From contig JABDKK010000021.1 of NCBI GenBank assembly GCA_013002265.1, positions 1 to 38,888 of the forward strand: a DNA stretch of 38,888 nt. Direction: 5' to 3'. This document shows positions 1 through 38,888 of this stretch, piece after piece. How positions within the stretch are numbered: the stretch's first letter is position 1; each line of letters begins with the position of its first letter. Under the pieces are notes generated by a model. It was given only the letters and a program-made list of their open reading frames with translations, had not been told where the DNA came from and made no database searches. A program made the translations under genes and the position numbers. The stretch is from Nitrosopumilus sp. (GTDB lineage Archaea > Thermoproteota > Nitrososphaeria > Nitrososphaerales > Nitrosopumilaceae).

Positions 1-777
1 TAATAATTTTGCATTACTTTTTCTAATCTTTAGAAAATGTGGAAGTTTTTTCATTTGAACTTTAGCTATTGCAGCATTAATTTCTGGCAATCGTAAGTTT
101 AAACCAAATATTTTGGTGTCATAACCACGAACCATGCCATGATTTCTAATCATCAGAAGTTTGTCTCTAAGTTTTTTGTTGTTTGTTACAATGAATCCTC
201 CTTCACCAGAAGTCATTACTTTTGCAGGATACATACTATAACACCCCATTTCAAAAAATGTGCCTGTATGCTTACCTTTGTAAGTTGAACCTAGAGATTG
301 TGCAGCATCTTCTATTATTGGAATATTGTTTTTTTTAGAAATTTCTGATAATTTTTCTATGTCAGCTATGTTTCCATATAGATGAACAGGAATAATGGCA
401 CGTGTTTTTTTAGAAATTTTTTTCTTAATATCATTTGGATCTAGTGTGTAATTTTCTTTTAGAATATCAGCAAAAACAGGTTTTGCACCAGTAGAAATAA
501 CTGCATTAGCAGTTGCTACAAAGGTAAATGATGGAACTATAACTTCATCCCCTTTTTTGATATCTAATGCACATAGAGCTGCCTGAAGAGCAGCAGTACC
601 AGAATTTACCGCTATTGCATATTTTGATTTTACAAATGAGGATGCTGATTTTTCAAATTCTTGGACATATTTGCCACCTTGATTTGCTGAAGAAGTTAAA
701 GCTCCATTTTTAATAACAGATGTCACTACTGAAATCTCTTCTTTACCTACCATTGGAATATTAATTGGAATTTTCAT
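1..777 (-). CDS. DegT/DnrJ/EryC1/StrS-family PLP-dependent sugar aminotransferase (3' end runs off the window)
   Basis: Not in the ORF track; translated by hand from ATG at 777: MKIPINIPMVGKEE...AVNSGTAAL...GDEVIVPSFTFVATANA...IIPVHLYG...IIEDAAQSLG...SMYPAKVMTSGEGG, all hallmark motifs of the family; frame open to position 1. Confidence 0.93.
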   Translation of the reverse strand, partial: MKIPINIPMVGKEEISVVTSVIKNGALTSSANQGGKYVQEFEKSASSFVKSKYAIAVNSGTAALQAALCALDIKKGDEVIVPSFTFVATANAVISTGAKPVFADILKENYTLDPNDIKKKISKKTRAIIPVHLYGNIADIEKLSEISKKNNIPIIEDAAQSLGSTYKGKHTGTFFEMGCYSMYPAKVMTSGEGGFIVTNNKKLRDKLLMIRNHGMVRGYDTKIFGLNLRLPEINAAIAKVQMKKLPHFLKIRKSNAKLL

Positions 778-859
778 TAGTAATTCTCTTAATAACTGGT
801 CTATAAATCTCGTCTAGTAAACATGAATTTTTATATTTCAAAATTTTGCAAACGGCATA

Positions 860-1432
860 ATGAAACCACGACACCTTGAAAAAACAGATGCAGGATACAA
901 GGTATATCTGTACATTTTCTATGTGTGTGGATTTATCATGGCATCATCACTAGTATTTGGGGTTTATGTAACTACCGTAGAATGGTTAGAAAATGGAATT
1001 TATGTAATGGGTGAGGCAATTCATAATACAACAATTCCATTTGAAAATTTTGCAAGAGTTTCAACTTGGATCTTTTTTTCAACTATAATTGGATGGTATT
1101 GTGTTTCTAGAATAGGATGGAGACGAACAGCAGGAAATAAAATAGTTGGAACAAGAATGGCATTGCTCCAGTTAATGTTGTTAGGATTCTCAATCATTAC
1201 ACTCTATGAAGTATTATATAATTTTACAGTGTTAAATGCGCAAATTACAGCTGGAATAGTTGATGGTGTAGTTCCAGATATTGATAGATTATCAGTGGCC
1301 TATCCAGATCCTGAGAGACCATGGAATCTAGTTTTTGCAACTAAAGTATTTCTTGCAGCATTTATCATTAGCACTCATGCATTTTATCTGAGTATCAAAC
1401 CCAGAAAGAGTATGGATGAACCAGATCTGTAA
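860..1432 (+). CDS. Hypothetical integral membrane protein (about 4 TM segments)
   Basis: 190-aa ORF with several hydrophobic stretches; TATA-like TTTTATAT about 25 bp upstream. Confidence 0.7.
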   Translation: MKPRHLEKTDAGYKVYLYIFYVCGFIMASSLVFGVYVTTVEWLENGIYVMGEAIHNTTIPFENFARVSTWIFFSTIIGWYCVSRIGWRRTAGNKIVGTRMALLQLMLLGFSIITLYEVLYNFTVLNAQITAGIVDGVVPDIDRLSVAYPDPERPWNLVFATKVFLAAFIISTHAFYLSIKPRKSMDEPDL

Positions 1433-1515
1433 AATATCAAAAATCATTAAAATTATTAGTTTTAGGTTAATTGTACTAAGAAACTATTTTTTCTAGTATC
1501 AATAATTACTTTGGT

Positions 1516-1704
1516 ATGGGATTATTTGGATCTAGCAAAAATAATTTAAAATGTAAAAAATGCGGTACTATTCTATCAGATTCTGAACGGTTAAAAAAAC
1601 ATCAAGAAGTAGCTCATAATAAGAAAAAAGAAAAATGCAGAATATGTGGAACTGAATTTGATTCTCAAGAAGATTTGAGAAAACACAAAAAAAATTGTAA
1701 ATGA
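1516..1704 (+). CDS. Small tandem zinc-finger protein (C2H2 + C2HC)
   Basis: CKKC-x12-HQEVAH and CRIC-x12-HKKNC spacing. Confidence 0.82.
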   Translation: MGLFGSSKNNLKCKKCGTILSDSERLKKHQEVAHNKKKEKCRICGTEFDSQEDLRKHKKNCK

Positions 1705-1716
1705 AAATTAAGAGAA

Positions 1717-1926
1717 CTATTCATTTAATCCAGATTGATATTTAGCTGGACGCTTTAGTGCTTTCTCAATAGATTCCAAGTTTGAAATCTCGTTTTTGGA
1801 GTTTAGAGTGAGAACATTTATCATTTCAGAGCCTAATTGGACAGATTGCTCAGGCAGAGTTTCTAAAAATTTTTTCAATCCTTTCTTATAATTTTCAATT
1901 AATTCTAGTCCTTCTTCAAGTGTCAT
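1717..1926 (-). CDS. Hypothetical small helical protein
   Basis: 69-aa ORF, amphipathic helix-like pattern, fills the gap between neighbours. Confidence 0.65.
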   Translation of the reverse strand: MTLEEGLELIENYKKGLKKFLETLPEQSVQLGSEMINVLTLNSKNEISNLESIEKALKRPAKYQSGLNE

Positions 1927-2020
1927 AGTCTATGTTATGTTATCTAATATTCAAACTTTCCAAATTCTGCAAACTGTTTTGAATAACTTTATAGGTTTAG
2001 ATCCCAAAAGCTGATTTGAT

Positions 2021-3067
2021 TTGGATATTACAGAAAAAGTTGAGTTAATTGAAAGGCCACCTACTGAAGAAGTAGTTACACATGATGAATTAATTGAATT
2101 ATTCAAAACAAATTCATCCCCAAAACATTACATTGGTTTGGAGATTTCTGGATTTTTACATCTTGGTAGTTTGATTAGTACAGGTTTTAAAATTAATGAT
2201 TTTGTAAAAGCAGGTGTCAATTGTACTGTTTTTCTTGCAGACTGGCATACCCTGATTAACGATAAACTAGGCGGTAATTGGGAGACAATTTCAAAAGTTT
2301 CTAAATATTACGAGGATGCTTTCAAATTAGTATGTCCTGATGCAAAAATTGTTTTTGGTTCAAAACTGTATGAAGAAAAAACAGAGTATTGGTCTGAACT
2401 TGTTAAATTTACAAAACATATGTCACTTGCTAGAACTATGAGAACATTAACCATAATGGGTCGCTCTGAGAATGAAGAAAAAATTGAGCTTGCAAAATTA
2501 CTCTATCCACCAATGCAAGCTGTCGATATTCATTCATTGGATGTAGATATTGCACATGCTGGAATGGATCAACGAAAGATCCACATGCTAGTAAGAGAGA
2601 TTTATCCTAAAATGAAATGGAAAGTTCCTGTTGCTGTTCATCATAAACTATTACCTGGACTCTCAAAACCTGCAGATTCAAGTAATTCCCAAATTTTAGG
2701 AAAAATGAGTAAATCTGATCCAAATTCAGGTATATTTATTCATAATTCAGATGATGAGATAAAGAAAAAGATTAGCAAAGCATGGTGTGAAGAAGCAAAT
2801 GTTCAGAATAATCCACTATTAGAGATTTCAAGAACAGTAATCTTTCATGAGTTCAAAGAAATGAGTGTTGAAAGACCTGAAAAATTTGGTGGAAATGTAT
2901 CATATTCAAATTATTCTCAGCTTGAATCAGATTTTGCTGAAAAGAAATTGCATCCAGGGGATCTAAAGCAGACAGTTGGAAATTATGTGACAAAAATAAT
3001 TTCTCCAATTCGAGATAAGCTAAATCTTAGTGATGATCTTAGTGAGGCTATAAAGAATAGTTATTAA
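2021..3067 (+). CDS. tyrS: Tyrosine--tRNA ligase, archaeal type
   Basis: YIGLEISGFLHLGS (HIGH-like), LLYPPMQAVD, AGMDQRKIH, KMSKS; TTG start. Confidence 0.95.
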   Translation: MDITEKVELIERPPTEEVVTHDELIELFKTNSSPKHYIGLEISGFLHLGSLISTGFKINDFVKAGVNCTVFLADWHTLINDKLGGNWETISKVSKYYEDAFKLVCPDAKIVFGSKLYEEKTEYWSELVKFTKHMSLARTMRTLTIMGRSENEEKIELAKLLYPPMQAVDIHSLDVDIAHAGMDQRKIHMLVREIYPKMKWKVPVAVHHKLLPGLSKPADSSNSQILGKMSKSDPNSGIFIHNSDDEIKKKISKAWCEEANVQNNPLLEISRTVIFHEFKEMSVERPEKFGGNVSYSNYSQLESDFAEKKLHPGDLKQTVGNYVTKIISPIRDKLNLSDDLSEAIKNSY

Positions 3068-3858
3068 ACTTTAAGATCAGGATTAGTTTGTTCTTCTAAA
3101 TTATATTTTGATTTGTAACCTCTTGGATTAATCATCAAATCTTTGTATGTGTATGTTGATGAATTTCCAATTATCACTGTACTAATCATACCTAATTTGT
3201 CAGAGTGGTTTGGTAAATTCTCTAAATCAGTCATAACAATTGTTTCAGATTCTCTAAAAGCTCCTTTAATTATTGCAACAGGAGTTGTAGGTTTTCTATA
3301 TTTTAGAAGAATTTCTCTTGTGTCTTGTAATTGATGAATTCTTTTCTTACTGGCAGGATTGTAAATTACAACTACAAAGTCTCCTTGTGCTGCCGCTTTA
3401 ACTCTTTTTTCAATAATTTCCCAAGGAACTAACAAATCACTCATACTGACAACTGCAAAATCAGTCATTAATGGCGATCCAATAATTGATGCACATGAAT
3501 TTAATGCTGAAACTCCCGGAACAATTTCTACTTGAAGGCCATCCTTAGGATTCCATCCCCCTTCTGCAAGTGTTTCATAAATTAATCCTGCCATTCCATA
3601 TATTCCAGGATCTCCACTTGATACAAGTGAAACAATTTTGCCTGATTTAGCAAGATCAATGCATTGGTGGGCTCTCTCAACTTCTTGAGTCATAGCATAA
3701 CGATAAACAGTTTTACCTTCAATTAGATCTTGAACTAGATTGACATATGTTTCGTATCCTACAATAGTATCACTTTCTGAAATTACTTCCTTAGCTCTAA
3801 AGGTCATATGATCATGATGCCCAGGTCCAACACCAACAATGTAGAGTTTACCAGTCAA
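3064..3858 (-). CDS. cobJ: Precorrin-3B C17-methyltransferase (CbiH/CobJ)
   Basis: LYIVGVGPG, VSSGDPGIYG, SMSDLLVPW, YNPAS, NPRGY motifs. Confidence 0.93.
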   Translation of the reverse strand: MTGKLYIVGVGPGHHDHMTFRAKEVISESDTIVGYETYVNLVQDLIEGKTVYRYAMTQEVERAHQCIDLAKSGKIVSLVSSGDPGIYGMAGLIYETLAEGGWNPKDGLQVEIVPGVSALNSCASIIGSPLMTDFAVVSMSDLLVPWEIIEKRVKAAAQGDFVVVIYNPASKKRIHQLQDTREILLKYRKPTTPVAIIKGAFRESETIVMTDLENLPNHSDKLGMISTVIIGNSSTYTYKDLMINPRGYKSKYNLEEQTNPDLKV

Positions 3859-3905
3859 TTTAAAAATAATTTTTTTATCAAGTAATTTATCCGTTTAGTG
3901 AATTT

Positions 3906-5369
3906 CTATTGGAATGGATCTATGAATGGGCAATTTACTATATGATCACTGTTAGTGGGTCGTGCAAGACTGACTGATATCATGTTACCAAGTTTAAACG
4001 AATCAATATCTGATTTTGTCTCAAGAATTTGTGCTGATTTTGAATCATTCCATTCTACCAAGTAAATTCTCCACATTGGACTGTAATTTTCATCACCTAA
4101 TGCGGCTCCAGCAATTCCGGGTTGAAATCCTAATGGTCCAGTTCCTTTAATTCCATTTTTAAATTGGAAAAGATCAACGGCACCAGAATGAGCTATAAGA
4201 TTTGCAGATTTTGGGGAAGAGACAACTCCCATGGTTTCAGCTGGACCGGTAGGAGTTGCATCAGTTACAATATAGTAGATGGTTTGTCCTTGAGGTCCCC
4301 AACCTCTGTGAGCTACAAAAGTTACTGTTAATTCTTTTTCATTAATTTCAAGAATCTGACCTCCATTATATGGCATCATATTCGTAATTTCTTTCTCAGA
4401 GCGAACAGTCATTTTTCCATCAGGCCAAACAATTTGAGGAGTATTTAGTACAAATCCTGTTTCATTAAATTCAATTCTGCCTGCTTCATTCGCAGCTATA
4501 AGTTCATCAGCGGATGAAAAAACAATTTCTTTTTGTCCCTTCTTCCATTTTACTTCAATTACAGAACTCAGTGCACTGTATTCGGATTGTTGTGATGGCG
4601 TATAAGAGAACACTTCATCTTGGAAACCATAGATGCCATCACCTTTAACTCCATTTTTGAAAATGTATAATTTTTGGAGTGCATTATCCGGAATAGTTTC
4701 AAGAACAGGTGAAAGTTCTACTTTCCATCCTTGTTGTTCAGAAAGGGATTTTGTGAAATCTTCATTACTTCCATCAGTAATTATGTAAAGAACTTGATTT
4801 CCATTGTAGATTCCTTTATGCATTGGAATTGTAGCTGGAACACTTGTTCTAGATAGTAACAATGATGGTTCTTCTTGTTCAAACTCTATCTTTTGCATAA
4901 TTACTTCAGTTGGTTGTCCTCTAATCCAACCATCAACACTTACAGTTGCAGTAAATTCTTTTGAGTTTGGTGAATGCAATGCCAATGCAGCACCTGTAAA
5001 CTCAAAAGATCCAGATTTTTTATTTAAATCAATTAGAGATAACCCATAAGTGGTTTTTCCATCAACACTCCATGTGGGTTGACCTTTGGCTTGTTGAGAA
5101 TTAATTTCATGTAAAACGACTATTTGAACAGGCTCACTTGAGGTAAAGGTCATAGAACCATCATAGAGAGTTCCTTGGTTTGGCGACAAAATTAATGCTA
5201 ATTGATGATTTTCATGTCCTAGTCCTGGATCTTGTGTAGATGTAATGGTTTGAGTAAAATGGACTTTCTTCCTAGATCCTGCATCAACGAATTGATCAGA
5301 TATCAAAGAAATTGAAAGAATTACTGAAATAAACAATACAATAGTTAAGACTAGAACAATCTTTTTCAA
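3906..5369 (-). CDS. Secreted or membrane-anchored hypothetical protein with an internally duplicated domain
   Basis: N-terminal hydrophobic signal; two copies of YI(I/V)TD...FKNG(V/I)KGxG..GFQ...YS...W...NxP. Confidence 0.75.
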   Translation of the reverse strand: MKKIVLVLTIVLFISVILSISLISDQFVDAGSRKKVHFTQTITSTQDPGLGHENHQLALILSPNQGTLYDGSMTFTSSEPVQIVVLHEINSQQAKGQPTWSVDGKTTYGLSLIDLNKKSGSFEFTGAALALHSPNSKEFTATVSVDGWIRGQPTEVIMQKIEFEQEEPSLLLSRTSVPATIPMHKGIYNGNQVLYIITDGSNEDFTKSLSEQQGWKVELSPVLETIPDNALQKLYIFKNGVKGDGIYGFQDEVFSYTPSQQSEYSALSSVIEVKWKKGQKEIVFSSADELIAANEAGRIEFNETGFVLNTPQIVWPDGKMTVRSEKEITNMMPYNGGQILEINEKELTVTFVAHRGWGPQGQTIYYIVTDATPTGPAETMGVVSSPKSANLIAHSGAVDLFQFKNGIKGTGPLGFQPGIAGAALGDENYSPMWRIYLVEWNDSKSAQILETKSDIDSFKLGNMISVSLARPTNSDHIVNCPFIDPFQ

Positions 5370-5407
5370 TATGACACATTGACGTTATTCCCTTAAATGA
5401 TTTTGTC

Positions 5408-6811
5408 TTAGTTTGTTTTATCAAGTGCAAATGCATCATGCAAAGATCTAACTGCTGCATTTGTATCAGAGTTTTTTACAACAAAGGCAAGATTGAGTTC
5501 GGAAGAACCTTGAGTTATCATTGAGACATTTACCTTGTCTTTCTCGATTGCTCCAAAAACTTTTGATGCCACACCAACTGTTCCTCTCATTCCTGAACCA
5601 ATCAATGCAATTATTGCCACATCAGTGGTAATTTCTAATTTTTTGATTATTTTTCCTAAAAGTTCCATTTCTAATGAAACAACTGCTTTGTCAAGATCAG
5701 CATTTTTTACAACAATTGTGATACTAGACTCTGAAGGGTTTTGTGATATCATCATTACATTGATTCCGGCTTTTGCTAATGTAGCAAATATTTTAGCTGC
5801 AGTTCCAGGAGTCCCAACCATACTGCCACCTCTGATATCGATTAGTCCATTGTTTTTTACACTGCTTACGCATTTTACGGTATTTTTTGTATCTGGAGAT
5901 GGGGATGCAGTTACTAGTGTTCCTTCATTTTTTAAATTAAATGAATTTCTAATCTTCATTGGGATTTTCTTTGATAGAAGGGGTTCAAATGTACGTGGAT
6001 GAATTTGTTTTGCTCCAAATAAGGCCATTTCAATTGCTTCAATATAGGATACCTCTTTGAGTAATTTTGCATTCTTTACTATCTTTGGATCTGCAGTCAT
6101 TAGTCCATCAACATCACTCATTAACCAGATTTCATCTGCTTTTATGCAAGAGCCAATTGTTGTTGCAGAATAATCAGAACCACCTCTACCAAATGTAGTA
6201 ATATGTCCATGCTGATCTGCACCTGCAAATCCGCCTACTACTGGAATAGTTTTCTTTGAAAATAATGTCTCAACTGTTTTTAAAACTCTGAGTCTTGTTG
6301 TATCAATAAGTGGTTTTGATTCTCCAAAGTTTGAATCGGTAACTATTCCAACTTCCTTTCCAGTAAGTGGAATTGATTTTTTTCCAGAGTCATTTATTGC
6401 AGCTGATACTAACTTTATTGATAATCTCTCACCAAATGATATGAGGTAATCCATTGATCTTGATGTAACTTCACCTAGAAGAACCATCCCATCGATTAAT
6501 GCAAAAAGTTCGGTAAAGTCTTCTTCTAATATTGAAAATAATTTTTTTCTAACATCAGATTTTTTTATAGTTTGTTTTGCTAATTGTTTATGCCTATTGG
6601 AAATTTTTGATGCTAGTTGTTCTGCCTTTGATTTGTTTTCTTTTTTGATTGATTCAGATATTTCTATTAGATCATCTGTTGTGCCACTTATTGCAGAGCA
6701 AACAACTACAATTTCATTATCTTTTGATAATGTGTTTACATGTTTAGCTACAGTTTGGATATCTTTGGAAGCAGAAATTGAAGTCCCACCATATTTTAAA
6801 ACAAGTCTCAA
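5408..6811 (-). CDS. lysC: Aspartate kinase with two C-terminal ACT domains
   Basis: VLKYGGTS, VCSAISG, SFGERLS, GRGGSDYSA, DVDGLMTADP; TTG start. Confidence 0.95.
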   Translation of the reverse strand: MRLVLKYGGTSISASKDIQTVAKHVNTLSKDNEIVVVCSAISGTTDDLIEISESIKKENKSKAEQLASKISNRHKQLAKQTIKKSDVRKKLFSILEEDFTELFALIDGMVLLGEVTSRSMDYLISFGERLSIKLVSAAINDSGKKSIPLTGKEVGIVTDSNFGESKPLIDTTRLRVLKTVETLFSKKTIPVVGGFAGADQHGHITTFGRGGSDYSATTIGSCIKADEIWLMSDVDGLMTADPKIVKNAKLLKEVSYIEAIEMALFGAKQIHPRTFEPLLSKKIPMKIRNSFNLKNEGTLVTASPSPDTKNTVKCVSSVKNNGLIDIRGGSMVGTPGTAAKIFATLAKAGINVMMISQNPSESSITIVVKNADLDKAVVSLEMELLGKIIKKLEITTDVAIIALIGSGMRGTVGVASKVFGAIEKDKVNVSMITQGSSELNLAFVVKNSDTNAAVRSLHDAFALDKTN

Positions 6812-6846
6812 TTCAAAATACCTGAATTAGTTAATCTTTAAATGCT

Positions 6847-7593
6847 TTAACTTTCCACGCGTGGAGCCAAGTAAAAGTGAATTCTTCCTATATTTGCCAC
6901 TTTGAATTCAATTCTAAGTGGTTTTGCGCTTGAAAACTCACATGTGATAAAGCCTGCAGTAGTACCCACTGCTTTTACTACGGGATTCAGATACTCTAGG
7001 CTGTAGGTTCCAGTACTATCATCTTTTGATGAAATTTCTTCAATTTCATCATCTGATTTATCAAGATCAATTGTAACTTCACCCGAATCACCTTTTCCTG
7101 AAAATTCTCCTTTTGAATCAGTTGTAGTGATAGTAAGATAATCAGATACAACCTGAACATCTCCAAGAATTTTATCAAACTTTGATGATGATAAAGTAAT
7201 TTTAGAATCATAGGGAATTTTTGGTAATGGTGTATCAGTAGCTGAGCTTTCAATTAATCTCATTTTGTATTTTTTATTTTTCCCAACAGTAACTAGTAAC
7301 ATGTTTTGCTCAGAGATACTAATCTCAATGCTATCTTTTTTGTCTGCTCTCTTGATTAGTTTTGAGAATTCATCTATTCTTACACCAAATTTAATGTCAC
7401 TATCACATTCGTATTTTTCAAATGCAGAGTTTGGCCAAGAGATATCAATTAAAGCAACATGTGAAGGATCCATTCCTCTAAAAGTAATTCCTTCAGCTGT
7501 TGCAACAAACGTAGCTTCTTCAACTAGTGTAGAAATTGCGGAGATAATTGCTTTTAGATCGTCTGAACCGCTAGTTTTTGCACCAAAAGTCAA
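6847..7593 (-). CDS. pcn: DNA polymerase sliding clamp PCNA
   Basis: 248 aa acidic protein; MDPSHVALI, YSLEYL, FYLAPR. Confidence 0.96.
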   Translation of the reverse strand: MTFGAKTSGSDDLKAIISAISTLVEEATFVATAEGITFRGMDPSHVALIDISWPNSAFEKYECDSDIKFGVRIDEFSKLIKRADKKDSIEISISEQNMLLVTVGKNKKYKMRLIESSATDTPLPKIPYDSKITLSSSKFDKILGDVQVVSDYLTITTTDSKGEFSGKGDSGEVTIDLDKSDDEIEEISSKDDSTGTYSLEYLNPVVKAVGTTAGFITCEFSSAKPLRIEFKVANIGRIHFYLAPRVES

Positions 7594-7627
7594 TTTAACA
7601 TTCTTGACTGCAAGTACCAGTTAAACG

Positions 7628-7945
7628 TTATGCGTAATCACGCCAGGTATGTTTGCATTTTGTGCAACGATAAAATCTGGTTGTTGGTTCATCTGCACTT
7701 CTAGTTTGGAACATCCACCAAATTGCCTCGTCATTTCCACATTTTTCACAATCTAATTTTATTGTAGGGTTAGCCTCTTCTCCTTCATTTCCTTCAAAGG
7801 CAAGAAGTGAAAAATCTGGTTCCTCTTCTTCAATTATTTTTTTCGTCTCCACTACTTTTTGTCCATCTAAATAACCGCATTTTGAACATTGAAGACCAGA
7901 TCCTGTCTTTTTTAATTTGACCTCACATTTGGGGCAAAACTTCAA
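7628..7945 (-). CDS. tfs: Transcription factor S (TFS, transcript cleavage factor)
   Basis: MKFCPKC..CSKC and CEKC..QTRSADEP..FYRCTKC zinc ribbons; catalytic DE loop intact. Confidence 0.93.
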   Translation of the reverse strand: MKFCPKCEVKLKKTGSGLQCSKCGYLDGQKVVETKKIIEEEEPDFSLLAFEGNEGEEANPTIKLDCEKCGNDEAIWWMFQTRSADEPTTRFYRCTKCKHTWRDYA

Positions 7946-7947
7946 CG

Positions 7948-8226
7948 CTAATTTACCTTAATTTTAGAATTAAATAGTTGTTTTAATTCGTCTGCCATCT
8001 TTATTGCGGATTCGGTAGCTTTCTTTATCTCACCAAGTGGTTTTGTACTAGAATTGATTCTCATCCAGCATTCGTTTGTGAGTGGATGTTTTACAATAAC
8101 ACCTGCAAAATCGATATTTGATCCCTTTAGGAGTTCATGTTGAATAATGTATAAAATTCCTATATCAGTCTCGGTGATTGAAAGGCTAATTTCTTTAGGT
8201 TCTGAACTGATCACTTGGGCATTCAT
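7948..8226 (-). CDS. rpoL: RNA polymerase subunit L (Rpo11)
   Basis: 92 aa, FAGxxxxHPL motif; immediately upstream of tfs and pcn. Confidence 0.8.
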   Translation of the reverse strand: MNAQVISSEPKEISLSITETDIGILYIIQHELLKGSNIDFAGVIVKHPLTNECWMRINSSTKPLGEIKKATESAIKMADELKQLFNSKIKVN

Positions 8227-8277
8227 GTATTCGGAAAAAGCACTTATTGTGGATATAAATCATTATGAGCGGTTAGA

Positions 8278-8814
8278 ATGGGAGAAAGTAAGATTTCAGC
8301 AATAGAATTAGTAAAATCCAAGGATGAATACTTATCTGATGAAAATGTGGAGATAAATGTCAAATTTTCACTAGAAGGAGACCTTAGAAATGCGTTCAAT
8401 GAGGCAAATTGGACTAAAGCATACAATAACAATGATGTATCATTTAAGATGAAATATGGTGTAAAACTCACATCAGGTGGATTTAGAAAGAAAGAACTAG
8501 GAAGAACTATTGATACTTACAGAAAGGCATCAATATTTTGGACTAGAAATCCAAAACTAGTAAATCCCATGAAAGATCGTAGGATTTGGGTTCAGGTAGC
8601 AAAAAACTTTGAACCATTTATCAGACTGTCTGAAGAGGAAGTAAGACAGGAATTATTTGACTTTAATGAGAGATTTGTATTCAAAGCATCAGATTTAGGA
8701 AAAGGAAAACACAAGATCAGTGCAGAGGCATTTGCTTCATGGCAAAAGCATGATTATACAGAACCAGGAAATGTAAAGAATAATTCCTCTGAAATTGAGA
8801 TTACCATCAATTAG
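8278..8814 (+). CDS. Hypothetical protein
   Basis: 178-aa ORF divergent from rpoL with typical codon usage. Confidence 0.75.
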   Translation: MGESKISAIELVKSKDEYLSDENVEINVKFSLEGDLRNAFNEANWTKAYNNNDVSFKMKYGVKLTSGGFRKKELGRTIDTYRKASIFWTRNPKLVNPMKDRRIWVQVAKNFEPFIRLSEEEVRQELFDFNERFVFKASDLGKGKHKISAEAFASWQKHDYTEPGNVKNNSSEIEITIN

Positions 8815-8844
8815 GGATATAAGGAACTTTTTGATGTAATCAAT

Positions 8845-8997
8845 ATGGCAAAATATGATGGTCTTTTAGGACAACCAATACTTGAAGTCGAAGAACCTGA
8901 TAAAGAAGGTGGAATTACATTTATCTTCAAAGACAACAGATTTTTGTTCATAAAGGCAGTTGACGGAAAGATTGAGACCGTATCAATTCCAGAATAG
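8845..8997 (+). CDS. Small hypothetical protein (50 aa), paralogue 1
   Basis: Not in the ORF track: MAKYDGLLGQPILEVEEPDKEGGITFIFKDNRFLFIKAVDGKIETVSIPE; TATA-like GATATAAG about 25 bp upstream; clear similarity to the next ORF. Confidence 0.8.
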   Translation: MAKYDGLLGQPILEVEEPDKEGGITFIFKDNRFLFIKAVDGKIETVSIPE

Positions 8998-9006
8998 GTG
9001 AAATGC

Positions 9007-9153
9007 ATGGATAAATTTGACGATATTAAAATGGCTGAATTAGTAAAGGTAGAAGATCCTGATTCAGATGGTGGAATTACAATGATCTTTCAAGACAACA
9101 AAACATTGAAAATCAAACTTGTTGATGGAAAACTAGTTTCAGAATTTGTTTAA
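9007..9153 (+). CDS. Small hypothetical protein (48 aa), paralogue 2
   Basis: Not in the ORF track: MDKFDDIKMAELVKVEDPDSDGGITMIFQDNKTLKIKLVDGKLVSEFV; SD-like AGGTGA at 8996-9001. Confidence 0.8.
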   Translation: MDKFDDIKMAELVKVEDPDSDGGITMIFQDNKTLKIKLVDGKLVSEFV

Positions 9154-9677
9154 TTTTTTACATGTTTTTCATAATAACTAATAGCTAATTCTTGTACTTC
9201 GGATTGTATAGAACCAGGTCTTTCTTGACGGATTTTCTTTATTGCATCTTGAGCTGAGAGCTTGTGGTATTTGACAAAATAACAAGCTAGAATAGTTCCT
9301 GCTCTTCCCATCCCAGCTGCACAGTGAACCATCACTGAAGAATCATTTGTTATTTGTTGATGAATAAAGTCTACTGCATAATCTATCCTATCTATATCAG
9401 GAGCAGTAAAATCAGGTGTAGGTACATGAAGATACTCTATTGTTTGTGTCCAATGATCAGGAAGTGAATTTTCAGTCATGGTAACAATTGACTTTACTCC
9501 TTGGTTTACAACCCATTGAAATTCATCAAAACTAGTTGGCATTCCAGAACCAGCAAGCTTTTCATCAATTAACCAAGAGAAATTAGTTGGCTTTTTAGTA
9601 ATTTTGCCATGAACCTTTCTCCAAATATTACCTGGCTTGCTCATGACATGAGTAAGCATTACCTGTATTTTTAGCAT
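9150..9677 (-). CDS. Dual-specificity protein phosphatase (Cys-based); true start probably ATG at 9644
   Basis: VHCAAGMGRAG (HCx5R) P-loop, PDFTAP acid loop, RPGSIQ. Confidence 0.92.
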   Translation of the reverse strand: MLKIQVMLTHVMSKPGNIWRKVHGKITKKPTNFSWLIDEKLAGSGMPTSFDEFQWVVNQGVKSIVTMTENSLPDHWTQTIEYLHVPTPDFTAPDIDRIDYAVDFIHQQITNDSSVMVHCAAGMGRAGTILACYFVKYHKLSAQDAIKKIRQERPGSIQSEVQELAISYYEKHVKN

Positions 9678-9698
9678 TACGAAATATTTTCGGGTAAA

Positions 9699-10340
9699 CT
9701 ACGATGCTACAGCTCTTACTGGAGAGCCTGTAGCATCTTTTAGTTTTAATGGTAGAATAGTAAAATTGAATTCATTTCTTGGAATTTTATTCAAGTTTAC
9801 CAAGTTTTCTACAATCAGGATATTATTTTCTGATAAAATTTGATGTGCTGAAAATGATGGGTTATTTCCAAGATCAATGCTGGGTGAATCTATACCAACA
9901 AGATTAATTTTCTTAGATGAGAGATATTTTGATGCAGAAATATCCAAACCCGGATTTTCTGTAAAATAATTTGGTTTTTTTAGATTTTTTTGCCATCCAG
10001 TAAAAAAGAAGATAGAAGAATGATTTGGAATAGTTTTGTTCTTTTTTTCAAATAAAGTAATGTCTGATTTTGTTATTGGAGTATTCTTTGATTTTGGAAC
10101 TTTAATTAAAATTGCATTTCCAAACAATCTATCAATTGAGATTTGGTGTATTTTTAGACCATTTTTTACAAAATGATATGGCGCATCAATGTGTGTTCCT
10201 GTATGTGAACTAAGAAAGAGTAGTTCAAGATTATATCCGTCTTCGTTAATATTGGACCAATCAATGAATTTTGGTTTTGGTGAACCTGGGAAGCTAGGAA
10301 TGGATTCAGAGATGGTTAGTGTAAGATCTACTGGTTTCAC
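9699..10340 (-). CDS. Cyclase-family metal-dependent hydrolase (kynurenine formamidase-like)
   Basis: HTGTHIDAPYH, VGIDSPSID, IVENL, GSPVRAVA. Confidence 0.9.
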   Translation of the reverse strand: MKPVDLTLTISESIPSFPGSPKPKFIDWSNINEDGYNLELLFLSSHTGTHIDAPYHFVKNGLKIHQISIDRLFGNAILIKVPKSKNTPITKSDITLFEKKNKTIPNHSSIFFFTGWQKNLKKPNYFTENPGLDISASKYLSSKKINLVGIDSPSIDLGNNPSFSAHQILSENNILIVENLVNLNKIPRNEFNFTILPLKLKDATGSPVRAVAS

Positions 10341-10394
10341 ATCAATAGAATGAATTGGTGATTAATCAGTTTTTGAACTATCAAAGGTTAAATA

Positions 10395-10673
10395 GTGATT
10401 CATGAAAATTTTCATGTGCCAACTGCGTATGTTCTATTGAATTCTGATCTAGGATCAGATGAGTCAATAATTAACGAAGTAAAGCAGATTCTTTCTGAAG
10501 AAAAAATAGAATATGAGGTTCAAGGAGTATACGGTGTATACGACATTGTTCTCAAATTATCTTCAGATGATGCTGAAAAGTTACGCTCAATAATTACCAA
10601 CAAAGTCCGAAAAATCAGTAAAGTTCAGTCTACATTGACTATGATGGTAATTGAGGAGCAAGAAAACCTATAG
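10395..10673 (+). CDS. Stand-alone Lrp/AsnC ligand-binding (RAM) domain protein; probable start GTG at 10416
   Basis: AYVLLN...GVYGVYDIVLK...VRKISKVQSTLTM; no HTH domain. Confidence 0.85.
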   Translation: MIHENFHVPTAYVLLNSDLGSDESIINEVKQILSEEKIEYEVQGVYGVYDIVLKLSSDDAEKLRSIITNKVRKISKVQSTLTMMVIEEQENL

Positions 10674-11819
10674 TTTTTTAATCGCATCAATTACCTGAAG
10701 CATTTCAGATTCTGTATTAAAAAAGTGAGGAGAAACCCTTACAATCTTTTTTTCCATTATTTCTCTTTCTGCTAAAATTATATTTTGTTTTTCGAGTCTT
10801 TCTACAATTTCTTCTGAGCTGAATCCATCAATGTTAAAAGAAATAATACTTGTTCTCTCATTTGGATCTTCTGGTCCATACAACTCAACTTTTGGCATTT
10901 TAGATAATTCTTCTCTAAATAAATTTGATAGATGTTTATTTTTTTCACGAATATTTTTCATACCAAATTCTTGAAGATATTTTGCAGATGCTTCTAATCC
11001 AGCAATACCAACATAATTTCTAAAACCTGTTTGGAATTTATCTGGTAATTCTTTGTATGCAAGTTTTTCATTTTCATAGATTATTGCAGATTCTCCTCCA
11101 ATTGTTGTTGGTTCTAGTAATTCACTTGAACTTCTACTACAATAAAATAATCCAGTTCCCATTGGACCACAAAGCCATTTTGAGCCATTAAAAGACATAA
11201 AATTACACTTTATCTTTGATACATCCACTTCATCTATGCAACCAATAGTTTGGGCACTATCAATAAAAAAAGGAATTTTATCTTCTAGTAATTTTCCTAC
11301 TTTAGCTACAGGCAATATTGAGCCAGTATTGTACAATGCATGACTGAGGGCGACTAGTTTTGTATCTTTATCAATTTTTGATTCTAGTTGATCTAATTGA
11401 AAAAACCCGTTGTTATCTATAGGTAGATTTCTTATTGTAGTTTTTTCTTTTAGTTTTAACCAAGGATAAAGATTAGCGTGATGTTCATGTGTCATTCCAC
11501 GAATAATCATGTTAGAGTTTTTTTCAAAAGTTAGTCCATTTGCTACAATATTGATTCCATCAGAGGTACTTTGAGTAAGAACAATTTCATCAGGTTGACA
11601 AGAAATGATTTTTGAAATAATTTTTCTAACATTTCGTAGTTTTTCTTCTACAAATGTTGCTGAATCCTTTGAATCTGGACCAATGGAATTGTATGTAATA
11701 AGAAAATCATCCATTGCCTGAATGCTTTGATTAGGCATAAGAGAAACTGAGGCATTGTTTAGATAGATTTTTTCTGATTTGGGAAAATCATCTGAAATAT
11801 CTTTTGAAACTAAATTCAT
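10668..11819 (-). CDS. Class V PLP-dependent enzyme (cysteine desulfurase/kynureninase-like fold)
   Basis: IYLNNAS, EHHAN, DSAQTIG, GSKWLCGPMG, RVSPHFFNT. Confidence 0.88.
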   Translation of the reverse strand: MNLVSKDISDDFPKSEKIYLNNASVSLMPNQSIQAMDDFLITYNSIGPDSKDSATFVEEKLRNVRKIISKIISCQPDEIVLTQSTSDGINIVANGLTFEKNSNMIIRGMTHEHHANLYPWLKLKEKTTIRNLPIDNNGFFQLDQLESKIDKDTKLVALSHALYNTGSILPVAKVGKLLEDKIPFFIDSAQTIGCIDEVDVSKIKCNFMSFNGSKWLCGPMGTGLFYCSRSSSELLEPTTIGGESAIIYENEKLAYKELPDKFQTGFRNYVGIAGLEASAKYLQEFGMKNIREKNKHLSNLFREELSKMPKVELYGPEDPNERTSIISFNIDGFSSEEIVERLEKQNIILAEREIMEKKIVRVSPHFFNTESEMLQVIDAIKKL

Positions 11820-11842
11820 TATTATATCTGTAAAATGCTAAA

Positions 11843-12466
11843 ATGGTGTTGGATAAAAGTCCTGAGCAAATTTTAGATAATAATTTAGTTCATTTAAAAA
11901 ATGAATTTCAAAGTCACATTCCTAGCATAGTTATGTGTTCAGAACCATTTCATAAGACAGAATTTCTAAGCAGATTAATTAATTCAGTTACAATTCCAAT
12001 AATTTTTGTAGATATGGATTTACTTTACACAGGATATGTCGAATCCCAAATGATTCCTAAAAAAGAAAATGTAATATTTTTTCATCCAGATAAAACAAAT
12101 TGGAAAGAAAAATTATCAGATATAATATCTACTATATCAGAAGAAAATTATCTAGTCATTATTGATTCATTTAATGGAGTTTACAACATGTTTGATGATC
12201 TTGAATCAGCAAGATTCATCAATTCTTGTATAATGTTGCTCTCATCAATTTCTAGACAAGTAAATTCAACAGTTGTGGTTGCTGCACTTGCAAGAAAGAA
12301 AGAGAGTGGTGAATGGGTAGTATCTCCAGGTGGCAAGCACATCATAAAGTCAGGAAAAACAGGTGTCTATTTTTTAAAAAAATCAAAGGACGATCTTAGA
12401 ATCAGTATTTTAGAGAAGAACGATATGTTTTCAAAATCGTTTAAGATTGAAAGAAAAAAAGACTGA
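11843..12466 (+). CDS. Hypothetical protein resembling a degenerate RecA/RadB-like ATPase fold
   Basis: SEPFHKT at the Walker A position, IIFVD, LVIIDSF Walker-B-like, PGGK. Confidence 0.55.
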   Translation: MVLDKSPEQILDNNLVHLKNEFQSHIPSIVMCSEPFHKTEFLSRLINSVTIPIIFVDMDLLYTGYVESQMIPKKENVIFFHPDKTNWKEKLSDIISTISEENYLVIIDSFNGVYNMFDDLESARFINSCIMLLSSISRQVNSTVVVAALARKKESGEWVVSPGGKHIIKSGKTGVYFLKKSKDDLRISILEKNDMFSKSFKIERKKD

Positions 12467-12485
12467 TTTTTAGCGATCAGAATTC

Positions 12486-12519
12486 AAACGCCGTTATAAA
12501 ATTTTAAACGCCGTTATAA
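12486..12519. promoter_or_regulatory. Two identical 14-bp boxes AAACGCCGTTATAA, 20 bp apart, each with palindromic core AACG-C-CGTT, upstream of the ferredoxin promoter
   Basis: Exact copies at 12486-12499 and 12506-12519; TATA-like TTATATTA at about 12539-12546. Confidence 0.65.
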
Positions 12520-12572
12520 CACCATAATTTTAGGCAAATTATATTAAGAGCAAATCAAGAATTAATTTTGTT

Positions 12573-12872
12573 ATGCCAGTAGGAATTATTCCAGACATCG
12601 GTGAACAAATGTGTATCGGATGTGCACTATGTGTAGAAATCTGTACAACATTAGGACCAGATGTACTTAGAGTAAAACCAGTTGAAGGCTGGAAGAGAGG
12701 TAAAGCATTTGTTTTCTACCCAGAAAGATGTATTTCTGATGGTGCATGCATCGGTGTATGCCCAACAAAAGCAATCTTTTGGATGAGACCAATGGACTTT
12801 ACTGTTGGACAACCAGTTCCACTCTACAAAAACTCAGTCTTCGTCAAAGGTTGGACTGAATTAATCGATTAG
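12573..12872 (+). CDS. Dicluster ferredoxin
   Basis: CIGCALCVEIC and CISDGACIGVCP motifs. Confidence 0.93.
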   Translation: MPVGIIPDIGEQMCIGCALCVEICTTLGPDVLRVKPVEGWKRGKAFVFYPERCISDGACIGVCPTKAIFWMRPMDFTVGQPVPLYKNSVFVKGWTELID

Positions 12873-12903
12873 ATTAGTTCAATCATCTTTAATTTCTTTT
12901 TCT
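12857..12903 (+). terminator. Putative terminator: hairpin plus T-rich tract after the ferredoxin gene
   Basis: TGAATTAATC-N5-GATTAGTTCA (one G:U pair) followed by TCTTTAATTTCTTTTTCT. Confidence 0.4.
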
Positions 12904-12913
12904 TATTTTAAAT

Positions 12914-13921
12914 TTAAACAGGACCAGATGATGTTTCTGTAATTTTTGGTTTCTTCTTTAACCACAATAATGCAGCAATAAACATAATTCCCGGAACAAG
13001 GATGATGATTAACATTAATTCATAATATGTTGTAAGTCTTTGAGCAGGTTTTATGTGATATATTTCATGAGAAGTTTTTTCTGGATTATCATAAACTGCG
13101 GCAGTAAAATCAACTGATCTTTGTTCTTTACTTTCTACTTTTCCAAATACAGTAACACTTTCTTCGGCAAATATAGAAGGTGAATGAATTCCTTCAATTC
13201 TAATAATAATTGAACCCGAATCACTAAAAACAAAATTTCTATAATCACCACCAATTTGACTTATTCCTTCATCACGAAAAATTTCTTTTCCATTTTGAAA
13301 TATTACAAAATTATATTTCATTTCAGCAAGATTTGAATTTGTTTGTGGATCATAGAATTGATAGACAAATTGGATTTTTTCATGAGTTTTAATAACTGGA
13401 GGATCCCATGTCAAATTTACTTCTATATCTAAATCATGTGTATATTGCAATAATGGAAAATTTAATCTTGCACCAGTTGCATCGTGCGGATAATCAGGGA
13501 TTTGTTTTTCAACAATTAAAATTCCATCCATCCAAGGATGAATTGTACAATAATAAGAAAAAGAACCGGATTCTTCAAATTTGTAAGACCAAGATTCGCC
13601 AGGCATAATTCTATCACTGTCAAAATTACCATCAGGAGTTCCAAAATTATCACTCATCCAACCAAATCTTCCAGAACCTTCACCACTAGTTACAGTATGA
13701 GATTCTATATCATCATTATACCAGGTAATTGTATCACCAACTTTTAGAAACATTTGAGGAGGATCATACCAAACTTCTGCAGGAGTATTCAATTCTGGAT
13801 TATAGGCTCCAAATGGAATATCAATGATGTATTCCTCAGCATCAACAAATGGTATTATGCCTAAAATGAGTAATAATGGAATTAAAAACAAGAACTGCAC
13901 GAATATTTTACAAAAAATCAA
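12914..13921 (-). CDS. Membrane-anchored blue (type 1) copper cupredoxin-domain protein
   Basis: Signal peptide; VGDTITW, HTVT, YYCTIHPWM ligand set; extra domain and C-terminal TM helix. Confidence 0.88.
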   Translation of the reverse strand: MIFCKIFVQFLFLIPLLLILGIIPFVDAEEYIIDIPFGAYNPELNTPAEVWYDPPQMFLKVGDTITWYNDDIESHTVTSGEGSGRFGWMSDNFGTPDGNFDSDRIMPGESWSYKFEESGSFSYYCTIHPWMDGILIVEKQIPDYPHDATGARLNFPLLQYTHDLDIEVNLTWDPPVIKTHEKIQFVYQFYDPQTNSNLAEMKYNFVIFQNGKEIFRDEGISQIGGDYRNFVFSDSGSIIIRIEGIHSPSIFAEESVTVFGKVESKEQRSVDFTAAVYDNPEKTSHEIYHIKPAQRLTTYYELMLIIILVPGIMFIAALLWLKKKPKITETSSGPV

Positions 13922-14043
13922 TAATTAAATGATTATTACTAAATTCAATAGTGACAAGTAATTATCAGACTAAAGAATTAGTCATAGTATTTAGTAAAGA
14001 TTAGAAGCTTTGATATTAATATAAAAATCAATTATGAAATACA

Positions 14044-15795
14044 TTGTCGATCTCATTAAATCTTGATAAAAAACTGATTTTCTTGGTAATGATAGTATCA
14101 GTAATTGCACTATCAATTATTGGCTATCTAAGTTTCAATTATGCTGATCAAATTTTGAAAGAAAGAGCTGGTGATCAACTAATTGGAGAGTCTACAGTTC
14201 GTGGAGAGACTCTTAGATTACTTTTTGAATCTAGGATGGAACAGAATAGTATTCTAGCAAATGATCCAATGATTCAATTGTTGATCTCAGAGATGAATGG
14301 TATTTCTGAAGATAAATTAAAAGAAACCATAGAAGACAATCGTAGAGACTTTTTAATTCAAGTTCAAGCATTTCAGGAATTAGTTGGATTTTCTATAGGA
14401 TTTGAGGATGTAAAAATAATTGGTTTGAATGGTAAAGTTTACTTTTCACTTGAAAGAATAACAGATGAAGAATATTTGGAAGATCCGTTATTCCAAAAGG
14501 GATTAAAAAAATCATTCATAGAGTTTGAACCAATAGAGTCTGGTAAAAAAATGATAGTGGTATCACCTGTTTTTGCTAAAGATAGTAAAATTGGAGATAA
14601 GGCAATTGGAGTAATAATATCTAAGATGAGAACTACAACAATTGATAATATTTTAATCAATAGAAGTGGATTAGGAGAAACCGGTGAAGTGTACATTGTA
14701 AGTAATGATTTGTTAATGTTATCTGAATCTAGATTCATTGATGATGCCATTTTTCATCAAAAAGTGGATACCCTAGGCGTTCAAAAATGTCTTAATGAAG
14801 GAGAAGATCATGTGGGATTTTATTTAGATTATAGAGATATTCCAATTTATGGTTCAACTTATTGTGCGAATGATTTAGGAATAGTTTTGCTTGTAGAAAT
14901 TGACCAGGCAGAGATTGAAAAACCAATAGACATACTTCAAGATAGAATATTCCAGACAGGAATTGTGATTACATTAGGAATGGGCATGGTTGCTTTTATT
15001 ATATCAAAATCACTATCAAGACCTATAATCAAATTGAAAAATGCTGCAAATAAAATTGCAAGTGGAGATTTTGGTGTTAGAACCAACATAAAGACAAGAG
15101 ATGAGATAGGAGAACTCTCTTTTGCATTTGACTCTATGGCAGAAAAGCTTCAAGAATCATTATTTGAAATCAAAGAGAAAGAAGACGTGATTAAGCAGCA
15201 AGAAGATATTTTGTTACAATTCTCAGACCAGAGTGAAAAATACTGTGTTGGAATGATTGATATAATGGATTCAACTAAGATATGCTCAAATCTTTCAGAT
15301 TCAGAAACAAGTGAATTTTATAATATTTTTATCAATTCTATTGCTGCAATTATTAACAAATTTGGAGGAATTGTTGTAAAAAACATTGGCGATGCTTTGT
15401 TATTTTATTTCTCACTTGAGAACAGTAATGAAAAAGACACTTTGAAAAGTTGTTTAGATTGTTGCTTAGCCTTAAGTGAGGCACATGATGGAATTGTAAA
15501 AAAACTAGAAAAACTTAAACTTCCAACATTAAACTATAGAATTAGTGCTACATATGGAATTGTGCGAATTGCAAGAGCGTCAACTTCATCTGTAAATGAC
15601 ATTTTTGGAACTACAGTAAACAAATGTGCAAAAATGAATCGAAGTTCTCCCCCAAATGGAGTAATAATTGGAGAGAATTTCTATGAAGCTGTGAAAGATT
15701 TTGATGAATATGTGTTCAAGAAAATCGAGAATAAAGTTGTATCAACAGAGGAAGTATATGTTGGATATTCTGTTGAAAGAAATCATTGTGAATGA
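14044..15795 (+). CDS. Membrane sensor: Cache-like domain, HAMP and class III adenylate/guanylate cyclase
   Basis: Two TM helices around LGETGEVYIV...YRDIPIYG; HAMP RDEIGELSFAFDSM; cyclase IDIMDST, KNIGDA, DIFGTTVN. Confidence 0.88.
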   Translation: MSISLNLDKKLIFLVMIVSVIALSIIGYLSFNYADQILKERAGDQLIGESTVRGETLRLLFESRMEQNSILANDPMIQLLISEMNGISEDKLKETIEDNRRDFLIQVQAFQELVGFSIGFEDVKIIGLNGKVYFSLERITDEEYLEDPLFQKGLKKSFIEFEPIESGKKMIVVSPVFAKDSKIGDKAIGVIISKMRTTTIDNILINRSGLGETGEVYIVSNDLLMLSESRFIDDAIFHQKVDTLGVQKCLNEGEDHVGFYLDYRDIPIYGSTYCANDLGIVLLVEIDQAEIEKPIDILQDRIFQTGIVITLGMGMVAFIISKSLSRPIIKLKNAANKIASGDFGVRTNIKTRDEIGELSFAFDSMAEKLQESLFEIKEKEDVIKQQEDILLQFSDQSEKYCVGMIDIMDSTKICSNLSDSETSEFYNIFINSIAAIINKFGGIVVKNIGDALLFYFSLENSNEKDTLKSCLDCCLALSEAHDGIVKKLEKLKLPTLNYRISATYGIVRIARASTSSVNDIFGTTVNKCAKMNRSSPPNGVIIGENFYEAVKDFDEYVFKKIENKVVSTEEVYVGYSVERNHCE

Positions 15796-16961
15796 TTGTT
15801 TTTTCTAAAACTAAATTTTGAGGTCCAACCATTCTTTTGTTTTTTATTTGGTTTTTTTGATAGATTGTCCAGCATTTCATATGTTATGGTAAATCCATGT
15901 CCTACCATAGTAGCATCCTTGGCATATTGTTCTTTATTAGGCACAAATTCATCTGCTAAATCTTTAATTTTTTTAGTTTTTAGATCAAACAAACGAATTT
16001 TTTTACCATTTTCAAGTTTAATTATTGCATCTCCACTTAATCCTTGAATTGAAAAAGTCTCAAAAAATCGTATAGAACCCCCTTCCTTTAATTCTATAAT
16101 TGAATCATAAGTTAATTTTCCACCATAAAATAAAATTTCTCTTGCTGACAATACCACATCATCTTCCACATTTAGTACAACAATTGTATCTGCATCAAGG
16201 CGAACTGTATTTACAACATTTTCAGCAATAATTTTTCCTTTAGGAGCTGAAATGTGTGTTCTATGTTCTTGAATTTGAAATATTCCAACTCTTCCTTCAG
16301 GATCTTCTACCCTAAATTTTCTACCAAAAATATTTCCTACAACAACATTACCATTTTCAGCTATTAATCTAGCCCCGTTTTCTATTTTGTATTTGTTATC
16401 TAGAGGATTAACAAATTTGAAATCTCCATTTGTTAGTTTGATATTGGTTTGGAATTCTTTTGTCCATGATGGACTTGTGATATTACCTTGCATAATTATT
16501 GAACCATCATAAGACAATCCACCTGCCATGAAATTTCCTTTGATTGATAATGCACCATTTGCTTTTCTTTCTAGCTCAATCTCACCAAGAGTTTTTGAGC
16601 CAAACAATCTTGTTCCAGTTGAATTTGCTCGGTTTAATGCTGCTGCCCATTCTTGAGCAGTTTGCATTTCTTTTGATAATTCTTGACCAAGAATCTGATT
16701 TTTTCTTCTTACATCACTTTCGGAATCATCAGAATATACTCTAGAATTCTTTATTTTTTCAAAATCAGTCTCAGGATATTTTTTCCCAATTTTAAGATCC
16801 TCATATGCTTGCTTAATTTTGATGAATTGCTCATTTTCTCCACCACGATCTGAGTGATATTGAAGTGCCAATCTTCTAAACGCATCTCTTATCTCTTTTT
16901 CAGTAGAGCCTTCAAGTATGCCTAAAATATCATAATTACTTTCAACCATGCCTTCTCTCAA
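15783..16961 (-). CDS. J-domain (DnaJ-like) protein with uncharacterised C-terminal region
   Basis: NYDILGI...EIRDAFRRLALQYHSDRGG...FIKIKQAYEDL; probable start ATG at 16949. Confidence 0.82.
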   Translation of the reverse strand: MREGMVESNYDILGILEGSTEKEIRDAFRRLALQYHSDRGGENEQFIKIKQAYEDLKIGKKYPETDFEKIKNSRVYSDDSESDVRRKNQILGQELSKEMQTAQEWAAALNRANSTGTRLFGSKTLGEIELERKANGALSIKGNFMAGGLSYDGSIIMQGNITSPSWTKEFQTNIKLTNGDFKFVNPLDNKYKIENGARLIAENGNVVVGNIFGRKFRVEDPEGRVGIFQIQEHRTHISAPKGKIIAENVVNTVRLDADTIVVLNVEDDVVLSAREILFYGGKLTYDSIIELKEGGSIRFFETFSIQGLSGDAIIKLENGKKIRLFDLKTKKIKDLADEFVPNKEQYAKDATMVGHGFTITYEMLDNLSKKPNKKQKNGWTSKFSFRKNNHSQ

Positions 16962-17039
16962 GTTTTCCGCTTAATTTTTTCATATTTCCTATACTTCTAG
17001 TTTTTTACATTATAAAATATCAAGGATTCTTAATTATAT

Positions 17040-17510
17040 TCAGATCATATCTTTGAGAAAACCTGTAAAACCATCAGAGGGGACCACTTCAATTGATCTT
17101 AATTCACCAAGAGGTAACAATTTTTCTCGTTTATCATAATAATTGAAAATTCCTTCCTTATCTGGATAAATTATTATTATGTCAGTTTGACCAGGTTCTA
17201 ATAGATCTGTTTGCACATTAAATCCTTCAATGTAAAGTCGATGATGTTTGTTTCCATGATTTTCAACTGTTAATTCATATGCAAAACTTGTTCTCATAAT
17301 TAATGTCGGGTTATTTTCTTCAGATGTACCTAAAACTCCAACTAGAACAGTTTGTTCATCAATGTCTTTGAATGCAACGGTTTGTTGAACTTTTTCAGGC
17401 CAAAAAATTTCTACATGCCTTACATTTCCTTGTCCAATAAATCCAATAAATGATGCAAAACCAATAATGCCTACAATTAAACCAATTAGGGCAAAAGTTC
17501 TATCTTTCAA
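17040..17510 (-). CDS. Membrane-anchored cupredoxin-like protein lacking the type 1 Cu cysteine
   Basis: N-terminal TM; LTVENxGxxxHxL, LEPGQT, P..EGIFNYY pattern. Confidence 0.6.
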   Translation of the reverse strand: MKDRTFALIGLIVGIIGFASFIGFIGQGNVRHVEIFWPEKVQQTVAFKDIDEQTVLVGVLGTSEENNPTLIMRTSFAYELTVENHGNKHHRLYIEGFNVQTDLLEPGQTDIIIIYPDKEGIFNYYDKREKLLPLGELRSIEVVPSDGFTGFLKDMI

Positions 17511-17600
17511 TTACTATATTATATTCATTATACTATTTTATTGATCACGTAATTATCAATTTATTGAAAAACAATTAAAAAATAATCTAGTTTTGAGATT

Positions 17601-18023
17601 CTATTTTACAACTAGAACCGGTATCTTTGTTTTATGCATTACATAGTTTGATGTACTACCAAGAAAAGCTTCCTTTGCTCCACCCATACCTCTTGCACCT
17701 ATTACTATCATGTCATACTTTCCTTTCTGAGCAAATTTGACAATCTCTGATCCAGTGTGACCACCTCCAGTTTTGTATTTGAAAGTAGCACCAGCTTTTT
17801 GAGCTCTGTTCATTGCTGGACCAATAGCTTTGATAGCTTTCTTTTGGGCATCATCTTTCATTTTTTGTGTGTATTTTATTCCTGCAGTTAATGGCAAATG
17901 AAAGACATAAAATCCTGTAATTTCAGCCTGACTTCCTTTAGCAATTTCAATTGCTCTATCTAGACCACGAGTAGCATTAGCAGAACCATCAAGTGGCACT
18001 AGAATTTTTTTGAACTTTGCCAT
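17601..18023 (-). CDS. Universal stress protein (UspA family)
   Basis: KILVPLDGS, DMIVIGARG-x9-GSTS, PVLVVK. Confidence 0.94.
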   Translation of the reverse strand: MAKFKKILVPLDGSANATRGLDRAIEIAKGSQAEITGFYVFHLPLTAGIKYTQKMKDDAQKKAIKAIGPAMNRAQKAGATFKYKTGGGHTGSEIVKFAQKGKYDMIVIGARGMGGAKEAFLGSTSNYVMHKTKIPVLVVK

Positions 18024-18053
18024 AACTTAAAAAAAGAATTATTCAATATAAGA

Positions 18054-18075
18054 AACATTGATGATTTTCAATGTT
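18054..18075. promoter_or_regulatory. Perfect inverted repeat AACATTGA-N6-TCAATGTT between divergent usp and VIT1 genes (putative operator)
   Basis: 8-bp arms at 18054-18061 and 18068-18075. Confidence 0.55.
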
Positions 18076-18124
18076 GGGATTATTCAGTCTAATAAAATAT
18101 TGTCATTAAATAAAGAAGAGAAAA

Positions 18125-18808
18125 ATGAAATGGCATTTTGATGATTTCATCTATGGTTCTATAGATGGTGCGGTGACAACTTTTGCTATTGTTGCTGGGG
18201 TAATGGGGGCATCATTACCAGCAGGAATTATCTTAATTTTGGGATTTGCAAATTTATTTGCAGATGGATTTTCAATGGCTGTTTCTAATTATCAAGCATC
18301 CAAAGCAAGAAATGAATTTGTACAAATGAAAAGACGTCAGGAGGAATGGGAGATTGAAAATTTAAGAGAGGATGAAAAAGAAGAGATCAGAGAGATTTAC
18401 AGAGATAAAGGATTCAAAGATGAATTATTAGAAGAAGTCGTCAGAATAATTACGTCTAGAAAAAAAGTTTGGGTTGATACTATGATGAAAGAAGAGTTAG
18501 GTTTGATTGAGGATTCAAAAAACCCAGTTCATAGTTCAATTAGCACATTTGTTGGTTTTAATTTGATTGGAATAATTCCATTAATTCCGTTTATGATTTT
18601 TGTATTAATTGGAACTGAATTGAATTCAGAAGCTTTTCTTTATTCTGTAATATCAGTAATGTCAGCATTTTTTATTGTTGGAATGATTAAGGGGAAAATT
18701 GTTAAAAAATGCTTACTTAATTCAGGAGTCAACACGTTAATTGTTGGTGGTGGAGCAGCAATAGTTGCATATGTTGTTGGATATGGTTTGCATTTATTGA
18801 TAGGATAG
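18125..18808 (+). CDS. VIT1/CCC1-family Fe/Mn transporter
   Basis: IYGSIDGAVTTFAIVAG, ANLFADGFSMA, MMKEELG. Confidence 0.92.
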   Translation: MKWHFDDFIYGSIDGAVTTFAIVAGVMGASLPAGIILILGFANLFADGFSMAVSNYQASKARNEFVQMKRRQEEWEIENLREDEKEEIREIYRDKGFKDELLEEVVRIITSRKKVWVDTMMKEELGLIEDSKNPVHSSISTFVGFNLIGIIPLIPFMIFVLIGTELNSEAFLYSVISVMSAFFIVGMIKGKIVKKCLLNSGVNTLIVGGGAAIVAYVVGYGLHLLIG

Positions 18809-18819
18809 ATTGCGTTAAC

Positions 18820-20112
18820 ATGTCTGAATTACATCGACATATGGGACTTTTTCATCTTACAATGTATGGAGTTGGATTAATTCTTGGTGCAGGAATTTAT
18901 GTATTAATTGGCGAAGCAGCTGGATTTGCTGGAAATTCAATGTGGATTTCATTTCTACTTGGTGCAGTCGTAGCAATTTTTGCAGGATTAAGTTATGCAG
19001 AATTATCAGCTTTATTTCCTAAAGCTGCTGCAGAATATACTTTTGTTAAAAATGCATTCAAAAATAATTTTTTTGGTTTTATTATAGGTTGGTTAACAGC
19101 AATTACTTCAGTTATTGTAGCAGCTACAGTATCTTTAGGATTTGGAGGATATCTTACACAATTTATTGATCTTCCAATTACAATTGGTGCAATATTTCTA
19201 ATTGGGATTTTATCAGTGGTTAATTTTATTGGAATCAAAGAATCTGCTTGGGCAAACACAATATTTGCAATAATTACATCAGGTGGATTAGTTTTCATAA
19301 TTTTTCTTGGATTCACAATTGAACCTAGTGAACCAATTGATTATTTTGATGCGCCAAATGGAATTACTGGAATTATTCTTGCATTTGTATTGATTTTTTT
19401 TGCGTTTATTGGTTTTGAGGATATGGCAAATGTAGCTGAGGAAGTTAGGAGACCGCATAAAGTAATTCCAAGAGCAATAATTTTATCAATTTTAATTACA
19501 GGCGTTATCTACATTTTAGTTTCATTATCAGCAATTCGACTTTTAAATTGGGAGGATTTAGCAGTATCATCAGCACCACTTGCAGATGTGGCTCATTCAG
19601 CAGTTGGAATAAATGGAAGTATTACTTTGTCCCTAATTGCACTATTTGCTACTGCAAGTACAGTTTTAATTACATTGGTTGCTGGGGCTAGAATCATGTA
19701 TGGAATGGCAAAGAGTAATTCTTTGCCTAAGTTTTTATCTAAAATTCATCCTAAAACCAAAACTCCATGGATAGCAGTTATTGTAATTTTGGCAGCCTCG
19801 ATTGGATTCACATTTGTTGGAGACATTGTAATTATTGCAAATATTGTTGTTTTTGCGGTAGTGATCACATTTGCAGTAATTAATCTCTCAGTGATTGTAC
19901 TTCGTTATACAGAACCAAAATTAGAACGGCCATTTAGAGTTCCAATGAATATTGGAAAATTTCCAATTTTACCATTATTTGGATTTGGAACTACAGTTTA
20001 CATGGCATTACAGTTTGAGGTTGAAGTTGTATTGGTTGGAATAATTATTATTGGAATAGGTTCAATATTGTATTATATTTTTAAAAAACAAAATAAAATA
20101 ACAGATAAATAA
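18820..20112 (+). CDS. APC-superfamily amino acid permease
   Basis: GLILGAGIY, SYAEL, FAFIGFE, AEEV; about 12 TM segments. Confidence 0.92.
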   Translation: MSELHRHMGLFHLTMYGVGLILGAGIYVLIGEAAGFAGNSMWISFLLGAVVAIFAGLSYAELSALFPKAAAEYTFVKNAFKNNFFGFIIGWLTAITSVIVAATVSLGFGGYLTQFIDLPITIGAIFLIGILSVVNFIGIKESAWANTIFAIITSGGLVFIIFLGFTIEPSEPIDYFDAPNGITGIILAFVLIFFAFIGFEDMANVAEEVRRPHKVIPRAIILSILITGVIYILVSLSAIRLLNWEDLAVSSAPLADVAHSAVGINGSITLSLIALFATASTVLITLVAGARIMYGMAKSNSLPKFLSKIHPKTKTPWIAVIVILAASIGFTFVGDIVIIANIVVFAVVITFAVINLSVIVLRYTEPKLERPFRVPMNIGKFPILPLFGFGTTVYMALQFEVEVVLVGIIIIGIGSILYYIFKKQNKITDK

Positions 20113-20745
20113 TTATTTTTTTGATTTTACAAATGCAAATGATGCAATAACTATTCCTATAATCCCCATCATAACTCCTACATATCCTATATCCATTTGT
20201 TTGGATTCTTGCAGAGAATTTACAGATTCCTTTAAATCATGAATTTCTGCAATTAAGGATGTGTGACCGTCAATAATTTGATTTAATGTTAGATCGGATG
20301 GTTGGGGAAATTCTATCCATTCTCTTTCTTCTACTTTTGGAGGATGCATTGAAAGGCTAATAGAAGTATCATTAATTGTTCCCAAAATGTTTGCTTGATA
20401 GAATCCAGCAAGAGTAGGATTAACGAATGCGTAATATTTTCCAGGAACATTGTGATCCGGAGACAATGGCAGAATTATGCTTTCATCTTTGTAAACTAAT
20501 TGGATTTTAACTGAATTTTTTAATCCTTCTATTCCATTGTTGAATACTTGCTCCTTGAGCTCTAATCCAGGAACAAGAGGACTAGCATAGAACTCAATTG
20601 CATTAGTCTCTCCAGAAACAACTGGCTCATTCATCCAACCAATTTCTACTCTGTATTCACCAACTGAATCCACTGTATGTGCATAAGCAATTTCAGATAA
20701 ACCTGGTACAAGTATCAAAATTAAAAATATGAAATTAAATTTCAA
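20113..20745 (-). CDS. Exported, C-terminally anchored hypothetical protein with predicted mature N-terminal His
   Basis: Signal peptide ending AYA|H; C-terminal TM helix followed by KSKK. Confidence 0.7.
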   Translation of the reverse strand: MKFNFIFLILILVPGLSEIAYAHTVDSVGEYRVEIGWMNEPVVSGETNAIEFYASPLVPGLELKEQVFNNGIEGLKNSVKIQLVYKDESIILPLSPDHNVPGKYYAFVNPTLAGFYQANILGTINDTSISLSMHPPKVEEREWIEFPQPSDLTLNQIIDGHTSLIAEIHDLKESVNSLQESKQMDIGYVGVMMGIIGIVIASFAFVKSKK

Positions 20746-20808
20746 TGCTAAAAAATGTTAATATGATTTTAAAAATGTTATAGTTACTTTCTTAAAATGA
20801 AGTTAAAG

Positions 20809-22254
20809 TTAAGCATCTGCATACATAGAGACTTCCCAAGCAGTAGGAGTTTGTGCAAAAGCGGTATATTCCTTATATTTTAGTGATGAATACTGATCTA
20901 GGAAGTCTTGAGTAAATACTTCTTCTAAAAATTTTGAATCACTTTTCAATGAATCAAGTGCTCCCTTGAGGGATACAGGAAGACCGCCAATTTTGTATTC
21001 TCTTTTTTTTTCTGCAGAAAGTTTGTAAACATTTTCTTCTATAGGATCACCAGGATCAGTTTTGTTTTTTATTCCATCTAATCCAGCTAACAATAATGCA
21101 GCTTCTAAAAGATAAATATTTGCAGTAGGATCAGGAACACGGTATTCAATTCTCTTACTTTTTGATTGATTTCTGGTGTACATTGGAACTCGAATAGCTG
21201 CTGATCTGTTTGCTAATCCCCAACATACGTTTACAGGAGCTTCAAATCCAGGAACAAGACGTTTGTAGGAATTTGTTGTAGGATTTGAAATTGCACATAG
21301 AGCTGATGCATGATCTAATATTCCACCAATATAATATCTACCAATCTGACTCATCTGAGCAGCAGAATCGTTTTCATCATACATAACATTAGTATTATTA
21401 TTCCATAGACTTTGATGAGTATGCATTGCCGATGCATTATCTCCAAAAATTGGTTTTGGCATAAATGTTGCAACTTTGTTTTTCCGTTTAGCTTTAACTT
21501 TAACTAAATTTTTTACAGCAATTACATTATCAGCCATAGCTATCATTTCATCGTATACTAAATTGATTTCACATTGTCCAGAAGTAGCAACTTCATGGTG
21601 TTCTGCCTCAATTTTTATTCCAAAATAATTATACAAATCATCGCAGACATCTTTTCGAAATCCCTCAAGCGTATCTTTAGGTTGTGATGGATAGTAGCCC
21701 TCCTTGATATCTATAGCCGTACTAACATTACCTTTAGCCCATGGAGATTCCTTAGATTCGATTGAATATCCTGAACCCCCGTACGAATGGGTTGCAGCAT
21801 ATGGTGACGGATAAACATTGATTGTATCAAATACAAAAAATTCTATTTCAGGACCCCAGTTAGTATGAGTTAATCCAAATTCTTTTAATTTTTCTGATGC
21901 CTTTGATGCAATTCCTCTAGAATCTCTATTGTATCTTGATTCTTTTTGTGTGTTACCATCATATAGATCACAAAAGATTCTTGCATTCTTTCTATTACCA
22001 GGATCATAATCATTTGGAAGAATTCTAAATGAATTTGGATCTGGCAGTAAAATCATATCAGAGTTATTTACTGATTTGAATCCAACAATGGAGCTTGCAT
22101 CTAATTTTTCAAGTCCTGTATCAAAACTACTTTTATCAATTGCATAACTTGGCATTCCAACATTGTGAAGTTCTCCAAAAATATCTACAAACCAAAAATC
22201 AATAAATGAAATTTTTTCAGTTTGAATCGTTTCTAAAACTTGATCTGAATTCAA
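20809..22254 (-). CDS. glnA: Glutamine synthetase type I paralogue (motif-altered)
   Basis: GPEIEFF, HHEVATSGQCEI, FMPKP, NSYKRLVPGFEAP, NRSAAIR, RIEYR; variant DASSI and NASAMH. Confidence 0.85.
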   Translation of the reverse strand: MNSDQVLETIQTEKISFIDFWFVDIFGELHNVGMPSYAIDKSSFDTGLEKLDASSIVGFKSVNNSDMILLPDPNSFRILPNDYDPGNRKNARIFCDLYDGNTQKESRYNRDSRGIASKASEKLKEFGLTHTNWGPEIEFFVFDTINVYPSPYAATHSYGGSGYSIESKESPWAKGNVSTAIDIKEGYYPSQPKDTLEGFRKDVCDDLYNYFGIKIEAEHHEVATSGQCEINLVYDEMIAMADNVIAVKNLVKVKAKRKNKVATFMPKPIFGDNASAMHTHQSLWNNNTNVMYDENDSAAQMSQIGRYYIGGILDHASALCAISNPTTNSYKRLVPGFEAPVNVCWGLANRSAAIRVPMYTRNQSKSKRIEYRVPDPTANIYLLEAALLLAGLDGIKNKTDPGDPIEENVYKLSAEKKREYKIGGLPVSLKGALDSLKSDSKFLEEVFTQDFLDQYSSLKYKEYTAFAQTPTAWEVSMYADA

Positions 22255-22324
22255 TTATTGTTTTTTCTAGTTTATTTTACTAATATTATCTAGTAAGTTA
22301 GAATTGTCAATATGGTCAGAAATT

Positions 22325-23689
22325 CTAAGATTCTGGGTAATCCTCTACTGGGTTTGTTTTTTTAAAGTTCTTTAACTCATCTTCAAAGAAGAATTTATCA
22401 GTTAATGCTGGTTTTAAGTCATCCAACCAAATTGCATTCTCATCATATTTTGCAAAGAATGGTACTTGAACCCAGTTAGGATTTCTTCCTTGTAAAAATC
22501 TTAAAACAATCACTTTTTGATCATGAAGATCTGCTGTTCCAATTACATGTACTTTTCCAGGAGTTGCTGACATACTAGGTCCACGAACTGTTCTTGCTAA
22601 CCCACTTACTGAAGAATATGCTTTTCTAAAAATATTATATGCCTTTACCAGTGGAACTCCGAAATAATGCTGAGCACCTGTATCTCTAACCACAAACATG
22701 TAATATGGAACACAACCTAGCTGGACCTGTTTGGTCCACATTTTTGTCCACATTTCTGCATCATCATTGATATGTGCCAAAAGTGGAGATTGCGTTCTAA
22801 TTATTGCGCCAGTATCTCTTACTGCATTAATTGCTTGAACTACTGCATCAGTTGATAATTCATTTAGATGATTAAAGTGAGCCATAAATGCAAGATGTAA
22901 TCCACTTTTGGTTATCTTTCTAAATACATCTAACATTTCCTGTGAATCAGCATCTGTCAAAAATTTGTAAGGCCAATAAGAAAGAGATTTTGTTCCAATT
23001 CTAATTGTTTTAAGATTTGGAAGTTTAGCATCAATTAAGATATCAACGTATTTTGAAAACATTTTTGCTTTCATTATCATTGGATCTCCTCCTGTAAACA
23101 GAACATCAGAAATTTCTGGATGCTCTCTAAGATATTGAACGAGCTGATCGCCTTCTTGCATAGCAAATTTCATTTCATCCATTCCCACAAATTGTGGCCA
23201 TCTAAAACAAAAACTACAGTATGCATGGCAAGTTTGACTTTGGCTAGGGAAGAACAGACAGGTTTCGTTGTACTTGTGTTGCATTCCATATAATTTGGTG
23301 CCATCCTTTAGTGTTGGAACATTTAATTCCATTTGGCCTGCTGGATGAGGATTAAGTTGTAAACGTATTTCATTTGCAATTGATGCAATTTCTTTTTTAT
23401 CAGCGTTATTTTTTAGTGCAGTTGCCATTCTGTCATAATGTTCTGGTTTTAGCATTCCTTTTTGAGGAAATGTCAAGACATACATTGGATCATTTGGGAT
23501 GTTATTCCAATCGATTAATTGCTCAACAACGTAGTTATTTGCTTTAAATGGCAAAACATTTCCAACTACTTCCATTTCAAATTTAGTTTCTTCAGAAAGT
23601 TTCTGAATTTGAGGAAGTTGGCGAAAATTTGATAAGGTATAGGATTTTAGTGAGGGGGAATCATCCCAAACAGTTGCCTGATATGTCAT
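22325..23689 (-). CDS. KamA-family radical SAM, PLP-dependent amino acid 2,3-aminomutase
   Basis: HKY, CHAYCSFCFR (CxxxCxxC), VLFTGGDP, IRIGT, HFNH, IND, PYYMF, PGK. Confidence 0.88.
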   Translation of the reverse strand: MTYQATVWDDSPSLKSYTLSNFRQLPQIQKLSEETKFEMEVVGNVLPFKANNYVVEQLIDWNNIPNDPMYVLTFPQKGMLKPEHYDRMATALKNNADKKEIASIANEIRLQLNPHPAGQMELNVPTLKDGTKLYGMQHKYNETCLFFPSQSQTCHAYCSFCFRWPQFVGMDEMKFAMQEGDQLVQYLREHPEISDVLFTGGDPMIMKAKMFSKYVDILIDAKLPNLKTIRIGTKSLSYWPYKFLTDADSQEMLDVFRKITKSGLHLAFMAHFNHLNELSTDAVVQAINAVRDTGAIIRTQSPLLAHINDDAEMWTKMWTKQVQLGCVPYYMFVVRDTGAQHYFGVPLVKAYNIFRKAYSSVSGLARTVRGPSMSATPGKVHVIGTADLHDQKVIVLRFLQGRNPNWVQVPFFAKYDENAIWLDDLKPALTDKFFFEDELKNFKKTNPVEDYPES

Positions 23690-23845
23690 TTTAGTTACTA
23701 ATACAGTTACCCTTGTTAAAGGTTACAGGTTTTTCTATGCGTAAAAAAATTTTATATTTTATAAAAACCGAATTTTAAACTCAATTAGATATGAAAAAAC
23801 AGGTTAACCTTTGTATTCAAGAAAAAAATAGAAAAAGGGATCTAA

Positions 23846-25639
23846 ATGGCTGAGGAGATTATTGAAGCAGTTGTAGAACAAACAAACGAATTTCAAAATA
23901 TTTCTGAATTAATAGCATCTTCAGAGTCATTACAAATAGCGTTTACAGTCTTAATTATTGGGATTTTAGGCATAACAATTGTTTATCGTTTTTTTTCAAA
24001 ATGGGTTTCATCTCAAAAATTTACCTATTTTAGGCCACATCTTTCAAGATTTGTTAGGGTAGGAGTATTACCGTTTTTTGCAATAATTTTAATCACTAGT
24101 ATGAATGCGTATATTCAATCATTTGAGTTATTTGACGATATTATAATGTCAGAGTCGGATGGAATTTTTTCAGATGAATTAGACAAGTCTGTATCTGAAA
24201 AGAATGCACAGAATTTATCTTCTGCTAAAACATTTGCAAAAATTCTCAATACAATTAACATTCTAGTAATCGGTTATTCAGTTGCACATCTTATTCCAAT
24301 AATTATTTCTAAAAGAGAAAAATCACATCTTGAAAAAGAAGACTATGAAGCATGGAAAGATATGAGAGGCTTTCAAGATGATGAAAATGATTTATTTCAT
24401 AAATGTTTCAAATGGGTTCCTCCAAAACACACACCAGAAGACATTTCTGATGAGGATTTTTTGGAGAATCTAAAAACAGAAGAAGGTCGAAAGTTTCTAG
24501 AGGAGTTCCGAACAACAAAAGGACTACCAATTGGAAGTTATGAACAATTAGTAAAAGATCCATTCGAGATATGGAAAAATTCTGAGAGAAAAAAGTATCG
24601 TGATTATTTTAAACAATGTGTTACAGGAGATAATCAATCAGGGAAAAAACTTAGACTGGGACAAGAAGATGAAGAAATTTATCCAATTGATACATGGAGA
24701 GAAGAAAAAAGATTAGAATCGTACGATCCAATTATTGCTGGTGGAAGACCACCAGGTTATGCAACAAGAAAGAGAAAAAATCTTCCAAAATCCATAAGCC
24801 AAATTTTACCTCTAGGAATTTTTGTTGCAGTTATAATTGGAGTAATTAATTGGTGGGGAGTTGATCTTTTTGTTTTAGCAACCGCAACAGGAGGATTAGC
24901 AATTGGAGTAGGATTAGCTTTACAGGAAACTATGCAGAACTATTTTGCATATATTTTGATAAGAAAAGACAAAATATTTTCTGAAGGTGAACGTGTCAAA
25001 CTAGATACTGGATATAATGGCTATGTACATAAAATCACGCCTAGAGTAACCTACATCAGAGATGCATTAAACGAGTCATTTGCAGTAATTCCTACAAGAC
25101 AATTGGTCAATGCTCAGATTATCAATTTCTCAAAAGAGATCAAAATGGTTCCAGCAATAGTCGAAGTTGGAGTTTCGTATCTTAATAATCCAAAACAAGT
25201 AGCTGCAATTCTTGTAAAAGTTGGAAAGCGGGCTATGAAGGAATCAATTGATAGTAAGGGCAGACATCTTGTTACACAGTTAAGATGTCCATATTTAGAA
25301 GAAAACAAACCTAGTTGTGGATGTGATAAAGATATTCATGTAGATATTAATCAGCCAGTTGTTAGATTTAATCAATTCAATGATTCATCATTAGATTTTT
25401 CGTTGTGGCTTTATGTCAGAGATTATGGTTCTCAATTCAAAGCTAAAACAGAAATGAGGATGATTATGTACGAGGAATTCAAAAAGTACGACATTAGAAT
25501 TCCATGGCCAATTAGAACTATCTATCAAGGTGATGAAAAACGTGAGGATGAAGAGATTAGAAAGTTTGATAGTCAAAGAAATGAGGTAGTGGAAGAATTT
25601 GGCATTGGTGATATTGGTCGTGGAAGTGGAGAGGACTAA
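23846..25639 (+). CDS. MscS-family mechanosensitive channel with large insertions
   Basis: GLAIGVGLALQETMQNYFA, FSEGERV, IPTRQL, IINFS, VGVSY, IRIPWP. Confidence 0.88.
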   Translation: MAEEIIEAVVEQTNEFQNISELIASSESLQIAFTVLIIGILGITIVYRFFSKWVSSQKFTYFRPHLSRFVRVGVLPFFAIILITSMNAYIQSFELFDDIIMSESDGIFSDELDKSVSEKNAQNLSSAKTFAKILNTINILVIGYSVAHLIPIIISKREKSHLEKEDYEAWKDMRGFQDDENDLFHKCFKWVPPKHTPEDISDEDFLENLKTEEGRKFLEEFRTTKGLPIGSYEQLVKDPFEIWKNSERKKYRDYFKQCVTGDNQSGKKLRLGQEDEEIYPIDTWREEKRLESYDPIIAGGRPPGYATRKRKNLPKSISQILPLGIFVAVIIGVINWWGVDLFVLATATGGLAIGVGLALQETMQNYFAYILIRKDKIFSEGERVKLDTGYNGYVHKITPRVTYIRDALNESFAVIPTRQLVNAQIINFSKEIKMVPAIVEVGVSYLNNPKQVAAILVKVGKRAMKESIDSKGRHLVTQLRCPYLEENKPSCGCDKDIHVDINQPVVRFNQFNDSSLDFSLWLYVRDYGSQFKAKTEMRMIMYEEFKKYDIRIPWPIRTIYQGDEKREDEEIRKFDSQRNEVVEEFGIGDIGRGSGED

Positions 25640-25678
25640 ACTTCTCAAAACTTAAGAATCCCATCAAATCACATTTCT

Positions 25679-26560
25679 TTGTTGAGTAATTTATCAGTAA
25701 TATCAGGAAAACCATCTGAAGATTTAGCTAAATGTCTGGCAAAAAGAATTAAAGCAAATCTTGTTAAATCTGAAATTAGAATTTTTCCTGATGGAGAAAG
25801 TAAAATAACACTAGTTGGAAAACTATCAAAAAAGAAATCAATTGTTGTTCAATCAATTTATCCTCCAGTAGATACCAATTTGCTTCATGCATTATCACTG
25901 ATTTCAAAAGCTAAAGAGGCATCATCGCAAGTAATTGCAGTTATTCCATATATGGGATATGCTAGACAAGACAGAGAATTTTTACCAGGAGAAGTCATAA
26001 CCATGAAAGTTTTAGCAAAACTCTTTCAATCTTCTGGTGCATCAAAGATAATTGTAGTAGATATTCATAGTTTAATTGGCCTCAAATATTTTTCAATTAA
26101 AACAAAAAATGTCACTGCAATTCCAGATCTTGTTGAATATTTTAAAAATTTGAGCCTAAAAAACCCTATTGTAATATCTCCAGATCAGGGCGGTAAAGAT
26201 AGAGCAAAGCAATTCGCAGATAAATTTGAATCCGAATGGATTGCACTTGAAAAGAAAAGAGATAGAAAAACAGGAAAGGTAAAGATCAAAACAAAAGATA
26301 TTGATGAAATTATAGGAAGAGATGTGATTTTAGTTGATGATATGATTAGTACTGGTGGTAGTATTATCGAAGCCACGCAATTTCTAAAAAAACAAAAATG
26401 CAACCAAGTGTATGTTGCATGTACACATGCACTTCTAATGAATGGCGCTGAAAAGAAAATCAAAAAAGCTGGTGTGACAAGAATTGTTAGTGCAAATACA
26501 ATTCCAAATAAAACATCAGTAGTTGATGTTTCTAAAACAATTGCAAAGGCAATAGAGTAA
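25679..26560 (+). CDS. prs: Ribose-phosphate pyrophosphokinase
   Basis: FPDGE, PYMGYARQD, DIHS, SPDQGG, VDDMISTGGS. Confidence 0.96.
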   Translation: MLSNLSVISGKPSEDLAKCLAKRIKANLVKSEIRIFPDGESKITLVGKLSKKKSIVVQSIYPPVDTNLLHALSLISKAKEASSQVIAVIPYMGYARQDREFLPGEVITMKVLAKLFQSSGASKIIVVDIHSLIGLKYFSIKTKNVTAIPDLVEYFKNLSLKNPIVISPDQGGKDRAKQFADKFESEWIALEKKRDRKTGKVKIKTKDIDEIIGRDVILVDDMISTGGSIIEATQFLKKQKCNQVYVACTHALLMNGAEKKIKKAGVTRIVSANTIPNKTSVVDVSKTIAKAIE

Positions 26561-27507
26561 TGCCAGAAAGTTTTTTTGTTCTATCTAAAGATAATTTAGA
26601 ACTTGCAATAGATGAAATTACTGCAATATCAAAAATGTATGATAGATTTTCTAAGGTGAAAGCACTAACAAATTTAGTTATTATTCAATCAAAAATCAAT
26701 TGGAATGAAATTGCTAAACGGGCTTCATTTGTCAAAGTATCAGGACAGATATTACGAAAAATGTCAGGATTATTTCTAGACGAAGACAATTTTGAAGTAT
26801 TAAAAAATGCAAAAAGTTTTGGCTGTAGAATTATTAATTTATCTTCAAATCAATTCAATATTCCCGAATTAGAAAATTCTATGGGGGATATGATATCCAA
26901 ATTTTCACATGCAAAAGTAGAACTTGAAGATCCGGATATCACAGTTTATCTAATTTTTACTAATCAAGAAAATTTTTTTGGTTTTTCAAAAAGGAGTAAA
27001 AATGATCATATTCCAAAAAAAATTAAAACCCACCCACATGAATTAGATCGAAAAATGACTCGACTGATGTTAAATCTTGTAGGACTAAAGGAGGGTGAAA
27101 CAGTATGTGATCCATTTTGTGGTACAGGCACTACCCTTTTGGAGGCTGAAACAATTGGTATTCATGCAATTGGGATAGATTTTGATAAAAAAATGTGTGA
27201 AATTTCAAAACAAAATCTCAAGGCAAATGGATACAAGTCAGAGGTCATAAATGGAGATTTTCAAGAAATGTTAAAAATTTCTGAAAAATATGATGGAATA
27301 GTAACAGATCTGCCTTATGGAAGAGCATCAAAAGTTTCTGGAAATCCTGAAAAAATTTTAAAAAAATTCTTCTCAATTTTGCCTAAAAGAAAGAAAATAG
27401 CAGTTATGTACAAAAAAGAACTTGGTGTAAATTTAAAATTAAAAGGATTAAAAAAATATGAAATCTATAGGCATAAAAGCTTGACAAGGACAATTCTGAT
27501 TAAATGA
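26560..27507 (+). CDS. THUMP-domain tRNA (guanine-N2, G10) methyltransferase, Trm11-like
   Basis: [11 protein letters not shown]-binding motif, TDLPYGR motif IV, N-terminal THUMP-like region. Confidence 0.78.
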
Positions 27508-28403
27508 AACTTGTTTTCCTTGGTACATCAGCAGCTCAACCTACTGAGCATAGAGGTTTATCTTGTATTTGTTTAGAGAGAGATGGAGAAATTCTAATGT
27601 TTGATGCGGGAGAAGCATCACAAATTTCGTATATGAAATCAGGTTTGGGTTGGAATAAAAAAATGACAATTTTTGTAACACACCTACATGGTGATCATTG
27701 TGTTGGAATTTTAGGATTATTACAAACTATGTCGATGCAAAAAAGAACTGAAACATTAGAAATTTTTGGGCCAAGTGGAATTGAGGAATTTATTGGTGCA
27801 AATATTAAAATTTTAAATTTTGGTTTATCTTTTCCAGTACTAATTAATACAATAAAGGAAGGAAAAATTCTTGAAAATAGTAAGTTTTCAATTTTTGCAT
27901 GTAAAGCAAATCATTCTATAACAGCATTTTCATACTTATTTGAAGAAAAAGACAAGCCTGGAAGATTTAACGTTGAAAAAGCAAAAGAATTGGGAGTTCC
28001 AGAAGGTGAATTATGGAATAAATTACAAAAGGGAAATAGTATTAACATTAATGATAAAAAAATAATTCCTCAACAAGTATTAGGAGAAAAACGTCCAGGT
28101 AAAAAAATAGGAATTTCAGGAGATACAATGCCAACTAAGGAATTAGAACAATTTTTTGAAGGAAGTGATTACCTTGTTTTTGATTCAACGTTTTTAGATG
28201 AAGAAAAACAGAAAGCTCAAGAAACATCTCATTCAACGGCAAAACAAGCTGCAACATTAGCAAAAAATGCCAATGTTAAGAATTTAGTTTTAACGCATTT
28301 TTCTGCAAGATATAAAGATGAAGAAGACCATTTGAAAGAAGCTCAGGAGATTCATAATTCTGTTATAACTGCCAGAGATCTTTTAGAAATAGAGATCAAA
28401 TGA
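27504..28403 (+). CDS. rnz: Ribonuclease Z
   Basis: FLGTSAA, THLHGDH, GVPEG exosite arm, [15 protein letters not shown]. Confidence 0.95.
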
Positions 28404-29128
28404 GAAATTATGAATCCATTAGAGAGTGGATAAAAAATTTGAAAAAAATTGTATTTGTAACCGGTGCAGGGATCTCTCAAGAAAGTGGAATTCCAACTTT
28501 TCGAGGAAAGGATGGATTATGGAGAAATTATGATGCAATGAAATTGGCAACAATTGATGCATTTTATGAAAATCCAAAAATAGTTTGGGAATGGTACAGT
28601 GAAAGAAGAAGGAATATCATCTCTGCATTACCTAACATGGGTCACAGAGCAATTGCAGAATTAGAAAAATATGCTGAAGTTGTAGTTTTAACACAAAATA
28701 TTGATGGTCTACATCAAAAATCTGGAAGTACCAAAGTATTAGAGTTACATGGTAGTATACTGAAAATAAAATGCACGGTTTGTAATTATAGGGATGAAAT
28801 CCTTACAGAGTTTACTGAGAATCCACCTAATTGTAAATGTGGAAATATACTTAGGCCAGAAGTAGTATGGTTTGGCGAACAATTGCCTCAAGATGTATGG
28901 CAAGAAGCAATTATTCACGTCAATCAATGTGATCTTATGATTGTAGCTGGAACATCACTTGTTGTTTCACCAGCAAACATACTTCCTACATATGCCAAAC
29001 AAAATAATGCATTTTTAGTAGAAATAAATCCTGAAGATACTGAAATGTCATTAGAAATGGATTTAGTAATTAGAGATACTAGTGCAAATGCTTTGCCAAA
29101 AATTCTTTCATTGTTTAAAGAAAATTAG
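28400..29128 (+). CDS. cobB: Sir2-family NAD-dependent deacylase (CobB-like)
   Basis: [50 protein letters not shown]. Confidence 0.93.
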
Positions 29129-29129
29129 A

Positions 29130-29861
29130 TCATGATTGAGTTAACATGCCATTAATTTTTGAATCTGAATTATCACCTGGATTAAAAACTGAAGATAAAA
29201 TTATACCATATTCTTCATGCAATGCAACCATATCGATGTAATAAGGAATATCTGATACGCCATTAACAGTTGTTACAAACATAGATGTGTAAAATGTTCC
29301 TGAAAAAATTTCTTTTTGTTCTGTTCTAATTTTCACAATTACGCTATTTGTTTTTCCACTAGAATCATAATATTGAAGAAGAATATTTTCTGATCGCTGA
29401 AGTATAGATAAAGATAATGTTTCATAAGTTATCGGTTCCCCATTTTTAGCAATTATATTAGTTTTAGATGAAATCTCAGATGATGTAGTTGAAAATTCTT
29501 ATTTTGAATTATCAACAAAAATATTTTTTATAGATTTTAAAGGATCAAAATTAGAAATATCTTCACTGACTATTTTTTGAGAAGAACTTTTTACATTGTT
29601 TATTTCATCAACAATCTGTTCACCAACTTCACTTATTTCATCAGATATGCTACTGCTAGTTTTATCTACAATATTATCAAGAGAATTATCAAGTCTTTTC
29701 TCTATAGAATCCGTTGTTTTAAAACCTAGATTAGAGACATCATCCTGCAAGGAATCAAAAACAGAGGCTGAAGTTGTTGGAAAAAGAGTATCAATCTCAG
29801 TAGAGAAGATCATGCCTGTAAGAATAACTATGCCTGCAATTATGCCTAATTTTATGAGCAT
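29130..29861 (-). pseudogene. Membrane-anchored hypothetical protein interrupted by one in-frame TAA at 29499-29501
   Basis: ORFs 29499-29861 and 29130-29336 are in the same frame, and the 54 codons between them are open (EFSTTSSEISSKTNII...SGKTNSVI). Confidence 0.72.
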
Positions 29862-29934
29862 GTTTAAAAATTCTAAAAAATAGATTTTAGATTCATACTA
29901 AAAAAAATAGTTCGTAATGATTGAATTTTCTTAG

Positions 29935-30336
29935 CTAATCATTTCCAAAGGCAATCCATTCAATAATTCTATCAAGGTCTGGTGAAGAAATGACCACTTT
30001 AATTGGACCTAATGGGGATTCTTCATCTTGTTCACAAATTGCAATTTTTCCCACATATGCGGCTTGCTTATTAAGATAAAACCAGGTAGAACTATTTTCA
30101 TAGTTTTTTTCAAGATATTTTCTATAAGTTTTTTGAGAGCGTTTATTATGAATTGCTTCATATATTTTTTCAAAAGATCTCAAATCTCTAGAGGAAGCAA
30201 CAACGGAAAAATTTTGAAATTCAATATTTGATAATGGAAAAATATTTGAAATTGTATTAATTATTTTCTGAGAATCTTCAGAAGGATTTACTGAGCAAAA
30301 CATCTCAATTTTGCATTTAATGCTTGGAATATTCAT
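29935..30336 (-). CDS. UPF0201/DUF54-family putative RNA-binding protein
   Basis: PSED..KI...NIFP, LNKQAA, ESPLGPI. Confidence 0.85.
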   Translation of the reverse strand: MNIPSIKCKIEMFCSVNPSEDSQKIINTISNIFPLSNIEFQNFSVVASSRDLRSFEKIYEAIHNKRSQKTYRKYLEKNYENSSTWFYLNKQAAYVGKIAICEQDEESPLGPIKVVISSPDLDRIIEWIAFGND

Positions 30337-30881
30337 TCTATCCAGCTTTGAATAATTTTATATGCATTTTGAACTAATTGTTCTTTTGTTAAATCAATAT
30401 TCGTTATTGCATAATCAGATAATGCAATTGAATTACTTATTCCTACACCTAATTCTCGATTATCTCTTTCTTCAAAATGCTCTTTTGTTTGTGGATCATC
30501 TGTTCTTCCTCTTTTTTGTAAGAAATCAAATCTTCGATCTGTTGATGCATGAATAGCTAATAGTTTCACATTTCCAAATTTTTTAAGAACTGAAATTTCT
30601 TCATTAGATCTAACACCATCAATTAAGATTACATTTGAAGAGGAAGTTTCTATATCAGGTTTGATTAACTCTGCAATTGCACCTGGTCCATTGTTATCTC
30701 TTAACTCAAGCATAAGTTTTCCAAGATTTTCCCTAGATGGTTCAATGTTTCTTTTTTTTGCTTCATTTCTTACAGCATTTCCCATATTGATAATATCATA
30801 ACCTTTTGATTTCAAACCATCAGCAATTGTTGATTTTCCAGCTCCTGGCATACCTGTTAAACAAACAATTAGTTTTGTCAT
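30333..30881 (-). CDS. UPF0200-family P-loop nucleotide kinase (dephospho-CoA kinase-like)
   Basis: TGMPGAGKST, MGNAVR, IDGVRS, RGRTDD, RDNREL. Confidence 0.85.
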   Translation of the reverse strand: MTKLIVCLTGMPGAGKSTIADGLKSKGYDIINMGNAVRNEAKKRNIEPSRENLGKLMLELRDNNGPGAIAELIKPDIETSSSNVILIDGVRSNEEISVLKKFGNVKLLAIHASTDRRFDFLQKRGRTDDPQTKEHFEERDNRELGVGISNSIALSDYAITNIDLTKEQLVQNAYKIIQSWIE

Positions 30882-30952
30882 ACTAAATAAAAAAAACTCA
30901 GGTCTATGAAGCTACCGGAAATTATTATAAGCATTATTAAAAAAATGTTATA

Positions 30953-31492
30953 ATGCGAACTTTTGTAGCAGTTGAAATTTCAAATATTAGTGTAATTAAG
31001 GAGATAGAGAAATTTCAGTCTCAAAGAAATTTTAATGCTAAAGCAGTTGAAACAAAAAATTTGCATTTTACATTACAATTTGTAGGTGAAATTTCTGATG
31101 ATGACTCCCAAAAGATTATTTCAGCTCTTAAAAAAATAGAATTTACAGGTTTTGAAGTAAATTTAGAAGGAATTGGAGCTTTTCCAAAGCCAAAATTTCC
31201 AAGAGTTATTTGGATTGGTACAGATAGTCAAGGAGGAGATAGTTTAATCAAATTATCAAAATTAGTTCAAAATGCATTAGAGCCATTAGGGTATAATCAG
31301 GATAAACCATTCAAGCCCCATTTGACAGTATTTAGAATTAAAAAGAAGATTGGGGACATTACAGAGGAATTGGAAAAACAGAAATCGCTGAATTTTGGAA
31401 TTCAAGAAGTAACAAGTTTGAAATTTAAAAAAAGCGAATTAACCCCAAATGGACCAATCTATTCTGATATTACGGAGATAAAATGTATATGA
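30953..31492 (+). CDS. thpR: RNA 2',3'-cyclic phosphodiesterase (2H family)
   Basis: MRTFVAV, HFTLQF, PRVIW, PHLT, GPIY. Confidence 0.93.
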   Translation: MRTFVAVEISNISVIKEIEKFQSQRNFNAKAVETKNLHFTLQFVGEISDDDSQKIISALKKIEFTGFEVNLEGIGAFPKPKFPRVIWIGTDSQGGDSLIKLSKLVQNALEPLGYNQDKPFKPHLTVFRIKKKIGDITEELEKQKSLNFGIQEVTSLKFKKSELTPNGPIYSDITEIKCI

Positions 31493-32820
31493 AAAATATA
31501 ATTTCAAAGGCAACAAAGATGGTAATTCCATCTGTGACAATACAAAAAGATAAACAAGAAGTAGCTAAATTAGCATTTAATTTAGTTAAAAAAGAAGTTA
31601 AAAAATTTACTGAAGTGACTGGATTAGAGTTTGGTGGTTCTTATGCAAAAGGAACTTGGTTAAAGGAAGATGCAGATATTGATATTTTCATTAGATTTGA
31701 AAATTCAATTTCGGATGATAAATTTGAAAAAATTTCAAGGAAGATAGGTTTTGAATCATTAAAAAAATATTCGCCATATGTAAGATATTCAGAGCATCCA
31801 TATGTTGAAGCTGAAATTAAGAATACAAAGATCAATGTTGTTCCATTTTTTGATGTTAAACCAGGTCAGTGGAAAAGTTCGGCAGATAGATCTCCATATC
31901 ATACTAGCTTTATGAAAAAATCATTATCAGAAAAAATGAAGAATGAGGTCAGAGTTTTAAAAACATTTCTTAAATCAAATGGAATTTATGGTGCTGAAAT
32001 TGCTAAACAGGGTTTTAGTGGTTATGTATCAGAAGTATTGATTTTAAATTACGAAAGTTTTGAGAATGTAATTAAATCAATTGCAAAAATAAAAGAAAAT
32101 CAAGTTATTGGTAACGCAAAAAAGAAATTCGATACATCAATAGTAATCATAGATCCAATTGATAGTAGTAGAAATTTAGCAGCTGCAATTTCTGATGTAA
32201 ATATTGGAAAATTTATTTTAGCTGCTAGAGGATTTAAAGAAAAAGCTAAACTGGATCATTTTAAAAAGAAAAAAATCAGTATTTCTAAAAAGCATTGGGA
32301 TAATTTACTAATTGTTAAATTTAATTTTAAAATTAGAAGTCCAGATATTATATGGGGTCAAATTAAGAGAGTTACTTCATCCTTATCCACACAATTAGAG
32401 TCAGGTGGATTTCATGTTTTACGAAGTAAATCCCATACAGATCAGCAGAAGGAAGCCTATCTATTTTTTCTTTTAGAATCTATGAAAATTCCAACTACCT
32501 ATATTAAGAATGGACCTGAGTTTTTCAGAGAAAATAGCTCAAAGAGTTTTGTAAGTAAAAATTTGAGAAATTCTCAATTAATGTGGATAGGAAAAAACAA
32601 AAAGATAATTTCATTAGAAAAAAGAAAACATACAGAAGCAAGTAAATTTTTGACAGATTTTCTAAAAAATAATCTTAAAACAGGCATACCTAAAGGGATT
32701 CAATCAGATCTTAAACATGGTTTCAAAATTTTTGTTGGTAGTAAAAATTTAAGCAAATCAATTAAAGAGGAAGCAAATGAATTGATTTCAACTGATGGAA
32801 CAATCCTTCATTTCAATTAA
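31483..32820 (+). CDS. cca: Archaeal class I CCA-adding enzyme (start possibly ATG at 31489)
   Basis: GGSYAKGTWL..DADIDIF, SEHPYV, DRSPYH, GFSGY, DPIDSSRN. Confidence 0.95.
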   Translation: MYMKNIISKATKMVIPSVTIQKDKQEVAKLAFNLVKKEVKKFTEVTGLEFGGSYAKGTWLKEDADIDIFIRFENSISDDKFEKISRKIGFESLKKYSPYVRYSEHPYVEAEIKNTKINVVPFFDVKPGQWKSSADRSPYHTSFMKKSLSEKMKNEVRVLKTFLKSNGIYGAEIAKQGFSGYVSEVLILNYESFENVIKSIAKIKENQVIGNAKKKFDTSIVIIDPIDSSRNLAAAISDVNIGKFILAARGFKEKAKLDHFKKKKISISKKHWDNLLIVKFNFKIRSPDIIWGQIKRVTSSLSTQLESGGFHVLRSKSHTDQQKEAYLFFLLESMKIPTTYIKNGPEFFRENSSKSFVSKNLRNSQLMWIGKNKKIISLEKRKHTEASKFLTDFLKNNLKTGIPKGIQSDLKHGFKIFVGSKNLSKSIKEEANELISTDGTILHFN

Positions 32821-33556
32821 GAAATTTACTAAAGAACCATATTCTAAAATTCTAGGATATCCAAAAGCAAGTAAAAGTCAAATTAATTCTAGAATTAGAG
32901 AGCTTGAAAAATTGAAAATTAAATCCCTATCTTTTACAGGACCAACTACTATTGAAAATTTGAAAACATTAGGTAAAGGATATGTTGGTGTAGTTGTTCT
33001 AGCAAAAAAAAATAGTAAGAAAATTGCATTAAAAATTAGAAGGACTGATTCACAAAGAAAAGAAATGAAAAGTGAAGCAGCTTTACTAAAATTAGTTAAC
33101 CAAGTTAATGTTGGACCAAAAATGATAGCATCAAGCAAAAATTTTCTTGTAATGGAATATGTTGAAGGAATCAAATTTAATCAATGGATTGATACACTAA
33201 AAGGAGTAGGTAGTTCAAGAAAATTAAAAACAACAATAAGAAAAATCTTGGAAGACTGCTATAGATTAGATGAAATTGGTTTTGATCATGGAGAATTAAG
33301 TAATATTTCAAAGCATGTTATTGTAGGAAAAACAAATTCTACAATAATAGATTTTGAAAGCTCAAGTACTAATAGAAGGCCATCAAATGTGACATCAATT
33401 ACTCAAGCATTTTTTATTGGATCTGGTATTGCAAAAAAAGCAAAAAAAATCTACAAAACTCCATCTAAAGAAAAGATCATAGCCGCTTTAAAAAAATACA
33501 AACAAGAAAAAACAAGAGTAAACTTTGAAAATTTGTTAAAAATCTTAAAATTATAA
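32795..33556 (+). CDS. Atypical (RIO/Bud32-like) Ser/Thr protein kinase
   Basis: LGKGYVGVV, ALKIRR, MEYVEG, HGELS, IIDFE. Confidence 0.82.
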   Translation: MEQSFISIKKFTKEPYSKILGYPKASKSQINSRIRELEKLKIKSLSFTGPTTIENLKTLGKGYVGVVVLAKKNSKKIALKIRRTDSQRKEMKSEAALLKLVNQVNVGPKMIASSKNFLVMEYVEGIKFNQWIDTLKGVGSSRKLKTTIRKILEDCYRLDEIGFDHGELSNISKHVIVGKTNSTIIDFESSSTNRRPSNVTSITQAFFIGSGIAKKAKKIYKTPSKEKIIAALKKYKQEKTRVNFENLLKILKL

Positions 33557-33630
33557 CGGGATCGGCAGGATTTGAACCTGCGACCACTAGTCCCCCAGAC
33601 TAGTATCATACCAATCTAGACCACGACCCC
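33557..33630 (-). tRNA. tRNA-Pro (GGG), no intron, CCA not encoded
   Basis: Reverse complement GGGGTCG TGGTCTAGATTGGTATGATA CTAGT-CTGGGGG-ACTAG TGGTC GCAGG-TTCAAAT-CCTGC CGATCCC G folds as a cloverleaf. Confidence 0.95.
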
Positions 33631-33686
33631 TCATGACAGAGACACAAAATGAAATTATTAAATCGTCGTATTGATTAAGAATAATT

Positions 33687-33893
33687 ATGAAGATTTGTAG
33701 TATTTGTCATAAAATTTCAGCTACTGAACAAGATCATCTAGATTGTATTCAAAGAAGAAGTATTGAATTAGAAGATGAAAATTTTAAAAATGAAATTCCT
33801 GAAAAACTAAACATTTCAAAAGATAGTCAGGCTTTAGGTGTTGAAGTGCGAGCAATCTTAGAGCATCTTACTAAAGAAAAGGAAGAATCATAA
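33687..33893 (+). CDS. Small hypothetical protein with CxxC...HxxC putative zinc site
   Basis: CSIC-x9-HLDC at the N-terminus. Confidence 0.65.
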   Translation: MKICSICHKISATEQDHLDCIQRRSIELEDENFKNEIPEKLNISKDSQALGVEVRAILEHLTKEKEES

Positions 33894-35036
33894 CCATTTT
33901 GATAATCTGTCTTTTTCAAATTTTAGTTTTTTAGAAAGATTTTCTGCAGTAGATTCTGTAAGATTGGTTGTTGGTTTTGTATTTGAATACATATCAACTT
34001 CAATTTCAGATGCTGTGTCTCTTCCAGATTCTAAGAAACATCCACCTTTTCCATCAAATAATATTGCTTCATGTTTTGAAAGTATTTTAGAAATAATATT
34101 TTTGGCAACTACAATACCTTCTCCTTCAGCAAAAATTCCAGCTTTTGGTACAGCAATAGATTCTGTAACAATCAAACTGGTAACATCGCCAATTGCAAAA
34201 ACATTTTCAAATTCTGTTTTACAGTCTCTATCAATTAAGATAAATCCAGGTTCTTTAGCTAGTCCAGAATCATAGATTACCTTTGGGGCAATATGAGGAG
34301 GAATGGCCAATAGTAAATCAAAATTACTTTCAGAATCTTCAAAGATTAGTTTGTTGTGTTCAACAGACTTGATTTTTGATGAGTTATGAAAAAATATTTT
34401 TTCAGAATCTACTAATTCAAAAATTTTTTTGCTTACTTCTGGTCCAGCTGCTGGTAAAGTAATGGGTGCTGGACTGTACAAATGAATTTGAATAGAATCA
34501 CGAACACCACGTTTTCTTAGCATGGAATCTATGAGTAAACTTGCTTCAAATGGAGCAGGGGGACATTTGTATGGCATGCCCATGATCGAAATAGCAATTT
34601 TTCCAGATTTTATTGCCATTAGTTTTTCATGAATTTTTGAGAGTTGTTTGTGATCATATAGATTAAATCCGTTTTCTTGAAGCCCAGGTATTTTTTCAGG
34701 TGCTAAAACTGTACCCATTGAGATTATCAAATAATCATAAGAAATTGTTTGGGAAGATGTTTTGATATTTTTATTTTGAAGATCAATTGAAAAAATTTCT
34801 TCCTTTATGAAATTAATTTCTTTTTTTGATAAATTGTTTAAAGATCCTATTGAATTTTCAAAAGATCGGGTTCCAGTTATTATCCATAATTTTGCAAACC
34901 CAACCATGAACCAGTCTTTTTTATCAATAATTGTAATTTTTAATTGAGAAGAGTTCAATGAATTTCTCAATTCGTTAGCTGATGAGAGACCACCAAAACC
35001 TCCTCCTAAAATTACAACATGTGGGATTTCTGTCAA
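33888..35036 (-). CDS. FAD-dependent oxidoreductase, sulfide:quinone oxidoreductase-like
   Basis: GGGFGG, YKCPPAPFE, FAIGD, PKAG, GGCFLE. Confidence 0.8.
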   Translation of the reverse strand: MTEIPHVVILGGGFGGLSSANELRNSLNSSQLKITIIDKKDWFMVGFAKLWIITGTRSFENSIGSLNNLSKKEINFIKEEIFSIDLQNKNIKTSSQTISYDYLIISMGTVLAPEKIPGLQENGFNLYDHKQLSKIHEKLMAIKSGKIAISIMGMPYKCPPAPFEASLLIDSMLRKRGVRDSIQIHLYSPAPITLPAAGPEVSKKIFELVDSEKIFFHNSSKIKSVEHNKLIFEDSESNFDLLLAIPPHIAPKVIYDSGLAKEPGFILIDRDCKTEFENVFAIGDVTSLIVTESIAVPKAGIFAEGEGIVVAKNIISKILSKHEAILFDGKGGCFLESGRDTASEIEVDMYSNTKPTTNLTESTAENLSKKLKFEKDRLSKWL

Positions 35037-35037
35037 C

Positions 35038-35778
35038 TTAACGTTCTTGAGTTGTGGGTCTAATCAAAATTTCATTTACGTTAACATGTGATGGGGATTC
35101 AACTGCAAACAATATTGCATTTGCTATATCATCTGCTTGCAAAGCTTCCATTTTTTTTGCATTTTCAACAAATCCTTTCAATGATTCATCAGTAATTGTA
35201 TCATTCAGTTCAGTTGCAACAACTCCTGGTTCAATGCTTGTAACTCTAATGTTTGATCTCACACTAAATTCCTGTCTAAGTCCTTCACTAAATGCAGCAA
35301 CAGCATGTTTTGTTGCACAGTATACGCTTCCTGCAGGAAAAACAATTCTTCCAGCTACAGATGAGAGATTAACAATATGACCTGAGTTTTTTTCTTTCAT
35401 ATGAAAAATAACAGAGGCAGTAGAATATAGTACTCCTTTAATATTAACATCAATCATTTTATCCCATTCATCAACTTTTAGATTTTTGAAGAAACTCAAA
35501 GGCATTAAACCTGCATTATTTACTAAAATGTCAATTGAGCCCCATTTATCTAAAACAGCTTTTGCAAAATTATCACATTCAGCTCTTTTTGTAACATCTA
35601 ATTTTTGAAAATAAACTTCACCCCCACTATTAGTTATTTTATTTGCAAGCTCTTCTAATTTATCAACGCGCCTTGCACCAACTGCAACTTTTGCACCTGC
35701 TTTTGATAATGCCAAGGCAGTAGCAAATCCAATTCCACTACTTGCTCCTGTAACTATTGCAACCTTATCTTTAATCAA
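35038..35778 (-). CDS. Short-chain dehydrogenase/reductase
   Basis: TGASSGIG, ARR, NNAG, YCATK. Confidence 0.94.
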   Translation of the reverse strand: MIKDKVAIVTGASSGIGFATALALSKAGAKVAVGARRVDKLEELANKITNSGGEVYFQKLDVTKRAECDNFAKAVLDKWGSIDILVNNAGLMPLSFFKNLKVDEWDKMIDVNIKGVLYSTASVIFHMKEKNSGHIVNLSSVAGRIVFPAGSVYCATKHAVAAFSEGLRQEFSVRSNIRVTSIEPGVVATELNDTITDESLKGFVENAKKMEALQADDIANAILFAVESPSHVNVNEILIRPTTQER

Positions 35779-35888
35779 TTAAATCACTAAATGAATTTGA
35801 TTATATCATCGTAAAAATGTTTAGATAAAATTCAAATTATTCCAAAACCCCTGACAAGGTTATTAAAAGAAAAATAGATAATTAGTAT

Positions 35889-36110
35889 ATGAAGCCTGAA
35901 AAATGCGCTTATTGTGGAGATTTAACTGATTTACCATTCCAATGTAATTATTGTAAAGACCCTTTTTGTTCAGAGCATAGACTTCCTGAGGAACATAGAT
36001 GTGTAAAGCTAAGTCAGATTAGAGCAAAAAGATTTGGTGAAAAAAAAGTGATTAGAGATGGTGGAAGGAATAAACCAAATATCTTTAAAAGATTTTTTGG
36101 AAGATTTTAA
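35889..36110 (+). CDS. AN1-type zinc finger protein
   Basis: CAYC...PFQCNYC...FCSEHRLPEEHRC. Confidence 0.88.
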   Translation: MKPEKCAYCGDLTDLPFQCNYCKDPFCSEHRLPEEHRCVKLSQIRAKRFGEKKVIRDGGRNKPNIFKRFFGRF

Positions 36111-36112
36111 AA

Positions 36113-36397
36113 TCAGTAAGGACTTTTGTCTGGAGATATTTTTGCCCTTCTTCCTTGATATATCAGAGCTATCGCAAGAGCAAACATCACCATTGCTGTT
36201 AATGGAAAGTTTTGTGGAGCAGGTAAGATAAACCAATAATAAATTCCAAATCCAATAGAGAGGACTGCTTGCGTCCATAGTTTAATCCATTTTGGAGCCT
36301 TGATAATTCTACAAATAATTTCTATGGCAAAAATTCCAATTACAGGATAAATAGTATAGAATAGAAAATCAATCACATCAACTCCAGTATGAGACAT
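36113..36397 (-). CDS. Small hypothetical membrane protein (about 3 TM)
   Basis: 94-aa hydrophobic ORF. Confidence 0.72.
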   Translation of the reverse strand: MSHTGVDVIDFLFYTIYPVIGIFAIEIICRIIKAPKWIKLWTQAVLSIGFGIYYWFILPAPQNFPLTAMVMFALAIALIYQGRRAKISPDKSPY

Positions 36398-36429
36398 ATA
36401 AGATCATGACTAGTTGGTGTAATTTTTAT

Positions 36430-36987
36430 TTAATCTTCCCAACGAACTTTTGTTGCAATATTTTTGGAAATTAGTGCCTGAGCATTTTCATAGGGAATTG
36501 TTGCAATATCTTCGGTTTTAAAAGGACCGTATTTTTCAAGATCCGCACCAACAATTTCATCCGTTTCTTTAAGAAATCTTACTACAATTTTTTTTGTTTT
36601 ATGGTTTTGTGCTAAAGATTCAAGAAATTTTGATTTGCCATTAATTGTAGCTGAGAGAATCATTTCGATTCTTTCTTTTTGTTCTTCTTGTGAATCAAGA
36701 ATGTATTTTTCTTCATCAAGAAGAAATCCGATTTCTAAATCATCAGATTTTGAAATTTTATCTAATCTGATGTGAATTAGCAATGAGGTTAGTTCAGTTG
36801 CCATTTCTATCATAGTATCTTTGATCTGACTTTCAACTCCATCAAATTCTTGTTTTCTTAAATTTCCAATAAAATCAGCTAAATTTATGTAAAAATTTGG
36901 TTCAATTTCTAATAGAGAATCATCTTCAGTTTCTCTTAAAACAATGTGATGTAATGAGTTGATATCAATTTGGTTTGTTTCTGACAT
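36430..36987 (-). CDS. GINS complex protein (A-then-B domain order, Gins51/Gins15 type)
   Basis: L..IEPNFY, RLDKI, LLDEEK helical A domain; VRFLK...VGADLEKYGPF..EDIATIP B domain. Confidence 0.82.
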   Translation of the reverse strand: MSETNQIDINSLHHIVLRETEDDSLLEIEPNFYINLADFIGNLRKQEFDGVESQIKDTMIEMATELTSLLIHIRLDKISKSDDLEIGFLLDEEKYILDSQEEQKERIEMILSATINGKSKFLESLAQNHKTKKIVVRFLKETDEIVGADLEKYGPFKTEDIATIPYENAQALISKNIATKVRWED

Positions 36988-37041
36988 CTCTTACCTAAAC
37001 CTTAAATCCCCGATGTATTTGTGTTTGATTGAAGAACAGAA

Positions 37042-38502
37042 TTGCCCTATAAAGTCAGTCACGGTAAAGCAATACAAGTAACATATTCACCTGATGAAGT
37101 TTTCTCAAGAATACAACATGAGGGAATCCAGTTTATTGATTTACAATTTACAGGTCTAACTGGTCATTTTCATCATACAACAATTTCAGCTGATACTTTT
37201 ACTCCTGAACAAATGCGAGATGGATTACCAAAATTAGATGGATCATCAATTGTAGGATTTACAAGTATAGATGATTCTGATTTATTGCTAAAACCAGATC
37301 CAAACACATTTGCAATAATTCCATGGATGACGGAAAACAAAACTGCTCGTTTACTTTGTGATGTTTATTGGGGAGAAAATAGAGGAAGGCTATCACGGGA
37401 TCCACGAGGTATTTCTCAAAAAGCTGAAGAATATATCAAAACTCAAGGGTATGATTTTAGTACATGGGGGCCAGAAGTTGAATTTTTTGTGTTTGATAAG
37501 GTACATTGGGATGTTCTGACGCCTTACAAAGGTCAATCATATTCTATTGAATCAAAAGAAGCCCCATGGAGTCAAGAAGGTGATGGATACCCAATGGGAT
37601 TACAAGAAGGATATTACCCAAGTACACCATCAGATACTCTTACTCCGTATAGAAATGAATGTGTCAACATTTTGAAAAATAATTTCGGAATATTATGTGA
37701 TAATCATCATCATGAAGTTGCAACAGCAGGACAGTGTGAAATTGATATCAAATATGATTACATGACGAATGCAGCTGATGCTGCACAATCTTACAAATAT
37801 GTAATTAGGAACGTGGCTCAGAAATATGGAAAAGTAGCAACTATGATGCCAAAACCAATTGCTATGGATTCAGGATCCGGAATGCATGTTAATGTTAGTT
37901 TGTGGAAAGGTAAGAAAAATGCATTTTATGATCCAGATGATGAGATTGAATTAAGTCAAGAGGGCAGGTATTTTTGTGGCGGAATTGTAAATCATGCAAA
38001 GGCACTTTCAGCAATTTGTAATCCCACTACTAACTCGTATCACAGATTAGTACCAGGATATGAGGCTCCAGCATATATTGCATGGAGTTCAGGAAACAGA
38101 TCTGCAATAGTAAGAGTTCCAAAACATCTTACCGGTAGGGAATATGCACACCTAAAAAGACTGGAATTTAGAGCTCCTGATCCTTCGTCTAATCCATATC
38201 TTGTATTTGCTGCAGTAACAGCAGCTGGAATGGATGGAATCAAAAAGAAAATGGATCCTGGAGAACAAGTACGTGATGATATTTTCAAGATGACTAAATC
38301 AGATAGAGCTAAAAGAGGAATTGGAGTACTTCCCAAGAGTCTTGGTGAAGCATTAGATGAGTTAGAAAGCGATAGAAAATTCTTGAGTACAATTTTTACA
38401 AATGATGTAGTTGATAAAATTATTGAGTTAGAAAGAAGAGATCAGCGGGAGATTTCAATAAGGCCCCACCCACATGAATTTTATCTATACTTTGATGTTT
38501 AG
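37042..38502 (+). CDS. glnA: Glutamine synthetase type I
   Basis: DGSSI, GPEVEFF, HHHEVATAGQCEI, MPKP, GSGMH, RLVPGYEAP, NRSA, RLEFRAPD; TTG start. Confidence 0.95.
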   Translation: MPYKVSHGKAIQVTYSPDEVFSRIQHEGIQFIDLQFTGLTGHFHHTTISADTFTPEQMRDGLPKLDGSSIVGFTSIDDSDLLLKPDPNTFAIIPWMTENKTARLLCDVYWGENRGRLSRDPRGISQKAEEYIKTQGYDFSTWGPEVEFFVFDKVHWDVLTPYKGQSYSIESKEAPWSQEGDGYPMGLQEGYYPSTPSDTLTPYRNECVNILKNNFGILCDNHHHEVATAGQCEIDIKYDYMTNAADAAQSYKYVIRNVAQKYGKVATMMPKPIAMDSGSGMHVNVSLWKGKKNAFYDPDDEIELSQEGRYFCGGIVNHAKALSAICNPTTNSYHRLVPGYEAPAYIAWSSGNRSAIVRVPKHLTGREYAHLKRLEFRAPDPSSNPYLVFAAVTAAGMDGIKKKMDPGEQVRDDIFKMTKSDRAKRGIGVLPKSLGEALDELESDRKFLSTIFTNDVVDKIIELERRDQREISIRPHPHEFYLYFDV

Positions 38503-38795
38503 GTTCTACCTGTAAGTTGAAAAATATAGTGTAATGAGATAGCAATTAGCCCAAAACCAATTCCAAGAAAGATCGCTCTTTTCTTTTCAGATGTGGCTGC
38601 CCTATACAACAAAACTGCACCTGCAAGACCTACAAACAATACCAAAACTCCAATTACAACTCCATCAAAACTCGTGTTTGTAATTAATGGATGGAAAAAT
38701 CCAGCAAGCAAAGCGAAAAATGCGATAAGGTATACGTATTTGAAACCAGTTAATAATTTTGATGATGTTTTATTCAATGTTTTTCGTAAATTCAT
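38499..38795 (-). CDS. Small hypothetical membrane protein (about 3 TM)
   Basis: 98-aa ORF with three hydrophobic segments; ATG start. Confidence 0.72.
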   Translation of the reverse strand: MNLRKTLNKTSSKLLTGFKYVYLIAFFALLAGFFHPLITNTSFDGVVIGVLVLFVGLAGAVLLYRAATSEKKRAIFLGIGFGLIAISLHYIFQLTGRT

Positions 38796-38830
38796 TTATG
38801 AAATAAACTTTTGAAATACTTTCAAAATAT

Positions 38831-38888
38831 TTACATCATTCCGCCCATGTCAGGCATTCCGCCCATTCCAGGCATTCCGCCCATTCCA
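38831..38888 (-). CDS. C-terminal GGM-repeat tail of a chaperonin, probably a thermosome subunit (partial)
   Basis: Reverse strand reads GMGGMPGMGGMPDMGGMM-stop; 18-bp tandem repeat CAGGCATTCCGCCCATTC. Confidence 0.8.
   Translation of the reverse strand, partial: GMGGMPGMGGMPDMGGMM

What the first reader, a model, noticed from the sequence alone, without database searches (positions are those of the whole stretch)
20809..25639. Candidate beta-amino-acid osmolyte module: 2,3-aminomutase + variant glutamine synthetase + divergent MscS
Seen: a KamA-family radical SAM gene is 70 bp upstream of, and co-oriented with, a second GS-I gene. An MscS gene is transcribed divergently from the same 156-bp spacer. 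No AblB-type acetyltransferase, EpmA ligase or lysine fermentation gene is in the window, and another glnA sits about 15 kb away. Established: KamA-family enzymes make beta-lysine, beta-glutamate or beta-arginine; beta-glutamate, beta-glutamine and N-epsilon-acetyl-beta-lysine are archaeal compatible solutes; GS-fold enzymes also act as gamma-glutamyl-amine ligases; MscS releases solutes on osmotic downshock. Inference: a two-step pathway (Glu to beta-Glu to beta-Gln, or Lys to beta-Lys to gamma-glutamyl-beta-Lys) with its own release valve. I do not know of such a pathway being characterised in ammonia-oxidising archaea.
Basis: partly seen in the sequence, partly recalled or inferred. Interest (0 to 1): 0.8.

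Follow-up and report, generated by a model that had tools for sequence, protein, structure and literature searches.

The report
Beta-glutamate osmolyte genes in marine archaea
This marine ammonia-oxidising archaeon carries a gene labelled 'lysine aminomutase' that likely makes beta-glutamate, the solute a close relative is known to hoard, beside a predicted pressure-release channel and an extra glutamine synthetase that possibly turns it into beta-glutamine.

Summary
Observation confirmed: three intact genes at the stated spacing, in a Nitrosopumilus. The aminomutase meets no KamA-family cut-off. Arg and Ser replace the two lysine-binding Asp residues, and a 46%-identical homologue sits in an incednine-type cassette. 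It is most likely a glutamate 2,3-aminomutase. N. maritimus has the same gene order, transcribes all three genes, and holds 730 mM beta-glutamate (Heal 2021).

Among 115 family genomes, 93 have the aminomutase. All 72 with the extra GS, all 80 with the long MscS and all 56 with an unlinked PLP enzyme are among them. The 22 without it have none of these. A lake lineage lacks the aminomutase, channel and second GS, but freshwater and soil genera often keep them.

The GS keeps every ammonium-site residue, which argues against gamma-glutamyl-beta-lysine. It has two Gly-to-Ala changes in the glutamate loop and its own promoter-like motif, and 21 aminomutase genomes lack it. Beta-glutamine synthesis is plausible (about 45%) but unshown. 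No activity was assayed. The scan reported this module before in four other genomes; the PLP partner, the separate promoter motif and the habitat counts were not in those notes as shown to me.

The parts
22325..23689 (-). Radical-SAM/PLP 2,3-aminomutase of a divergent KamA-like clade; likely glutamate 2,3-aminomutase (beta-glutamate synthase)
   Evidence: CxxxCxxC at C154/C158/C161; R163, R335 and K379 invariant in 148 of 148 rows; only PDB sequence hit is 2A5H; below all KamA-family cut-offs; syntenic with Nmar_1772
20809..22254 (-). Second type I glutamine synthetase (GS-a), a Nitrosopumilaceae-specific clade; possible beta-glutamine synthetase
   Evidence: TIGR00653 516 bits; one clade, SH-aLRT 100; catalytic residues kept, Gly-to-Ala at the 265 and 267 equivalents; found only in kamA-positive genomes
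23846..25639 (+). Long MscS-family channel with three extra predicted N-terminal TM segments, a ~160-aa soluble insert of no known family, and an invariant Cys motif (C481, C491, C493)
   Evidence: Pfam MS_channel domains; hydropathy; alignment; AF2 model pLDDT 73, best Foldseek hits are MscS; in 80 of 201 genomes, all kamA-positive
22275..22319 (-). Conserved promoter-like motif of GS-a inside the 70-bp spacer (TGAC repeat, TTACTA/TAGTAA palindrome, TATA-like element ending ~22 nt before the start)
   Evidence: Found in 19 of 20 loci tried, including relocated GS-a copies; a matrix built without the window finds only this site in G000
23710..23727 (-). Conserved promoter-like motif of kamA, 35-37 nt before the start codon
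   Evidence: Same position in 32 loci listed
23803..23818 (+). Similar promoter-like motif before mscS (shares AACCTTT with the kamA motif)
   Evidence: Seen by eye in many Nitrosopumilus loci, not scored against a null
37042..38502 (+). Universal glutamine synthetase copy (GS-b), comparator; likely the housekeeping enzyme
   Evidence: Groups with the single GS of sister families; the only GS type found in 21 of the 22 kamA-negative family genomes, G146 also holding an unrelated 42% copy

Best explanation
The aminomutase likely converts L-glutamate into beta-glutamate, the cell's predicted main organic osmolyte; the neighbouring MscS channel would release it on a drop in salinity, and the extra glutamine synthetase would most likely amidate part of it to neutral beta-glutamine. 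Shown: the genes, their residues, their nested distribution, their transcription in N. maritimus, and beta-glutamate in that strain. Inferred: the substrate of each enzyme, the channel's cargo, and salt control. The GS step is an optional add-on with its own promoter. An unlinked class I PLP enzyme (G000 C102:3425-4783) would recycle beta-glutamate. The stated confidence is for the whole chain. The shared core (aminomutase makes beta-glutamate as osmolyte, MscS as valve) is about 0.73, and glutamate as substrate about 0.85.
For: (1) R335 sits at Asp293 of the Clostridium lysine aminomutase and S372 at Asp330, by ungapped extension through a true AblA. These Asp residues bind the lysine side-chain amine, and clostridial glutamate aminomutases carry Lys/Asn there (both recalled; paper not held). 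(2) A 46%-identical, 98%-covered homologue with the same Arg sits among PKS, proline-iminopeptidase-type hydrolase, PLP enzyme and adenylation genes. That is the layout of the incednine starter cassette, whose IdnL4 is the likely glutamate 2,3-aminomutase (PMC11284099, PMC9169493). (3) N. maritimus SCM1 holds 730 mM beta-glutamate (PMC8269262), has the same gene order, and transcribes Nmar_1771/1772/1773 at 52/79/39 TPM (PMC12448741 supplement). (4) Nesting: GS-a 72 of 72, long MscS 80 of 80 and PLP enzyme 56 of 56 genomes are kamA-positive. (5) Where the long MscS is missing (Nitrosotenuis and g16), a different, short MscS lies within 1 kb in 7 of 9 loci. Cation/proton antiporters occur in 17 of 60 kamA loci and 0 of 26 (shorter) GS-b loci. 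(6) Habitat table (PMC9891703 Table S7), freshwater/brackish/marine: kamA 0/48, 13/25, 31/35; MscS1 0/48, 14/25, 30/35; second GS 0/48, 7/25, 23/35; ectoine synthase in only 8/35 marine. (7) GS-a has Gly267Ala in 55 of 55 rows against 1 of 48 other GS. Methanohalophilus GS makes beta-glutamine at high salt (PMC1224877).
Against: No enzyme of this clade was assayed here, and IdnL4 activity has not been seen in vitro. The true IdnL4 sequence was not in hand; L116 is called IdnL4-like from gene content, and it has Val, not Ser, at the 372 position. Other clade members sit in NRPS or lysine/ornithine N-hydroxylase clusters, so substrates may vary. GS-a passes the ordinary GlnA model and keeps Asn264 and His271, which the family's GS-b copies have lost. 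It was not found in 21 of 93 kamA genomes, is broken in several, and lies beside 0 of 49 bacterial homologues. It has moved next to amt/P-II genes in two genomes and abuts a urease cluster in one. Low-salt genera keep kamA: Nitrosotenuis 9/11, Nitrosarchaeum 5/12, Nitrosotalea 4/12 (habitats recalled). The 48 freshwater genomes are about one lineage, and 12 of 16 kamA-negative brackish or marine genomes also lack the universal GS, which points to assembly gaps. Joint loss of adjacent genes needs only one deletion. In biofilm the three genes move differently (+0.58, -0.27 n.s., -0.67 log2). I found no report of beta-glutamine in these archaea.
Confidence: 0.4

Rival explanations
1. Same beta-glutamate core with MscS valve, but GS-a is an ordinary alpha-glutamine synthetase kept to assimilate ammonium when the beta-glutamate pool drains nitrogen or interferes with GS-b.
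For: Passes the GlnA cut-off. All ammonium-site and metal residues are kept, more canonically than in GS-b. It has its own promoter-like motif, has relocated near amt/P-II or urease genes in three genomes, and is missing from 21 of 93 kamA genomes.
Against: Never found without kamA (0 of 22 family genomes, 0 of 86 other genomes). It stays next to kamA across genera with different flanks. The glutamate-loop change is almost unique to this clade. Its promoter motif has no second copy in G000 (assembly 82% complete).
Confidence: 0.33
2. The enzyme makes beta-glutamate, but mainly for nitrogen storage, charge balance or catabolism; mscS and GS-a are neighbours by descent.
For: Kept in freshwater and soil genera. 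Bacterial homologues mostly pair with a class I PLP enzyme (13 of 49 loci, 12 of them one clade) rather than MscS (3 of 49). G000 also has ectABCD.
Against: Two unrelated MscS types and antiporters recur beside kamA. The trio moves together into new surroundings. The 730 mM pool and the loss in a lake lineage fit an osmotic role.
Confidence: 0.13
3. The aminomutase acts on lysine (or another amino acid), and GS-a ligates glutamate to the product, e.g. gamma-glutamyl-beta-lysine.
For: Public names say lysine 2,3-aminomutase. Among substrate-specific models AblA scores highest, 110 bits against 86 for the glutamate model, both far below cut-off. One relative is fused to a Lys/Orn monooxygenase.
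Against: Both lysine-binding Asp positions are replaced. No AblB or EpmA in the assembly. GS-a scores 241 against a cut-off of 650 for gamma-glutamylputrescine synthetase and keeps the ammonium site. The measured solute is beta-glutamate.
Confidence: 0.08

Closest known systems
IdnL4-type glutamate 2,3-aminomutase of 3-aminobutyrate-starter macrolactam clusters (incednine)
   Same: Same divergent clade as a homologue in such a cassette (L116, 46% identity), same Arg at the Asp293 position, and a related class I PLP partner.
   Different: Primary metabolism in archaea, with no PKS; Ser rather than Val at the Asp330 position; paired with MscS and a GS. IdnL4 itself was not compared by sequence.
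Lysine 2,3-aminomutase (Clostridium subterminale KamA, PDB 2A5H; methanogen AblA with AblB)
   Same: Radical-SAM motif, substrate-carboxylate Arg, PLP lysine and fold. AblA/AblB also make a beta-amino-acid osmolyte.
   Different: Only 21% identity in the structural match of a relative; lysine-binding Asp residues replaced; 110 vs 525 bits cut-off; no AblB.
Clostridial glutamate 2,3-aminomutase (TIGR04368)
   Same: Same proposed reaction; basic residue at the Asp293 position (recalled).
   Different: 86 vs 650 bits: a separate lineage, so the specificity would be convergent.
Methanohalophilus portucalensis GS making beta-glutamine
   Same: GS acting on beta-glutamate at high salt (PMC1224877).
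   Different: In the passages read, that is one GS with raised beta-glutamate activity, and NMR ruled out an aminomutase as the methanogen source of beta-glutamate; here a separate paralogue is tied to an aminomutase.
MscS family (E. coli MscS, MscK, YnaI)
   Same: C-terminal channel core.
   Different: Extra TM segments, a ~160-aa insert with no Atlas hit, and an invariant three-Cys motif.

Membership tests
Lysine 2,3-aminomutase (KamA/AblA) | Score over the TIGR03820 cut-off | tested here: not met
   110 vs 525 bits
Lysine 2,3-aminomutase (KamA/AblA) | Asp293/Asp330 for the lysine side chain (roles recalled) | tested here: not met
   R335 and S372
KamA-like radical-SAM/PLP aminomutases (broad) | CxxxCxxC, carboxylate-binding Arg, PLP lysine, LAM fold | tested here: met
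   C154/C158/C161, R163, K379; best fold match of relative P0122 is 2A5H, TM 0.65
KamA-like radical-SAM/PLP aminomutases (broad) | Score over the TIGR00238 cut-off | tested here: not met
   126 vs 199 bits
Clostridial glutamate 2,3-aminomutase (TIGR04368) | Score over cut-off | tested here: not met
   86 vs 650 bits
IdnL4-type glutamate 2,3-aminomutase | Same clade as the aminomutase of 3-aminobutyrate macrolactam cassettes | tested here: inconclusive
   Clade shared with L116; L116 assigned by gene content, IdnL4 sequence not available
Glutamate 2,3-aminomutase (any) | Converts L-Glu to beta-Glu | not testable with these tools
   Needs an anaerobic assay
Type I glutamine synthetase (GlnA) | TIGR00653 cut-off; ammonium, metal and ATP residues | tested here: met
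   516 vs 429 bits; residues kept in 55 of 55 rows except Gly265/Gly267, with Tyr397 in 54 of 55
gamma-glutamyl-amine ligases (PuuA, GmaS) | Score over family cut-offs; altered ammonium site (recalled) | tested here: not met
   241 vs 650 and 242 vs 470 bits; ammonium site intact
beta-glutamine synthetase activity | Amidates beta-glutamate | not testable with these tools
   No sequence signature known to me; needs kinetics
MscS family | MscS beta-domain and C-terminal domain, fold | tested here: met
   PF00924 and PF21082 over cut-off; Foldseek E 5e-10
MscS family | Tension-gated solute release | not testable with these tools
   Needs downshock rescue or patch clamp
AblAB N-epsilon-acetyl-beta-lysine system | ablB acetyltransferase | tested here: not met
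   No match in G000, control rang (82% complete); the GNAT seen near some loci does not follow kamA

The most novel reading that the evidence does not exclude
Nitrosopumilaceae acquired from bacteria a complete beta-amino-acid osmolyte cycle: a glutamate 2,3-aminomutase, a dedicated beta-glutamine synthetase switched on separately at higher salt, a lineage-specific MscS with an unknown sensing insert, and an unlinked PLP enzyme that returns beta-glutamate nitrogen and carbon to metabolism. Beta-glutamine would then be an overlooked, abundant ocean metabolite hidden under the mass of glutamine.
Probability: 0.25. Interest if true: 0.82.

Novelty: new variant of a known kind. Interest (0 to 1): 0.62.

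Why it matters
Beta-glutamate is the most abundant identified metabolite of N. maritimus and rises with depth in the ocean, yet my searches found no gene assigned to it in these archaea. The aminomutase is in 116 of 121 Nitrosopumilus genomes, whereas ectoine synthase is in 8 of 35 marine genomes of a published table. This may be the general salt-balancing system of some of the most abundant marine microbes, hidden under a wrong annotation. It gives a marker gene for a large organic nitrogen pool, makes the route testable with one enzyme assay, and suggests re-annotation of a clade that is widespread in bacteria.

Tried and rejected
Expression in the window's own organism: no RNA holder listed. 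GNAT plus amidohydrolase pair seen beside the cluster in three genera: rejected as a dedicated part, because the GNAT occurs in 2 kamA-negative family genomes and 9 of 14 genomes of another family. Sigma-70 and terminator scan: no excess over shuffles (19 vs 24; 2 vs 2.2), and not suited to archaea. Lysine 5,6-aminomutase search: uninformative, no control rang. A clostridial glutamate aminomutase reference could not be obtained, and the paper defining its residues is not held, so those roles are recalled. Viral contigs: no GS-a relative. Phage hits to kamA were only distant. Plasmid search with GS-a gave only ~41% ordinary GS. Atlas search of the MscS insert: no usable hit; of kamA: generic names only. 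The aminomutase structure model is of relative P0122, not the window protein, and gave no residue-level map. GC3 of the three genes is like their neighbours, so no sign of recent transfer. Searches for locus tags and for AOA glnA papers found nothing. The auroramycin preprint had only a reference hit. Two rows of the GS tree (L056_B, L127_B) were duplicate GS-a sequences mislabelled by my script; they were dropped from the residue counts. No complex prediction was sent, since no binding is claimed.
Full report
Observation. The three ORFs, the 70-bp gap, the 156-bp divergent spacer and the second GS at 37042-38502 are as described. The nearest named homologues are Nitrosopumilus. The assembly is 82% complete and holds one kamA-like gene and two GS genes. 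The gene order from tyrS to rnz matches N. maritimus Nmar_1751-1776 as listed in a transcriptome supplement, so Nmar_1771/1772/1773 are taken as orthologues by synteny, not by sequence.

The aminomutase. It scores below all six KamA-family cut-offs. Its only solved relative by sequence is lysine 2,3-aminomutase 2A5H, which is also the best fold match of a 57%-identical relative. The cluster cysteines are present, and R163, R335 and K379 are invariant in 148 of 148 rows (92 archaeal, 49 bacterial, 7 plasmid; some genomes appear twice). R335 aligns to Asp293. S372 aligns to Asp330 by ungapped extension through an AblA that passes its cut-off. I recall, without having seen the papers, that these Asp residues bind the lysine amine and are Lys/Asn in clostridial glutamate aminomutase. 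A basic residue there fits an acidic substrate. On a FastTree tree the archaeal genes form one branch (support 100, with one bacterial bin inside it) nested among Bacteroidota, Chloroflexota and other bacterial homologues. This suggests one gain from bacteria; no donor was tested. Of seven plasmid loci read, one (L116, 46% identity) lies in a PKS / hydrolase / PLP enzyme / adenylation cassette. That layout matches the incednine starter pathway, where feeding and knockout point to IdnL4 as a glutamate 2,3-aminomutase, although no in vitro activity was seen (PMC11284099, PMC9230918, PMC9169493; passages). The other six lie in NRPS, N-hydroxylase or mixed contexts, so the clade need not have one substrate.

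The product is known. [quoted passage not shown] Earlier scan notes led me to this paper. Beta-glutamine is not named in the compound lists I could read (Dryad tables and three scanned files not seen), so silence on it says little. All three genes are transcribed in that strain (52, 79, 39 TPM); in biofilm kamA rises, mscS falls and the GS does not change significantly.

Distribution. In 201 genomes of the class, the orthologue occurs in 93 of 115 family genomes and 0 of 86 others; two weak hits of 26-28% are different proteins. Genus-wide it is in 116 of 121. GS-a (57% identity or more) is in 72, counting a frameshifted copy in G182. The long MscS is in 80 and a class I PLP enzyme in 56. All are kamA-positive, and the 22 kamA-negative family genomes have none. 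One search listed the best 150 matches and left 145 weaker ones unlisted; I checked five genomes again, so further GS-a fragments may be hidden. kamA and GS-a are adjacent in 54 of 72 and within about 2 kb in 3 more. In 60 fetched loci, 52 have an MscS: 45 the long type and 7 a short type behind DUF432. Those 7 are among the 9 Nitrosotenuis and g16 loci, genera in which the long type was not found. DUF432-MscS pairs are multi-copy (five in G000), which weakens that point. Antiporters occur in 17 of 60 kamA loci and 0 of 26 shorter GS-b loci. These genomes are kin, and neighbours can be lost in one deletion; the PLP enzyme is the exception, being usually far away. Of 49 bacterial loci, 0 have a GS, 13 a class I PLP enzyme and 3 an MscS.

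Habitat. In Table S7 of PMC9891703 (rows read; orthogroups matched to these genes by arCOG and pattern, which is inference), kamA is in 0 of 48 freshwater, 13 of 25 brackish and 31 of 35 marine genomes. MscS1 is in 0, 14, 30, the second GS in 0, 7, 23, and the universal GS in 34, 15, 32 (the sheet's header gives other group sizes than its columns). The freshwater set appears to be one quasi-clonal lake species, and 12 of 16 other kamA-negatives also lack the universal GS. Against a strict salt link, Nitrosotenuis (9 of 11), Nitrosarchaeum (5 of 12) and Nitrosotalea (4 of 12) carry kamA (habitats recalled).

The GS. GS-a is one clade (SH-aLRT 100, long stem), while GS-b groups with the single GS of sister families. 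GS-a keeps the equivalents of Asp50, Ser53, Tyr179, Glu212, Glu327 and the metal and arginine residues in 55 of 55 rows (Salmonella numbering; loop roles from PMC10799026 passages, and recall). Ammonium is therefore the likely nucleophile. Its Asn loop reads Ala at Gly265 (54 of 55) and Gly267 (55 of 55, against 1 of 48 others), near where the glutamate amino group binds (recalled). A pattern from this loop pulled 120 metagenome loci: 119 were GS-a, and 50 of the 59 with room upstream or a visible kamA held kamA. The family's GS-b has lost Asn264 and His271, so GS-a is in part the more canonical enzyme. The spacer holds a conserved motif ending about 22 bases before the GS-a start. It moves with relocated copies and occurs once in G000. 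GS-a likely has its own promoter.

The channel and a fourth part. The MscS core is clear. The insert at about residues 155-315 has no match, and the model is only moderately confident (pTM 0.46). The PLP enzyme on G000 C102 is sister to 12 enzymes that flank bacterial kamA homologues (support 89), loosely groups with the IdnL3-like protein (81), and stands apart from the genome's other aminotransferases. It sits beside kamA or GS-a in three archaeal loci and after acsA in 11 of 20 loci. It probably consumes beta-glutamate; decarboxylation and transamination are both possible.

Mechanism and verdict. Most likely: glutamate to beta-glutamate by radical amino migration, accumulation as an osmolyte, release through MscS, optional amidation to beta-glutamine by GS-a, and recycling by the PLP enzyme. 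It works like IdnL4 and like the methanogen beta-amino-acid strategy, but it is not a member of KamA/AblA or of TIGR04368. Ten paper searches and passages or supplements of three AOA genomics papers (PMC7554672, three files unreadable and one cut; PMC8397731; PMC9891703) showed no assignment of this gene to beta-glutamate. Subscription papers and preprint supplements were not visible. The scan itself reported the module in four other genomes. New variant of a known kind; interest 0.62.

Noticed in passing
G000 C102:3425-4783 (locus L242): Class I PLP enzyme after gatA-gatB-acsA, found only in kamA-positive genomes (56 of 201). Its likely N. maritimus counterpart Nmar_0865 falls in biofilm while kamA rises. 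Candidate beta-glutamate decarboxylase or transaminase.
   Followed up: partly
L103-L107: A third GS clade (4 Nitrososphaeraceae-type genomes and one family contig) in an operon with glutamate-synthase-like, GATase and GXGXG genes. GOGAT is described as lost in AOA; the layout also recalls gmaS-mgsABC (recalled).
   Followed up: partly
window 37042-38502: The universal GS of this family has Ser/Ala at Asn264 and Asn at His271, unusual for a housekeeping GS-I.
   Followed up: partly
L110:4803-5972 (G068): A second, unrelated KamA-like gene in a NeuB / SIS / ATP-grasp sugar-modification island.
   Followed up: no
L043, L045, L047, L054, L056, L057, L059, L067, L068: A TFB paralogue lies within 6 kb of kamA in 10 of 60 loci and in 0 of 26 GS-b loci; kamA and mscS share an upstream motif, perhaps read by one TFB.
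   Followed up: partly
L038, L040, L042, L049, L056, L070; G000 C14:4576-6016: GNAT plus amidohydrolase pair beside mscS in three genera; not restricted to kamA genomes.
   Followed up: yes
G000 C173:1537-4631: Complete ectABCD cluster, so this strain has a second osmolyte system. C216 holds the start of a second long MscS, and five DUF432-MscS pairs lie on other contigs.
   Followed up: partly
L116 (NZ_CP108009.1): Streptomyces plasmid with a likely 3-aminobutyrate-starter macrolactam cluster.
   Followed up: partly
P0128; L115: Aminomutase of this clade fused to, or clustered with, a Lys/Orn N-monooxygenase, a cupin and a tRNA-ligase-like gene: a possible N-N bond natural-product cluster.
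   Followed up: no
PMC8397731 section 15: 3-aminobutyryl-CoA lyase and transaminase in sediment AOA were explained by scavenging; beta-glutamate decarboxylation would give an internal source.
   Followed up: no
window 33888-35036 and 14044-15795: A type III sulfide:quinone reductase-like gene (below cut-off) and a Cache-HAMP-cyclase protein.
   Followed up: no
window 20113-20745: 210-aa membrane-anchored protein of no Pfam family, kept after GS-a or kamA in 27 fetched loci; its arCOG also occurs in freshwater genomes.
   Followed up: partly
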